Shown: positions 1 to 64,000 of the stretch, in pieces | How the letters are laid out: each line of letters begins with the position of its first letter | Position numbering within the stretch: the stretch's first letter is position 1 | From: a virus | Virus record (IMG/VR): IMGVR_UViG_3300009181_000044 | Coordinates: 1-64,000 of that record | Reading direction: 5' to 3' (one strand) | DNA: 64,000 nucleotides | Made by a program: the position numbers and the translations under genes | Notes under the pieces: model-generated | The model's database searches: none | Seen by the model: only the letters and a program-made list of their open reading frames with translations | What the model was told of the DNA's origin: nothing

Positions 1-95
1 ACCGCCACCGCCACCGCCCACTCAGCCACAGAATACAGCGGAAAAGATTGAGCGATTATTAACCGAACTAGAACTCTTAACTCAGCAATTACGAC

Positions 96-422
96 ATGAA
101 AACTCCAATGCAACTCCTACGGGAATTCGACCCAACACAACCGATTCCAGAACCCGTTCCACATAGCCAAAAAAATATACAGCGACTCCTAGACAAACTG
201 CAAGAGGAGTCAGCTGAAGTTATTCAAGCCATAAGCAAAGTCCGCAGATTTGGTGAACACAACCACCACCCAGATCGCAAAACCACTAATCACGAAGAAT
301 TCATTCAAGAAATAACAGATTTCCTGGCAATTGTTGCAGCCCTAGAACAACTAGAATATTGTAACTTAACTATACACCAACACTCCGTCTACCGGAAAAC
401 GCAAGCCTTAATCTCCTCATAA
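96..422 (+). CDS. MazG-like nucleotide pyrophosphohydrolase
   Basis: KLQEESAEVIQAISK...EEFIQEITDFLA matches the EExxE...ExxD helical MazG pattern. Confidence 0.7.
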   Translation: MKTPMQLLREFDPTQPIPEPVPHSQKNIQRLLDKLQEESAEVIQAISKVRRFGEHNHHPDRKTTNHEEFIQEITDFLAIVAALEQLEYCNLTIHQHSVYRKTQALISS

Positions 423-431
423 AAAATACGC

Positions 432-461
432 TTGTGCTTTATACAGTCGATATGATATAAT
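432..461 (+). promoter_or_regulatory. sigma70-type promoter
   Basis: TTGTGC...TGATATAAT (extended -10) with an A-rich upstream tract. Confidence 0.55.
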
Positions 462-481
462 TTAGTATAAATTGATAAAGT

Positions 482-625
482 TTAAGACTAGACACTTTGA
501 GTGGATTGCCTACAATCACGGAAATCTAGTGTGCTGGGAGGAGCTCGCGACTTACGGGGATCCAGTAACACACTAGAATTTGCGTAGATTTAGGGTCAAT
601 GCACAATCAAAGTAGACTAGTCTAA
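482..625 (+). ncRNA. long imperfect hairpin (5' leader or small RNA)
   Basis: Nested arms: AGACTAG/CTAGTCT, ACTTTGA/TCAAAGT, CTAGTGTG-CTGG/CCAG-CACACTAG. Confidence 0.5.
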
Positions 626-653
626 AGGTTTTGGGAAAACTACGTTTAAAAAA

Positions 654-1430
654 ATGCTACAATTAAGAAAACTAACTATAACTGAATTACCACTTAACTT
701 AATTGCTACAATGACGGAAACTGAATTGGAGGATTGGGCTGTAAAGAACCAACTCAATCGCATGGGATCGTGGCTCTTGCCCCAACTTGTGGCGGCTTTT
801 GGTTCGTGGCGACTCATCCTAGTTGACGGCAAACCAGATGTTAAACTGACCCTAAAGCACAACTGTGAGTCTAGTTTAGAAGCTCAGGCATACTGGCGGC
901 TAAGCCGAATTCCACGCACGTGCCTATTAACCAAGCAGGTAGCAATTCCAGAGTATGCTGTGTTAACTCCACTAATCCTAGCAGGATTTAAGCGTATGCA
1001 GGCAGTTGGCTATGCGTCATGGCAGGGTTTAGAAAATTTAAGCTATGTCATAGAACCCCGTCTCTTGGAGGCAGTTTGTGTTGATGTGCCTGACTTAGGG
1101 TCAGAGCGACTATTGGAGATTAGACAACAGGGGTTAACAACACGCAGTGGCAAAAGTGCAGGTCAACTAAAGTCAGCAGAAACTACTTGGAGCTTGAATG
1201 GAATATCGGACACTGAGTTGGGACATCTACCCAAATTAACACAATCCATATTAGCTCAAATCTGGCTGGCCCATCCGGTTCACAGAAGTGGGCTTATGAT
1301 TTTAGATCCGGGCAACTGGGATCACATGCCAGAACCACTAATTGCACCCACAATATTTAAACAACCCATTAAAGAATCTGAAGTAATAAACGCAAAAGAA
1401 ACAGCAAAAACACTACTACCGTGGATGTAA
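654..1430 (+). CDS. hypothetical phage protein (258 aa)
   Basis: Long ORF downstream of a promoter, abutting the next gene; no motif recognised. Confidence 0.75.
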   Translation: MLQLRKLTITELPLNLIATMTETELEDWAVKNQLNRMGSWLLPQLVAAFGSWRLILVDGKPDVKLTLKHNCESSLEAQAYWRLSRIPRTCLLTKQVAIPEYAVLTPLILAGFKRMQAVGYASWQGLENLSYVIEPRLLEAVCVDVPDLGSERLLEIRQQGLTTRSGKSAGQLKSAETTWSLNGISDTELGHLPKLTQSILAQIWLAHPVHRSGLMILDPGNWDHMPEPLIAPTIFKQPIKESEVINAKETAKTLLPWM

Positions 1431-1431
1431 G

Positions 1432-1749
1432 ATGAAATACAATAAAGAAATCACTGACCGTATTATAGCTGACTACAAGGCTAAGGTGCCAGTTCGAGAT
1501 ATAGCTAATGCAATTGACGTACCAGAACGCTCAATTATAGCAAAATTAAGCTCTTTAGGAGTTTACGAGAAAAAAACGTATGTTAATAAACGAGGTGAGC
1601 TGCCCGTAAAAAAATCCGAGCACATTGAACGCATAGCACAACTGCTTGAGGTCAATTCAGAGACCCTAGAATCGCTGGAAAAGGTAAATAAGGGAGTACT
1701 TAAGTTAATTGAACTTAAATTGACCAAATCTGACCCTAAACCAGAATAA
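1432..1749 (+). CDS. T5 A2-like DNA-binding protein, paralogue 1
   Basis: RSIIAKLSSLGVYEKK...LESLEKVNK aligns with the other three copies and with recalled T5 A2 (SVRSKL..AKAY..; LASLE). Confidence 0.65.
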   Translation: MKYNKEITDRIIADYKAKVPVRDIANAIDVPERSIIAKLSSLGVYEKKTYVNKRGELPVKKSEHIERIAQLLEVNSETLESLEKVNKGVLKLIELKLTKSDPKPE

Positions 1750-1767
1750 TTGCCCATAATTCGACAC

Positions 1768-1802
1768 AAGCCTACTTAATTTCGGTTAAGTAGGCTTTTT
1801 TG
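1768..1802 (+). terminator. intrinsic terminator
   Basis: AAGCCTACTTAA-TTTCGG-TTAAGTAGGCTT followed by a T run. Confidence 0.85.
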
Positions 1803-2009
1803 CGTCTGCTCTAATCAGGTCAAATCAGGCTATTTTGCGGCACCACTGCAATTGTTACGGTTTAGGGTCAGTAGAACTCAAAGGTTACACTTTAGGGTCA
1901 GAACAGGAACCTATGGGTAAAAATCAAGAATTTGCACTTGACAAGTTGAACACACACTGGTAAAATGGCGCAGGCACGTCGAAAATTTGCGATGTGGTTT
2001 ATTTTACGC

Positions 2010-2048
2010 AAAACAAAGCCCCCTCACCGCGACGTGTAGGGGGCTTTG
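2010..2048 (-). terminator. intrinsic terminator closing the RNA cluster
   Basis: Minus strand CAAAGCCCCCT...AGGGGGCTTTG followed by TTTT. Confidence 0.8.
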
Positions 2049-2066
2049 AACTCGCCAGTTTTTTAG

Positions 2067-2426
2067 TGGTTGTCTAAGTGCAGCTGCCAAGCCGCACACT
2101 GGTTTCCTCAGTGGTTCTCTAACAGGACTTCTGGAAGACGGTCTTCACGGCCTGACCCTAAACTGCACACTGCCTCACTGACGTTACTGTGAGCATACCG
2201 GTGGTTAGGGGAGTAATGCGCTACGCTTCCAACGCTTGCGCCCTTTTTAACGACTTAGGGTCGAGCCGGTTATATTGTTGCTCCCGCTCGGACTAAAGCA
2301 GGGACTAGCCTTGTAACGTGGACAATTACGACTGATTAGAGACCGCTGCAGTTTAGGGTCATTAACGCTACTGGGGGTTCCACCCAGATTACCTGACTCA
2401 TAGGTCAAGCTCTTAAGGTCTTAGAT
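2067..2426 (-). ncRNA. large structured RNA of unknown class, ending in CCA
   Basis: No ORF; 15-bp long-range helix 2347-2361/2153-2167; many hairpins with GNRA loops (GGAA, GCAA, GAAA) on the minus strand; 6-bp closing stem TCTAAG/CTTAGA then CAACCA. Confidence 0.6.
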
Positions 2427-2568
2427 GATAGCTGTATTTATAGAGTTCTTTCTCTTCTAGTTTTGTATTCACACTCATAGTGGAGTCGGGAGGAGTATAG
2501 ACTTTGCTCCGAGCCTAGGGTTACGTACTATTTACAAACTACCACAAGGGATTTATGTTTAGGTTCGG

Positions 2569-2666
2569 TTCCTGACCCTAAGCTGCGACTAGCGGTGTTG
2601 TAGTAACACGCACACTAGCTGCGATTGCTTGGGTTTCGCTAGACTTGCACTAGCTCATCAGAGGAA
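2569..2666 (-). ncRNA. hammerhead ribozyme (type I)
   Basis: TTCCT-CTGATGA-GCTAG(TGCAAGT)CTAGC-GAAA-CCCAAGC...GCTTAGGG-TC|AGGAA: full core, stems I-III paired, GUC cleavage triplet. Confidence 0.88.
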
Positions 2667-2668
2667 TA

Positions 2669-2738
2669 TGGTGGGCGGTGTGTAGCTTCTCACACCATCA
2701 AGTTGTTATCAGATTCGTAAATCTGTCGCATAACACCC
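2669..2738 (-). ncRNA. tRNA-sized CCA-ending non-tRNA RNA
   Basis: GGGTG/CGCCC-A-CCA closing stem; internal hairpins CAGATT-TACG-AATCTG and GGTGTG-N8-CACACC; no TTC T-loop. Confidence 0.6.
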
Positions 2739-2743
2739 AAAAC

Positions 2744-2818
2744 TGGTACTCGGCAGGAGAATCGAACTCCTCTTTCCGCCGTGAAAGGGCAGCGTCCTAA
2801 CCGATAGACGAGCCGAGC
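2744..2818 (-). tRNA. tRNA-Glu (TTC)
   Basis: GCTCGGC acceptor stem, anticodon arm CTGCC-CTTTCAC-GGCGG, T-loop GTTCGATTC, encoded CCA. Confidence 0.95.
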
Positions 2819-2918
2819 AGGATACTAAGGGCTGTGGCTCGGGTAATTTATTCCCCACAATTAAGACGCATAACGGATAAATCCCGTTTCCGCTGTCACC
2901 CTGAATTAATATATAATA

Positions 2919-2947
2919 ATTATAACGTAATCAAGCTCGGTAATCAA
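2919..2947 (-). promoter_or_regulatory. sigma70 promoter driving the RNA cluster
   Basis: TTGATT-N17-TATAAT on the minus strand. Confidence 0.75.
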
Positions 2948-3089
2948 GTAAAAATAAACAGTCGTTGTTATCAGAACTAACTTAGGTGAATTTAAAAAAA
3001 TTAATTAGGTTGACTAAGTGTTCATTAACAAACGGGCGGCCGGGTTTTCACGGTCATTCATTAAGCCCTTCCCGACTGTTTATAAATAA

Positions 3090-3118
3090 ATTATACAGCA
3101 AATAGGGTCGTCAATCAA
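3090..3118 (-). promoter_or_regulatory. second sigma70 promoter upstream of the RNA cluster
   Basis: TTGATT-N17-TATAAT on the minus strand. Confidence 0.7.
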
Positions 3119-3144
3119 GTGAAGATTTTCTGACCCTAAATTGC

Positions 3145-3453
3145 TCAAGGCAGGCGAGCTGCCAAGAGTTCGAGTGCTTCGTGGGTTGCCTTTTCCAGGC
3201 TTTCCAGCACTTCTTCACTAGCGCCCACTTTGTAGGCAATCAGGCTTACCAGCTGAGCCTTGGTCACGCGAGTGCCAGTAGCCTTGCTTTTGGCCTTGTA
3301 CACGCCTTCGCGGCTGAGCTTGGCCACGATGCTGCGGGTAGATTTGCCCAGTTGTAGGGCAAGGATTTCTACAGCCAAGCCTTGGCTGTAACCCTGCAAG
3401 AGTTCAGCCGTTTGTTCGGCGGTGTAGTTGGTTTTGGTAGCTTCAGTCATCAT
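3145..3453 (-). CDS. T5 A2-like protein, paralogue 2
   Basis: NYTAEQT...RSIVAKLSREGVY...LESLEKAT; AAAGGA RBS. Confidence 0.7.
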   Translation of the reverse strand: MMTEATKTNYTAEQTAELLQGYSQGLAVEILALQLGKSTRSIVAKLSREGVYKAKSKATGTRVTKAQLVSLIAYKVGASEEVLESLEKATHEALELLAARLP

Positions 3454-3499
3454 ATGTCCTTTTGGTTGGTTTCTGCGCTGTTAAAAGATTATTATACAA

Positions 3500-3634
3500 C
3501 TATTGCGGCACATCGTCAAATTCAAAAAACTTGTCGTGTACGTAGATAGTACCGAGATTTTTGGATAGCTCTGTCTCCACAAATTCTGCAAACCACTGCT
3601 CCTGGTTTAAGCTGAAAAATTCGTTGTCCGACAT
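3500..3634 (-). CDS. small acidic protein (44 aa, not in ORF track)
   Basis: AAGGA RBS; MSDNEFFSLNQEQWFAEFVETELSKNLGTIYVHDKFFEFDDVPQ; upstream TATAAT. Confidence 0.5.
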   Translation of the reverse strand: MSDNEFFSLNQEQWFAEFVETELSKNLGTIYVHDKFFEFDDVPQ

Positions 3635-3947
3635 TTGCCATTCCTTGTTATCATAAAATAAATTATACATAAATCAAAACTTTTTGGCAAATGTAAATTT
3701 TTTCGCTTGATTGCGCACTTGAATCGAAAATACACTTGACAACACTAGGTTTAGCACTGTATAATTTTGGCGCAGGTGACACGGTGATTTTTACACTTGC
3801 TTTCCCACTGGCGCAGCCGGTATACATGCTCGTTTTTACACTTGCTTTTCCACTGGCGCAGGGCATGCATGCCCTGTCGTACTAAAGTACCACAAAATCG
3901 CCGGCAAGTACTGAAAAAGTAGTACATCCGCAAAAATAGCCGCAAAC

Positions 3948-4009
3948 TGGCACAGAATCTGCTAATAGCAAGAATCGTGCCAGCCCCAGCGGCGCAAGAA
4001 GTATGCCAA
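3948..4009. promoter_or_regulatory. three sigma-54 (-24/-12) consensus sites
   Basis: TGGCACAGAATCTGCT (+, 3948), TGGCACGATTCTTGCT (-, 3967-3982), TGGCATACTTCTTGC (-, 3994-4008); all GG-N10-GC. Confidence 0.65.
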
Positions 4010-4265
4010 GTGGTAAGAAAACAACATCAGGGAAAACACCTACAAAATATTTCTTGACACGCGCCCCAAAATTGTGTTATAATTTTGGCGCCAATAACCC
4101 TACTGACTGTAGGGTTATTAAGCTAAAAAATAACCCTGCGCTGGGCAGGGTTACTAAAAATATGCTAGGGGGATTTTCACCCCCATGCCCGAATAAAAAA
4201 TCGGATATTAAAAATTATATGATAGCATATTTTTAAAAAGCCCCTGCTTTTGGCAGGGGCTGTAA

Positions 4266-4592
4266 TCAAATAGGTTTACTATTTGCCAAAGCGTCAAAAA
4301 TCGCTTTCAGTGCCGATTTATTGGCTTTTGTAAGACTTTCGATGTCATTTTCCGGCAAGCGGAGAATCGCACCGATAGCGTCTGCATGAGCGTCTTTTTT
4401 GACTACAGCTTCGCCCGTTTTGGAAACGTAAGTTTTAGCCACATAGACCTTTTCGCGTGACAATTTCGCCACAACGGAACGCACAGTTTTGCCCAAATTT
4501 TGGGCAATGGTTTCCACCGATACCCCTGAGGTATAATCGGCAATCATCGCAGAGGTTTGCTCTGGAGTGTAATTTACAACTTTCGCAGTCAT
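4266..4592 (-). CDS. T5 A2-like protein, paralogue 3
   Basis: KTVRSVVAKLSREKVYVAKTY; very similar to 9308-9631. Confidence 0.75.
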   Translation of the reverse strand: MTAKVVNYTPEQTSAMIADYTSGVSVETIAQNLGKTVRSVVAKLSREKVYVAKTYVSKTGEAVVKKDAHADAIGAILRLPENDIESLTKANKSALKAIFDALANSKPI

Positions 4593-4773
4593 TTTGCTTT
4601 CCTTTCATTTAAAAATAAATTATAACCCATAAACCAGAAAAAATCAAGTGTGTGCAAAAATACAACATAGGGGAAAACACCTATTGACAACCCCCAAAAT
4701 TATATGTTATAATTTTGGCGCAGCAAAGTAGTACTTTGGTTTCCAATTTTACTTGGAAACCAAAGTGTTACAA

Positions 4774-5448
4774 TCAGGCGAATTGTTCTAACAATTGTTC
4801 GCAGTGTAGCTGTACATCCAAAGTATCAACGCAATCTTTAAAATGCAGTAAAAATAACTCGGCATGATCGCCAGTAGTTATATGTGAGTGCCAAACCCCA
4901 GTATTAAAACTAAAGAAGTCACCATCACGAACATTTACAGATTCGGTAACCATTTCCTCACCCGAACCATTATCAAACAGATCAAAAATATGCTCGTCTG
5001 ACAATGCCAAATAGGGATTATTATCTGTATAATATTCAACTCCATGAAAATTCACAACTGCATCATTGTTACCTTTGATAAGCATACAAAGATTCATTGT
5101 GCTAGTGGTGTCATATATGTGACGATGTACACCCCAGTTTGCAACATAGTTTTTGCCTATGTAATAGTGCAAACCCATAGCATCCAACAATTCGATAAGC
5201 TCAGGGAAATTCTTCTCAATTTGAGACCATTCGACCTTTAGGGGTTTACCCTCTAAACCTTGGTCAAGCCTTACAATGGCATTTTCTTCGCCACCTTCGG
5301 CACAAATGCCCCAATAATCACAGTTAATGGCATTTTTATTTTTACCAAAAATATAACCTTCAACCAAGGTTAGCAAGCGTGACAACTCTTTTAAATTGTC
5401 ATCGGTTCTTTTAAATTTGACAAAATTATTGCCTACAGTTTTGATCAT
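4774..5448 (-). CDS. cupin / 2OG-Fe(II) oxygenase-like protein
   Basis: VHRH...NLCM...FNTGVWHS metal-binding jelly-roll pattern. Confidence 0.5.
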   Translation of the reverse strand: MIKTVGNNFVKFKRTDDNLKELSRLLTLVEGYIFGKNKNAINCDYWGICAEGGEENAIVRLDQGLEGKPLKVEWSQIEKNFPELIELLDAMGLHYYIGKNYVANWGVHRHIYDTTSTMNLCMLIKGNNDAVVNFHGVEYYTDNNPYLALSDEHIFDLFDNGSGEEMVTESVNVRDGDFFSFNTGVWHSHITTGDHAELFLLHFKDCVDTLDVQLHCEQLLEQFA

Positions 5449-5627
5449 TTTCGTTTCCTTCGTTTAAAATGAAATTATACCACAAAATCCAAAAAACACA
5501 CAAGTGTGCAAAAATACAACATCAGGGTTTATCCCCATTGACACCGGCTAAAATTATATGTTATAATTTTGGCGCAGCCCTGAAAACAAAAGTATTCAGT
5601 TTATTTCTAAACCGAAACCTTTTGTTT

Positions 5628-5840
5628 TCAGAAAAAGTTAAACAATCCGATTACGTTTGCAACAAAAAATGTACCATTAAGTACACCTAATGCTTTGTCC
5701 TTCTTTTGATAAGCAACCCACAACCAAGCAAGTGAGCCAAAAGTAAACAAAACATATCCAATTTGAAACATTTTGGTTGCAACGGCAAACGAACCAAAAA
5801 TACTAGTCAGAGTGCCGAACCAAGAAACAAAAGTAATCAT
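5628..5840 (-). CDS. small 3-TM membrane protein
   Basis: 70 aa with three hydrophobic segments. Confidence 0.65.
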   Translation of the reverse strand: MITFVSWFGTLTSIFGSFAVATKMFQIGYVLFTFGSLAWLWVAYQKKDKALGVLNGTFFVANVIGLFNFF

Positions 5841-5843
5841 TTA

Positions 5844-6197
5844 TTAAATCTCCATTGAGTGATATGCTTTAGCGGGTAAACCATATTTTACCATGATTTC
5901 AGACCATGTGCGCCCATGCCAGCGATTATTTTTTGGCAAGCCATGAAAAATATAATCAATTTGATGTGCAATTTCGTGTGGTAAAATAACATTAAGCATC
6001 TCAATTGAATGCTTTTGCATAAACTTCATGCCGAAATTAATACAATTGTTTTCAACCTCACAGTTAGCGGCAGTTACTGTAAACCTTTTGTTTGCAATAA
6101 TGACGGGTCGATCAATGCGAATCAATCGGGGATAGATTTCGCAAAATTCAAGCCATACCGAATCAGCTTTTTTGTTGATTGTTTTCATTGTGTCCAT
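5844..6197 (-). CDS. SprT-like zinc metalloprotease
   Basis: HEIAH...HGRTW motif; start uncertain (6197 or 6188). Confidence 0.8.
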   Translation of the reverse strand: MDTMKTINKKADSVWLEFCEIYPRLIRIDRPVIIANKRFTVTAANCEVENNCINFGMKFMQKHSIEMLNVILPHEIAHQIDYIFHGLPKNNRWHGRTWSEIMVKYGLPAKAYHSMEI

Positions 6198-6351
6198 GCC
6201 TGAATTATACATCAAAACCCCGTTGTTTTTTAATCACACACAAAAAATAAGTTATTAAATAATGCTTGACAAGCCCCAATTATATAATATATAATTGGCG
6301 CAGCCAGAAACGAAAGTATTACATTTCGTTTCTTTTTGAAAACCTGAGTTT

Positions 6352-6609
6352 TCAATTTTTCTTGGCTGGGCAAATTTTGTAGTACAAAATAATTGCAATA
6401 AAAATTAAGTTTGCGGCATAATTGAAAACCAAAGGTAACATCATGGTGGGAAAAACGAAAACAAAAGTAAACACCTCGCCAAAGCCCCACATAAGCAAAA
6501 ACCCCCATGTAAGCCCATCAGAGTTCTTATTTTGATAAGATTCGATAGCTTGTGGCAAGCCACAAAATGCCAACAAAATCGAACCAGCCCAACCAAAAAT
6601 TTCTAACAT
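6352..6609 (-). CDS. PQ-loop (SemiSWEET-like) membrane protein
   Basis: GWAGSILLAFCGLPQAIESY...GLTW, 3 TM segments. Confidence 0.8.
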   Translation of the reverse strand: MLEIFGWAGSILLAFCGLPQAIESYQNKNSDGLTWGFLLMWGFGEVFTFVFVFPTMMLPLVFNYAANLIFIAIILYYKICPAKKN

Positions 6610-6789
6610 AATTTCACCTATATAATTTTATCTACAGTCACGCACCGATTATAGGGCATCTCTGAATTGTCGTCAATATCATATCGTTTTTGTGTGTAAA
6701 AAAACAACAATAACAATATAACCCAATAAATGCGATATTTTGAAATAATAATCATTTTATTAATAATCGGGATTTCTCCCGATTATATT

Positions 6790-7488
6790 TTATTTTGCAA
6801 CAAAGTGGTTTTTAACCTGAAAATCTTGCCACGCATAAGGTTTGATATTATCAAGCCAATTGCGTTTTTTGATTATGTGCGAGAGAATGGGCAGTTCAAA
6901 ATCTCGGGCATCTTCTAATGCGGTATGCGGTTCAATAATAATATTATTATTAATAAAGCCACACACAATCTCAGCATTAGTTTTGAATGTCATATTGCCA
7001 TTTTTTGTGGCATTATTAAATTGGTGATTATCAAGCGCAAATTGTTTAAATGCTTTTTTATTGCAGATATTACCAACGCTCGCTTGCCAAAGGCAAAATC
7101 GAGAATTAAACCCTGATAAATCAATGCCAGTATTTGCACATTTTGACAAATCAAAAGCCAGATTATATGCAGTCAATGAGGGATTATATTTGCCAATGGC
7201 TTGATTAATCCATTTATTAATGGCATTAACTGAGGCGGACATTCTCGCCCCTGTTTCTAGCATGGCATTATATCCGGCTTTGCGTTTTTGCAAACCAGCA
7301 TAACCCCAAATATCATTTGCATTTTTATCATGGAATAATTCCATTGTGCTATAATGCCCGATTACCAAAACCGCACATTGATTGTAAATTTTACCATTAC
7401 GATCAACAATCACAATGGCAAAATCTGCCACAGTGTCATTAATGGTTGTCTCAGTGTCGAGAATTGCAAAAAATTGTTTTTTAGCCAT
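6790..7488 (-). CDS. DEDDh 3'-5' exonuclease
   Basis: DTET, AYNLAFD, HTALEDA motifs. Confidence 0.85.
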   Translation of the reverse strand: MAKKQFFAILDTETTINDTVADFAIVIVDRNGKIYNQCAVLVIGHYSTMELFHDKNANDIWGYAGLQKRKAGYNAMLETGARMSASVNAINKWINQAIGKYNPSLTAYNLAFDLSKCANTGIDLSGFNSRFCLWQASVGNICNKKAFKQFALDNHQFNNATKNGNMTFKTNAEIVCGFINNNIIIEPHTALEDARDFELPILSHIIKKRNWLDNIKPYAWQDFQVKNHFVAK

Positions 7489-7686
7489 TGTGTGCCATCG
7501 TGTTGTTGAAGTCCCAATTATACATCAAAAAACCGCCCCACGCACAAAAAATTTAAAAATATTTTTTTGTTGTATTTACGCAAATTAGGGGTTTACCCTA
7601 TTGACACGCGCCCAATTATACTAGTATAATTGGCGCAGCTAGAAACGAAAGTATTACATTTCGTTTCTTTTTGAAAACCTGAGTTT

Positions 7687-7881
7687 TCAAATTATGTGAA
7701 ATTTATCTTTGGGGGTTTCATCCCTTGCAAGTGAACAAATTATCACAGCTTGAAACCATCCGCAAAAATATAAACCAGCAATCCAAAGTAAACCGCCGTC
7801 TTCGTAAGCCCTTAGTCCACACAAAAGGGTTGTAACAGTAGTCAGAATAGTTAAAAAGATTTTGAAAACAGAAGTGTTCAT
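7687..7881 (-). CDS. small 2-TM membrane protein
   Basis: MNTSVFKIF... after AAGGA; two hydrophobic segments. Confidence 0.55.
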   Translation of the reverse strand: MNTSVFKIFLTILTTVTTLLCGLRAYEDGGLLWIAGLYFCGWFQAVIICSLARDETPKDKFHII

Positions 7882-7882
7882 T

Positions 7883-8359
7883 TTAATGTCCTTGTTTGCT
7901 TGGTACATATACGCCACGAATATCAAAACGATCACAAACCGCTTTTAGATAAGTAATATTATCTTCATAAAATGTAAATTCGGCATCTTTGAAATTTAGC
8001 AAATTAAAGAATTTAGCCAAACCTGCAATTTTAAGGGTTGCACCTGATACATTGTCGCCATCTTTGCGAGATATGATATAATCTGGTTCGCCTAGAATCT
8101 CGCTAATAAATTGATTATCAGCATCCCGCAAAACACGGGCAGTAGCAATAATAACAAAACAATTCTCATTTCTGAGGTCTGTTTTGTATTGTTCTGCCAA
8201 TGGTAAAAGTGAATCTTCCAATGCACGATATTCATTTTCACGCCAATAATCAAGGTCGATACGCTCGCCATTGTCGCCAATGATAGTGCGATACCGATGC
8301 AATGAGTCAACAATTGTGCCATCCATGTCATATATTGAAACCTTTGTGATTTTAGCCAT
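7883..8359 (-). CDS. HAD-superfamily phosphatase / nucleotidase
   Basis: DMDGT motif I, ATAR motif II, FYEDN motif IV. Confidence 0.8.
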   Translation of the reverse strand: MAKITKVSIYDMDGTIVDSLHRYRTIIGDNGERIDLDYWRENEYRALEDSLLPLAEQYKTDLRNENCFVIIATARVLRDADNQFISEILGEPDYIISRKDGDNVSGATLKIAGLAKFFNLLNFKDAEFTFYEDNITYLKAVCDRFDIRGVYVPSKQGH

Positions 8360-8784
8360 TTTTGCTTTTCCTTGTTACGATAGAGCAATTATACATCAAA
8401 AATCGCCCATACAACAAAAAATATTGAAAATAGCAAAAATACAACATAGGGGAAAACACCTATTGACAGACCCCAATTATATAACATATAATTGGCGCGC
8501 CCATGTAGTACCTTTGTTTTCAATTTTTCCTGAAAACAAAAGCATTACATTAATCAACCTGTATGTCTACAATTTTTTCTTGTGTGCTATCAGTCACAAT
8601 GTACATTGTGACCACGCCAAGTCCAACCATATACACACAATTTTGAATTGTGTGTATTATAGCATGAGGGTATTTTTTGCCAACATAATCAGCAACAACC
8701 AAGGGGATATTATTCATTTTGATAACCAATACAAAAGCGAAACCTTAACGGCAACAAACACAGAAAACCACAAAAGAAATTCAA

Positions 8785-8988
8785 TCATAACCAACCTTCT
8801 TCAGCTTTTTGATAAGAGTCCATGCTGTCCACAATCTTGTGCAAAGCCTCGAATTGTTCTTGCAGAAATTCTCTAGATTCCCATTCTTGTGGGGTGAAAT
8901 GTCTGGGACGCATACCATGTACATCCTTATAAAAATCCCAAATGGTATCCTGCAATTGTTGCAGGGTTGTGTGTTCGTTAAACATCAA
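8785..8988 (-). CDS. hypothetical phage protein (YKDVHGxRPR motif)
   Basis: Start overlaps the upstream stop; GAGGA RBS. Confidence 0.6.
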   Translation of the reverse strand: MMFNEHTTLQQLQDTIWDFYKDVHGMRPRHFTPQEWESREFLQEQFEALHKIVDSMDSYQKAEEGWL

Positions 8989-9116
8989 AGATCATCCTCA
9001 GAGAAAAATTGTTCAAGTGCCCCATTGTATTCGGAAAGGTTTGCAAACGCAAGACCATTACGATCACAGAATCGGTGAAAGCGGTTTAATTGTGCTTTAG
9101 TGTATTTTGTTTTCAT
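8985..9116 (-). CDS. hypothetical protein (43 aa)
   Basis: ATG 7 nt after TATAAT. Confidence 0.5.
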   Translation of the reverse strand: MKTKYTKAQLNRFHRFCDRNGLAFANLSEYNGALEQFFSEDDL

Positions 9117-9307
9117 GTTGTCTATTATACAAGGTTTTCTAAGATTTGCAAGCGTTTTGCGAAAATACCACATAGGGACAAACCCCTATTGACACACCCC
9201 AATTTTATGTGATAAAATTGGCGCAAACAAAGTAGTACCTTTGTTTGCAAAAGGGCAAGTAGTACCTTTGTTTGCAAAAGGGCAGGGTCAATAACCCTGC
9301 CCTTTGG

Positions 9308-9631
9308 TCAGGCTTTTTCAGCCTTGATAAAATCGGCAATTTTTGCCAATGCAGTTTTGTTAGCCTTAGTCAGCGAATCAGCATCAGCCTCAGAGAGTGC
9401 CAGTGCCTTAGCGATGAAATCAGCGAATTCATCTTTTTTAACAACGGCTTCACCCGTCTTGGTGGTGTATGTCTTGGCAACATAAACCTTCTCGCGAGAG
9501 AGTTTAGCAACAACAGATCGAACAGTTTTGCCAAGGGATTCAGCAATGGATTCGACCGATGTGCCAGCCTGATAGTCAGCGACCATTTTAGCGGTTTGTT
9601 CGGCAGTGTAGTTTACAGTTTTTGCAGTCAT
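9308..9631 (-). CDS. T5 A2-like protein, paralogue 4
   Basis: MTAKTVNYTAEQT...RSVVAKLSREKVY; GGAG RBS. Confidence 0.75.
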   Translation of the reverse strand: MTAKTVNYTAEQTAKMVADYQAGTSVESIAESLGKTVRSVVAKLSREKVYVAKTYTTKTGEAVVKKDEFADFIAKALALSEADADSLTKANKTALAKIADFIKAEKA

Positions 9632-9688
9632 AGAAAAATCTCCATTTAGTTGAGAGGTTGAAAAGAATTTATTATATCACACATTTAG

Positions 9689-9796
9689 TTAATAAAGCCA
9701 TACCCACAAAGGGGCAAAGGCTATTGCCACAAATAGGATAGCTTGCAGAAATTCAATAGCAAGTTGTTTCATGTTGGTCACCTTGTTTGTCATCAT
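9689..9796 (-). CDS. small membrane peptide (not in ORF track)
   Basis: MMTNKVTNMKQLAIEFLQAILFVAIAFAPLWVWLY downstream of a TATAAT promoter. Confidence 0.45.
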   Translation of the reverse strand: MMTNKVTNMKQLAIEFLQAILFVAIAFAPLWVWLY

Positions 9797-10019
9797 GTAT
9801 TTATTATAACATCAAAACAAAAAAAGATCAAGTGTGTGTTTAAATACAACATTAGGGAATGTACCTATTGACAGGGGGGTTAAGAGACATACTGTTACAC
9901 ACACGCTACTGGACCCACCCACACGGCCTATCAGGGGAAATTTTTGGAAACCCATCTGGGTGCGTAAACCACTGCACACAACAAAACACAACCGCAAAAA
10001 CCACCACAAAAAAATCAAC

Positions 10020-10048
10020 TTGCCACAGCCTACCCAAACTGATATAAT
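10020..10048 (+). promoter_or_regulatory. late-region sigma70 promoter
   Basis: TTGCCA-N17-TATAAT before TerS. Confidence 0.75.
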
Positions 10049-10068
10049 AGAACCAAAAAGGACAACCC

Positions 10069-10542
10069 ATGACACAAATGCTACCTGCTGAAGTCATTAA
10101 GATAGCCCCAGAAGCACTAGAAGTGGCCAATTGCTATCTACAACTTAACGACCCTAGAAAGGTCGCACACGAACTAGACCTGGATGTAGAAACTGTAACT
10201 GAACTACTAAAGCGACGTGAAGTTAAAGCTTACATAGACTCGGTATTTTTTGACTCGGGCTATAACAACCGCTTTCTTATGCGTCGAGCCATGGATGCAC
10301 TAATCAAACAAAAGTTTCAGGAATTAGAAGAAGCTGGAGCAGGCTCGCAAAAAGACATTTCAGAACTCTTAGCGCTTTCGCACAAGATGAGCATGGATCT
10401 CATGGACAAAGAAATTCAGCTGGAAAAAATCCGGGCAGGTACTGCACCGCAAAAACAAGTTAATGTGCAAATTAACGAAGGTTTAGATGGAAGCAAGTAT
10501 TCAAAGCTGGTACAGCAGTTAATCTCAGGAGAAGGTGTTTAA
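10069..10542 (+). CDS. terS: terminase small subunit (T5-like)
   Basis: EVKAYIDSVFFDSGYNNR...KFQELEEAGAGS.KDI resembles T5 TerS; upstream of TerL. Confidence 0.85.
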   Translation: MTQMLPAEVIKIAPEALEVANCYLQLNDPRKVAHELDLDVETVTELLKRREVKAYIDSVFFDSGYNNRFLMRRAMDALIKQKFQELEEAGAGSQKDISELLALSHKMSMDLMDKEIQLEKIRAGTAPQKQVNVQINEGLDGSKYSKLVQQLISGEGV

Positions 10543-11252
10543 TGAACCTTGCTAGTAAAATTACTATTGTTGTGCCTTGCAAAAATGAAGAAAACTATAT
10601 TGCCCACTTACTATACGCACTACGTGCTCAAGACGTTGGCAATACTAGGATTATTATTGCAGATTGTAGCACTGATACTACCAGAGCAGTTATTGCGGCT
10701 AACAGGTATGGTTTAAATGTTGAAGTTATTGAAGGCGGACCTGTATCAGTCGCAAAGAATCGTGGTGCTGCATTAGTCACTACACCTTATATCTTATTTA
10801 TTGACGCAGACGTAAGATTTTTTAACACTGGTGTTATTTGGGATGCTGTCCGCACCCTAGAAAACAAGAACTTAGATTTAGTGGGTTTAAATGTCCGCTG
10901 CTATGACGGCGACCGACGAGCACAAATTGGTTTCACAATATTTAATTGTGTAAATAATATCCTAAAGTACTTTGCGCCTTTTGCAGTAGGTGCGTTTATG
11001 CTAACACGTCGTGATAGATTTCAGGAACTAGGTGGTTTTCCAGAACAGTTCGCTACATCCGAAGATTACTTTTTATCGCGCAAGTATAGCACTCGCAAGT
11101 TCCGGTTACTTAAACACTACTTTGGACAAGACTCGCGTAGGTTTCGCAAGATGGGTTATTTTGGCATGACCAAGTATTTAGTTGTAAACTTTTTAAACAG
11201 AAATAACAAAGCCTACTGGGATAACCTAGACTCTTCAAAGTATTGGAGCTAA
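10542..11252 (+). CDS. GT2-family glycosyltransferase
   Basis: IVVPCKNEE, DCSTD, FIDAD, SED motifs. Confidence 0.9.
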   Translation: MNLASKITIVVPCKNEENYIAHLLYALRAQDVGNTRIIIADCSTDTTRAVIAANRYGLNVEVIEGGPVSVAKNRGAALVTTPYILFIDADVRFFNTGVIWDAVRTLENKNLDLVGLNVRCYDGDRRAQIGFTIFNCVNNILKYFAPFAVGAFMLTRRDRFQELGGFPEQFATSEDYFLSRKYSTRKFRLLKHYFGQDSRRFRKMGYFGMTKYLVVNFLNRNNKAYWDNLDSSKYWS

Positions 11253-11579
11253 ATGATTACCATAACCGCTGCGGCTCACAAACAAATTGCAGAAGTATTA
11301 GCTAAACGTGGTCATGGTATCGGTATTAAGATTGGTGTCAAAACTACTGGGTGTAGTGGGTTAGCTTATGTACTGGAATATGTAGATAGTATGGACTATA
11401 CAGAAAATACTGTGAATTATAGCCTAACAGACTTTTGTGTGCTAGTTAGTTTAAAGGACGAGCCTTACCTAAAAGGTTTAACAATGGATTGGGTTCGCGC
11501 AGGACTTAATACAGGTTTTGATTTCCAAAACCCAAATGAACGTGACCGCTGTGGTTGCGGAGAAAGTTTTCGAGTATAA
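11253..11579 (+). CDS. iscA: IscA/HesB A-type Fe-S carrier
   Basis: GVKTTGCSGLAY...NPN...CGCGESF. Confidence 0.92.
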   Translation: MITITAAAHKQIAEVLAKRGHGIGIKIGVKTTGCSGLAYVLEYVDSMDYTENTVNYSLTDFCVLVSLKDEPYLKGLTMDWVRAGLNTGFDFQNPNERDRCGCGESFRV

Positions 11580-12868
11580 TGAGCTTAATAATTTCCCGAC
11601 CAGACGTCAATTGTGACGTAATAGTTGACTTTCCCGCTACCACACGCTTTATCAAGCTGCCTATTACCAACTACCTAAAGTTATTAGATATCTACGATAC
11701 TATCAACCGACCCCAAATTGCATTAATCAACGCAGTCAACGATCCACAATACCGTTTTATCTGCGCAGCCCTAGCTCGCCGACTAGGCAAAACTTATATC
11801 GCCAACATTATTGGGCAATTAGTAACCTTAGTGCCTGGGTCTAATGTCTTAATTATATCGCCTAACTATAATCTCAGCTCAATCTCATTTGAGCTGCAGC
11901 GCCGCCTAATCAAACACTTTGACCTAGAAGTTTCACGAGACAACTTAAAAGACAAGATCATTGAACTTGAGAATGGCAGCACCATTCGCATGGGCTCACT
12001 TTCGACTGTGGACTCAACTGTGGGTCGCAGCTACGACTTAATTATCTTTGATGAAGCTGCATTGGGTGAAGGTGGTGAAGCTGCCTTTAACGTTGCACTT
12101 CGCCCAACCCTAGACCGACCAGGTGCTAAGGCCCTTTTCATCTCAACTCCACGTGGTCGCAACAACTGGTTCTCACAGTTTTACAATCGCGGATTTGATC
12201 CCAACTTTCCAGAATGGGTTTCGCTACAAGCTGACTATACAGAAAATACCCGCATGGCAGAATCAGATGTTGACGAAGCCCGCCGAAGCATGAGCAAGGC
12301 AGAGTTTGAGCAAGAGTACATGGCCAGCTTTACCACGTATGCAGGTCAAATCTATAACTATAGTGCCCAAGATGTAGAAACACCCGCAACCGACTTGATG
12401 GGCGAAGCCATTGCTGGCTGTGACCCTGGCTATCGCGACGAAACTGCGTTTGTGGCTGTGGTATACGATCATAAAACCGATTGTTTTTGGGTAGTAGACG
12501 AATACTTAAAAGCGGAAAAAACCACACGTGAGCATGCAGAGCAGTTTCAGCTGTTATGTGTGAAGTGGGGTATAGAAACCATTTTTATTGACTCAGCAGC
12601 TGCACAGTTTGCGTCAGACTTAGCTTACCTTTACAACTTGGCAACCACCAAGGCTAAAAAAGACGTGCTCCCCGGAATTGCTTATGTACAAACCTTAGTA
12701 CAACAAAATCGCCTTAAAGTGGCCCCACACTGCCAGCATGTGCTAGCTATGTTAGATCAATACCGCTGGGATGATAAAGAAGGCTTGCAACGCGAGCGTC
12801 CTAAGCACGATAAGTACTCTCACATGGCTGATGCCTTACGATATGCACTTTATACTTATACACTATGA
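11579..12868 (+). CDS. terL: terminase large subunit
   Basis: ARRLGKT Walker A, IIFDEAA Walker B, STPRG, C-terminal HMADALRY; start overlaps the iscA stop (TAATG). Confidence 0.95.
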   Translation: MSLIISRPDVNCDVIVDFPATTRFIKLPITNYLKLLDIYDTINRPQIALINAVNDPQYRFICAALARRLGKTYIANIIGQLVTLVPGSNVLIISPNYNLSSISFELQRRLIKHFDLEVSRDNLKDKIIELENGSTIRMGSLSTVDSTVGRSYDLIIFDEAALGEGGEAAFNVALRPTLDRPGAKALFISTPRGRNNWFSQFYNRGFDPNFPEWVSLQADYTENTRMAESDVDEARRSMSKAEFEQEYMASFTTYAGQIYNYSAQDVETPATDLMGEAIAGCDPGYRDETAFVAVVYDHKTDCFWVVDEYLKAEKTTREHAEQFQLLCVKWGIETIFIDSAAAQFASDLAYLYNLATTKAKKDVLPGIAYVQTLVQQNRLKVAPHCQHVLAMLDQYRWDDKEGLQRERPKHDKYSHMADALRYALYTYTL

Positions 12869-13539
12869 TACCTAATAGACCTATTAATGTACCACCTAGT
12901 TTTAGACCACAGGAGGCCCAAAACTTTCAAACTACGCCTGTAGTCAGTGAAATTACAGGCGATACGGCAGATAGTGATTATATACCAGACGCAGAATCTG
13001 TGATTGTGGCTACACCACTTAACTTAGACCCTGCATACTGGATTCAGCATGTAGGTGCTAAAGTTGACATTGTAGCAGGCAACTTAGTGCTGTCCGAAAC
13101 TGGCTTTTTAACTGTAAGCACAAGTCCCCAACAATACGCACTATATGTTGATACCTGGACTGGTTTGGTAGCACCCATATGCCCGCGCACAGATTATCGT
13201 GCTAGACGTTACGAGTATCGTAAACAAGACTGCATTACCCTAGTGGCAGAATGGGTAGATAACCATTTTAATTTAAATAGCTTAGCAGCTGTAAAAGCCG
13301 TTAATAGGGTCGAGTATAGAAATTTATACATGACAGGCTTTGTGGAAAAGATTATTGATTTTGGCTTTCAACTTGTTACTAACTTACAAGTAGGCGACGT
13401 TGTTATGTATGATGGGTACGCGCAGTGTGGAGTTATTGTGGAAGAGGGCAAGATCTTATATCAAGTATTAGACAAGTTTAGTTGCATAGACATCATAGAT
13501 ATGAGCAAGATACAAGGAATATATAGATATGCCAACTAA
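12865..13539 (+). CDS. lambda gpK-like NlpC/P60 tail-tip assembly peptidase (divergent)
   Basis: RRYEYRKQDCITLV...LQVGDVVM...QCGVIVEEGKILYQ parallels gpK GR.F..G..DCY.L...GD....H......G..LHH. Confidence 0.6.
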   Translation: MIPNRPINVPPSFRPQEAQNFQTTPVVSEITGDTADSDYIPDAESVIVATPLNLDPAYWIQHVGAKVDIVAGNLVLSETGFLTVSTSPQQYALYVDTWTGLVAPICPRTDYRARRYEYRKQDCITLVAEWVDNHFNLNSLAAVKAVNRVEYRNLYMTGFVEKIIDFGFQLVTNLQVGDVVMYDGYAQCGVIVEEGKILYQVLDKFSCIDIIDMSKIQGIYRYAN

Positions 13540-14143
13540 AAGACTTTATATAGATGGTAATGGCGTTTTAAGCATTACAAACTACGCAAATTCTACTAAT
13601 GCACACGCTAATCCTACTGCAAATATTGATGATGTACACTTACACAGCAGCTTACCTTACTTACGCTTAAAACAAACTTTTGGCCCTGTTAACGTTACCT
13701 TACCAGCAATTGCAAAAAGCACTTATGAGCCTCCTGCTGGTGGCGGCGGTAAGTCTGGCGGAGCAACTGGTCTTTGTGTAGTTGCCACAGAACTAACACA
13801 CCAAGGACAATGGACTAGACGTGACTATAATAGATTAACTTCGTGGAGCCGTAAAAAACTTGACAAAACGTTTTTAGGTCGTTGTTTACACTACGGATAT
13901 CCTGTAGTTGCTGAACGTTTTGTATTGCCGTACTTAAAACAACCCAATACTTGGTTGGCCAAATATTTGGCCTGGTCATTTAATAATGCTACTGCCATCT
14001 TACAAAATAAATCATTCTCTTGGTTAAGCTTACCCAGTGTAGCATTATGGGTTGTAGCTATGACTATAGTAGGTGTATTTATAACCAAAAAACAACACCT
14101 TAAAACTATTGAAAAGCTAACTGGGGGCAAGCATGGCCTATGA
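13529..14143 (+). CDS. tail-tip protein: pb5-like N-terminus + GGGGK linker + CFI-box-like domain + TM segment
   Basis: VLS...NAHANP...HSSLPY; GGGGKSGG..LCVVATE...LDKTFLGR...GY; hydrophobic C-terminus. Confidence 0.5.
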   Translation: MPTKRLYIDGNGVLSITNYANSTNAHANPTANIDDVHLHSSLPYLRLKQTFGPVNVTLPAIAKSTYEPPAGGGGKSGGATGLCVVATELTHQGQWTRRDYNRLTSWSRKKLDKTFLGRCLHYGYPVVAERFVLPYLKQPNTWLAKYLAWSFNNATAILQNKSFSWLSLPSVALWVVAMTIVGVFITKKQHLKTIEKLTGGKHGL

Positions 14144-14402
14144 CGTTGTATCGGGGTATATTAGTAATCATTTTTTAGGAACTACCACTGTTGCTGATCC
14201 AATTATTATGCTGGAGATTGATGGAGCTGTACAAGCATGCAGTTATATTGTACAACGCATAGGCAACAGTGTTAGGTACGTATATCCCAGAGTGATTACA
14301 GTTAGTGGAGTAAATAACGTATACTTAACCGCCATAAGTCAACTATACGGTAGCGATTTACCTGAAATAACAAAATCTATTAAAGTTTATGTATCGGAAT
14401 AA
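14133..14402 (+). CDS. small tail-tip protein
   Basis: Beta-rich 89 aa, translationally coupled. Confidence 0.55.
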   Translation: MAYDVVSGYISNHFLGTTTVADPIIMLEIDGAVQACSYIVQRIGNSVRYVYPRVITVSGVNNVYLTAISQLYGSDLPEITKSIKVYVSE

Positions 14403-14404
14403 CC

Positions 14405-15319
14405 ATGGTTGAAAGAGTAAGCATAACACCACAAGTAATGACACTACGAGATGCTGGAGGCAATCCTACATTTTCTACTGATTTTCGCTATATTAAAAAT
14501 ACTAGTCCAGGTACATTATCTTTAACGCAAGAAAACAAAATCCCCGTACCTTATAAGAGTTCAATTACTACTAGTCAAGATGGTGGACATACTACTTATG
14601 ACCCAGGAATACTTGACACTACTTTAAGTACAGGTACAAACTATAAACCATGGGATAGAATTGGTACTGCGCCAGCTAAAGGAACTTTTGTTATTACACC
14701 CCAAGCAATCTATAGATGGGGAATTGCTAGCCAGTCTGGCAGTAACGGTAGAATAACTAGATATTCTACTACTAACTTAAACAGTGGAACCCAAAATGTA
14801 CTACTTGCTTGGCCAGGATTAATAGGGTATATATTAGTAAATGGCCAGTATCAGAGTAGGTACTATCCAGAATATGGAGCAAGCTACTGGAGCGCATTAT
14901 ACGCATATTTATATGATTGGTATTACGTACGAGTAGTAGGTGCTAGTCAATATCAAACATTCTTTAGAGGCGATGTAGTAGGCAGAATACTTCAGACTTC
15001 GGCAAAGAGCGGCGACAATAACATCGACCCTTCCACCGCAACCACATTATATATACCAGTTGAAGCAGGAGATGTAGTTGACTTAGAGTATAACTATAAT
15101 TACGATTATAATTATTCTACTGGTCAATATGACTATGTAAGTCAAGGTCTGCGCATGTATTGGCAAAGCGTTAGTGGAGTAACAGACGGGTATTATAATG
15201 GATTTGGTATGCCAGCAGGAAGTATTAAATATTTAGGTGGTGTAGATGATACTGTTTACCCAATCAGGGCCAGATTTTACTCAGACACTGCAACTCTACC
15301 TTTAGGGGTTACAGCATGA
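14405..15319 (+). CDS. putative receptor-binding tail-tip subunit
   Basis: N-terminal TLRDAGGNPTFSTDFRY motif; Tyr/Gly-rich body. Confidence 0.55.
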   Translation: MVERVSITPQVMTLRDAGGNPTFSTDFRYIKNTSPGTLSLTQENKIPVPYKSSITTSQDGGHTTYDPGILDTTLSTGTNYKPWDRIGTAPAKGTFVITPQAIYRWGIASQSGSNGRITRYSTTNLNSGTQNVLLAWPGLIGYILVNGQYQSRYYPEYGASYWSALYAYLYDWYYVRVVGASQYQTFFRGDVVGRILQTSAKSGDNNIDPSTATTLYIPVEAGDVVDLEYNYNYDYNYSTGQYDYVSQGLRMYWQSVSGVTDGYYNGFGMPAGSIKYLGGVDDTVYPIRARFYSDTATLPLGVTA

Positions 15320-15822
15320 GTTTAAAAATTAGTGGTACAAATATAGTAGTTAACAATGCAAGTGGTGTAGAGCAGTTTAATAGTAATGACAAACTTGTTT
15401 ACAGAAAAGCTACGGTTACAGGTAGCACAACCCTTGGGGGTTCTAATTCAGCTCAAGTACTTCAAGCAATACCCAATGTACTATTAAACCCGCAAAAAGA
15501 CTTTTCTTTAATGTATATTAAAGTTACTGGTGGAACAGGTAACTTAATGAATACTTTTTTAAATTCTACTATTCAATTAAATTTCCCTCTACTTTTAAAT
15601 GTTGCTTACAGCACAACAAGTGCTGCTGTAACAGAATACGACGTACTATCTGGAATGATTAATCCAGGAGAAGGGTGGAATAGTACAGGATTTGTGCCCT
15701 ACGTAGAATTTGTAACAGTAAGTTACGCAAAATCAGGCGGTCCAGGGTATTTTGAAGAAAATCCCTTAACAACAGCAACAATAAGTTTTGACTGGAAAGC
15801 AGTCATTTTAAGCTATAGGTAA
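15316..15822 (+). CDS. putative tail-tip subunit
   Basis: N-terminal VVNNASGVEQFNSNDK, the same motif type as the previous gene. Confidence 0.55.
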   Translation: MSLKISGTNIVVNNASGVEQFNSNDKLVYRKATVTGSTTLGGSNSAQVLQAIPNVLLNPQKDFSLMYIKVTGGTGNLMNTFLNSTIQLNFPLLLNVAYSTTSAAVTEYDVLSGMINPGEGWNSTGFVPYVEFVTVSYAKSGGPGYFEENPLTTATISFDWKAVILSYR

Positions 15823-15825
15823 TAT

Positions 15826-16038
15826 ATGGATTTAACAAATAAACAAATTAGAATTAACAGTACTTCAATCGGAGGACTACCAGCAATAACAGTAGTAAAT
15901 GTATCCGTTATGCAGGAAGTAAGCCCTGGTATTAAACAAATATTGGGTACTTATGAGCTGCAGTTTGAGGAGGCATATAGCAATCCCGGAGACCCTAATC
16001 TGCTGAGTGCTATAACAGAAAAACTAACTGCGCTATAA
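15826..16038 (+). CDS. hypothetical protein
   Basis: 70-aa ORF in operon. Confidence 0.6.
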   Translation: MDLTNKQIRINSTSIGGLPAITVVNVSVMQEVSPGIKQILGTYELQFEEAYSNPGDPNLLSAITEKLTAL

Positions 16039-16077
16039 AACGCAACTACAGCAAAACTGGGTCATAAAAAATCCTCA

Positions 16078-16106
16078 TTGACTTTTATGTGCTTATCCAG
16101 TATAAT
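16078..16106 (+). promoter_or_regulatory. sigma70 promoter for head genes
   Basis: TTGACT-N17-TATAAT. Confidence 0.75.
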
Positions 16107-16160
16107 ACTAGGAAATGTACTGGCTGGTTTAAAGAAATTTTACGGCTAACAGGAAAAATT

Positions 16161-16601
16161 ATGGACAAAGAACAATACTTACAGGCATTACGCGTAGCGT
16201 TTGCTAGCGAATTCAGTTTTTTCTTAAAGGCTGCCAACTTCCACTGGAATGTAGAAGGGTCACTATTCCCACAATATCACGAATTGTTTGGTAATATTTA
16301 CCAAGAAGTTTATGGGTCAATTGATGCCTTTGCCGAGGAACTACGTGCTGCCCGAATTTATACGCCAGCGGCTTTTGAAACACTAGATGAGCTTTCAGAA
16401 GTTGAATGTCAAGAGCTAGTACCCAACGGTATGCAGATGACACAAGAATTATTGGCTGACTCAGACTTAATGGCAGAAATGTTTCATGAAGTGTTTATGA
16501 TGGCAGAAGCGCAACACGATCACGGTCTATCAAACTTTTTAGCAGACCGTCAAGATGCTCACCGCAAGCATTCATGGATGTTACGCAGCACACTAAAATA
16601 A
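16161..16601 (+). CDS. dps: Dps / ferritin-like DNA-protection protein
   Basis: FHWNVEG.LFPQYHELF...IDAFAEELR...HRKHSWML. Confidence 0.92.
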   Translation: MDKEQYLQALRVAFASEFSFFLKAANFHWNVEGSLFPQYHELFGNIYQEVYGSIDAFAEELRAARIYTPAAFETLDELSEVECQELVPNGMQMTQELLADSDLMAEMFHEVFMMAEAQHDHGLSNFLADRQDAHRKHSWMLRSTLK

Positions 16602-17033
16602 ATGGCTAAGAACACAAATAAACGTATTCCTGTTAAGTGGGTCAGAGACCGTGCTAAAGCAGCTTACGAAAAGAAGACTAGCTGTCACATCTGCGAAACC
16701 GCAGCAGACTTAGAGCTTCATCATTTACACTCAGTAACAATACTCTTAGAAACATGGGCTGAACAAAAAGGCTATGACATTTCTACTGATGATGGTATTT
16801 TAGCCGTAAGAGACGAGTTTATCAGCGAGCATCATGTTGAGTTGTATGAAGAAGTTTACACCCTTTGTAATCGTCATCATGTAGCGTTGCATAGTGTTTA
16901 TGGTAAGGCTCCACAACCTGGATCGGAACCGAAACAGGCCCGTTGGATCGGGATACAGCGTGAAAAATTCTTGACAGGTGGAACCGTTGTACCCACAACA
17001 AGTTCAGGTAGTTTTTTCTCTGAGTTTATCTAA
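16602..17033 (+). CDS. HNH nicking endonuclease (T5 portal-adjacent type)
   Basis: CHIC...LELHH...TLCNRHH..LH; same position as the T5 nickase. Confidence 0.8.
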   Translation: MAKNTNKRIPVKWVRDRAKAAYEKKTSCHICETAADLELHHLHSVTILLETWAEQKGYDISTDDGILAVRDEFISEHHVELYEEVYTLCNRHHVALHSVYGKAPQPGSEPKQARWIGIQREKFLTGGTVVPTTSSGSFFSEFI

Positions 17034-17044
17034 AGGGAAAAGTT

Positions 17045-18229
17045 ATGTCATGGATTACACGTACAGGTGATTGGTTTCGCACAAAGCTGAACCCAGCACA
17101 ATCAAGAATCGCACAAAGCGAAGGTAGCCGAATAGGTACTACCGCAAAAATTGGTTATTTACAAGCGTTTCAGAAACTAGAAGCTGTAAATAGATCAGTT
17201 AACATGGTAGTCTCAGCTTGCGCCAGCCTAGACTACGACGTTAAAGACAAAATACACGAAGGTATTGTTACTGGCATTCGTCAGAAACAACTATCTACAC
17301 TGCTGAACTTTAGGCCTAATCCTTATCAGTCAGCCCAAGATTTCAGAATGGCGATTTTCCAAGACTTAATCTTGGATGGTAATGTGTTTGTACACTTTGA
17401 TGGTGTATTTATGTATCACTTACCAGCCAAAGACGTACAAATTTTACCTGATACAAAAACGTTTGTTCAGGGTTACTTGTACAACGGATTAGTAGAGTTC
17501 AAAGAATCAGAAGTGTTCCACTTCAAAGATATTAATTCTAGAAGTATCTATCGCGGTAGTTCTAGAGTTGAAGCAGCAGACCAGTCAATCAATCTGCTAT
17601 ATTCAATGAAAGATTTCCAAGATCATTTCTTTGATAATGGAGCAGTTTTTGGATTAATCTTAACTAGTGATAATACACTATCACAAGTTGCTAAAGATAA
17701 AACTATTCAAAACTGGTTGCAACGATACAGTGCTAAATCCGGTGGTAAAAAGCCCGTAATCTTAGACTCAGGTTTAAAACCCCATTCAGTATCACAAACA
17801 AGTTTCAAGGAAATGGATTTTGATCTTTCAATCAAGACTCATTCAGCCATGATTATGCAAGCAATTGGAGTTCCGCCGATCTTAATGGAAGGTGGAAATA
17901 ACGCCAATATCAGCCCAAATTTACGACTATTTTACTTAGAAACAGTAATGCCTATTGTTAGAAGATTTACTTCTTCTTTAGAAAGATATTACGGTTACGA
18001 CATAGAAGCAATTACAAGCTCTGTTGGCGCATTACAGCCAGAATTAAAAGAGCTTGCCGCATACCACTCAACACTAGTTAATGCAGGAATTATTACTGCT
18101 AACGAAGCACGAAAAGAATTACGTTATGAGCCTATAGCAGGCAATGACGAAATAAGGATACCAGCTAATATTGCTGGTTCAGCTGCTAACCCAGCTCAAG
18201 GAGGACGTCCCGCCTCCGCTAAAGAATAA
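17045..18229 (+). CDS. portal protein (HK97/T5 pb7 type)
   Basis: RPNPYQSAQDF, GVPPIL, GIITANEAR. Confidence 0.95.
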   Translation: MSWITRTGDWFRTKLNPAQSRIAQSEGSRIGTTAKIGYLQAFQKLEAVNRSVNMVVSACASLDYDVKDKIHEGIVTGIRQKQLSTLLNFRPNPYQSAQDFRMAIFQDLILDGNVFVHFDGVFMYHLPAKDVQILPDTKTFVQGYLYNGLVEFKESEVFHFKDINSRSIYRGSSRVEAADQSINLLYSMKDFQDHFFDNGAVFGLILTSDNTLSQVAKDKTIQNWLQRYSAKSGGKKPVILDSGLKPHSVSQTSFKEMDFDLSIKTHSAMIMQAIGVPPILMEGGNNANISPNLRLFYLETVMPIVRRFTSSLERYYGYDIEAITSSVGALQPELKELAAYHSTLVNAGIITANEARKELRYEPIAGNDEIRIPANIAGSAANPAQGGRPASAKE

Positions 18230-18240
18230 CAAGGGGTAAT

Positions 18241-20187
18241 ATGGTAGACAAAAACAAAGTACTGCACCTAAACAGTACATTCATCAAAAGTGAAACACTA
18301 CCTACCAAAGACGGAATGATCGACTCTATCACAATCGAAGGTTACGCAAGTACCAATGATATGGATAGACAAGGTGACGTTGTCCCGACTAATGTCTGGG
18401 AAGCGGGAATGGAAAATTACTTAAAAAACCCAGTAATTTTAGCCTACCACGATCATTCAGAGCCAGTCGGTAGGATGATAGAACATAGAATTGACGGCAA
18501 AGGATTGTGGATTAAAGCCAGAATCTCAGCAGCTGCTGACGATGTGTTTAATCTTGTAAAGGACGGCATACTGACCGCATTTAGTATTGGATTCCGTATC
18601 TTAGATGCAGAGTACAACAGTGCAGCAGAAGTGTTTGTAGTTAAGGAACTGGAATTGCACGAAATATCAGTAGTGTCAGTACCAGCTAATCAAAATACAA
18701 TATTTAGTCTTTCTAAAGCGTTTAACGACGCAGAAGAATTTAAATCTTTCAAAATGCAATTTGCACCCAAAAGCGAGTCAGCTAAAGGGCTAGAATCCTC
18801 TACGGAAGCAAAAAGCGACATTAATAAGGAATGGAACATCATGGATCCAAAAGAATTAGAAACATTGTTAGCAGCTACAGCACAAAAAGCCGCTGAACAA
18901 ACAGCAAAAGCTATTGCAGATCAAAATGCAAAAGCACAAGCTGATCAAGCTGCAAAAGCACAAGCTGAAGCAGACTTAACAGCAAAAATCAAATCAGCAA
19001 TGAGCACAGTAGATACTGGTGCTGAGCGTTTACTAGCCGAAGTTGAAAAGCGTCTAGCTGCAACTGAAGAAAGCCACAAAGGTGCTCTAGAAGGTCTAGA
19101 AACTGCTCTAAGAGAAAAAGCTGCCGAAATTGAAGCTATCACAAAGTCTCGCATGACTTTCAGCGACAGCAAGCAAGATGGTATGGCTTACGCTGACAAA
19201 GAAAAAGCAGTTATGCTAGCTAAAATGACTGGCAAAGCTCTAGAAAGCACAAAACTAGGTCGTGATCTAGTACAAAAATACGGTGCTCACGTACCATCAG
19301 CTACCTGGGAACAAGAAGTATCTTTAAACCTAGAGTCTGAAGTTCGTCGTCGTTTAGTTGTTGCTCCTATTTTCCGCAACATTGCTATGCAGACCAACGT
19401 AATGACAATTCCAGTAAATCCAGAAGCAGGTACTGCTACTTGGGTTACTAACGCTGACTTTGGCGCTGTTCCTGGAAGTGTTGGTGTTGCTGGTGCAAGT
19501 GCTGGTGGCAATGCTACTCATGCATTAAAAGAGATTACTCTAAATGCATACAAACTAGCTACAAACGAGTACACAGCATACGAAGAAGAAGAAGACGCAC
19601 TATTGGCTCTAATGCCAATCATCCGTGACGGTATGGTTCGTCGTGTTGCTCGCGCTGTTGACAAAGCATTCTTGTTAGGTGCTGGTTCAGGCGGTGACCC
19701 TGTTAAAGGTCTAAGCATCTGGGCAAGCAATACTACAGCTACTGGTAACACAGTTGCTGCTGGTATGACAGTTGCTAAAATGCGCACTTTACGTCAAGGT
19801 CTTGGTGCTTGGGGTCTAGACCCACAAGAAGTAATTTATATCGTTAATACCGATGTATATTACCAGTTGCTAGAAGACACAGTCTTCCAGACAATGAACC
19901 AAGTTGGTACACAAGCTACATTACTAACTGGTCAAATCGGCCAGATCGGTGGCAGCCCAGTATTAGTTTCCGCAGAGTTTGCTACCCCAGGAACTGGTGT
20001 TGCAGGCGCAGTCTGTGTAAACCCAGGTAACTTCATTGTTGGTAACCAACGTGGTCTACGCATTGATACTCAAGAATTAGTTGAAACACAACGCCGTGTT
20101 ATGGTAGCTAGCCTACGTACCGGTATGACTCGTGTTACTACTAACCTAGGTAACGCTGTAACAGCACACAAGTACACAGCATCTTAA
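18241..20187 (+). CDS. fused prohead protease + major capsid protein
   Basis: N-terminal IEGYAST...HDH...FSIGF...EISVVSVPAN protease, then coiled-coil delta domain and HK97-fold capsid; internal AAGGA-ATG at 18841. Confidence 0.92.
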   Translation: MVDKNKVLHLNSTFIKSETLPTKDGMIDSITIEGYASTNDMDRQGDVVPTNVWEAGMENYLKNPVILAYHDHSEPVGRMIEHRIDGKGLWIKARISAAADDVFNLVKDGILTAFSIGFRILDAEYNSAAEVFVVKELELHEISVVSVPANQNTIFSLSKAFNDAEEFKSFKMQFAPKSESAKGLESSTEAKSDINKEWNIMDPKELETLLAATAQKAAEQTAKAIADQNAKAQADQAAKAQAEADLTAKIKSAMSTVDTGAERLLAEVEKRLAATEESHKGALEGLETALREKAAEIEAITKSRMTFSDSKQDGMAYADKEKAVMLAKMTGKALESTKLGRDLVQKYGAHVPSATWEQEVSLNLESEVRRRLVVAPIFRNIAMQTNVMTIPVNPEAGTATWVTNADFGAVPGSVGVAGASAGGNATHALKEITLNAYKLATNEYTAYEEEEDALLALMPIIRDGMVRRVARAVDKAFLLGAGSGGDPVKGLSIWASNTTATGNTVAAGMTVAKMRTLRQGLGAWGLDPQEVIYIVNTDVYYQLLEDTVFQTMNQVGTQATLLTGQIGQIGGSPVLVSAEFATPGTGVAGAVCVNPGNFIVGNQRGLRIDTQELVETQRRVMVASLRTGMTRVTTNLGNAVTAHKYTAS

Positions 20188-20277
20188 TTTTATTAAGTAG
20201 TTGATGTTGACAGGGCTTAACCGCCCTGTCTTTTAAAAGGATTTTCAGAGTCCTTTTAAAAGACAAGAGAGGCAAAT

Positions 20278-20844
20278 ATGGGATTAAATCTAACAACTAG
20301 AGCAGACTATAAAGCCTATGTGGGTATAAAAAGTACAACTCAAGACGCAGTAATTGACGCACTAATACCAAGAGTATCAGACTTTGTTAAAAACTACTGC
20401 AAAAGAACTTTTGTAGATAATTGGGATACTGCAAGAGTAGAAGCATTTGACGGCGGGTTTGATAGACTTATCTTAGCTGAGAATCCAGTTAGAGCTATTT
20501 CTACAGTACAATACAGTATTGACTTTGGTCAAACATTTACAGCTTTAACACAATATACAGACTACGTTATTGATGGATATACGGTACGAAGCACACTATC
20601 TTCAGGATTTCCATACTTACTACGCGGCTATAAAGTCACTTATACTGGTGGATACGAAGATACTCCTCAAGACCTAGAGCTAGCAATCTTTGATTTAATG
20701 AGCTACTACCTAAAAAATGATAGTGCAGTACATAGTCAAAAACTACCAAGTCCAAATACTACACAGATACAGTATATTAACGATTCACAGTTACCGGCCC
20801 ATATTAAACGTGTACTAGACAGTTATCAGGCGGATTATACATAA
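20278..20844 (+). CDS. head completion / adaptor protein
   Basis: YCKRTF...VTYTGGY...P.DL.LA; follows capsid gene. Confidence 0.8.
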   Translation: MGLNLTTRADYKAYVGIKSTTQDAVIDALIPRVSDFVKNYCKRTFVDNWDTARVEAFDGGFDRLILAENPVRAISTVQYSIDFGQTFTALTQYTDYVIDGYTVRSTLSSGFPYLLRGYKVTYTGGYEDTPQDLELAIFDLMSYYLKNDSAVHSQKLPSPNTTQIQYINDSQLPAHIKRVLDSYQADYT

Positions 20845-22241
20845 TGGCCAGTAAAGTAACTCTCAAAGATCTTATAAGCACACTAGATCCACAAATTAGG
20901 TCTAGCTTATTGTATGATACACGAACATTAGATTTAGACAAAAGACCGCACGTTTTAGATATTTCTAAAACGAGTTTACAGGTTAACAATCGTGGCAATA
21001 CTATTCCATCTTTTAACGAGTTATATAATACATTTATCGAAGTAGTAGCTAAAAAAGTACCGGCTTCTAGAACATTTAGTTCAATTGATCAGATACCAGG
21101 TAATTATTTTAAATCATCAAAACCTTATTTAATATATGTAAATAGTGGATCACTGCAGTTACTTTTGTCAATGTCTTTTAAGTCTATTCAAGAGTTTGTT
21201 AGTGATGTTGTCAGAGACCCTAAATTGGTTAAAACAGCATTTGGAGTACGAGAAAATAAAAAGCCAGAGTGGGAAGGTCAGCCAGTCGAAGACTGGAAAC
21301 TTGCCGGCACTACTAGCCTTTTAGACATAGGACATATTCCTAGTGCTGAATCTGCCGAATACTTTGTATCACCACTAGCACAAAAAATTGGCACAATTTT
21401 AGATAACTTTGAAGCAAGAGGTATTTCAGCTAATAGTGAGGCATATAAACTTGCGGTTGATAGTCTTAATAAAATAACAAGTATTCAAGCAAAAGTTGAT
21501 TACGAATTTAGAAACAGTACACCAGAAGTATTTCAAAAAGTAGAAAACCTATTTGGAACAATGTTTGTTGCAGTAACCATACAAACTTCCGATATTAACC
21601 AAAAAGAGTTTGGTGACAAAGAATTAAAGATATTTCAAGCATTTAAAGAAAAGCTAGCCATATACTTAGCAAAACCCAGTTTAGTTAAAAGTTACTTAGG
21701 TTTAAGTGGTTCAAATACCATATTACAAGATATAGAACAAGCTTTTGTTGATATATTAAAAACTGGTAAAAGTAAGTTAAAAATACACGCTAAACAAAAA
21801 AGTACTAAAGGCAAACAAACAAAAATTGGAGTAAGTAATAAACTACCAATAACTAGTACTATTAAATCAAAGATTGGTAAACCTGCAGCACCTGTTACTA
21901 AACAGCTTAATACCGTAAACTTACCTGTTCTTTTACTTTTTATAAATCAGCACCTACAAGATGTTATAAGCGCTAATATGGGTGACGGTTCCCGTAGCGA
22001 TATTTTAAACTACAGAACAGGTAGATTTGCTGCCTCTGCACAAGTTACGGCACTATCACAAAGTCGTGAAGGCCTGATAACTGCTTTTTATAGTTACATG
22101 AAGAATCCTTACGCAACTTTTAGTGACGGCGGCAAACAAGCAAGACCACGATCTAGAGATCCTAAACTGCTAATAGGTACTTCAATTAAAGAGATCGCTG
22201 CTCAGCAGGTAACAAATAGATTAAGGGCAGTATTAGTATGA
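20844..22241 (+). CDS. tail completion (neck) protein, T5 p143-like C-terminus
   Basis: LNYRTGRFA...YMKNPYATF...RDPKLLI; synteny. Confidence 0.65.
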   Translation: MASKVTLKDLISTLDPQIRSSLLYDTRTLDLDKRPHVLDISKTSLQVNNRGNTIPSFNELYNTFIEVVAKKVPASRTFSSIDQIPGNYFKSSKPYLIYVNSGSLQLLLSMSFKSIQEFVSDVVRDPKLVKTAFGVRENKKPEWEGQPVEDWKLAGTTSLLDIGHIPSAESAEYFVSPLAQKIGTILDNFEARGISANSEAYKLAVDSLNKITSIQAKVDYEFRNSTPEVFQKVENLFGTMFVAVTIQTSDINQKEFGDKELKIFQAFKEKLAIYLAKPSLVKSYLGLSGSNTILQDIEQAFVDILKTGKSKLKIHAKQKSTKGKQTKIGVSNKLPITSTIKSKIGKPAAPVTKQLNTVNLPVLLLFINQHLQDVISANMGDGSRSDILNYRTGRFAASAQVTALSQSREGLITAFYSYMKNPYATFSDGGKQARPRSRDPKLLIGTSIKEIAAQQVTNRLRAVLV

Positions 22242-22675
22242 GTCGTAGAACATCAATAATAACAGCATTAGCCACAAAGTTAAATACAATTAACGGCACA
22301 AGTCCTTATAGCACTAACTTGTTTAGTAATGCTTATGCTAAATTAAAATTCTGGGATGAAGTAAATGACTTTCCGTCAGTTTATATGAGTCCAGGAATGG
22401 AGCAACGTGAATATCTTCCAGGAGATTTTGCCTGGGGATACTTAGGCGTATCAATAAAAGTTTATTGCAAAGGCGAAGATTGCCAACAGCAACTAGAACT
22501 TTTATTACAAGATATAGAAACTTGTGTAGATGCAAATCGTAGATTGGTTTATAATAGTACCAACAACTTTGAGACAACAGAGATATTGGTTCAAAGTATA
22601 ACTACCGATGAGGGCTTACTATACCCTTACGCAGTCGGTGAAATTAACTTGCAAGTCCGATATCAGGTCATGTGA
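22238..22675 (+). CDS. tail terminator protein
   Basis: RRTSIITAL...FWDEVNDFP...SITTDEGLL.PY.VGEI, T5 p142-like. Confidence 0.8.
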   Translation: MSRRTSIITALATKLNTINGTSPYSTNLFSNAYAKLKFWDEVNDFPSVYMSPGMEQREYLPGDFAWGYLGVSIKVYCKGEDCQQQLELLLQDIETCVDANRRLVYNSTNNFETTEILVQSITTDEGLLYPYAVGEINLQVRYQVM

Positions 22676-22750
22676 GCAACCATGCGGCAGTGCTAACAAC
22701 AGATAAATGTCTAGTTTATGTACTAAAGCATTAACAAAAAAGGAAATGAA

Positions 22751-23971
22751 ATGGCATTTAATTTAATTCGTAACGCCAGAGTATTCTTTACCACAAATAC
22801 TAACTCTTTTGGAGTAGTTAATACTGGTACAATGACCAGCACTAACACCTTTGAATTACAAGTTTTAGATGGTTTAAGTTTTACTCAGAACACAACAACA
22901 GAAACAATTACGCTAAACGAAGCAGGTGCAACACCTAATCGTGGTCAGCGTAACTTCAACACTGCCTTAGAGCCAGTTGACTTTTCGTTTAGTACTTATA
23001 TTCGCCCACGCGATCTTGACCCACAACCAAGTGGAACAGGCTCACACCAAGTTACTGCTGAAGAAAGACACTTGTGGAACGCAATGTTTGGCTACACAGC
23101 ACTAGGTGCCGCTGGCGCAACTGGTGCCGCAGGTCAAGCTTGGTCTGATGGTCCCGATGATGCAGTTACAACAAGCTACGCTACTGTAACACTAAGCAAT
23201 TCTAACAGAAATCAACTACTACAGTTTGGCTTAATTATTGTTCTAGATGACGCAACTTTTGTTATTGACAATTGCGTTATGGATACAGCAACCATGGACT
23301 TTGGTTTAGATACAATTGCTATGGTACAGTGGGCAGGTAAAGCTAGTGCTATTCGTCAGTTTGACAAAACTACATTAACTAACGGTTCTGGTATAGTTAC
23401 TGCAACAGCAGTAAACTCAAGTAATACACCGTTCACTGGTACCGCTGTTCTTAAAGATACACAAGCTGCTTATCTAGCTAATAAATTAAGCACAGTTACC
23501 CTAAAATCAGGTATCTCAGGTTCTGGCTCTACTTATGATATTGCCCTAACAGGTGGTTCAGTAACTATTGCTAACAATATCACGTACTTAACACCAAGTA
23601 ACTTGGGCGTTGTTAACCAGCCAATTACCTACTTTACAGGTACACGTTCTGTAACTGGATCTATTAATGCTTACCTACGTACTGGTTCACTAAGTGCAAC
23701 AGCACTTTATAATGCATTGGTTACAGCAAGTGCAACAGATGTTAACCCAGCGTATAACTTGTCTTTAAGTGTTGGTGGTAGCTCAAGCGCAACAACTCGC
23801 GTTGACTTGTTAATGCCAGCTGTTGTATTGCAGATTCCTACAATTGCAACTGAACAAGTTATTTCTACCACAATCGGATTTACTGCGCAAGGTTATGCCA
23901 GCACTTCATTCGACATTGGTGCAAACAACGAAATTGAACTTCGTTACTTCGTAGCTAATACTAACTATTAA
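22751..23971 (+). CDS. major tail tube protein (T5 pb6-like)
   Basis: LIRNARVF...ITLNEAG..P.RG...FN.AL.P...SFSTYIRP. Confidence 0.9.
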   Translation: MAFNLIRNARVFFTTNTNSFGVVNTGTMTSTNTFELQVLDGLSFTQNTTTETITLNEAGATPNRGQRNFNTALEPVDFSFSTYIRPRDLDPQPSGTGSHQVTAEERHLWNAMFGYTALGAAGATGAAGQAWSDGPDDAVTTSYATVTLSNSNRNQLLQFGLIIVLDDATFVIDNCVMDTATMDFGLDTIAMVQWAGKASAIRQFDKTTLTNGSGIVTATAVNSSNTPFTGTAVLKDTQAAYLANKLSTVTLKSGISGSGSTYDIALTGGSVTIANNITYLTPSNLGVVNQPITYFTGTRSVTGSINAYLRTGSLSATALYNALVTASATDVNPAYNLSLSVGGSSSATTRVDLLMPAVVLQIPTIATEQVISTTIGFTAQGYASTSFDIGANNEIELRYFVANTNY

Positions 23972-24049
23972 TCATAGTTTTATAGATGCCGGCACGATCA
24001 CCGGCATCTCTTTTTAACCATCCATATTAAATTAATAACAAGGGCAATA

Positions 24050-24466
24050 ATGTCTCAACTTTCTTTAAAATCAATGCTAGTACCAAGTAAAACCAATGTG
24101 GTTGAATACCCAGGTATGCCAGGCCTTGAAATTACTATCAACTTTTTAAGCCGAGAAATTTTACAAACAATTCGTAAAAAAGCAACTAAAACTAGTTTTA
24201 AGAATCGCCAAGCAGTCGAAGAACTGAATGACGATTTATTTCTGGACTTATATGTTCAGAACTCAATTAAAGGCTGGAAAGGATTTAAAATGTCCTATCT
24301 AGAACAACTAGCACCAGTTGAAGTGGCTGAAGGTGAAGCGGATACTGAACTAGAATATACACAAGACAATGCTCTCGCACTAATGAAAGCATCTAGTAGC
24401 TTTGACAGTTTTATTAGCGAACAGGTTACAGACCTGGGAAACTTTTCGACGAACAAACAGAGTTAG
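24050..24466 (+). CDS. tail assembly chaperone (G-like)
   Basis: EYPGMPGL...IKGWKG; lies between tube and tape measure genes. Confidence 0.8.
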   Translation: MSQLSLKSMLVPSKTNVVEYPGMPGLEITINFLSREILQTIRKKATKTSFKNRQAVEELNDDLFLDLYVQNSIKGWKGFKMSYLEQLAPVEVAEGEADTELEYTQDNALALMKASSSFDSFISEQVTDLGNFSTNKQS

Positions 24467-24480
24467 TCGTAAACTGTTTG
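24436..24480 (+). other. -1 programmed frameshift site with pseudoknot
   Basis: G GGA AAC slippery heptamer; CGAC/GTCG and CAAACAG/CTGTTTG crossing stems; next ORF is in the -1 frame. Confidence 0.75.
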
Positions 24481-24840
24481 GAAAACTACTTTCAAAACTC
24501 TGACGTTGGTATGACCAAGGATCAATATTTTGAAATGTGTGAAGCACTAAATACTGAACCAGTTGACTCAGATATACCAGTAGAATACTTAGACTTTCCT
24601 GTTGAAATACAGCAAGTTTTTAATATTTACTTTTTAATGAGCGACATATGGGATGGAATGAATGGAACCTATCAAGGTAAGAATACTTCAATAATTTTTG
24701 AACTATTGAATGTGTATGATATACCGCACGAAGATAGATTAATCTATTTAACGTTTATTCGTGCTATGGATAATATCCGTAAGCGACTGATAAATGAAAA
24801 GGTAAGACAAGCGCACGATAAAAAGCCCTCCACAAGTTAG
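24478..24840 (+). CDS. tail assembly chaperone frameshift extension (T-like)
   Basis: -1 frame ORF lacking a good start of its own. Confidence 0.7.
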   Translation: MENYFQNSDVGMTKDQYFEMCEALNTEPVDSDIPVEYLDFPVEIQQVFNIYFLMSDIWDGMNGTYQGKNTSIIFELLNVYDIPHEDRLIYLTFIRAMDNIRKRLINEKVRQAHDKKPSTS

Positions 24841-24874
24841 TTGAGGGCTTTTTTATTGCTTGAAATTTTTTGGT

Positions 24875-24903
24875 TTGACAGTTTTTAGTCCACGTGATAT
24901 AAT
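24875..24903 (+). promoter_or_regulatory. sigma70 promoter for tape measure operon
   Basis: TTGACA-N17-TATAAT right after a terminator (24823-24855). Confidence 0.8.
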
Positions 24904-24967
24904 GAGTGACAGTTATGAATATTTGCTGTAGAAGTGTTTCTACAGCCATATAATGCCGGGAGAATCC

Positions 24968-27900
24968 ATGAGCAATGAGACGATTAAAATTGGTATAGAC
25001 GTTAGTTCCAACGGAACCCTACCTAAAAGTGAAAAAGAAGCCGCCGCACTAAATAAGCAATTAGAAGCTTTGGCTAGAAATGCTGATCGCGCAAATAAAG
25101 CTCAGCAAGGTGGTACTGGCGGCAGCCGTAAAGCTGCGGCTACTATGGACAATACGGGCTATAGAAATTTACAAGGCACTGCTCAAACAAGCGGTGCTGA
25201 AGGACGAGACTTTGCAAAACAGTCGCAAGGTCTTGGTGGATTGGTACGTGTGTACGCTACCTTTGCTGCAAACATATTTGCTGTAAGTGCAGCATTTACT
25301 GCCTTGAAAGAAGCTGCAGCAACAGAAAACATGGTTAAAGGACTTGACCAACTAGGTGCAGCAAGCGGCCGTAATTTGGGTACGCTTTCTAAACAAATTG
25401 CCGCAAGTGTGGACGGAGCAGTATCACTTAGAGAAGCAATGACTTCTGTGGCTCAAGCTAGTTCTGCAGGTTTAAATACTAAACAAATAAAAGATTTAGC
25501 GTTAGTAGCCAATAAAGCATCTCAAGCTTTAGGCTTAAATATGTCTGATGCTATGAGCCGTCTAAGTCGCGGTATTAGCAAGATTGAGCCGGAACTATTA
25601 GACGAATTAGGTATTTTTGTTAAAGTTGATGAAGCAACGCAAAAGTATGCCTTAGCTGTTGGTAAAACTACAGCCTCATTATCAGACTTTGAAAAACGCC
25701 AAGCTTTTGCTAATGCAGTACTTGACCAAGCAAAAGAAAAATTTAGTGCTATTGACGTAGCCGCTAATCCTTATGATAAACTACTAGCCAGTGTTAAGAA
25801 TCTAGCAACAAGTGGATTAGAGCTAGTCAATACATTTTTAGCACCTGCTGTTAAATTTTTAGCTGAGTCTCCTACAGCTTTAGCAGTTGTTTTTGCTAGC
25901 ATTGCTGGAATACTATTAAAACAAGCACTGCCTGCATTAGGCGAATTTCGTCGTGGCATAGAGTCCACTAGAAAAGCATCGGCAGATGCGGCTGCTGCTT
26001 TTGCAAAAGCCTTCCCAGATACTTTCCAAGAAAAATTACTTCGTCAGTTTCAAATACCAGATCTAGAAAAATCTGTAGCTAGAGCAGAAGCAAATTTAAA
26101 TAGACTAAACAAAAACCCAGCACTTGATAAAACACTTGCTAATAATTTATCTAGTGCTATTGCTGCAGACCCTAAAGCGCTAGCCAGTGCTAAAGAAATA
26201 TTAGAAAATCGTAATAAAATTATTGAAACCGGTAAAAAAGGCAGTGCGCAAGCAACAGCTGCTCAAATTGAGAATGCTAGAGCAGATAAACTACAGCTAG
26301 AAGGAGCTATTGCAGTTTATAAAGCTAAACTTGATCTAATAAAAGCCAACAGCTTATTAACGGCAGGACAAGATAAGATGGAAACAAAGGCAGGAGCCCC
26401 TATTAGTAAGTGGGACCCTGAAACTTTAGCTTTAGCAAGATATATAAAATTACGAAAAGAAGTTACTAAAAGTGAATTAATTTCAGGTGCAGCCGAAACT
26501 GCTTCTATTTTAGGAGTTAGAGCTGCTTGGTCAGAACTTCATGCAAATGTACAAAAAGAAGGCTTGGGAACTTGGGATAAATATACTACGCTTGCCAAAG
26601 GCACACTAGCTGCCGTAACTACAAGAATTATGGGAATTGTGGGTGCGCTAGGCACTCTAGGACAAATGGCAGGTGCTGCTATAGCAGTATTTTCACTAAT
26701 TGACTCTTTTGCATCAAGCGCTACAAAAGAAGTAGAAGCTTTTAATGCTGCAACCGATGCTACTAAAGCAGCATTAAAAGGCGTAAACGATACGTACGAT
26801 CTATATCTTATAAAGAAAAAAGAAAGTTTTAGTCTTGAAAGTATTTCTGCATTTACAAACGCACTAGGCGGACTAACAGATGCGTTTGAAAGCCAGATAT
26901 TAGCGGTTAGAAAGTTTGATGCAGCTGCAAATGACTGGGATAGATTTAAAGACAGTTTTGCTAGTTTATTTGGTGGCGGTAATGCCAATAAGTTAAAACA
27001 AGGTGCAAAAGATACTGTTCAGGGCGTGTTAAAGTCACTAGAATTTAGCTCTTATAAGAAACAAGATGAAAGTCTGCTAGCTAGTGTTTTAGGGCTAGAT
27101 GACCCTAAACTTTTGTATGATACAAAAGCACTAGATAAAGCACTAGAAGCAATACCGGATGCTGAATTACTAAGAAAACTGGATCAAGTAAAAGCAACGG
27201 TACAAGGTATTAGAGAGCAAGAAGAGTATGCAACAAATGCTGCAAAAGCTTTTGCAGAAAGTTTAGGCACAATTGGTAAAATTACTGATCAGATGATTCA
27301 AGCTAATGCTTTTACAGATCTTCAAGGTAAACTAGGAGTAGAATTAGTAAATGCTTCAGATAGGTTTGCTCAGTCTTTACAAGACCCACTAAAAGCTTTA
27401 GAAGCGATAGCCAAACTTAGTAAGGATCCTAAAGCTTTAGCTGCTTTAAATATTACTGATTTGACAGAATTAGCACAAGCTGCAAAATTTGAAAGAGAAA
27501 TTAGCGTTGCTACTAAAGAAAGAGTTGAAGCTGAAAAAGAACTAGAACAAGCAAAAGCAGGCAAAGGTAAGCTTAGTACTGCTCCTGATGCAGGAACTTT
27601 TGGACAGGGTGGAGTAGGTTTTCTAGAAACTACAAAGCAAAGAGACATAGAAAACGCAAATGCTGCACTACAAAAAGCAATTAGTCAGGTAGAGAAAGCT
27701 CAAAAAGAAGGAGCTAACTTTGCTATTAGTCAAGTTGGTTTAATAGATAAGATTGCTAGTGCTGGACTTGAGAAAATTGAATTAGGGTTGAAGAAAACAA
27801 AAGAACTTGCAGCTATATCTCTTGCACGAGCACAACTAAGTTTTGCAGCATCTGCAGGATTTGACACGTCTAACGATGAATACAAGTTACGTATACAAGA

Positions 27901-30900
27901 GCTAAAAATACAAGAAAGTTTAATAGAAGCTAGTTATAATGCACAAATTATAACGCAGAAAAATACTGATGCATTAGGCTTACTGAGCGCAGCATTGCAG
28001 CAACAAGTAGCAACCGCAATGAAAGAGAAAACTGGCGCTAAACCAGAAGAAATTGCATTAGCTGAAACTATGTTAAAGCAAGCAGAAGGTGCTATACTTA
28101 AACTTACTGCAAAAAGCCTACTACAAGAAGGCATGAGTGTTAGTAGTATTCGCTCAACACTGGGTGAAAGAGAAGACGGTGTTCCCAGTGAAAAAATAAA
28201 ACTAGCTCTTTTACAGGCACAAGCTTCTCAAAGAGCCGATAATTTGGCTAAAGCTCAGCGAGAAGCTCAACTTGAACAAATTGGTGTTGACAGACAAATA
28301 GCTGGTTATGATAAAGAAGCAAAAGCTAAGAATTATCAGCTTAAAATAACACAAGACGCGATAGCAATTAGTAAAACTAGGTTAGAGATAGAAGGCCAAC
28401 TACTTGGTATATACGAACAAGTAAATGCTTATAGCTCAGAAGAAATTATTAAGTTAAAAACTGCTAATCAGCAGGCAAAAGATAACGCTGATTTTGCTAG
28501 CAAACAGGCGCAACTTGATAAAGAATTGCGCGATTTAAATGATGCAGCTAAAATAGCTACTATAACAAACGAAAAACAACAATTAGCTTTATTGACTGCA
28601 CAAAACAAAGAAAAACAAGTTAACTTAGACTTAGAAAAGGCTACTAAAGTATTTGGTCAAGAAATAGCTGATATTAAAGCACGATCAGCAATAGCACAGG
28701 CTAAATTAGCTTTACAAACAAGTTTAGAAGCAGAAAAACTAAGATTAACTAATTCTCTTGAAGAAGCCAAACTTAGCAATAAACAGCGCGAAATAGAACT
28801 AAAATTACAGTTAAATCAACTAGACGAAATTACTGCTAATAGACTTAGAACTCAAAACGATTTAGCCTCACAAAACCTAAAGTTTACTGAACAAGATTTA
28901 AAACTTAAGTCAGACTTATTGCAAAAAGAAGAAGCCGCAAGACAAGCACAAAAGATATTTGATGCTGCAGCTGCACAAGCTGTTGCAAATCCAACCGAAG
29001 CAAGCACGGGTGCTTTAGCTAGTGCAGGTGAAGGGTTAACCAATGCTCAAAAACAAGTTGACGTAAGTACGCAAGCAATTAGCATTAATAATCAAGTAAA
29101 CGAAACTGTTAAAACAGGTATCCAACTACAAGCTGAATTAAACGAAAAATTATTAAGACAAGCTGAACACCTAAAACTAGTTCAAAGTACCGCAGAAAGT
29201 TTAGGCGTAGTATTTGGCGAAACAGGTAAAGCTATGGGCGATACCTTAACTGCATTTGATGCATTACAAACTAACCAGAAAAATCGTGCTGAGCAACTTA
29301 AAAATGCTGCAGGCGATGAAGCACGTCAAGCTGAACTTAAAAAGCAATTTGCTAAAGAAGAAGTTGGAGATCAAGCAAGGGTTATCGGTGCCGCAAAAGG
29401 TATGTTTGATAAAAAGAGCTTAATATACAAACAGCTAGAAGGAATTGAAAAAGCTTATCACTTATTTAAATTAGGCACATTTATAGCAGAAACAGCTATG
29501 AGTGCCTGGGCTACTGCAATGCAGATTAAAGATACAGTTACTAAGACCATGGCTGCACAAACAGAAGGGGTTGCACAAGGTGCTCTAGCTGTTATAAAAT
29601 CTTTAGCCAGCTTACCATTTCCAGCTAACTTAGCTGCGGGAGCTGTAACGGCAGCAGTTGTAGCAGCTTTACTGAGTAAACTTGGCAGCGGTGGTCCTTC
29701 GGTTAGTACAGGCGGTTCGTTTGCCATGAACAGTGCACAAATGCAAGAAACACAAGGTACTGGAACAACTTACGATGCTAGCGGCAATAAGATTGAAACT
29801 GGTGGTGGAGTATTTGGTGATAGTACCTCAAAAGTTGATAATATCAATAAGTCTTTAGAAATTATCAGAGATAATTCTGTAGATGGATTGGCATATGATG
29901 ACAGGTTACTAAAATCATTTGAGCGTGTAGCTAATGCTATGACTGGTGCAGCTCAGGCAATTTACACAATTCCTGGACTTCGTCAGGGCGGTAAGTTTGG
30001 TACCCAAGCGGGAGAAATTAGTTCTGCTTCAGGCTGGAACAGCATTCCTCTCATTGGTGGACTATTGGGCAATATTTTTGGTGGCGGAACTAGCGCAGCT
30101 ACAAGTATTGAAAGTTCAGGTATACAATTACGCGGTAGTTTAGAACAAATTATTACAGATACTAGCAATAGTATTAAACAATATAAAGATGTTTTACAAC
30201 AATTTCACCGTGATGGAGGCTGGTTTGGTCAAGACGATGATTGGACAGTGAGATGGCGTGAAACTATGACAATTAAAAGCGAAGTGGGGGATGCCATTAA
30301 AGACATATTTGTTGAGTCCAAAAATATGTTTATTGAAGTAGGTAAAAGTGCTGGAGTTAGTGTTTCTCAAGTACAACGAGCATTTGAGACTTTAGCAACT
30401 AATCTTGATCTAGATTTGCGTGGATTGACTGGCGATCAGATTGTAAAAGAACTAAACGCAGTTATTGGTAGTAAGCTAGATGAGGCAGCCAAAATTTTAT
30501 TTTCAAGTTTTGATAAATATAAAAAGTTTGGTGAAAGTTACTTAACTACTGTAGTCAGAGTTGTTGATGCTAATACTAAAATTCAGCAAGTTCTTACAAA
30601 TATTGGTATTGATAAACTTGTAACCGGGTTATTTGATATAACTGAAGCAATGGTTACTACTGCCGGAGGTCTAGATAAGTTTATTAGTCAATATGATTTC
30701 TTTAAATCTAATTTCTTAAGTGCAACAGAGCAACTAGTTCCTGTACAAAAAGCAGTAAACTATGAATTAGATAGACTAAAAATTACTACTGCAACTAGCC
30801 GCGAAGGTTTTGCAGCATTAATAAGATCATTAGACGTTACTACCCAAACGGGTCGCGATACTTATCAAGCTTTAATGAATTTAGCTCCTGGAATTGATCA

Positions 30901-31897
30901 AGTGTTTAAAGCACAGGAAAAGGTAGCCGCAGAGCGCGAAGGCTTACAAAAGAAGATTTTAGAATTAGAGAATGATACAGTAACTTTACGTAATAAAGAG
31001 CTGTTAGCGCTTGATGCAAGTAATCAAGCACTGCAAAAACAAATCTGGGCTCTTGGTGAACAACAAACTGCTGCTAAAAACTTAAAGTCAAATCTTGACA
31101 GTGTAACCAAAACCATTAAAGGTCAAATTACTAGCCTAACAGACTATAAAAATGCACTACTAACAGGCGACAAAGGTTCAATGACTACAAGTCAACAATA
31201 TCAATCTGCAAAAGACGATATTACTAACCTGCTATCTATTATTAACGGTATACCAAAAACCAAAGAAGAAGAAGACGCACGTAATTTAGCCATTAGTAAA
31301 TTATCGGGTTCAACTGATAAGTTCTTAGGTTTAAGTCGTGAACTTTTTGCAAGTGGTGCTCAATATACTGCTGACTTTAATACAGTACTTGCTATAGTTG
31401 CACAAACAAGTAGTACCCTAGAAACTCAGTTAACAGATTCACAAAAACAACTAGATGCATTAAAAACTTCTGAAAGCTATTTATTTAGCATTGAAGCCAG
31501 TAGCAAAACAACTGCAACATTAATGCAAGAATACATAGATGCTACTTCTAAGCTAATAGGTACTGGTTATTCTAAGGTAATGGCAACAGGTACAAATTAC
31601 GTGCCACAAGATATGACAGCGTTAATTCACAAAGGTGAACGCGTTATTCCTGCAGCAGATAACTTTGTGCTAATGTCTAGACTAACTACTACTGATAACT
31701 ATACTCGCGATATGTCTATTCAAATCCGTGAATTAAATCAGAAAATAACAAGTTTAGAACGTACTGTTGCAGAAGGTGCTGTTATGAATGCTCAAGCTAC
31801 TGATCGTAACACTGAGCAAATTGCTCAAGCAGTTACAGATGGATCTGATAAAACAGTTCAAGTAACTCGTATTCAGAATAAGGCTACGATTAAATGA
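24968..31897 (+). CDS. tape measure protein (~2310 aa)
   Basis: Ala/Lys/Gln-rich helical; GGLVRVYATFAANIFAVSAAF and ELLDELGI as in T5 pb2; C-terminal ATGTNYVP...HKGERV. Confidence 0.92.
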   Translation: MSNETIKIGIDVSSNGTLPKSEKEAAALNKQLEALARNADRANKAQQGGTGGSRKAAATMDNTGYRNLQGTAQTSGAEGRDFAKQSQGLGGLVRVYATFAANIFAVSAAFTALKEAAATENMVKGLDQLGAASGRNLGTLSKQIAASVDGAVSLREAMTSVAQASSAGLNTKQIKDLALVANKASQALGLNMSDAMSRLSRGISKIEPELLDELGIFVKVDEATQKYALAVGKTTASLSDFEKRQAFANAVLDQAKEKFSAIDVAANPYDKLLASVKNLATSGLELVNTFLAPAVKFLAESPTALAVVFASIAGILLKQALPALGEFRRGIESTRKASADAAAAFAKAFPDTFQEKLLRQFQIPDLEKSVARAEANLNRLNKNPALDKTLANNLSSAIAADPKALASAKEILENRNKIIETGKKGSAQATAAQIENARADKLQLEGAIAVYKAKLDLIKANSLLTAGQDKMETKAGAPISKWDPETLALARYIKLRKEVTKSELISGAAETASILGVRAAWSELHANVQKEGLGTWDKYTTLAKGTLAAVTTRIMGIVGALGTLGQMAGAAIAVFSLIDSFASSATKEVEAFNAATDATKAALKGVNDTYDLYLIKKKESFSLESISAFTNALGGLTDAFESQILAVRKFDAAANDWDRFKDSFASLFGGGNANKLKQGAKDTVQGVLKSLEFSSYKKQDESLLASVLGLDDPKLLYDTKALDKALEAIPDAELLRKLDQVKATVQGIREQEEYATNAAKAFAESLGTIGKITDQMIQANAFTDLQGKLGVELVNASDRFAQSLQDPLKALEAIAKLSKDPKALAALNITDLTELAQAAKFEREISVATKERVEAEKELEQAKAGKGKLSTAPDAGTFGQGGVGFLETTKQRDIENANAALQKAISQVEKAQKEGANFAISQVGLIDKIASAGLEKIELGLKKTKELAAISLARAQLSFAASAGFDTSNDEYKLRIQELKIQESLIEASYNAQIITQKNTDALGLLSAALQQQVATAMKEKTGAKPEEIALAETMLKQAEGAILKLTAKSLLQEGMSVSSIRSTLGEREDGVPSEKIKLALLQAQASQRADNLAKAQREAQLEQIGVDRQIAGYDKEAKAKNYQLKITQDAIAISKTRLEIEGQLLGIYEQVNAYSSEEIIKLKTANQQAKDNADFASKQAQLDKELRDLNDAAKIATITNEKQQLALLTAQNKEKQVNLDLEKATKVFGQEIADIKARSAIAQAKLALQTSLEAEKLRLTNSLEEAKLSNKQREIELKLQLNQLDEITANRLRTQNDLASQNLKFTEQDLKLKSDLLQKEEAARQAQKIFDAAAAQAVANPTEASTGALASAGEGLTNAQKQVDVSTQAISINNQVNETVKTGIQLQAELNEKLLRQAEHLKLVQSTAESLGVVFGETGKAMGDTLTAFDALQTNQKNRAEQLKNAAGDEARQAELKKQFAKEEVGDQARVIGAAKGMFDKKSLIYKQLEGIEKAYHLFKLGTFIAETAMSAWATAMQIKDTVTKTMAAQTEGVAQGALAVIKSLASLPFPANLAAGAVTAAVVAALLSKLGSGGPSVSTGGSFAMNSAQMQETQGTGTTYDASGNKIETGGGVFGDSTSKVDNINKSLEIIRDNSVDGLAYDDRLLKSFERVANAMTGAAQAIYTIPGLRQGGKFGTQAGEISSASGWNSIPLIGGLLGNIFGGGTSAATSIESSGIQLRGSLEQIITDTSNSIKQYKDVLQQFHRDGGWFGQDDDWTVRWRETMTIKSEVGDAIKDIFVESKNMFIEVGKSAGVSVSQVQRAFETLATNLDLDLRGLTGDQIVKELNAVIGSKLDEAAKILFSSFDKYKKFGESYLTTVVRVVDANTKIQQVLTNIGIDKLVTGLFDITEAMVTTAGGLDKFISQYDFFKSNFLSATEQLVPVQKAVNYELDRLKITTATSREGFAALIRSLDVTTQTGRDTYQALMNLAPGIDQVFKAQEKVAAEREGLQKKILELENDTVTLRNKELLALDASNQALQKQIWALGEQQTAAKNLKSNLDSVTKTIKGQITSLTDYKNALLTGDKGSMTTSQQYQSAKDDITNLLSIINGIPKTKEEEDARNLAISKLSGSTDKFLGLSRELFASGAQYTADFNTVLAIVAQTSSTLETQLTDSQKQLDALKTSESYLFSIEASSKTTATLMQEYIDATSKLIGTGYSKVMATGTNYVPQDMTALIHKGERVIPAADNFVLMSRLTTTDNYTRDMSIQIRELNQKITSLERTVAEGAVMNAQATDRNTEQIAQAVTDGSDKTVQVTRIQNKATIK

Positions 31898-33597
31898 AAA
31901 CAGTAACAGAAATGGTGACCTGGCTTAATACGCCAGGTCATATTAAATGTGTATTAGCAGATATTACAGAAGTTGGAAACTCCGCAGTTTCCAACTTCTT
32001 TTTATCTAATGTTGCTTATTTTGGCGACAATCAAAACTATAACGCCGCTATAACAGGCGGCTTAAGTTTTTCAGAAAGTTTAAATGTTGACGGTCAAGCT
32101 TCACTTAGTTTTGGTAGTCTTGAAATTGTTAATACTGGTGGTGTTCATGACGCATATTTAACGTATGTGTGGAGCAAGCGACCAATTAAAGTTTACTTAG
32201 GCGATCCCAGTTGGCCTAAATCAGATTTTGTACTAATCTTTGATGGTTTAATACAAGAGATAACTGCGCCTGGCGAAAATGCTTTAAGTTTTACACTATT
32301 TGATAAACTACAGCGTTTAAACGACCCTATTTCAGAGCGTACTATAGCAGATACAAATTACTCACAGAATACCTTAAAAAATGTTTTACCACTGTTATTT
32401 GGCGAAGCATTTAATATTCAACCGCTATTGGTAGACAAAGGCGGTGCTAGTGGCATACCTGGAGTTATAACTACTTCAGCTACTACATCAACAATAACAG
32501 GTATCACATCTACTCTTAGTATGCTGGAAGGGCAAGTATTAACAAAAGTAAGTGGTACAGGTGCATTTGGCACTAATCCAACTATTATAAGCGTAAATAG
32601 TGCCACACAAATTACAATCACAAGTGCATCTTCAAATACCGCAGGCTCACTAACTTTTAATGTGGGTGGCGTGAGTGGCGCAGGCCAAACGTACATGATT
32701 CATGATGGTGCTATAAATGGTTTAATTGAAGCCAGGGATAGTGGGGTTCCAATTACAGTAACTGAAAATAATGGTTCAGGTACTTTTACACTACTAACTA
32801 GTCCAGTAGGAACTATTACTTGTAGTGCGCAGGGCAGAACTACATACACTAATACAGTACCTGGAATTATTAGACAAATAGTAACTAACTACGGTACTAC
32901 CGCAAATAGGTTTACAGATAGCGAAATAAGTTTTGATGACTTTACTAACGCAAGTGCAGTAGGTTTTTATTCTAGTGATCGCACAAATATCTTAGATGCT
33001 TGCAATCAATTAGCAAAAAGTTTAAATGCAAACTTAATATGTCCGTCAATTGTGGTAACAAGCGGCGTTGTAAGTGCTAGTAAATTAAGGTTAGTAGAAA
33101 TTAAAGCGCCAGCAGGAACAGCAAAATATACGCTTAATGACGATAACATGATACTTAACTCTTTAAGTATTCAACAAATGTTTCCAGTCAAACCCAGTAT
33201 TAAATTAGGTTATTGCAAAAATTATACTATTCAAACCACAGTAGCCGGCGGCGTAAATCCTGAAAGTAGGTTCGACGAACCTTATATTTACTTGCCCTTA
33301 GAAAATACCGATAAAAAGACCTTATACAGAGACAGTGGGACTGTTAGTGAAGAAGAAACACTACTGTTAGTTACTACAGAAGCTACTACAGAAGCACAAA
33401 AACGTCTTAGTTTATGGGAAACACAAAGATACGTAATTACTGCCAACTATTTACCGCACTTAATGTTTGTGCAATTAGGTGATATAGTAACAATACAGAG
33501 CGCTAGATTTGGATTAGGTGCAGGAAAATTAGGCATGGTATATTCCGTAACCCGTAATTGGACCACCGGAATAGTCAGCATAGGAGTTTTAGTATGA
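31894..33597 (+). CDS. baseplate hub / tail-tip protein
   Basis: Follows tape measure; IFDG.I...LPLLFGEAFNIQP. Confidence 0.65.
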   Translation: MKTVTEMVTWLNTPGHIKCVLADITEVGNSAVSNFFLSNVAYFGDNQNYNAAITGGLSFSESLNVDGQASLSFGSLEIVNTGGVHDAYLTYVWSKRPIKVYLGDPSWPKSDFVLIFDGLIQEITAPGENALSFTLFDKLQRLNDPISERTIADTNYSQNTLKNVLPLLFGEAFNIQPLLVDKGGASGIPGVITTSATTSTITGITSTLSMLEGQVLTKVSGTGAFGTNPTIISVNSATQITITSASSNTAGSLTFNVGGVSGAGQTYMIHDGAINGLIEARDSGVPITVTENNGSGTFTLLTSPVGTITCSAQGRTTYTNTVPGIIRQIVTNYGTTANRFTDSEISFDDFTNASAVGFYSSDRTNILDACNQLAKSLNANLICPSIVVTSGVVSASKLRLVEIKAPAGTAKYTLNDDNMILNSLSIQQMFPVKPSIKLGYCKNYTIQTTVAGGVNPESRFDEPYIYLPLENTDKKTLYRDSGTVSEEETLLLVTTEATTEAQKRLSLWETQRYVITANYLPHLMFVQLGDIVTIQSARFGLGAGKLGMVYSVTRNWTTGIVSIGVLV

Positions 33598-36500
33598 CAG
33601 TAACAGCCGTGAATGCCAGAGACGTAGCTTTAAAAAATACTGCTATTAGAGTAGTAGGAGTATCTACTAATTATATTAGTTTGACTTGCCCTACTCAACA
33701 GTTTAAATATGGATCTGATAATCAACCTCAACCTGTTGCCGCCGTAGTTACCGCAACTTTAGCAGGTTACTTACAAGGCACAGTTACATTTACTTATTCT
33801 GGATTTATTACAGCACCAACAATTAGTGGTAATCAACTTTCTATTAACCCCGATAATTTTACAGGGGATGTAGCTACTGTAAATGCTAGCTTAAACTACC
33901 AAGGTGTAAACTACCAGGCAGTGCCCATTACAATTTCCAAAATATTTAATCAACTAGTAGCAAAAACTACTAGAACTATTGATTTATTACCCGCCTACAC
34001 AGACGGTACAGGATACACATTACCTGCTGCAGATAACTATCTTGAGCTATACAATGGTATATCTAAAGTAACTACTGGTGTAGCATATAGCCCCGGATCT
34101 CAAACAAAAAATGGTGTAACCGTTGCAGTAAACACATCAACTGGTTTAATCACTGTTAGTGAGGCTACACCCAATGCCTGGACTAGTAATTCAGAAAATT
34201 TTACACTTACTGCAACTAGAAATTTAATTGCATATACTACAACTTATACCATAACTAAAGCCAAACAAGGTACCGGTGGAGCACAACTTGCAGAAATTGC
34301 ACTTTATCAGTGGGCAACAACACAGCCAGCTACTCCAACTGGAACAAGTACTTATACGTGGTTAAGTAAAAGTCATGCTTATATAGGCACGGATACTTGG
34401 AAAGAAACTGTACCTACTAGTCCAGGTGGTGTAGGTATCAAACTATGGCAAATTACGGTAGCTATATTAGCACAATCTTCACTTAGTACAACTACTTATG
34501 TAGTTAATAGTACAAGTTGGGCTGGCGGAACTGTAAGACAAATAACAACGGAAGCTAATGCCTTAATTAAAACCTATACTGCTATTGTGTACCAAAATGC
34601 ACTAAGTGGTGCGCCAACTATTGCAGGAGCTACAACGTATAGTTGGATAACAAATACCATGGCAGCAGAGCCAGGCAATTGGACTTTTGCTCCGCCTGCA
34701 GCTCAAACTGGTTATACATTATATCAAGCTGCAGTTAGTATAATAGCGGCTCAAACAGATACAGTTACTGCCGTAAATTGGGTATCTGCAAGCATTACTC
34801 CAGTAAGATATTATGGTACAGATGGTGCTAGTGCTCGCAGAGCGTACATTTTAGTACCCTCTGCGGTTACCCCCGCAAGTACCCCCGCAACAGTTTCTAC
34901 TACAGGAAATAGTACATACCCTACTAGTGGTACTTGGTTTACTACTAATTCAAACGGTATAACTTGGACTGTAACCTGGTTAGCAAATGCTCCTAACTCT
35001 ATTAGTGAGGGATATACCCTTTACCAAAGTGATGGTGTGTTTGTTACTAATGGCAATACTAGTTGGGGCTTTCCATACATTAGTTCTTTAAAGGTAGGTA
35101 ACTTAGCAGCAATCAGTGTAAATACTGGTGGTTTAACAATTTCAGATTACATTAAAGGTGGTAACGCCACTAGTCTTACAACCGGTAATGGTTTTTATGT
35201 AGACTCAAGTGGGTATATTAGAGTAGGCACTCCTGGAGCTGCTCAACTAAAGTTTGATGCTAGTGGATTAAAAATATCGGACTCCACAGGTACGGATATT
35301 TTTACTGTAGTTAGTACTGCTAGTACAAATGCAACTACAGCACTACAAACTGCAGGAAGTGTTACTTGGCTGGGCGATGATGCAGTACAAATAATTACCG
35401 GCACTCAACTAAAGAAAATAAGCGGTAATAATCTGGCTTGGGATTCCCAAAGATATTCAGCCGAAAGTTACGTAAATGGTGCCTACATAACTTTTATTCC
35501 TGTTAGTACAGCCAATGATTTCATGATAGGTTTAAATGCTGACCCAACTACTAATTCAAGTTACAGTACTCTTGACTTTGCTTGGTATTGCACTGTTGCC
35601 GGCACTTTAGAAATATATGAAAACAATACTGGACAAAGTTTTGACGCAGGTATACCTGCTCAAACATATAATAGTAGCACAGTTTTAGGTATTGTATATG
35701 ATGGTAAAACTGTAAAATATTACAAAGATGGAACAGTAATAAGAACAGTAACAAAAAGTGCTAATATAAGACTTTATGCAGATAGTAGTTTTTGTACACT
35801 TAATGCAGAAGCTAAATCTATCAGATTTGGTCCTGTAGGTGCAGCAGGTACTGATGGCATTACTCCTACTATAGCAGTAGGTACAATAACTACAGGGGGT
35901 GCTGGCAGCTCTGCATCAGTTACTCCAACTACTAGTGGCACAAATACAACACTAAATTTTACTATTCCTCAAGGATATAAAGGCGATAATGGAGTATCTT
36001 ATTCATTACTAGCAAGTCAACAAGTAATACGTAAACTAGCAAATGGAACCTTTAGTATCCCGTATGTAACGGGTTACATTAAAAAATCAGATGGAACTAC
36101 TGTTAGTGACTACAACGGATATTTTAAAATTTACAATGATAGTACAGGCTTAGTATATACTAGTGCCGCAGCAGAAAGTAATAAAACGTATAATTTTTCT
36201 AGTGTTCCCGCCACAATGGCAGTAGATATATACGCATACGTTGATAGTGGATTTACTCAACTAATAGGTAGAATATCTATACCTGTAATTAAAGATGGTG
36301 CAGACTCTATAGTTCCCGGAGATGCAGGAGCTCGAGGTAGTTTACAAGGTTACGGTTCAAAGTATGGTATTACCACAGATTCTTGGAATAATAACTTAGC
36401 TAATCGTGTAATTTTTAATCTTGTTAATGGTTCTGCCGCGACAAGTGAAGTAACTTTTACAAGTTACAATCAAATAGGTGATACGGTTACCTTTACAAAT

Positions 36501-36713
36501 TCTGCACAAACAGCATCGTTTACTAAATTCTGGGATGGCACTACATGGCTAGATCCTGCCGTAATTATAAATGGCAACCTAATAGCTACTGGAACTATTG
36601 CTGCTAATAGACTAGCGGCTAACTCACTGTTAGTAGGGCACAGAATTGAAAATACCGCAGGCACTTTTGTTATGAATTTTGGTGCTACGCCATCTATCTC
36701 GATCTCAGTTTAA
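33594..36713 (+). CDS. central tail fibre / spike
   Basis: Thr-rich Ig-like repeats, lectin-like insert, C-terminal INGNLIATGTI spike motif. Confidence 0.7.
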   Translation: MTVTAVNARDVALKNTAIRVVGVSTNYISLTCPTQQFKYGSDNQPQPVAAVVTATLAGYLQGTVTFTYSGFITAPTISGNQLSINPDNFTGDVATVNASLNYQGVNYQAVPITISKIFNQLVAKTTRTIDLLPAYTDGTGYTLPAADNYLELYNGISKVTTGVAYSPGSQTKNGVTVAVNTSTGLITVSEATPNAWTSNSENFTLTATRNLIAYTTTYTITKAKQGTGGAQLAEIALYQWATTQPATPTGTSTYTWLSKSHAYIGTDTWKETVPTSPGGVGIKLWQITVAILAQSSLSTTTYVVNSTSWAGGTVRQITTEANALIKTYTAIVYQNALSGAPTIAGATTYSWITNTMAAEPGNWTFAPPAAQTGYTLYQAAVSIIAAQTDTVTAVNWVSASITPVRYYGTDGASARRAYILVPSAVTPASTPATVSTTGNSTYPTSGTWFTTNSNGITWTVTWLANAPNSISEGYTLYQSDGVFVTNGNTSWGFPYISSLKVGNLAAISVNTGGLTISDYIKGGNATSLTTGNGFYVDSSGYIRVGTPGAAQLKFDASGLKISDSTGTDIFTVVSTASTNATTALQTAGSVTWLGDDAVQIITGTQLKKISGNNLAWDSQRYSAESYVNGAYITFIPVSTANDFMIGLNADPTTNSSYSTLDFAWYCTVAGTLEIYENNTGQSFDAGIPAQTYNSSTVLGIVYDGKTVKYYKDGTVIRTVTKSANIRLYADSSFCTLNAEAKSIRFGPVGAAGTDGITPTIAVGTITTGGAGSSASVTPTTSGTNTTLNFTIPQGYKGDNGVSYSLLASQQVIRKLANGTFSIPYVTGYIKKSDGTTVSDYNGYFKIYNDSTGLVYTSAAAESNKTYNFSSVPATMAVDIYAYVDSGFTQLIGRISIPVIKDGADSIVPGDAGARGSLQGYGSKYGITTDSWNNNLANRVIFNLVNGSAATSEVTFTSYNQIGDTVTFTNSAQTASFTKFWDGTTWLDPAVIINGNLIATGTIAANRLAANSLLVGHRIENTAGTFVMNFGATPSISISV

Positions 36714-36721
36714 GGAACACC

Positions 36722-37543
36722 ATGGCAAACCTAAGAGTAATTTACAACAATTTGGCAGATGCGGCTGTTATTACAGCAAGCACAACTGCCTCAGGTTTTA
36801 GTGTTGATAACCTTAAAAATACTCAAAAAACCAGCGTTCATCGTAGTACTGGTGCTGCTGTAACTTATACACTAACTTGGTCAACCGCACAAAGCATTAG
36901 TTGTGTAGCCCTGCCTGCAACAAATTTGCAGGCAGGCGATACCATTAAAATTGTAGGGTACACAGAAACCGCAGACACTACGCCTATTTACGAAACTGAC
37001 AATCTACCGGCTTGCACAGGTCGAGTAACAACACTGTATAATAAATACACGCTGCCAACTTACGTTGATTTTGGTTTTGGCGGAGCTACTAAAACCAGTT
37101 TTTGGTTTCCCACAACTTATCAGCTTAAAAAGCTAGTAATTACCTTAACTAGTACTACAGTTACAGCAATTGACTGTGCTAGACTTATTTGTGGCACATA
37201 CTGGGAAAGCACTAGACAAGCTAGTAATGGTATTCAATTAGGCTACGAAGATTTAAGTGAAATTACTACAACTCGTAGTGGTAACACGTACGAAGACCGA
37301 AAGCCTATCTCAGAAACTATGCAGTTTGATTTAGAATACCTGCCAGACGCAGACCGTAAACAACTACAAACACTAATGCGTAGCTGGGGTTCTAGTGCAT
37401 TAATATACTACTGTATATTTCCTAGCAATACTAATCCTGAGTTAACTCAAAGCTATAGTATATATGGTCGCAGTAATTCTAACAGTTTACAATATCAGTT
37501 CTTTAGTTTCTATAACACCAATCTTGATATAAAAAGTTGGTAA
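36722..37543 (+). CDS. distal-tail-like virion protein
   Basis: NLRVIYNN...VDNLKN...ARLICG.YW; last gene before terminator 37548-37579. Confidence 0.55.
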   Translation: MANLRVIYNNLADAAVITASTTASGFSVDNLKNTQKTSVHRSTGAAVTYTLTWSTAQSISCVALPATNLQAGDTIKIVGYTETADTTPIYETDNLPACTGRVTTLYNKYTLPTYVDFGFGGATKTSFWFPTTYQLKKLVITLTSTTVTAIDCARLICGTYWESTRQASNGIQLGYEDLSEITTTRSGNTYEDRKPISETMQFDLEYLPDADRKQLQTLMRSWGSSALIYYCIFPSNTNPELTQSYSIYGRSNSNSLQYQFFSFYNTNLDIKSW

Positions 37544-37582
37544 AATAAAAAATACCAGTCTTAGGGCTGGTATTTTTTTATG

Positions 37583-37611
37583 TTGACATTAGCCTGCCCT
37601 TATGATATAAT
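37583..37611 (+). promoter_or_regulatory. sigma70 promoter for fibre operon
   Basis: TTGACA-N17-TATAAT. Confidence 0.8.
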
Positions 37612-37736
37612 AATACAAAATGTCTAGACGTGTCGAATTTTTTTCTTGACAGGCTTTAGACGCTAATTAAATTGGTTTAACTATGTTATAGCAGGTTGTT
37701 TATAGAATAAACCTCCTGATAGGGGAGATATATTTT

Positions 37737-38084
37737 ATGGAGCATACAAGTCCAGACGACATAATACAAACACTTATGATGCTTGCTGTGGGAATAATTG
37801 CGGCTTTATTTGTATTTAAAAAGTTAATAAAAGATTGGCTTAGTAATGATGTTGAGTCAAATCTTATTAAACTTATGCATACTGAGCTAGAACGTCTAAG
37901 TGAGCAAAATACGGCTCTTAGCCTGGAATTAGGTCGCTTACATACTGAAGTAATTGCACTAAATCACGAACTACAAAAGTTAACTGTAGAAAATCAGCGA
38001 TTACAAACCGAGGTTATTGCTCTTACAAACGAAGTAAGTAGCTTTAAACTATTAAGACAAGGGAGTATTTATGGCAAGATCTAG
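37737..38084 (+). CDS. membrane-anchored coiled-coil protein
   Basis: N-terminal TM plus heptad repeats. Confidence 0.65.
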   Translation: MEHTSPDDIIQTLMMLAVGIIAALFVFKKLIKDWLSNDVESNLIKLMHTELERLSEQNTALSLELGRLHTEVIALNHELQKLTVENQRLQTEVIALTNEVSSFKLLRQGSIYGKI

Positions 38085-38694
38085 ATTATTAGACCCCATC
38101 AATGATTTAATTACAGATGGTGGTGACGTACTTTGGAGTTTTGTGCGTGGAGAACAATTAGAGTTTCCTATTACACTAAATTTTGTAGAAGACGCCCTTA
38201 GTTGGTATGGAAATGCTAATAACAGAGGATATGTTTACGAAGCTGTAGTAGTAGAAGCAAATAATACTGTCGGACAAATCACTACACCAACTACAATTAA
38301 ACCAAACGGAATTACTAATGTATTAACTGTTAGGGTGCCCTCACTTATTGGTAACTGGGACGCAGCTTCAGCTTATAATAAAGAAGAAGTAGTCTACTAC
38401 ACTGTAAACGGAAAATACTATAAATTATTAACTGGTGCAGCCAGAACAAGCGCAGTAACTCCAGTTTTAGATACTGCATTTTGGGCTGAAACCACAATAA
38501 ATAAAGTTTACTTACAATTTCCAAAAACATTGGGCACAACTTGGACTCAAACACCAACTGTAGAAACTCCAGTTTATGGCTTCTTTGAGCTACGTGTAAC
38601 AGAACCACAAGATGCTACTTTTATACGCACTTGGAAACCTGTTAGAGGAATGGTAGAGCTTTTATTTAGTCCTACATATAGCTCTAACGATTAA
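38071..38694 (+). CDS. collar / fibre-attachment protein (T5 p132-like)
   Basis: DGG.VLWS...GEQ...WKPVRGMVELLFSPT. Confidence 0.55.
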   Translation: MARSRLLDPINDLITDGGDVLWSFVRGEQLEFPITLNFVEDALSWYGNANNRGYVYEAVVVEANNTVGQITTPTTIKPNGITNVLTVRVPSLIGNWDAASAYNKEEVVYYTVNGKYYKLLTGAARTSAVTPVLDTAFWAETTINKVYLQFPKTLGTTWTQTPTVETPVYGFFELRVTEPQDATFIRTWKPVRGMVELLFSPTYSSND

Positions 38695-38702
38695 GGAAAA
38701 TT

Positions 38703-40784
38703 ATGGCAGATATTAAACAAATTTCAGTATCTGCTTCTATTAATACTGCTCAAGATAATAGTAGCACTACAAATATAGTAACAAGCGTATCTACAACTAG
38801 TGTATCTACAAGCACTTTAGCTAGTATTACACCTAATACTCTAACACAAACTGAAAATACAGAGTTAAACGTAGTAGTTACAAATATGGGCGAGGAAAGT
38901 ATTCCAGAACCCACCTTATTTAAACGGTTAGACGATACCTTTGGGTACAGCGAGCAATTAATAAAGGTCATAGCTAAAGTACTGGTGGACTTAGCAGGTA
39001 CACAATATCAAGTTAGCGCAGCAGTCACAAAAGTATTGGCTGACCCCGCTACAGCCTCAGAAATATTTAGTAGAGTTGTAGAGTACTATAGAACATATAC
39101 AGATGCTACCACCAATACCGAACAATTGCAATTAGCCGTTGCAAAAGTATTTGCAGATATTACCGCTAATACTGAAACACTATCAAAAATACTAGATAAA
39201 ACAGCACAAGATTTAACAACTACTAGTGAGCAGCAAGTATTTCAAGCAGATAAAGTATTAGAAGACTGGGTAGACGCCACAGATGACATACTTGGCGAAG
39301 CAAACATAGATGATGATGAATATGCAGATGTTGGTAAAACTTTATCAGACTACGCAACTACCAACGATCAATTTGACAGAACTGTTACTTTTGACAGACA
39401 AGTTGCAGACGCAGATAGCGTTACAGATTTAGCACAATTTGCAGTTGATGTCAATAAAGTAGATACTGCAACTAATACAGAACAAAGAACACTAGCCGTA
39501 GATAAAATAGCACAAGATCAAGTTGCTACTACTGAACAAGCTTATTTAAACACAAATAAAGTAACACAAGAAACTACAACTACTAGTGAAACTACGCAAC
39601 TTGCAGCTGATGTTAGCAAACTTGATCAAGTAACTACTAATGAAACTAGTAGTAAAGATATTTTTCCGGTTGTGGCGGATCAAGCAGTTACAGCTGAAAC
39701 ATTTGACAGAACCGTTCAGTTTAATAGAACACTTACAGAGTCTAGTGCTACCACAGAACAAGTGCAAAAATCCGTTGAGCCTGTATTAACGGAAACTATA
39801 ACTACAAGCGAGCTAACAACACAACTTGTAGATAAGGTCGCACAAGAAAATATAACTACTACTGAACAACAAGTATTTGAAGCAACTAAAGTCTTAGAAG
39901 ATTTAGTTGATGCCACAGACGATGTGCTTGGAGAAGCAAATGTTGATGATGATCAGTATGCTCAAGTAGATAAAACAGTATCCGATTACTTGGCTACAAG
40001 TGATCAATTTGATAGAACTGTTGATTTTAATAGAACAGTTACTGATACTGATACTACTGTAGATTTAGTAACATTTGCAGCTGAAATAGTGCGTCAAGAT
40101 AACGCAATAACTTCAGAAACATTTGACAGAGTTGTTGGTTTTAATAGAGACTTTACTGATCAAACTATTAACGCAGAACAAGTGCAAAAAGTTGTTGCAA
40201 CAGTACTTGCAGAAATTACTGCTATTACAGAAGTTATAACTCAATTAATAGATAAAGCAGCTCAAGATTTAACAACTACTAGTGAATACCAGGTATTTCA
40301 AACAAACAAAGTTTTAGAAGACTGGGTAGATGCTACAGATGATTTTGATGGTGCCGCCACGATCGAAGACGATCAGTATGCTCAAGTAGATAAAACTCTA
40401 TCAGACTACGCAACTACTAGTGATTTAATTAGTACAAGTGCTAGTTATAATAGAACAGTTACTGATACTGATACTACTGTAGATTTAGTAACACTTGCAA
40501 TTCAACCAGCTTATCAAGAAACTGTAAATAGTCAAGAACAACTTGTTAAAGATGTTACAACAACTTTAACAGAATCAAAAATTTTATCTGAGGTATTCGC
40601 TGCTGCAACTGACAAAGCACTTTCAGATAATACAAACAGTAGCGATACTGTAACTCTTGTTGGAGCACTTTCTAAAACGGAAACTGTTTCAATATCAGAA
40701 ACAAAAACACTTGCTATGCAAAGCTACTTCGCTACAGACGATTACGTAGAAGCTGGGTATGTGGGTGAATACTATACTTATTAA
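38703..40784 (+). CDS. acidic Thr/Asp-rich repeat virion protein
   Basis: ~20-aa D..T.E....K repeats; three DATDD..G.A..DDD.YA blocks. Confidence 0.7.
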   Translation: MADIKQISVSASINTAQDNSSTTNIVTSVSTTSVSTSTLASITPNTLTQTENTELNVVVTNMGEESIPEPTLFKRLDDTFGYSEQLIKVIAKVLVDLAGTQYQVSAAVTKVLADPATASEIFSRVVEYYRTYTDATTNTEQLQLAVAKVFADITANTETLSKILDKTAQDLTTTSEQQVFQADKVLEDWVDATDDILGEANIDDDEYADVGKTLSDYATTNDQFDRTVTFDRQVADADSVTDLAQFAVDVNKVDTATNTEQRTLAVDKIAQDQVATTEQAYLNTNKVTQETTTTSETTQLAADVSKLDQVTTNETSSKDIFPVVADQAVTAETFDRTVQFNRTLTESSATTEQVQKSVEPVLTETITTSELTTQLVDKVAQENITTTEQQVFEATKVLEDLVDATDDVLGEANVDDDQYAQVDKTVSDYLATSDQFDRTVDFNRTVTDTDTTVDLVTFAAEIVRQDNAITSETFDRVVGFNRDFTDQTINAEQVQKVVATVLAEITAITEVITQLIDKAAQDLTTTSEYQVFQTNKVLEDWVDATDDFDGAATIEDDQYAQVDKTLSDYATTSDLISTSASYNRTVTDTDTTVDLVTLAIQPAYQETVNSQEQLVKDVTTTLTESKILSEVFAAATDKALSDNTNSSDTVTLVGALSKTETVSISETKTLAMQSYFATDDYVEAGYVGEYYTY

Positions 40785-40793
40785 GGATTTTAT

Positions 40794-41261
40794 ATGTTAT
40801 TAGAAAACATCAAAACTAAAGGTACGTTGACCCTAATTCTAACAGATGAATTCGGCAACGTAAAACAACAAGCAGAAGAAAACTTAGTTGTTTCCACAGG
40901 TTTAGCTTATATTGCTAGCCGTATGAAAGATACTACACTAGCTGCAACAAGCTATATGAGTATTGGTACAGGTTCAGTAGCAGCAGCTGCAGCAAACACA
41001 CAATTGGGTGCTGAAAGCGCACGAGTTACGTTAACTTCTACTACCCTAGTAACAACAACTGTAGCTAACGATGCTATTCAGTATGTTGCATCTTTCCCAG
41101 CCGGTACAGGTACTGCAGCAATTACTGAGGCGGGTCTACACGCAGGTGCTGCAACCGCAACCGTAAATAGCGGAACACTAGTAGCTCGCACCGTATTCTC
41201 AGTAATTAACAAAGGTGCACTAGATACCTTGACAATTACTTGGAAAATTACTGTAGCTTAA
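40794..41261 (+). CDS. virion structural protein
   Basis: NLVVSTG...ITEAGL...LVARTVFSVINKG..DTLTITW. Confidence 0.7.
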   Translation: MLLENIKTKGTLTLILTDEFGNVKQQAEENLVVSTGLAYIASRMKDTTLAATSYMSIGTGSVAAAAANTQLGAESARVTLTSTTLVTTTVANDAIQYVASFPAGTGTAAITEAGLHAGAATATVNSGTLVARTVFSVINKGALDTLTITWKITVA

Positions 41262-41279
41262 TTTTAACAGGGGATACTT

Positions 41280-41501
41280 ATGGCGACTATTATTACACGA
41301 GTATTGGGGGTTTCGCCAAAAAATACTCCCCTTACTAATTCAGAAGTTGATAATAACTTTATTAACTTAAACACAGAACTTGGTGAAAAGTTGGTTAAAA
41401 CGTCAAATTTAAATGATTTAAGTAACGTGGCAACCGCAAGAACAAATTTAGACGTATACAGTCAAGCAGAAGCAGTGGGTTTAGCTATTGCTTTAGGATA
41501 A
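41280..41501 (+). CDS. fibre anchor-like small protein
   Basis: PLTNSEVDNNFINLN...ARTNL...AIALG. Confidence 0.65.
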   Translation: MATIITRVLGVSPKNTPLTNSEVDNNFINLNTELGEKLVKTSNLNDLSNVATARTNLDVYSQAEAVGLAIALG

Positions 41502-41510
41502 GGATACAAA

Positions 41511-41837
41511 ATGGCTTTCAAATCAAAAATAACAGCAAATATTGGAATAGATGCCAGTCCTAGTACCATAACTCCTACCATTACTGCAGGTCAGACTGGT
41601 ACCTTAATCGGTTTATCTATTGCCAACACAACTGCTGCAACAATTACCGTTTCAGCACGTTTAGTAAAAAATGGTGGAACATCAGCATTTTTAGTTAAAA
41701 GCGCCGCAGTACTTCCTGGCGGCGCTCTTGCCATTGTAGGCGGCGATCAAAAATTAGTTATTGAAGAAGGTGATTCAGTCACAGCCAGCGCAAGCGCAGC
41801 AACTTCAGCAGACGCAATTATTTCATACTTAATATAA
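41511..41837 (+). CDS. small virion protein
   Basis: Beta-rich 108 aa in fibre operon. Confidence 0.65.
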   Translation: MAFKSKITANIGIDASPSTITPTITAGQTGTLIGLSIANTTAATITVSARLVKNGGTSAFLVKSAAVLPGGALAIVGGDQKLVIEEGDSVTASASAATSADAIISYLI

Positions 41838-41847
41838 GGAGTACACT

Positions 41848-44073
41848 ATGGCAGTCATAGGAAATGCTCCATTTCAGGGCTTAGTCTCTGGTGGTGAGAT
41901 TTTAGACGGTTCGATTGAAGGTGTAGACTTAAGTACTAGTGCAATTGCAGCTAGACTTGGTTATACTCCTGTCAATCCAGGTGCGGCAGCTATTACAGCT
42001 GGTTCAATTAATAACACTACAATAGGTGCCACCACAGTTTCTACAGGTGCGTTCACAACCTTAACAAGCAATGCTGCAGTAACTTTCACTGCAGGCACTG
42101 CTTCTACTACTACCGGGACAGGAACACTTGTAATCACAGGTGGTTTAGGGGTAAGCGGAAGAATTAACGCAGCCAACTTTGACGGTATTGTTGGTGCTAA
42201 TACGGCGGCGGCTGGTTCGTTTACTACGCTGAGTGCTACGAGTGCAACTACTATTACAGCCCAACTTACAGCATCGACTGGTGATGGAACATACCCAATA
42301 ATCAGCAAAGATACCAGAGCATTTAGTGCGGGTGTTACCGGCCCACAGTTAGGGTTTTTTGGGCTGGATTCAACCTCAACAAATAATTCACTTGGTGCAA
42401 TTCGTGCGCTTGCACAAACCAGTCAAAACGGAACACTAGAGGCACGAGTTTTATCAAACGGTTCCATAACCACTATCGGCACATTCTCCTCCACTGGCCT
42501 TGCAGTCACTGGAACGCTGAGTGCTACGAATACGATTACTCAAACAGGGTCAAGCGGCACATTAGCATTTAACCAAAATCAAACTATCACTGGGGCAATA
42601 GTAAATACAAAAACAGCGGTAGGGGCAAATTCCCTTGGAGCCTACGATCAATTTGCTACAAAAGACAATACTGGAGCGACAAATACATGGGCTGTTGGTG
42701 TAAATGTTAATTCAGCCAATAGCAGTTGGGAACTCTATAACGGCGGCACAAAATTTTTAATAACTCAAGCTGGCAGTGTTAGTATTGGGGGACATTCGCC
42801 TAACGCACGACTAGATGTGCGGGGTGATACTGGTTCTAGCGTAAATGCAATTATGAGAATAAGAGGCACAAACACTACCTCAAGAACAACTAGGTTGCAG
42901 TTTGAAGATTATTTGGGAACACTAGCAGATGCTACGATCGATTTTAAAATACCAACAGCAAGTTCTGCCGCTTCAGCCCTATTGCAAATGGGTATTAACG
43001 GCGCTGCTGCACTTGCTATAGACGTTAATTCTAACGTAGGTGTTGGGACTACTGCCCCACAAAACAGATTACAAGTAGTGACCACAACAAGGCCTCAATT
43101 TTCTGTAAGTTATGACGGCACAACAGGTTTGTATCTTGAAGATTCAAGTAACTCAGTTGGTAAAAGTTGGAAAATTGCTACTTCTACAGCGGTGGCAAGC
43201 GCATTAGAATTTTATCAATCAACTGCAACAAGCGGTGTTCCTGTTTGGTCAGCATCAGCGGCAATGACCCTTGATGCAAGCGGTAGGTTGTTAATTGGAA
43301 CAACTACTCCTACACAAACTTCTAACTTACTGGAAGTAAATAAAAGTCAAGGTGGTCAAACTGGTGCCCATGTTGTTAATACTTCAACCAGTAGTGCTTA
43401 TGCTGAAGCCGTACTTACTACGTCTGCATATAATACAGGATTACTCATAGGATCTGTTGGAGGAAACGTTACCACATTCGGAATTGCAACTATTGCAGGA
43501 GTAGCACCGGCTGGCGTTAGTTATATAATGCAGTTTAGTGCGTATCCAATGGTTATCAATCATTATGCGGCACAACCAATTGTATTTGGTACCGGCAATG
43601 CAAACCGCCTGACCATTGGCTCCACTGGTAACATTGGTATTGCTACCACAGCTGTCTACAACAGCGCAAAACTTTCTATTGCTGGTGACCTTGAGGCTCG
43701 TGGCAACATGAAGTCTTATAACGGAAGTAGAGGAGGTTTAGCAATTGGAGCATCGGTAAACTTATTTACTATAAATACTGGCTCTTATGGTACGGCTGTT
43801 AGCATGATTGCCTACGTTCAGCAACGAGACGATAACGTTGGTGCTTTAAGTAACTATCAATACAGCATCACTGGCTGGGGTGGCTCTGGCGTAACCGTCA
43901 ATGTTGCCAGCTCTCAAAATTACGGTGTTGCTTCTGCACTTACTGTAACTACCTCAGGTTCTAGCGGCGGTGCAGTCGTCACCCTCACAAATGCTTCAGG
44001 AAGAGCAAGCACCTCAGTGGCTGTGGTAGCCATCGTGCTGATTGGATATGAGTCAGTTAACTGGGGCTTCTAA
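41848..44073 (+). CDS. tail fibre protein
   Basis: GNVGIGT-type repeats, Gly/Thr/Ser-rich. Confidence 0.75.
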   Translation: MAVIGNAPFQGLVSGGEILDGSIEGVDLSTSAIAARLGYTPVNPGAAAITAGSINNTTIGATTVSTGAFTTLTSNAAVTFTAGTASTTTGTGTLVITGGLGVSGRINAANFDGIVGANTAAAGSFTTLSATSATTITAQLTASTGDGTYPIISKDTRAFSAGVTGPQLGFFGLDSTSTNNSLGAIRALAQTSQNGTLEARVLSNGSITTIGTFSSTGLAVTGTLSATNTITQTGSSGTLAFNQNQTITGAIVNTKTAVGANSLGAYDQFATKDNTGATNTWAVGVNVNSANSSWELYNGGTKFLITQAGSVSIGGHSPNARLDVRGDTGSSVNAIMRIRGTNTTSRTTRLQFEDYLGTLADATIDFKIPTASSAASALLQMGINGAAALAIDVNSNVGVGTTAPQNRLQVVTTTRPQFSVSYDGTTGLYLEDSSNSVGKSWKIATSTAVASALEFYQSTATSGVPVWSASAAMTLDASGRLLIGTTTPTQTSNLLEVNKSQGGQTGAHVVNTSTSSAYAEAVLTTSAYNTGLLIGSVGGNVTTFGIATIAGVAPAGVSYIMQFSAYPMVINHYAAQPIVFGTGNANRLTIGSTGNIGIATTAVYNSAKLSIAGDLEARGNMKSYNGSRGGLAIGASVNLFTINTGSYGTAVSMIAYVQQRDDNVGALSNYQYSITGWGGSGVTVNVASSQNYGVASALTVTTSGSSGGAVVTLTNASGRASTSVAVVAIVLIGYESVNWGF

Positions 44074-44089
44074 TTTTTAAAGGAAAATC

Positions 44090-44422
44090 ATGACAACATG
44101 GACAATTGAACAACTGGAACGTGAAACTCAGACTGGTTTAGTAACTCAAGTGCACTGGCGTGCAACTGCCACAGACACAGTTGGAACTGGCGACGATACA
44201 AAAAACTACTCAGCTACCGCATACGGCTCACTAGGCTTAACAGCTGGCGATACCGTAATCCCATTTGCTGACTTAACCAAAGATGTGGTAGTTGGCTGGG
44301 TAAAAGATAAACTGGGCACAGAAGCTGTCACAACTACAGAAGCCAGCCTAGCCCAACAGCTTGCAGACCTAAAAGCACCAAAATCTACAGCAGGCTTTCC
44401 AACCAGTTGGACTGCAGTTTAA
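44090..44422 (+). CDS. fibre-associated / chaperone protein
   Basis: TWTIEQLER...VHW...IPFADLT...GWVK. Confidence 0.6.
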   Translation: MTTWTIEQLERETQTGLVTQVHWRATATDTVGTGDDTKNYSATAYGSLGLTAGDTVIPFADLTKDVVVGWVKDKLGTEAVTTTEASLAQQLADLKAPKSTAGFPTSWTAV

Positions 44423-44440
44423 TATACCGGAGAACAACCC

Positions 44441-44857
44441 ATGAGTAAAGCATTAGAATTAGCCAAGTTTGGTAGGGAAACTATTCCTGCTGGTGCGGTC
44501 GTGGGTGACTCTGACACGCAAACTTTAAGCAATAAGCGTATTACGCCAAGAATTTTAGCAAGCACTAGTAATAGTGCTACACCTACATTAAATACCGATA
44601 GTTATGACATAATGGTCATTACTAACCAAACTGTTGCTATTACGTCATTTACTACTAATTTGACGGGTACGCCAACAAACGGACAAAAACTTTGGATTTC
44701 AATTACTGGTACTGCTGCTGTTGCTATAACGTGGGGTGCTTCATTTGAAGCATCTACAACAGCATTACCAACTACCACAGTTACTACTGCACGTTTAGAT
44801 GTAGGGTTTGTGTGGAATTCAACAACTACAAAATGGCGTTGCGTGGCAGCGGCATAA
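44441..44857 (+). CDS. fibre adaptor-like protein
   Basis: TQTLSNK...GTPTNGQKL...KWRCVA. Confidence 0.6.
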   Translation: MSKALELAKFGRETIPAGAVVGDSDTQTLSNKRITPRILASTSNSATPTLNTDSYDIMVITNQTVAITSFTTNLTGTPTNGQKLWISITGTAAVAITWGASFEASTTALPTTTVTTARLDVGFVWNSTTTKWRCVAAA

Positions 44858-44868
44858 GGAAAAAAAGC

Positions 44869-45084
44869 ATGAAAATAGACTTTGAATTTGACTCAACTTA
44901 CGGCGTATTTCGTGACGCCTTACACTTACCAGACAATCATACGTTTACAGATACAGAAATTAGCACAATGAAGCAACAACGTTTTGATAACTGGATTGCA
45001 GTAGTTACGGCTCCGCCACCAAATTACGTGCTAGATGCTGATGGAAATGTGGTGTTAGATGAAAACGGTAATCCTATAATTTAG
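44869..45084 (+). CDS. small fibre-associated protein
   Basis: AAGGA RBS; IDFEF...FRDALHL. Confidence 0.6.
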   Translation: MKIDFEFDSTYGVFRDALHLPDNHTFTDTEISTMKQQRFDNWIAVVTAPPPNYVLDADGNVVLDENGNPII

Positions 45085-45093
45085 GAGTAACAT

Positions 45094-48000
45094 ATGGCCA
45101 ATAGATATTGGGTAGGTGGCACAGGTGCGTGGAGTAGTACAAGCACCGCAAACTGGTCTGCGGCGACTGGCTTGTCTTTTACCGCCAGCCGTACTGGTAC
45201 TACTTTAACCACTGTTGGTTCGCCTGCACTTGCGGTTGGTATGACTGTTTGGGGTTCAACTGGCACTAATCTTGGAACAATAAGCAGTGGCAGTGTTAAT
45301 ACGTGGACTATGAACACAAGTGGAACTGTGTCATCTCAAAGCATGAGTGCGGCGACTATTGGTGCATCTGTACCGACCGCGGCAGATTCTGTATTTTTTG
45401 ATGCCAATTCAAATAGCAGTACTACGGCATTTACAGTAACAATGTCTGTAACGCCAAGGGTCTGTAATGACTTCACAGCGTCAGGTCTCGATGGGGTTAT
45501 GACCCTTGCGGGTTCAGCTATTGGCTTGACAGTATCAGGCAGTCTTACATTTCACGCCACAAACTTTAGCCGCACCTATACGGGTACAACAACATTTAAT
45601 GCCACGACAACAGGAAAAACTGTAACCACTAATGGTGTTGCTTTTGGTTCGGTGGTTACGTTTGATGGTGTTGGCGGTGCATGGACTTTAGGTTCTGCGT
45701 TTAATTGCGGCACTAGCGACTTAACAGTTACCAACGGCACATTTGATACTTCAGCAAGTAATTATTCTGTAACTGCTGGCCGTTTATTTTCAAACAACGC
45801 AAACGTCAGAACGATAAATTTGAACGGATCAACTGTTGCTGTATCTAGTTCTAGCCCTGTCACATTTACTACAACAAACCTTACATTTAACGTAGGAACA
45901 TCAACACTTAATTGTTCTAACGTATTTCCAACATTTTCTGGTAGCGGGCTAACTTATTACAACGTATCTTTTACATCTACAACAGCATTACCAATAATCA
46001 CAGGCGCAAACACATTTAATAATTTAACTTTTGCGGGTAGAACTACTGTTGGTGTCGGCGCAGTAAGTATTTATGCAAACCAGACAATTAACGGGACGTT
46101 TACAGTAAGTGCGGGTACTGCTTCTGCATACCGCATACAAATTAACTCTGACACTTTTGGCACAATACGCACATTAACTTGTGCGGCAGTATCTTTAACT
46201 GATGTTGATTTTAGGGATATAACTATTGCAGGGGCGGCGGCCCCTGCTACTGGAACAAGAATTGGAGATGGCAAAGGCAATAGTGGAATTACATTTCCTG
46301 CGGCTAAGACTGTTTACTATCGTGCACTTGTTTCTGCGGGTTGGGGTGGTACTGGTGGTGGTCTTTGGTCTGCTACATCAGGCGGTGCAGTAGACGGAAC
46401 CATGTTCCCATTAGCACAAGACACTGCTGTATTTCCTGCGGATACATATCCTGCAAGTGGTTCAACGACAACTATCAATGATAATTACTACATTGGCACA
46501 ATAGATATGTCGTTAAGAACGTCAAATACCATGACGTTAGCAACAGGCACAACTGCACCATTTATTTACGGTAGTTGGATAAATGGTACGGGTATAACAA
46601 TATCTGGAACAGGAATACTTACATTTGCAGGGCGCACTACACAACAAATTACAAGTGCGGGTATAACATTTACTCAGCCTATAACGATTAATAGTTCAGG
46701 TGGTTCGGTTACTTTACAAGATGCATTAAATATTGGCACTAACAACCTGTTAATTCCACGGGGCACTTTTGATACATCGTCATCTGGAAATTATGCTGTA
46801 ACTGCTGCTTCTTTGCAGCTGAATCAAACCAATCCAAGAGGCGCTAATTTAAACGCATCTACTATTACGTTAAGCTCACAGTATCCAATTAGTATTCCTT
46901 CTACACTTGGTGGTTTAACATGGAATGCAGGAACATCAACCATAAATTGTACATCTCCAATAGTAGGTTGGTTCCCCGGTTCTACACAAACTTATTACAA
47001 CGTAGCATTTACATCTACTGCACTAACCACTCCGCAATTGGGTGTAACTGCATCTGATGCAAGCATATTTAATAATTTAACAATTACTGGTAGAGCTACT
47101 ATTGGCATAGGTGTTTTATCCGTTGCTTCAAATCATACAATTAACGGAACATTTACAGTAAATGCTGGCGCGGTGGCATCATGCCGCATAGCCGTTTTCT
47201 CTAGCACTTTTAACACTACACGCACATTAACTTGTGCGGCTGTATCTTTAGCGGATGTTGATTTTAGAGATATAACCATTGCAGGGGCGGCATCTCCTGC
47301 GTCAGGAACTCGACTAGGTGATTGCAAAGGCAATAGTGGAATTACATTTCCTGCGGCTAAGACTGTGTTTTATGGGGAAACTGGGTCTAGCAGTTGGGGT
47401 ACTGGAGGCATTGGTTCTTGGTCTGCTACGTCTGGTGGGGGTAGAGATTCAACGCAGTTCCCATTAGCACAAGATACTGCTGTATTTCCTGCGGCAACTT
47501 ATCCTGCCTCTGGTTCAACGACAACTATTAACGCTGAGTACAACATTGGCACAATAGATATGTCGTTGAGAACGTCAGACACGATGACGTTGGCAACAGG
47601 TGGAAATTCACTATCAGTTTATGGTAATTGGATAAATGGAACTGGGATTACATTAACTGGTACAGGTCGAATAACATATTCGGGACGAACTACACAAACA
47701 ATTACAAGTTCGGCTAAGACTTTTACACAGCCTTTTAGTGTTACCTCTCCAAGTGGTTCAGTTGTTTTGCAAGATGCGTTTACAACAAGTTCAACCCTTG
47801 CAACAAATTTAAACTATGGAACTTTAGACCTTCAGTCATACACATTAACTACAAGTTTATTTAGTTCAGCTAACTCCAACACTAGAACCATTGCTTTTGG
47901 TACAGGTCAAATATCTTGTACTGCTACAGGTACTCCGTGGGATACGCAAACAGTTACAGGACTTACTACAACAGGAACACAGGTAGTTAACATAACATAT

Positions 48001-48993
48001 ACAGGCTCTACTACTATTACAGTATTTTCAGGTCCATTATCAGAAGCAAATTCAATTAGTTTTAACTTTACTGGAGGAACTTATGGACTGTTGTTTTTAA
48101 GTATCGCTGGATATACTGCAAGAAGCGTTAACTTTACTGGTTATGCCGGAGGAGTGAGCGTAATAGCCTCAACTATTATATATGGAAGTTTAACTCTTTC
48201 TGCAAGCATGACGCTTACTTCCTTCACAGGCGGACTAACATTTGGCGCAACAAGCGGCACTCAGCAAATAACAACAAACACAAAAACAATACCTTTTCCA
48301 CTTAACTTTGATGGAGTTGGGGGCACATTCCAACTTCAAGATACGTTGACAATGGGTACTAGTAGATCCATTACATTAACTAACGGCACATTAAATTTAA
48401 ATGGTCAAACATTAACATTTACTGCTGGAAGCTTTATAACTGCAACAGGCACAAAAAATTTAACCTTTAATGGCGGCACATTAGTTGTCCCATCCTCTGC
48501 ATTTAACAACGCTGCACCCACAGGATTTACCACCACAGCAGGAACAGGAACAGGCACAATTTCCATGACTAGCGCAACCGCCAAGACGTTTGTTGGCGGT
48601 GATTCTACATTTAATTGCACAATTAACCAAGGTGGTGCTGGTGCATTGTTTATTACAGGTTCAAACACTTTCAGCAATATCACAAACACAGTACAACCAG
48701 CGTCTGTGCTATTTACCGCAGGAACCACCACCACATTCAGCAATTTCAGTTTGTCAGGCACGGCGGGAAATTTGATAACGATTGGTTCTGACACTGCCGC
48801 AAGCCACACACTGTCAAAGGCAAGCGGTACTGTAAGCAGAGACTATTTGTCAATTAGTCAGTCCATAGCTACTGGTGGGGCCAATTGGTATGCAGGGGCA
48901 AATTCCACAGACGGCGGCAATAACTCAGGGTGGGTGTTTACTGTACCCCCTACGCCTACTTCAAATGGCAACTTCTTTTTAATGTTTAATTAA
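45094..48993 (+). CDS. large beta-helix-like adhesin / fibre (1299 aa)
   Basis: RYWVGGTG.W...; Thr/Gly-rich with long internal duplication. Confidence 0.7.
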   Translation: MANRYWVGGTGAWSSTSTANWSAATGLSFTASRTGTTLTTVGSPALAVGMTVWGSTGTNLGTISSGSVNTWTMNTSGTVSSQSMSAATIGASVPTAADSVFFDANSNSSTTAFTVTMSVTPRVCNDFTASGLDGVMTLAGSAIGLTVSGSLTFHATNFSRTYTGTTTFNATTTGKTVTTNGVAFGSVVTFDGVGGAWTLGSAFNCGTSDLTVTNGTFDTSASNYSVTAGRLFSNNANVRTINLNGSTVAVSSSSPVTFTTTNLTFNVGTSTLNCSNVFPTFSGSGLTYYNVSFTSTTALPIITGANTFNNLTFAGRTTVGVGAVSIYANQTINGTFTVSAGTASAYRIQINSDTFGTIRTLTCAAVSLTDVDFRDITIAGAAAPATGTRIGDGKGNSGITFPAAKTVYYRALVSAGWGGTGGGLWSATSGGAVDGTMFPLAQDTAVFPADTYPASGSTTTINDNYYIGTIDMSLRTSNTMTLATGTTAPFIYGSWINGTGITISGTGILTFAGRTTQQITSAGITFTQPITINSSGGSVTLQDALNIGTNNLLIPRGTFDTSSSGNYAVTAASLQLNQTNPRGANLNASTITLSSQYPISIPSTLGGLTWNAGTSTINCTSPIVGWFPGSTQTYYNVAFTSTALTTPQLGVTASDASIFNNLTITGRATIGIGVLSVASNHTINGTFTVNAGAVASCRIAVFSSTFNTTRTLTCAAVSLADVDFRDITIAGAASPASGTRLGDCKGNSGITFPAAKTVFYGETGSSSWGTGGIGSWSATSGGGRDSTQFPLAQDTAVFPAATYPASGSTTTINAEYNIGTIDMSLRTSDTMTLATGGNSLSVYGNWINGTGITLTGTGRITYSGRTTQTITSSAKTFTQPFSVTSPSGSVVLQDAFTTSSTLATNLNYGTLDLQSYTLTTSLFSSANSNTRTIAFGTGQISCTATGTPWDTQTVTGLTTTGTQVVNITYTGSTTITVFSGPLSEANSISFNFTGGTYGLLFLSIAGYTARSVNFTGYAGGVSVIASTIIYGSLTLSASMTLTSFTGGLTFGATSGTQQITTNTKTIPFPLNFDGVGGTFQLQDTLTMGTSRSITLTNGTLNLNGQTLTFTAGSFITATGTKNLTFNGGTLVVPSSAFNNAAPTGFTTTAGTGTGTISMTSATAKTFVGGDSTFNCTINQGGAGALFITGSNTFSNITNTVQPASVLFTAGTTTTFSNFSLSGTAGNLITIGSDTAASHTLSKASGTVSRDYLSISQSIATGGANWYAGANSTDGGNNSGWVFTVPPTPTSNGNFFLMFN

Positions 48994-49031
48994 AAATACT
49001 TTGCAAATAAAAATAAATACGGAGGTAACAC

Positions 49032-49718
49032 ATGAGTTACATAGGAAATAGTCCAGGAGTAGCGTCACAAAGGGTGACTACTAACATAACAGCCACGGCC
49101 GGGCAAACTCAGTTTACCACCTTGTCCGGGTACATTTTAGGATACGTGGACGTATACCTAAACGGTTCTAAGCTAATAAATGGCGTAGACTTTGAAGCTA
49201 TTACAGGCACCTACATTACACTATTCACAGCTGCTGAGCTTAGTGATGTGGTAGAACTGGTCAGTTATATACCGCGTGGTTTAACTGACGGATACACCAA
49301 AGCCGAAGCAGATGCTAAATTTTTAGACGTCGCTGGTGATACTGCCACAGGTACAGTTACCCTACCCACCCTAAACTTGACCAATGCGCTGGGTACGCAA
49401 TATGGTGGTACTGGGGTTATTAATAATGTGGCAGCAACTGTTACCAGTTCTGGTAACTTTGCGTATACCAGAACTCTTACTGCCACAACAAACGTAACAT
49501 TTCCAACAACTGGTACCCTAGCTACTATAGCAGGTACAGAAACCCTAACAAACAAAACTGTTAGTGCAGGTATTTTAACAGGTACTGTAACAGCGGGCGG
49601 CGGGGTGGGCACTAGTGGACAATTTTTACAGTCCACTAGTACAGGCGTACAGTGGGCTAGTGTTGTTTCGGCGCCTCCCATTACTAAACTACAAGCACAA
49701 TCATTTGGAGGCTTTTAA
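49032..49718 (+). CDS. fibre protein
   Basis: MSYIGN.P...TAGQT.F...DVYLNG.KL; ETLTNKT. Confidence 0.65.
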   Translation: MSYIGNSPGVASQRVTTNITATAGQTQFTTLSGYILGYVDVYLNGSKLINGVDFEAITGTYITLFTAAELSDVVELVSYIPRGLTDGYTKAEADAKFLDVAGDTATGTVTLPTLNLTNALGTQYGGTGVINNVAATVTSSGNFAYTRTLTATTNVTFPTTGTLATIAGTETLTNKTVSAGILTGTVTAGGGVGTSGQFLQSTSTGVQWASVVSAPPITKLQAQSFGGF

Positions 49719-50141
49719 ATGGCACAAAATACAAACCCAATCTTTCCTTTAGTTCCAGTAGTAACATGGGTCAATGCGGCAGGTCTTGTTGCAAACACAA
49801 CCACCGATTTAACTGCTGGTACTAACTACAATTCTAACTTTACTGCCAATGCAATAAATGGTTCTAGAGTTGACTTTATCCGCGTAAGAACATTAGGTAC
49901 AAACGTAGCAACAGTTATTCGCGTTTGGATTAACAATGGTTCAACTACAGCAACAGCCGCTAATAATACGCTATTTTTTGAAAGAACACTGGCTGCAACA
50001 ACTGTTTCACAAACCGCAGAACAAATTGATACAGTTCTTCCAGTAAATATATCTTTACCAGCAAGTTATAAAATTTACTACACATTTGGAACTGCTGTAG
50101 CAGCTGGCTATAGCATACAAGTAGTTGGCGGAGATTACTAA
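49719..50141 (+). CDS. virion protein
   Basis: NTNPIF...GGDY, coupled ORF. Confidence 0.6.
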   Translation: MAQNTNPIFPLVPVVTWVNAAGLVANTTTDLTAGTNYNSNFTANAINGSRVDFIRVRTLGTNVATVIRVWINNGSTTATAANNTLFFERTLAATTVSQTAEQIDTVLPVNISLPASYKIYYTFGTAVAAGYSIQVVGGDY

Positions 50142-51268
50142 TGTTTAACGGCTTTCCTACAACTGTTAGCCCATTAGTCCAGCAATGGGATTTTTCAAAC
50201 GCAAATTCAGCGCAACTAAGTAACCCTAGTAATCAAGTTGCATTAGCAGACGACTGTGCACCTACGCAACTTTTTTATGTTGGCGGTAGTTATTACCCAG
50301 TAAGGGTAATACTCCCTGCTGCGTCTGCTCTTGGAAAAATCATAAACATAAGAGTTGAACAAGTTGGAAGTGTTGTTAATTCAGGTAGTAATGGAGTTTG
50401 GGTATATGATCTACTAGCCCATCCCAATTCAAATAATGAAGGTACTGTTGTAGCAAAAATTGGAACTCCTGGAGACTTGTCTTTTGTCTGTGTTGCATAT
50501 TCAGTAAAGGATGCATCTACTCGTAGCAACTACAAATGGGCGGTTCTTAGTGGAAGTACTTCATCTTCCAATGCATTAGGAACCTACTCAGGTACAGGTT
50601 CTGCTCAGTTTGGTTATAACACAGTTTCTAGCGTTGGCTCTTTTGCCGCAGGTTCGGGCAATACTGTTTCAGGTTGGAATAGTGTTGCTTTTGGGCAGGG
50701 CCACACTGTGTCCAGTTTATATACTGGCGCTTTTGGAGGAAACTCAAACGTAGTAGATGCGGTAAACGCAACTGCTATAGGTGGGTTTTACGGAACAACA
50801 AACGGCGTAGCTTTTAAAACCGTATTTCCCGGCGATAGTCTTGGAACTTTTGGCAATAGAGGTTTAAGTCAAGCAGGGCTTTTGTCTCTTGCAGTCCAAA
50901 CAACAGATGCCACAGCAACTGCATTAAGAAGTAATTCAAGCGCCGCTGGGACAACAAACCAACTTGTTCTTCAAAACAATTCTGCAATGTACGTATCAGG
51001 GAGCATTATTGCCAACGTAACGGCAGCGGGTAATACGGCTGCTTGGAGTTTTGAGGCGGTTATTAAGCGAGGGGCTAACGCAGCCTCTACGGTGCTTGTT
51101 GGTACACCAGTAGTAAACCTAGTTGCTCGAGACGCTGGTGCTTCTACATGGATTGTTGCACTTACCGCAGACACAACAAACGGAGCATTAATGTTTACGG
51201 TAACGGGACAAGCCGCAACGACAATTCGTTGGGTGGCTAATCTTCGCTCGAATGAAGTTGGATTTTAA
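50141..51268 (+). CDS. fibre protein with YadA-like beta-roll repeats
   Basis: Repeated G..NTVS...S.A.G motifs. Confidence 0.6.
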   Translation: MFNGFPTTVSPLVQQWDFSNANSAQLSNPSNQVALADDCAPTQLFYVGGSYYPVRVILPAASALGKIINIRVEQVGSVVNSGSNGVWVYDLLAHPNSNNEGTVVAKIGTPGDLSFVCVAYSVKDASTRSNYKWAVLSGSTSSSNALGTYSGTGSAQFGYNTVSSVGSFAAGSGNTVSGWNSVAFGQGHTVSSLYTGAFGGNSNVVDAVNATAIGGFYGTTNGVAFKTVFPGDSLGTFGNRGLSQAGLLSLAVQTTDATATALRSNSSAAGTTNQLVLQNNSAMYVSGSIIANVTAAGNTAAWSFEAVIKRGANAASTVLVGTPVVNLVARDAGASTWIVALTADTTNGALMFTVTGQAATTIRWVANLRSNEVGF

Positions 51269-51277
51269 GGAACAATC

Positions 51278-51547
51278 ATGGCAATAGAAACAAATATACA
51301 AGAAACAGGAATTGGTGTGTCTTTTCCAACCGCATACGCACGAATTGTTGAATTTCGTGGAGACAAAACCAGCGTTCAATATCATGTCGCTGTATATGCA
51401 ACAGCAGAAGCTAGAGAAAAGAGTTTTTCTCCTATAGAGACTCACATGTTTGCATGCCCATTGCCGCAAGGAGCAGTAGAATTATTGCCATATCTTTACA
51501 GTAATTTAAAGCAACAAGCTAGGTTTGAAAACGCGGAGGATTGCTAA
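51278..51547 (+). CDS. fibre chaperone-like protein
   Basis: AYARI...YLYSNLK...FENAEDC. Confidence 0.55.
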   Translation: MAIETNIQETGIGVSFPTAYARIVEFRGDKTSVQYHVAVYATAEAREKSFSPIETHMFACPLPQGAVELLPYLYSNLKQQARFENAEDC

Positions 51548-51865
51548 ATGCCTATTCCATTAAACCATGCAGGTGCAGGAACTGTAACTCTTGCAGCTCC
51601 TGCAAGCGGGTCATATACTTTAACATTTCCTACGGCAGTTGCTGCCGTAAATGGGTATATGTTATCATCAGATACTAGTGGTAATTTAAGTTGGGTAGTA
51701 GTCCCTGACCCTGTAGCCACCAACGGTATAGTAGTGAACAGTTTAACGGTATCTACCAACTATACAATCGCCGCAGGCTATTCAGGGTCATCGGCAGGCC
51801 CCGTAACACTGGCTTCAGGAGTTACAGTAACAGTCGCATCCGGTTCACGCTGGGTTGTTTTATAA
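51548..51865 (+). CDS. fibre adaptor protein
   Basis: SAGPVT..SGVTVTV..GSRW.V C-terminus. Confidence 0.6.
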   Translation: MPIPLNHAGAGTVTLAAPASGSYTLTFPTAVAAVNGYMLSSDTSGNLSWVVVPDPVATNGIVVNSLTVSTNYTIAAGYSGSSAGPVTLASGVTVTVASGSRWVVL

Positions 51866-51875
51866 AGGAAAGAAT

Positions 51876-53114
51876 ATGAGTATTGTTTTACTCGGAGCAA
51901 CAAGCGGAAGTGTTACCTTAGCCGAACCAGCCGTTGGTGGAAGTACCACTATTAATATTCCTGCTGTTTCAGGCACTATGGCTGTGTTGCCCACTGCTAC
52001 TGGGGTTCTTGCAGAAGCCAGTGGCGGCACTGGTACTGCGGTGGGTTATACAGGATTCAAGAATCGTATTATTAATGGTGCGATGGCGATTGACCAGCGT
52101 AATGCTGGGGCAATTATTAATAATGCTGGAAGCGGTGCTGGTGCATATACGCTGGATAGATTTGTTATATTTGAAAATGGGTCAATGGCATTCTCTGTTC
52201 AGCAAACTCCAAGCACAACTGAAACTGGCTATGCTGTGCGTGTTGCCGCCGGATTTCAAAATTATTTAGCAGTAACTACAACAACTGGAGCAAGCCCAGG
52301 TACAGATGTTAGATCACAACTCTATCAAAGTATTGAAGGTTATAACATTGCAGATTTTGCATGGGGAACTGCTTCTGCAAAAACTGTTACTTTATCATTT
52401 TGGGTACGAAGTTCATTAACAGGCCAATTTGGTGGTACTCTACAAGGTGGGGCTGGTCAGTCATATCCTTTTATTTACACAATCTCTGCTGCAAATACTT
52501 GGGAACAAAAATCTATTACTGTACCAGGTGCAACAGCAGGAACCTGGGTAGTTAACAACAACGCAGGTTTAACTTTAGTACTTGATCTTGGCGGCGGTTC
52601 AAATTTACTTTCGCCAACAAGCGGAGCATGGGTCACAGCAGATTATCGTGGTGTAACTGGTGATACAAAAATAAGTGAAACTACGGGAGCCACCTTCTAC
52701 ATCACAGGCGTTCAACTGGAAAAAGGCTCAACAGCAACTGCGTTTGACTTCCGCCCATATGGGACTGAGTTGGCTTTGTGTCAGCGGTATTATGAAAAAT
52801 CATATGATATTGGAACTGCAATAGGAACAAGTTCAGCTGGAATAGTTGCTCCTCAGATTACTACAACAAATTATTACAATAATGGTTTGCCTAGATGGAT
52901 GGTTGAAAAAAGAGCTACACCAACAGTTGTAATTTACAACTCTAATACTGGTACAGTAAACTCTTTGTATAATACAGATAGTGGAGCAAATGTTACTATT
53001 AGCAGTTTAACTGGTGTGAATACAAAAGGATATCAGTATATTTACAGTAGTGCTGCTGTAGCATCAGCTGGACAACGATTGGAATATCATTACACGGTAA
53101 GTGCGGAACTATAA
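51876..53114 (+). CDS. tail fibre with carbohydrate-binding-like domain (copy 1)
   Basis: [15 protein letters not shown]...[12 protein letters not shown]...EL.LCQRYY. Confidence 0.7.
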
Positions 53115-53118
53115 TTAT

Positions 53119-53283
53119 ATGTACAAATTAACTAATATAAATCCAAGAACAAATATCGTTGAGTGTTTAATACGTTTATCTGACGGAGCATTCATCCCAT
53201 TTGCCCCCGACAACACAGACTACCAAGCCTTTCTTGCTTGGTGCGCAGAGGGCAACACGCCTGAACCAGCAGAAGGAGCATAA
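53119..53283 (+). CDS. fibre assembly chaperone (copy 1)
   Basis: IPF..DNTDYQ.FL.W.AEGNTP. Confidence 0.7.
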
Positions 53284-53285
53284 CC

Positions 53286-54530
53286 ATGGCGATCACGCTA
53301 GACGGAACTTTGGGCATCACAACCCCAGGACTGACAAACACAGGCACAGAAATCCTTGTTAATTTAACTACAACAGGCAACACCATTTTAGGTGACGCAA
53401 GCACAGACACTGTGTTAATGACTGGAGCGCCTTCTATTGGCGGTGCTGGCTTGGGCATGGGCATGGGGTTTCGCAATCGTATTATTAACGGGGATATGCG
53501 GATTGACCAGCGTAATGCTGGGGCGAGTTTGTCGCTTACTAGTGTTTCTGGATTTCCTGTTGACAGATGGAATCCTGTTATCAGACCAACGGGCGGCGGT
53601 ACTGCTACCGGACAACAAGTCTCAGATGCACCAACAGGATTTTCTAATAGTTTAAAACTAACAGTTGCAACAGCAGATACTAGTCTTGCATCACAAGATT
53701 ATTATTTTTTGTGGCAAAAAATTGAAGGATTTAATTCATACGATTTTCTGTTTGGTACCGCTAACGCATCTTCTGTAACCTTATCGTTTTGGGTTAAATC
53801 TAGCGTTACGGGACAGCTGAGTGCATTTTTACAAAACTCAGCAGAATCATATATATGCCCTATTTCATATACAATTAATGCCGCAAATACTTGGGAAAAG
53901 AAAACAATCACTTTTTCCGGTGCAACTGCTGGAACTTGGGTTGGTGCAACTAACGGTGATGGATTGCATGTTGGATTTTCATTAGCTAATGGCACCGGTC
54001 TACAAAGCACCTCTGGTGTTTGGACTGCATCTAATTTATATGGTTCCACTGGAGATATTAATTGGATGGCAACATCTGGTAATACATGGCAAATTACAGG
54101 CGTTCAGCTTGAAAAAGGCAGTACCGCAACATCGTTTGACTTTCGTGATTATGGGACTGAGTTGGGTTTGTGTCAGAGGTACTACTGGCAATTAAGCAGT
54201 TCCGACAAAGGCGGCTACACAAACGGGTTGATTTATCAAGGGTGGGCCGACACAGCCACGAGTTCAATTGGCATCGCTCAGTTTCCTGTGACCATGAGAA
54301 CTGCTCCAACGCTTTCTACAAGCGGCACAGTGGCTGACTATGTATTTAGAGCGCCACAGAGCCAAGGCATTTCCCCTGTTTGCAATGGCGTCCCAACAAT
54401 TTCAACTAGCGGAACAAATTACGTTCGCATGGGTGCAACAACAAGCAGTACGTTCACTATTGGCGCTGGTCACTATTTTAGTTTTTCTGGCAACACAACG
54501 GGCTTTGTTGGTTTTTCTGCGGAGTTATAA
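53286..54530 (+). CDS. tail fibre with carbohydrate-binding-like domain (copy 2)
   Basis: FRNRIINGDM.IDQRN...EL.LCQRYY; paralogue of 51876-53114. Confidence 0.7.
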   Translation: MAITLDGTLGITTPGLTNTGTEILVNLTTTGNTILGDASTDTVLMTGAPSIGGAGLGMGMGFRNRIINGDMRIDQRNAGASLSLTSVSGFPVDRWNPVIRPTGGGTATGQQVSDAPTGFSNSLKLTVATADTSLASQDYYFLWQKIEGFNSYDFLFGTANASSVTLSFWVKSSVTGQLSAFLQNSAESYICPISYTINAANTWEKKTITFSGATAGTWVGATNGDGLHVGFSLANGTGLQSTSGVWTASNLYGSTGDINWMATSGNTWQITGVQLEKGSTATSFDFRDYGTELGLCQRYYWQLSSSDKGGYTNGLIYQGWADTATSSIGIAQFPVTMRTAPTLSTSGTVADYVFRAPQSQGISPVCNGVPTISTSGTNYVRMGATTSSTFTIGAGHYFSFSGNTTGFVGFSAEL

Positions 54531-54698
54531 ATGACTACATACAAACTTTTAAAAGTAGATGGTGTTGAAATTGGCGTTTTTCGTAACGATAAAGACAGCA
54601 TCCCCTTTGTTGAAGACAACACTGACTACCAAGCATATTTGAAATGGCTTGCAGAGGGCAACACGCCCCTACCAGCAGACACACAAGGAGCTGTATAA
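54531..54698 (+). CDS. fibre assembly chaperone (copy 2; not in ORF track)
   Basis: MTTYKLL...IPFVEDNTDYQAYLKWLAEGNTP. Confidence 0.7.
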   Translation: MTTYKLLKVDGVEIGVFRNDKDSIPFVEDNTDYQAYLKWLAEGNTPLPADTQGAV

Positions 54699-56033
54699 AT
54701 GGCATCAATAATTAACGCAGCAACATCAGGTGGTTTAATTACCACCGCAGACACTTCAGGTATTTTAAACCTTCAAACTGCTGGAACCACAGCGATCACT
54801 GTAGATGGCTCACAAAATGTGGGTATTGGTACTACAAGTCCTTATCGTAAATTTCAAGTAGGAAACTACAGCGCAAACGCAGTAATGGCTCTTGGTTCAT
54901 CACCAACTGGTACAGGCACGCTTGTTTTTTCAACATCAGATAGTGCGCCAGGTAGATATGTGGGGACAATTGACTACAACCACACAAGCAATTATCTAGC
55001 ATTTACTACAAATGCTTCAGAGGGTATGCGTATCGACTCAAGTGGTAACTTGGGTATCAACCAATCAACACCCGCTGGAAAACTTCATGTTGTCGGTGCA
55101 ACAAATAACTGGACTCAAGTTGTTGCTGGTAGCACTACCTCTACACAATCTTATGGATTACGCATACAAGCGGGAACTACTTCCGCTGACTTTTCATTTT
55201 TAATCAGAGATGCAACTAATGCCACTGATTATTTGACGGTGACTGGAAATGGTAATGTAGGTGTTGGAACCAGCTCGCCAACTGTTAAGTTCCAAACGGT
55301 TCAAACTATTGCTGATTGGACGGGAGATTTTAAAAATTACACAGCAGGGGCTTATGGGTTAAGAGTAGATTTATCGGGTTCGTCTGGCAGCCAAGCCGCT
55401 TTACAAGTATACACTGCGACAGGTAGTGGAATAATAGTAAAAAACGATGGTCTTGTTGGTATTGGGACTTTTACGCCTTATCGTCAATTTCAAGTAGGAA
55501 ATTACAGCACAAACGCAATAATGGCCCTTGGTTCATCACCAACTGGTACAGGCACGCTTGTTTTTTCAACATCAGATAGTGCCCCTGGCAGATATGTAGG
55601 CTCGATTGACTACAATCACACAAGCAATTATCTAGCATTTACCGCAAATGCTTCAGAGCGTATGCGTATCGACTCCAGCGGTAACTTGCTTTTCAACTCA
55701 GGTTATGGGTCTGTTGCTACAGCCTACGGCTGTCGTGCTTGGGTAAACTTTAACGGCACAGGTACTGTGGCAATTCGTGGAAGCGCTAACGTATCAAGCC
55801 TCACAGATAACGGGGCGGGTAATTACTCAGTTAATTACACGACGGCAATGCCCGATGCAAACTATGCAGGTCTTGCAACTTGCAGAAGGTCCGCAGCCTA
55901 TACACTTTATGGGAATGCAACTTTTTTGCCAACATCTACATCTGCTGGACAAGTATGTACTGGCATTGAAGATTCTTACTCAGGTGAAATCCCGAATGAC
56001 TCTGAGTGGGTGCACGTTGCAATTTTTAGATAG
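54699..56033 (+). CDS. tail fibre protein
   Basis: NVGIGT / MRIDSSGN repeats; C-terminal CRAWVNFNG domain. Confidence 0.75.
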   Translation: MASIINAATSGGLITTADTSGILNLQTAGTTAITVDGSQNVGIGTTSPYRKFQVGNYSANAVMALGSSPTGTGTLVFSTSDSAPGRYVGTIDYNHTSNYLAFTTNASEGMRIDSSGNLGINQSTPAGKLHVVGATNNWTQVVAGSTTSTQSYGLRIQAGTTSADFSFLIRDATNATDYLTVTGNGNVGVGTSSPTVKFQTVQTIADWTGDFKNYTAGAYGLRVDLSGSSGSQAALQVYTATGSGIIVKNDGLVGIGTFTPYRQFQVGNYSTNAIMALGSSPTGTGTLVFSTSDSAPGRYVGSIDYNHTSNYLAFTANASERMRIDSSGNLLFNSGYGSVATAYGCRAWVNFNGTGTVAIRGSANVSSLTDNGAGNYSVNYTTAMPDANYAGLATCRRSAAYTLYGNATFLPTSTSAGQVCTGIEDSYSGEIPNDSEWVHVAIFR

Positions 56034-56041
56034 GAGAAAAC

Positions 56042-56233
56042 ATGAACTCAAGAATTATTTATCCAACTGACGATGGTGGGGTTGCCGTCGTCATTCCAGC
56101 ACCAGAGTGCGGTTTAACCATTGAAGAAATTGCCGCCAAGGATGTTCCTGCTGGCAAAGCGTACAAAATTGTGGATGTTACTGACATTCCCTCAGACCGA
56201 ACATTTAGAGCTGCATGGGAGTACACAGCATGA
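56042..56233 (+). CDS. fibre chaperone
   Basis: IAAKDVP.G..YKIV....IPSDRTFR.AW. Confidence 0.65.
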   Translation: MNSRIIYPTDDGGVAVVIPAPECGLTIEEIAAKDVPAGKAYKIVDVTDIPSDRTFRAAWEYTA

Positions 56234-56466
56234 TTATCATCAACATTAACAAAGCAAAAACAATTGCTCACGAAAAGCGTAGGCAAGCAAGGTCTGCTGA
56301 GTTTGCTCCGCTAGACATTAAAGCAACTATTCCAAGTGAAGCAACAGCCGCAGAAGCAGCTAGACAAGTTATCAGGGATAAGTATGCTACCATGCAAGTT
56401 GCAATTGACACAGCTGCCAATTTAGACGCAATTAAAATTGAACTAAATAGCCTATCACCCACATAA
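56230..56466 (+). CDS. fibre chaperone (second part)
   Basis: KAK.IAH..RR.AR..EF.PLD. Confidence 0.6.
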   Translation: MIIININKAKTIAHEKRRQARSAEFAPLDIKATIPSEATAAEAARQVIRDKYATMQVAIDTAANLDAIKIELNSLSPT

Positions 56467-56493
56467 CCGCTTTGGAAAGTGCATAAATAAACT

Positions 56494-56910
56494 ATGTGGT
56501 TCTTTAACTTTATACCTGAAATCTTGTTTTATGTGTTATTTATTGCAGCAGCAATAGGCTATTTAGTTAGCTTATTGCTGCCCAATAGCATACTTAAAAA
56601 ACAAGTAAAAATTACTAGTATAGTTGTGCTAGTAATATCAATATACTTACTTGGTATGTTGAAAGTAAACAACTGGTGGAAAGACAAAGCGGCCGCTCTT
56701 GAACAACAAGTTGTTGAATTAGCGGCAAAAAGTGCCGAAACAAATGTGGTAATTGAAAAACAACTAGTAACTAAAACTCAAGTTGTTAAAGTGCGCGGCG
56801 AGGAAATTGTCAAGTACATTGACAGGGAGATCGTCAAGTACAACACACAATGCGAAATTCCCAAAGAATTTATTACTCAGCACAATCGTGCTGCGGAGCA
56901 GCCCAAATGA
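56494..56910 (+). CDS. Rz-like inner-membrane spanin
   Basis: N-terminal TM segments, coiled coil, late Cys; overlaps a lipoprotein gene. Confidence 0.65.
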   Translation: MWFFNFIPEILFYVLFIAAAIGYLVSLLLPNSILKKQVKITSIVVLVISIYLLGMLKVNNWWKDKAAALEQQVVELAAKSAETNVVIEKQLVTKTQVVKVRGEEIVKYIDREIVKYNTQCEIPKEFITQHNRAAEQPK

Positions 56911-57215
56911 AACACGAAGATCAAGGTGTTATTAGCTCTATGCTAACAGTTACCATTATACTTTTACTTGTTTTAGCACTTTCTGCTTGTTCAACTGTAG
57001 TACCGGTTACCGCAAAATTTCCAGAAGCGCCGGCTAAACAAGCCTTAGTAGCGTGTCCACAGCTAAACACACTACAAGAAACTGCACAGCTTTCTGATGT
57101 AGCAAAAACTGTGGTAATTAATTACACAGAGTACTATACTTGTGCAGTTAAAATGGATGCGTGGATTGAGTGGTATCAAAAACAAAAAATTATTTTTGAG
57201 GGATTAGGTAAATGA
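56907..57215 (+). CDS. Rz1-like outer-membrane spanin lipoprotein
   Basis: LALSAC lipobox, Pro-rich, CP.L. Confidence 0.65.
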   Translation: MKHEDQGVISSMLTVTIILLLVLALSACSTVVPVTAKFPEAPAKQALVACPQLNTLQETAQLSDVAKTVVINYTEYYTCAVKMDAWIEWYQKQKIIFEGLGK

Positions 57216-57832
57216 ATATAACTTTACAGCAATTACAGCAATTAATTCCTAAAAATCCTTATGTAAAGCAATGGCATAACGCCTTGTCACAGCTGCTTCC
57301 AGACTACGAGATCAACACTGCTGAGCGCATAGCTGCTTTCGTTGCACAGTGTTCACATGAGTCCGGAGGTTTTACTGCACTAAAAGAAAATTTAAATTAC
57401 AAAGCAGCTACCCTACGCAAGATATTTCCAAAATATTTTCCAGATGATGCTACTGCTGCACACTATGCCAGCTTGCCTAATAAGCAGGAAGCTATTGCTA
57501 ACAAAGTATACGCTAGTCGTATGGGCAATGGTCCAGAAGAATCAGGCGATGGATACCGTTTTTGTGGTCGTGGCTTAATTCAGCTTACAGGACGCGACAA
57601 CTATTCGTGGTTTGCAGCTAGCTTAAACATTTCAGTAGAAGAAGCATCACAATATCTTCAAACATTTGAGGGTGCTGCACAATCGGCTTGTTGGTTTTGG
57701 GAAACCAATAGTTTAAATCGTTGGGCAGATGCCGGCGACATACTAACATTAACCAAAAAGATTAATGGCGGTACAATCGGCCTAGAAGACCGTAAAAAAC
57801 ACTATGAGCATGCGTTGCATGTTTTAACCTAA
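57212..57832 (+). CDS. endolysin, glycoside hydrolase family 19
   Basis: AQCSHESGGF...GRGLIQLTGRDNY...INGG. Confidence 0.9.
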   Translation: MNITLQQLQQLIPKNPYVKQWHNALSQLLPDYEINTAERIAAFVAQCSHESGGFTALKENLNYKAATLRKIFPKYFPDDATAAHYASLPNKQEAIANKVYASRMGNGPEESGDGYRFCGRGLIQLTGRDNYSWFAASLNISVEEASQYLQTFEGAAQSACWFWETNSLNRWADAGDILTLTKKINGGTIGLEDRKKHYEHALHVLT

Positions 57833-57938
57833 TTTCGATTTTATAGAGGTTGCTTTATCGAAACCACGTAACTATAGGAAACTAATATGTCTGACTCTAA
57901 ACCGCTGTATTACAGCAAACTACAAGTAGTTTTGTAAC

Positions 57939-58703
57939 ATGGATCCCTTTACACTCTTTGCATTAGCCAATGGTGCTGTGTCTGCTGTAAAAGCAGGGTG
58001 TAAACTCTACAAAGATATAAAGGGAGCTGCTGGTGAGGTTAAAGATGTACTTAAGGATCTTGACAAGCAGTTTAATAAACAATACGAAGGCAAGCCTATA
58101 CCCAGGGAAGCCAAGCAGCAACTTCACGAAGAAAAAGAACGAATTGTTGAGTTAAGCAAAAAAGACCCTGGTGATGTGTACACACAAATTGGCGACCAAT
58201 TAGGCGTGTACTTTGACAACATGGCTAAGTGCATGGCTATTTTTGCTGAAGAAGAACGTCGCAGCAAAGAACTATATACAGGTGAAGAAAGTTTAGGCAA
58301 GCGTGCCCTGCAACGTGTGTTAATGCGTAAAAAGTTGGAACAGATGGCTAAAGAATTGCGCCAGCTGCTAATCTACGAAAGCCCTCCAGAACTAGGTGCC
58401 TTATACACTGACGTTTCTGAAATGATGGAGAAGATCAATAAGGAACAAACAACAGCCCTAGCTAAAAAAATGCGTGAAGATTACGCACGTGAGCAGCGTA
58501 AAAAACATAGAATGCGTAAATTATATGCAGAAGCTGTTTGGGGTATAGTAGCTGTTGCCGTTTGCTGTAGTGTTGGAATATTGTTTGCAGTTATAGTAGA
58601 AGATCGCATTAGAAAATATCCCCATCTTGGCACAGGATGGATCCCTAAATCAGAAGTTCAGCAGCGCACAGACGCAATACCACCAACCTATTTAGGACGT
58701 TAG
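57939..58703 (+). CDS. coiled-coil membrane protein
   Basis: MDPFTL N-terminus, helical body, C-terminal TM. Confidence 0.7.
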   Translation: MDPFTLFALANGAVSAVKAGCKLYKDIKGAAGEVKDVLKDLDKQFNKQYEGKPIPREAKQQLHEEKERIVELSKKDPGDVYTQIGDQLGVYFDNMAKCMAIFAEEERRSKELYTGEESLGKRALQRVLMRKKLEQMAKELRQLLIYESPPELGALYTDVSEMMEKINKEQTTALAKKMREDYAREQRKKHRMRKLYAEAVWGIVAVAVCCSVGILFAVIVEDRIRKYPHLGTGWIPKSEVQQRTDAIPPTYLGR

Positions 58704-58711
58704 GAGATTGT

Positions 58712-58861
58712 ATGAGCGATGAAGATAAATCAACTACTCAGTCTTTTTGTGCTTGGTTGTTATCAATGAGATTTTGGCCAGCAATTTTAATTGTTTGGCT
58801 TGCAGAATTAATTGCAGCAGTTGTAACACTTTTATTAATGTGGTGGTACTTAAAACACTAA
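58712..58861 (+). CDS. small membrane protein (49 aa; not in ORF track)
   Basis: AGGAG RBS, hydrophobic. Confidence 0.5.
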   Translation: MSDEDKSTTQSFCAWLLSMRFWPAILIVWLAELIAAVVTLLLMWWYLKH

Positions 58862-58870
58862 GGAAATTTA

Positions 58871-59173
58871 ATGCACAATGATTTAAAACTATTTAAATGG
58901 GTAGTAATTTTGCTCATGTTACCCTTAGCACTGGCATTTTTTGGTAAAGAAAGTTTTCGCTATCCTTGCCAAGACCCCGCAAACTGGGACAAAGACTTTT
59001 GTAAAATACCTATTTGTGACGTTACCAGAACTTGTCCAGAACATATTTTTAAAGGTCAACGTGACCCTAGATTAGGACCCCCAAAAGATGGGCAAACTCA
59101 AGCACCTGTACCAGTGGCTCCAGCAATGGCATGCCAAGCACGACCAACACAAGGAACCAATTGTGGAAAATAA
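58871..59173 (+). CDS. Cys-rich exported protein
   Basis: Signal/TM segment then RYPCQDPANW...C..P.C....TCP. Confidence 0.7.
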   Translation: MHNDLKLFKWVVILLMLPLALAFFGKESFRYPCQDPANWDKDFCKIPICDVTRTCPEHIFKGQRDPRLGPPKDGQTQAPVPVAPAMACQARPTQGTNCGK

Positions 59174-59600
59174 TTCAATTATCTTTACTGAAGATCAGCT
59201 AATGGCTCGTCTTAAGTTTTTTATTGGTATTTGTTTAGCTCTTACCTTAACTGGTATTGTATTTGTAGTTTTATACTCAATTATTTTTATTACCCAGCCC
59301 CTAAACGCAATCAGCCCAATTGACCAAAAGTTTTTTGAAATGATTATTCCAATTGCTACTTTTTTAACCGGTACATTAAGTGGAATTATGTTATCTGGTG
59401 GCAGTAAAGAAGAAATGGAAATGAAACGCGACATGATTAAGCAAGCACAAGAAAATTCAAATACTTATGCTAAAGCTAATCCTGTTAAGATTGAACCGGT
59501 ATTTCAGTCTGGAATGTCTACAACAGCAGTAGCGCCTGCCACAGTTATTATGATTAACGGCAAACCAGCACCACAACAACCGCCCCAACCGGAGATTTAA
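59163..59600 (+). CDS. 2-TM membrane protein (holin-like candidate)
   Basis: GTG start after AAGGA; two TM segments, IATFLTGTLSG. Confidence 0.6.
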   Translation: MENNSIIFTEDQLMARLKFFIGICLALTLTGIVFVVLYSIIFITQPLNAISPIDQKFFEMIIPIATFLTGTLSGIMLSGGSKEEMEMKRDMIKQAQENSNTYAKANPVKIEPVFQSGMSTTAVAPATVIMINGKPAPQQPPQPEI

Positions 59601-59819
59601 ATGAATAATTTAAAAGCTATGCTATCCGACGATACTGCCGTTAGCAGTAAACGTGTAATTACTTTTCTTGCTTTTTTACTATGTGCTGGCGCTTTTATAG
59701 CAATGGTATATGGTTACACAGTAGATCAAAAACTATTTGATTCTATGATGTATATTGTAATTGCAGGAATAGGATTTACCGCAAGCGAAAAGTTTGCACC
59801 AACCAAGGAACCTAAATGA
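59601..59819 (+). CDS. putative holin
   Basis: SSKR followed by 2 TM segments, SEKF. Confidence 0.55.
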   Translation: MNNLKAMLSDDTAVSSKRVITFLAFLLCAGAFIAMVYGYTVDQKLFDSMMYIVIAGIGFTASEKFAPTKEPK

Positions 59820-60037
59820 AGAATCTATTTTATTCAGTATGCGTAGTTCTAGGAGTTACTTTCCTAACTTTAAACAACCCAGTACTTGCGGAAGCATCAA
59901 CTAAACGGGTATGCGTTGATGTTAAAGATAAAGACGGCAAAGTTGCTAAAGATGCTAAAGGCAATCCAAAACAAAGTTGTAAAGATGTCAAACAGCATAA
60001 AAAGCTAGAAGGCACAGCAGTTCCAGAAAAGAAGTAA
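59816..60037 (+). CDS. small secreted Lys-rich protein
   Basis: Signal peptide, two Cys. Confidence 0.6.
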   Translation: MKNLFYSVCVVLGVTFLTLNNPVLAEASTKRVCVDVKDKDGKVAKDAKGNPKQSCKDVKQHKKLEGTAVPEKK

Positions 60038-60097
60038 CTTAAATAAGCTCCCAGGGCTTATTTAGGCCCTGGTTTTATTAACTAACCAGGCGCAAGT

Positions 60098-60781
60098 ATG
60101 TCAAATTCATCAGGAAAAAAAGCTCGTAGATCTCAAACTCAACCAAATCCTATTGAGTTTGGATTCAAAGATGTTAAACCCTTAAATTATATTCAGGGTG
60201 AGTACTTAGAAGCAATCAAAAATAATGAGATTATATTTGGTATAGGTTCAGCAGGTACTGGAAAAACATATGTGCCAGCATCATATGCTGCTGGCGAGTT
60301 ATTTCACAGACGAATTCAAAAAATTATTTTAACAAGACCTAATGTAGAGACAGGGCGAGGTTTAGGCTTCTTGCCTGGAGAATTAGAGGAGAAATATGCT
60401 CCTTACTTAGATCCATTTGACCAAGTTTTCAGTCGCACGCTTGGCGCAGGTTTCTACGAATACGCTCTAAAATCTAAAGCTATTGAACCAAAACCGCTAG
60501 GTTTTATGCGCGGTGTATCATTTGAAAACGCTATCCTTTTAGTTGATGAAGTTCAAAACATGACTAAAACTGAGTTTAAAATGTTACTATCTAGAATTGG
60601 TAAAAACTGTAAAGTTATCCTTTCTGGAGATCCAGACCAAACTGATATTGCGGATAGTGGCTTACCAGACGCTGTAAATAGATTAACGGACATTCCTGGC
60701 ATTGAAATTGTTAGGTTCTTAGACGAAGACATTGTACGTAGTAAAATGTGTAAACAAATTATTATGGCTTATAGAAATTAA
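60098..60781 (+). CDS. phoH: PhoH-like ATPase
   Basis: GSAGTGKT, LGFLPG, FMRG, DEVQN, GDPDQ. Confidence 0.95.
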   Translation: MSNSSGKKARRSQTQPNPIEFGFKDVKPLNYIQGEYLEAIKNNEIIFGIGSAGTGKTYVPASYAAGELFHRRIQKIILTRPNVETGRGLGFLPGELEEKYAPYLDPFDQVFSRTLGAGFYEYALKSKAIEPKPLGFMRGVSFENAILLVDEVQNMTKTEFKMLLSRIGKNCKVILSGDPDQTDIADSGLPDAVNRLTDIPGIEIVRFLDEDIVRSKMCKQIIMAYRN

Positions 60782-60816
60782 AAAAGCCCCTAAGTAGCAA
60801 TACTTAGGGGCTTTTT
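60781..60816. terminator. bidirectional terminator
   Basis: AAAAAGCCCCTAAGTA-GCAA-TACTTAGGGGCTTTTT between convergent operons. Confidence 0.9.
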
Positions 60817-60831
60817 GTTTTACAGCAAAAT

Positions 60832-61011
60832 TTATTGCATGGTAGCAGCTTCTGGAGCGCTATCTTGCTTTGGCAATTGTGCTTCAGCTTGCTCACGAAC
60901 TTTTTGTGTCAAAGGATTAGCAATTTTGGCAGGCAGCTCTTGCAAACCAGCTAAAATAGCGTTTATTTCGTCAACGGAAAGTTCGGTTAAGGTAAATTTA
61001 GTATCGTTCAT
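60832..61011 (-). CDS. hypothetical protein (59 aa; not in ORF track)
   Basis: MNDTKFTLTELSVDEINAILAGLQELPAKIANPL..., co-oriented with RNR. Confidence 0.6.
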   Translation of the reverse strand: MNDTKFTLTELSVDEINAILAGLQELPAKIANPLTQKVREQAEAQLPKQDSAPEAATMQ

Positions 61012-61029
61012 GTTTATATAGATAAAGGG

Positions 61030-62994
61030 TTATTTAATTGGGCAACTACCCATGGCACAGTCAGCATCTAGAATTTCATCGAAGCTATTGGTGTTTTCTA
61101 AGTTGACTTCTAAGAGTAATTTTACATACTCACTATGGTCTTCTTCAGTTACTACTTCTTGTGGAAGATATAAGTAACCTAAGTCTTTAGCAGTTTTAGT
61201 TGGGTCTGTACGATAGATGAAACTAACGCCTACATAACAATCCCAGTTTTCAAGTAACCAGTCAATAATAGCAGGTACTTCTTCTGTACCATAGCTAATT
61301 GTTACACTAGTGTTTTGCTGTGTCCAACTGGTTTGAATTAGTTTATACTTTTCTAGCTGTTCAATTGCGGAATCTAAATTAACTTCTTTTCCTTCGTGCT
61401 TATGAAATGGAACGTCGTCCCAACAAACTGGGAAAGTTACTAATACACCACTATCATCAGTCGGATGATTAATTACCCTGTAGTTAGCTTCGCGAAGTTT
61501 ATCAACAACAGGGTCATGCTTGGAGAACTGAACATTGTTGAAAATATACTTACCTAACGGCTTATGAATACCTTCTGTAGTATCCATGATCTTTGATAAG
61601 GTACCGGATGGCTTAACACAAGTAATATTTTTAGGAGCTGGCAACCCTAGTTCTTCCGCCATACCTACAGCTGCAGCAGTTGCAGTACGCTTTAGGTACT
61701 CATAGTCATAGCCAGTCATATCAGGACGCTTAGCGATCCCCGTGAGACCGACTCCACAAAGACGCAAGAAGTAATTGTTGAGGTGCCAGGATTCTTGTAA
61801 GATACCATCTTGTAAGTTAACACAAGTCTGTCTGTAATTTGCTCTAGCCGCCAGTCTAATGGCTTTGTGTAACCCTGCGGTGTCGCCCTTGAACTTGCCA
61901 ATGTCCGTTTCCGTAAGGTTACAGAAACTTTTGTTTCCAAGCAAGATCTCGACACAAGGATTGGCACCCTTAAACCAAGGGGCTCTGCGTAACGCCTCAA
62001 CTTCATTGATAAAACCTGGTTCACTTCCACCTGCCTCCAACATTAGTTGAAAAATCTTTTCTAGGTCGCTGCGATGCGGCTTTTCTTTGAATACTAGGCT
62101 ATTATTTGATTGCTGACGGTGACTGTTATTATGTAACCACCAATCTTTTTTAGCTACTGCAAATTCTTCCCATTCTGGTTGTCCGTAATCAAAGAGGGCG
62201 ATCTCAGCGCTACGACGACTAGATAATATAGTGCCCAGATGATTAACAATATCCAGAATATCCATCCGGCTAAGTAAGCTATCAGCACGACCGTTAAGAA
62301 TATTGGCAATAGCAACATAAGCGCTACTAATCGCACTATCACCACTAGAAATCCAACCATAGCCTTTTAACCTTTCGCCAGCAGGACGTAATTGTGAGAA
62401 GTCTAGCACTAATGTATCTGCTGGATATTTACCTGCTAACAACTTACCAATAGACTTTGCCCAAGCTTCTGCTGAGTCACCAATTTGCAGAGTCCACGTT
62501 TTGGTTTGTGAATCCCAAGTTTCGCTATTACTTTCTCGACCACCTTTAGCAGTGCGTTCGCTGCGTACTACACGAATATTTTTGATGGGATTTGAGAATC
62601 CGTTCAGTGTACCAACAATAGGTTTAAATCCTACTCCACAACCTTGTAACAGCAACCATAGAACATCTACTACGTCATAGACTGTTTCAACTTGTGTAAA
62701 ACTGCAATTAAATTGTGATGCTTCACGAGTCTGTGCTACGTTTGTGCCGCCTAACCAAAGTGTGCGACCACTCATTGAAACTTTACGATCTAGCATTAAC
62801 TGCTCAAGATCATAGAGTTCTGCGTATTCTTTGTCATCAAGATCACGTCCAGCAGCTCGCTGCCACAACCATTCTTGGTGATCTACTACTCGGGCAACTG
62901 TATCTTGCCAAGTTTCAAATTGTTTTCCGTCGTCTGAAATTGGTCTATTATATGTACGACGTGTTATTACTTGTGCTCTTGTACTGAATGTCAT
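61030..62994 (-). CDS. nrdJ: class II (AdoCbl-dependent) ribonucleotide reductase
   Basis: FNCSF, GANPCVEI, CNLTE, VKPSGT, C-terminal CxxGxCP. Confidence 0.9.
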   Translation of the reverse strand: MTFSTRAQVITRRTYNRPISDDGKQFETWQDTVARVVDHQEWLWQRAAGRDLDDKEYAELYDLEQLMLDRKVSMSGRTLWLGGTNVAQTREASQFNCSFTQVETVYDVVDVLWLLLQGCGVGFKPIVGTLNGFSNPIKNIRVVRSERTAKGGRESNSETWDSQTKTWTLQIGDSAEAWAKSIGKLLAGKYPADTLVLDFSQLRPAGERLKGYGWISSGDSAISSAYVAIANILNGRADSLLSRMDILDIVNHLGTILSSRRSAEIALFDYGQPEWEEFAVAKKDWWLHNNSHRQQSNNSLVFKEKPHRSDLEKIFQLMLEAGGSEPGFINEVEALRRAPWFKGANPCVEILLGNKSFCNLTETDIGKFKGDTAGLHKAIRLAARANYRQTCVNLQDGILQESWHLNNYFLRLCGVGLTGIAKRPDMTGYDYEYLKRTATAAAVGMAEELGLPAPKNITCVKPSGTLSKIMDTTEGIHKPLGKYIFNNVQFSKHDPVVDKLREANYRVINHPTDDSGVLVTFPVCWDDVPFHKHEGKEVNLDSAIEQLEKYKLIQTSWTQQNTSVTISYGTEEVPAIIDWLLENWDCYVGVSFIYRTDPTKTAKDLGYLYLPQEVVTEEDHSEYVKLLLEVNLENTNSFDEILDADCAMGSCPIK

Positions 62995-63002
62995 GATTTC
63001 CT

Positions 63003-63476
63003 TTATGTACCAGTACTGCCGAAGCCGCCAGTACCGCGTTCTGTGTCGTTCCAAATATCCGTAAATGCAGGCAGCAGAACTGGGATAAGTACCAGCTGTG
63101 CAATTCTATCGCCGCGTTGAATTTTATACGGGTCTTCGGAAATATTTTTTAAGAGAACTTTGATTTCGCCACGATAGTCCGCATCAATGACGCCTACGCT
63201 ATGAGGCATAGTAATTCCCTTTTTTCCTTGACTGCTTCTGTTAAATATAAAGCCTGCGTAACCCTCTGGAAGTTTTATCGCTACTCCTGTACCAACAAGT
63301 TTTTGTTCTCCAGGATAGATTTCCAAATCTTCCATACTCATTAAATCTGCACCAGCGTCAGTGGGGTTAGCACGTTTTGGCAAGAATGCTTCGTCTTCTA
63401 CTAGACAAGGGATTTGTTGTTTGATCGCAACTGCACGATTGTGGTCGTAGGTTTGGTTAATGTTTAAAAAGCTCAT
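63003..63476 (-). CDS. dut: trimeric dUTPase
   Basis: AGADL, RSS, GVIDADYRGE, RGTGGFGSTG. Confidence 0.95.
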   Translation of the reverse strand: MSFLNINQTYDHNRAVAIKQQIPCLVEDEAFLPKRANPTDAGADLMSMEDLEIYPGEQKLVGTGVAIKLPEGYAGFIFNRSSQGKKGITMPHSVGVIDADYRGEIKVLLKNISEDPYKIQRGDRIAQLVLIPVLLPAFTDIWNDTERGTGGFGSTGT

Positions 63477-64000
63477 TTTATATATAGTTCTAGGGTTTCG
63501 TCTATTTGTTTACAATTATCTGCACCAATGGCTTCTTCACAGTACGTGACCAAGTCCATTAGTTGATAGTTTAGCATTAGTTGTTCTCGGCACTGGTTGA
63601 GTGCTTCAATATATTTATATTTACCAGTAAGTGGAATACTTGCAATAATATCGTAAGTACTGCCGTATTCATTAATAAGTCCCACGGCTCGTTTAGGCCC
63701 AATACCAGGTACGCCAGCAACATTGTCACCACTATCGCCTGTAAGACACTTAATACTAATGTAGTCTTCTGGCTCAAAATCATAGTGATCGTGCCAGTTA
63801 TTAAAGGTCACTTCTTTTCTGGTAACATAGCTAAATCTTGAAATATTGTTTTGAACTAACAAGTCCCAGTCTTTATCGCTTGATACAAGCCAGATATTTT
63901 CTACAGGCAGTTTTGATTTTTTACTAACAATGTACGCAGCTATGTCATCTGCCTCAACACCCTGAAACTTAATAACTGGATATTCTGTATTTTCTTGAAT
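63473..64000 (-). CDS. 5'-3' exonuclease / flap endonuclease (T5 D15-like), 5' part outside window
   Basis: EADDIAA, SSDKDWDLL, GDSGDNV.GVPGIG.K.A. Confidence 0.9.
   Translation of the reverse strand: MQENTEYPVIKFQGVEADDIAAYIVSKKSKLPVENIWLVSSDKDWDLLVQNNISRFSYVTRKEVTFNNWHDHYDFEPEDYISIKCLTGDSGDNVAGVPGIGPKRAVGLINEYGSTYDIIASIPLTGKYKYIEALNQCREQLMLNYQLMDLVTYCEEAIGADNCKQIDETLELYIK

Follow-up and report, generated by a model that had tools for sequence, protein, structure and literature searches.

A conserved cluster of three sigma-54-type sites in the early region of an uncultured T5-like phage, possibly serving to capture host holoenzyme

Three sigma-54-type sites are packed into 62 bp in a non-coding gap of a phage genome, and related phages keep them with their spacing intact. 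The DNA analyzed, hereafter the window, comprises the first 64 kb of a 98,857-bp IMG/VR virus record, whose completeness is estimated at 93%. From motif fit, conservation and the distribution of such sites in viral DNA, we consider it probable that the sites are genuinely recognized by sigma-54. Our tentative reading is that they are sites for the host sigma-54 holoenzyme which would serve more for capture or occupancy than for ordinary promotion; this is slightly favored over a conditional promoter. A preliminary description of this DNA had reported three sites with exact GG-N10-GC spacing at this place, and direct reading of the sequence confirmed both their positions and their spacing:

3948-3963, plus strand: S1, sigma-54-type site TGGCACAGAATCTGCT, 10 of 11 consensus positions
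3967-3982, minus strand: S2, perfect sigma-54 -24/-12 site TGGCACGATTCTTGCT, 11 of 11 positions; tandem copy B
3993-4008, minus strand: S3, sigma-54-type site TGGCATACTTCTTGCG, 9 of 11 positions; tandem copy A, 26 bp upstream of S2

The 98,857-bp genome contains a single perfect TGGCAC-N5-TTGCW, namely S2. Together with S1 it forms a convergent mirror pair, with 3 bp between the two -12 elements, S1 being a decayed copy of the TGGCACGGAAGTTGCT found in relatives; S3 differs by three substitutions from the family 16-mer TGGCACGATTCTTGCG. Sites matching at least 9 of the 11 positions numbered 33 in the genome, compared to 17.9 in first-order Markov simulations, and a cluster of three within 62 bp was obtained in none of 60 such simulations (Poisson expectation 0.0013 per genome). 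A weight-matrix scan, which the preliminary description had proposed as a gauge of significance, was run over both strands of the genome with a matrix trained on 257 array elements from unrelated phages. It placed S2 (23.6 bits), S3 (19.2 bits) and S1 (12.7 bits) at ranks 1, 2 and 3; the scores of S2 and S3 fall inside the range of the training sites, and that of S1 below it. All three agree with the extended consensus YTGGCACGrNNNTTGCW of bacterial promoters. It is reportedly the one given by Barrios et al. in 1999. Familiar bacterial -24/-12 promoters of sigma-54 (RpoN) include glnAp2 and pspA.

A weaker fourth site, proposed at 3854, fared less well: with 4.5 bits and rank 14 it is indistinguishable from background. 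It was discarded because of this rank and because it belongs to a different repeat, a promoter-derived module with TGGCGCAG that has a twin copy at 3809 without the GC. The remaining three, with S3 and S2 in tandem at 26 bp and S2 and S1 as a mirror pair with a 3-bp gap, display the geometry of the phage sigma-54-site arrays described below, a class taken here to comprise intergenic groups of at least two consensus sites with a 24-28 bp period, or mirror pairs a few bp apart. The predicted start points of S2 and S3 are at about 3956 and 3982 on the minus strand, and those of the convergent S1 and S2 fall inside one another.

Among the genes of the window are those for a fused protease/major capsid protein, a major tail protein, TerS (10069-10542) and TerL (11555-12868); an ORF of 2314 aa downstream of the tail gene was taken as the tape measure on the basis of position and size only. 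The capsid protein shares about 34% identity with its counterparts in T5-like phages of Vibrio, Aeromonas and Escherichia, which makes this phage a distant T5-like siphovirus without a close cultured relative. BLASTN comparisons of 3400-4600 with cultured phages, for near and for distant similarity, gave no match, and TerL searches gave distant matches only, from which no host was assigned. Searches of the phage for Sigma54_activat (PF00158) and Sigma54_DBD gave no match either, that is, neither an activator gene (enhancer-binding ATPase) nor a sigma-54 gene was detected.

The cluster sits in a 620-bp gap (3635-4265) inside an early-type region of small minus-strand genes. This gap holds no ORF of 90 aa or more and no convincing gene, and the short ORFs that were tested had no family match. 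An ORF at 4003-4236 on the plus strand was rejected as a gene: it overlaps S3, a promoter and four hairpins, and its similarity in two relatives (L094 and L193) is best explained by DNA conservation. The surroundings of the cluster comprise the following features:

3145-3453, minus strand: gene for a 102-aa HTH protein (PHROG 'D5-like regulator / DNA binding protein'), 514 bp downstream of S2/S3
3491-3519, minus strand: the HTH gene's own sigma-70 promoter
3500-3634, minus strand: small ORF of 44-45 aa, the first co-oriented gene downstream of S2/S3, at 333 bp
3662-3690, minus strand: sigma-70-type promoter TTGCCA-N17-TATAAT, serving the small ORF
3736-3775, plus strand: consensus sigma-70 promoter directed at the cluster
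3789-3861, plus strand: two copies of a promoter-derived repeat ending CCACTGGCGCAG, including the proposed fourth site (3854-3869)
3859-3876, no strand assigned: 18-bp perfect palindrome CAGGGCATGCATGCCCTG, in the variable stretch downstream of the sites
3879-3890, no strand assigned: 12-bp palindrome GTACTAAAGTAC, in the same variable stretch
4009-4053, no strand assigned: A/T-rich spacer block (TGTTGTTTTT) separating copy A from the divergent sigma-70 promoter; most relatives keep it at a fixed distance
4054-4093, plus strand: consensus sigma-70 promoter TTGACA-N18-TATAAT with TGGCGCC start box, back-to-back with S3 and kept in relatives
4098-4260, minus strand: four hairpins, two of them predicted intrinsic terminators and two read by eye (one with a T-run)
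4266-4592, minus strand: gene upstream of the cluster that encodes a 108-aa HTH paralogue and was the anchor for fetching relatives

The hairpins at 4098-4260 end the upstream minus-strand gene ahead of the cluster. The plus-strand promoters at 3736 and 4054 belong to a set of nine near-identical sigma-70 promoters (TTGACA-N17/18-TATAAT, at 1938, 3736, 4054, 4684, 5538, 6266, 7601, 8463 and 9189), eight of which precede TGGCGCAG/TGGCGCC, 8463 being the exception; in several an AAAGTA(G/T)TAC box follows. Most lie in gaps between minus-strand early genes and are thus convergent or antisense to them. The stretches 3789-3816 and 3834-3861 are promoter-less copies of TTTTTACACTTGCTTTYCCACTGGCGCAG, which resemble the promoter module minus its -10 hexamer, and this element is also kept in relatives (gctgcgccagtgg on the opposite strand).

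The HTH genes on either side of the gap belong to a group of four paralogues of about 105 aa (1432-1749 on the plus strand; 3145-3453, 4266-4592 and 9308-9631 on the minus strand), with PHROG matches to 'D5-like transcriptional regulator' or DNA binding protein and a weak, sub-threshold likeness to GcrA and sigma-70 region 4. Elsewhere among the small early genes, the minus-strand pair 7883-8359 and 5844-6215 includes a SprT-like metalloprotease domain protein and, by a weak match, a haloacid-dehalogenase-type hydrolase, possibly the counterpart of the T5 pre-early 5'-deoxyribonucleotidase. In the window, 16 copies of the 8-mer TTAGGGTC (core of TTTAGGGTCAG) were counted, compared to 1.2 expected. 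Eleven copies, in both orientations, lie in 590-3139, eight of them in 1729-3143, a 1.4-kb stretch that holds no ORF of 90 aa or more and contains the sole tRNA gene found (tRNA-Glu, 2744-2818, minus strand). These copies may form a site array for another DNA-binding protein, or mark an origin-like region.

No intrinsic terminator was predicted between the 3736 promoter and the cluster. The S2/S1 dyad could be read as a stem-loop in the transcript of this promoter, or in an antisense RNA, acting as a processing, stability or pausing element. The hairpins predicted for the two strands are more stable than shuffled sequences (z = -2.8 and -3.5), as is the 277-nt transcript (z = -3.0). However, only the -24/-12 consensus bases pair, the spacers facing each other unpaired; Rfam gave no match at 3948-4009; and both S3 and the tandem arrays of other phages are left unexplained. 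We hold an RNA or DNA hairpin element to be very improbable.

The conservation of the cluster was analyzed in 78 IMG/VR loci, fetched with the upstream HTH gene (4266-4592) as anchor. Downstream of this gene, about 26 of the 78 carry the same 16-mer, often in tandem 26 bp apart, with copy A ending in TTGCGCC and copy B in TTGCT. The 16-mer of S2 is found unchanged in about 15 relatives, and four (L007, L063, L074 and L094) have a mirror copy at the place of S1. In an alignment of 21 distinct versions (A1), where mean column (flank) identity is 59%, the invariant columns are essentially the 16-mer, and copy A is the most conserved element. Loss of the spacing in homologous regions, which the preliminary description had named as a possible refutation, was thus not what was observed: the relatives keep the sites with their spacing intact. 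The spacer GATTC of the 16-mer is also invariant in the family. This goes beyond the need of sigma-54, and could reflect a second reader or a recent spread.

Next to this conserved core, the DNA immediately downstream of the sites has been replaced wholesale by other cassettes, the palindrome stretch 3859-3890 being swapped for other repeats. Variable DNA beside the module was recorded in eight loci (L002, L003, L008, L028, L030, L068, L148 and L150). In L008, four DnaA boxes (TTATCCACA) lie right beside its sigma-54 site; a Fur-box-like gcgaatcattctcatt is present in several loci (L002, L003, L028 and L030); L148 and L150 have four 37-bp iterons near their sigma-54 sites; and the other cassettes consist of assorted direct repeats and palindromes. 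From its sequence, this region looks like a mosaic of docking-site cassettes, that is, of candidate sites for host factors.

About half of the relatives do not have the module at the same place, where L003 has a different palindrome, and the module is therefore dispensable. By this comparison of loci, it is a discrete element, conserved where present. A physical genome end at the cluster was considered, since in several relatives the contig terminates 70-100 bp beyond the anchor gene. These ends coincide exactly with the repeated promoter module: they are due to assembly and are no evidence of a genome end. The nine-copy sigma-70 promoter module is the cause of these breaks.

Conservation of the 16-mer could also be explained by an operator or iteron for some other DNA-binding protein, either one of the four paralogous HTH proteins of the phage or some host factor, the likeness to sigma-54 sites being coincidental. 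The invariance of the whole 16-mer, spacer included, fits such a protein, as do the presence of an HTH gene downstream of the sites, the resemblance of the S2/S1 mirror pair to a dyad site for a dimer, and the other repeat cassettes (DnaA boxes, Fur-box-like sequences, palindromes) in the adjoining DNA of relatives. A comparison with phages at large bears on this point. Searching IMG/VR for two sites 9-12 nt apart returned at least 120 stretches, and most of those listed are arrays in intergenic DNA, with 2-9 sites repeated every 25-28 bp. We compiled 275 unique array elements from other phages, and they match the sigma-54 consensus at positions that the search pattern did not impose: the base before TGG is T or C in 89%, the first base after TGGCAY is G in 78% and the second a purine in 80%, the base before TGC is T in 97%, and the base after GC is A or T in 89%.

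With a stricter pattern having the sigma-54 spacer, tandem pairs were found in at least 120 IMG/VR stretches; the same pattern with one base more or one base less in the internal spacer gave 0 and 0. In 596 Gbp of prokaryote genomes, the strict tandem pattern was found in 21 stretches only, so that the enrichment of viral over cellular DNA is roughly 50-fold or greater, the size of the viral collection being a rough estimate. This spacing control, together with the viral enrichment, makes the wider phenomenon hard to dismiss. Mirror (convergent) and back-to-back (divergent) pairs with exact spacing were present in at least 120 IMG/VR stretches each. Since such pairs are as common in viral contigs, orientation seems secondary to binding.

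The neighbors of these arrays are unrelated genes: among the listed loci, an operon encoding an AT-hook protein, an endolysin and TerL in 42, a different TerS family in 7, and, in the kin of the T5-like phage, the D5-like HTH gene. Matches to the D5-like HTH protein were found in 8 of the roughly 120 array-bearing loci listed, and no phage protein common to the listed loci was detected. For the AT-hook protein, no cultured relatives were found. With unrelated neighbors and no common phage protein, the simplest explanation is a conserved host reader; the motif is that of sigma-54. These results argue against an operator on several counts: the motif is bipartite, with variable spacers and a strict N4 gap, and is found in numerous phage groups without these HTH genes; it fits the sigma-54 consensus where the search left the bases free; and no common phage-encoded candidate was found, the motif not co-occurring with a regulator gene everywhere. 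We consider an operator improbable. The arrays beside terminase operons in other phages also raised the case of a cos or pac site, bound by the terminase small subunit. It was rejected because the neighboring TerS families are unrelated and because the present cluster is 6 kb away from TerS.

Larger sigma-54-type arrays, either tandem series of as many as nine copies or mirror pairs alternating in runs, were seen on eight viral contigs (L127, L178, L223, L305, L309, L315, L320 and L349). For a test of binding or titration, such arrays would be better subjects than a cluster of three sites. The present cluster has the merit of being a small, clean and conserved example with a clear neighboring gene pair.

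The cluster had been described as having no gene to drive. This holds for S1, which faces none, but not for S2 and S3: they are co-oriented with the small ORF and the HTH gene in all 26 module-bearing relatives with enough sequence. Of 27 module-bearing relatives, 25 have the HTH gene at a distance of 460-577 bp downstream from the sites, and 18 have a homologue of the small ORF at 280-400 bp; one or both genes are kept in 26, the contig of the other (L078) ending too early. In two more distant relatives, L103 and L148, tandem sites precede the HTH gene by about 130 bp and lie immediately before its sigma-70 promoter.

S3 and S2 might be tandem activator-dependent promoters for the small ORF and the D5-like HTH regulator. 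Their input would be the state of the host (for instance envelope, nitrogen or RNA-damage stress), relayed by a host enhancer-binding protein, in parallel with the sigma-70 and sigma-54 promoter pair of glnA, and S1 would be a decaying mirror copy or the source of a short antisense RNA. The constant co-orientation, the fairly constant distance and the arrangement in L103 and L148 speak for such promoters. So does a precedent, the sigma-54-like promoter of Pseudomonas phage YuA, whose start was mapped (Ceyssens et al. 2008, as cited in PMC10914365). In addition, two of the four hairpins are palindromes situated about 105-190 bp upstream of the predicted S2/S3 starts and 31 bp apart, like activator sites; they are, however, terminator-like, and their type differs among relatives that keep the sites.

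Other observations weigh against promotion, and most of them at the same time favor occupancy. Neither an activator gene nor a conserved activator site upstream was recognized in the phage, although a host activator might act. Each of the two downstream genes is served by a sigma-70 promoter, and the leader from S2/S3 would be long (330-510 bp) and variable. Tandem sites at 26 bp with an overlapping convergent S1 make an unproductive geometry. Finally, orientations are mixed across phages, and packed tandem pairs are almost absent from bacterial genomes, the home of real sigma-54 promoters. We regard conditional promotion as a close rival, only slightly less probable than occupancy.

No bacterial sigma factor other than sigma-54 is known to form a holoenzyme that remains stably bound to DNA without transcribing, and sigma-54 is scarce, with about a hundred copies per cell in E. 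coli. Under the occupancy reading, the three sites would be a discrete, recombining module of a non-coding early control region, recognized by the host sigma-54 (RpoN) holoenzyme. The holoenzyme would sit there as a stable closed complex, which would not fire without a host enhancer-binding ATPase, and the tight packing would let only one or two sites be occupied at once. The scarce holoenzyme would thereby be captured on phage DNA, and this capture might titrate it off the host sigma-54 regulons, or else keep a polymerase poised between strong sigma-70 units. From these sites, the small ORF/HTH operon would be transcribed leftward only if a host activator happened to act. Several observations go against this reading: the invariance of GATTC, the missing module in about half of the relatives, the conserved, promoter-like orientation of the tandem pair relative to the small ORF and HTH gene, the mapped sigma-54-like promoter of YuA, and the finding of no roadblock effect at single intragenic sites in E. 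coli. Moreover, with three sites per genome little holoenzyme would be soaked up, unless genome copies are numerous.

A broader proposal is that phage site clusters act as a DNA-encoded anti-sigma 'sponge', capturing holoenzyme on replicating DNA and not making RNA. We find this doubtful as a general function. If it were true, sigma-54-dependent programs of stress response, repair, motility or defense would be switched off; the inert complex might alternatively be used as a structural mark on phage DNA. If phages routinely carry packed sites without an activator, either their early regulators are plugged into host stress signaling through host activators, or DNA itself is used to sequester a host transcription factor. 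Either outcome would be a new layer of phage-host control.

How do these sites compare with known systems? They are like bacterial sigma-54 promoters in their exact GG-N10-GC spacing and extended consensus, with S2 a perfect match, and, as in glnA, a sigma-70 promoter for the same genes follows downstream of one tandem partner. In contrast to bacterial promoters, the cluster comes without an activator gene or a conserved upstream activator site, and phage sites are packed at 26 bp and overlap convergently, an arrangement nearly absent from the 596 Gbp of prokaryote genomes. A second comparison is with inert sites in E. coli, where, regardless of conditions, sigma-54 holoenzyme occupies its sites in an inactive form, and most of 135 mapped sites make no RNA (PMC4591121, Bonocora et al. 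2015). Those sites also bind holoenzyme without making RNA, and a decoy function was discussed as a possibility; they are, however, single, mostly intragenic and chromosomal, whereas the phage module is intergenic, clustered and conserved as a unit. No roadblock effect was found for single intragenic sites (PMC4591121), which weakens the part of the preliminary description in which bound holoenzyme served as a roadblock on phage DNA.

T5 resembles this phage in logic only, both having, next to small early genes, a large repeat-rich stretch of non-coding DNA that may dock host proteins. In T5, the untranslated injection-stop region was proposed as a dock for DnaA (Davison, bioRxiv 10.1101/866236), and the four DnaA boxes next to the sigma-54 site of L008 recall this proposal. 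The first 12 kb of T5 hold no good sigma-54 site. Conversely, the DnaA-box pattern is not enriched in the window and is absent from 1750-4265, and no injection stop signal of the T5 type, with paired DnaA boxes in untranslated DNA where a terminal repeat has its inner edge, was recognized here.

A phage parallel is YuA, a virulent siphovirus which, according to the account in PMC10914365, likewise carries a host sigma-54-type promoter sequence, its P015 promoter having been confirmed by ONT-cappable-seq. As described there, YuA has a single productive promoter, in contrast to the cluster of three predicted sites in conflicting orientations found here. Beyond single sigma-54 promoters such as that of YuA, our literature searches found no account of sigma-54 site arrays in phages. 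The type of site is thus a known one, and what appears to be new is its occurrence in phage-specific packed clusters that come without an activator.
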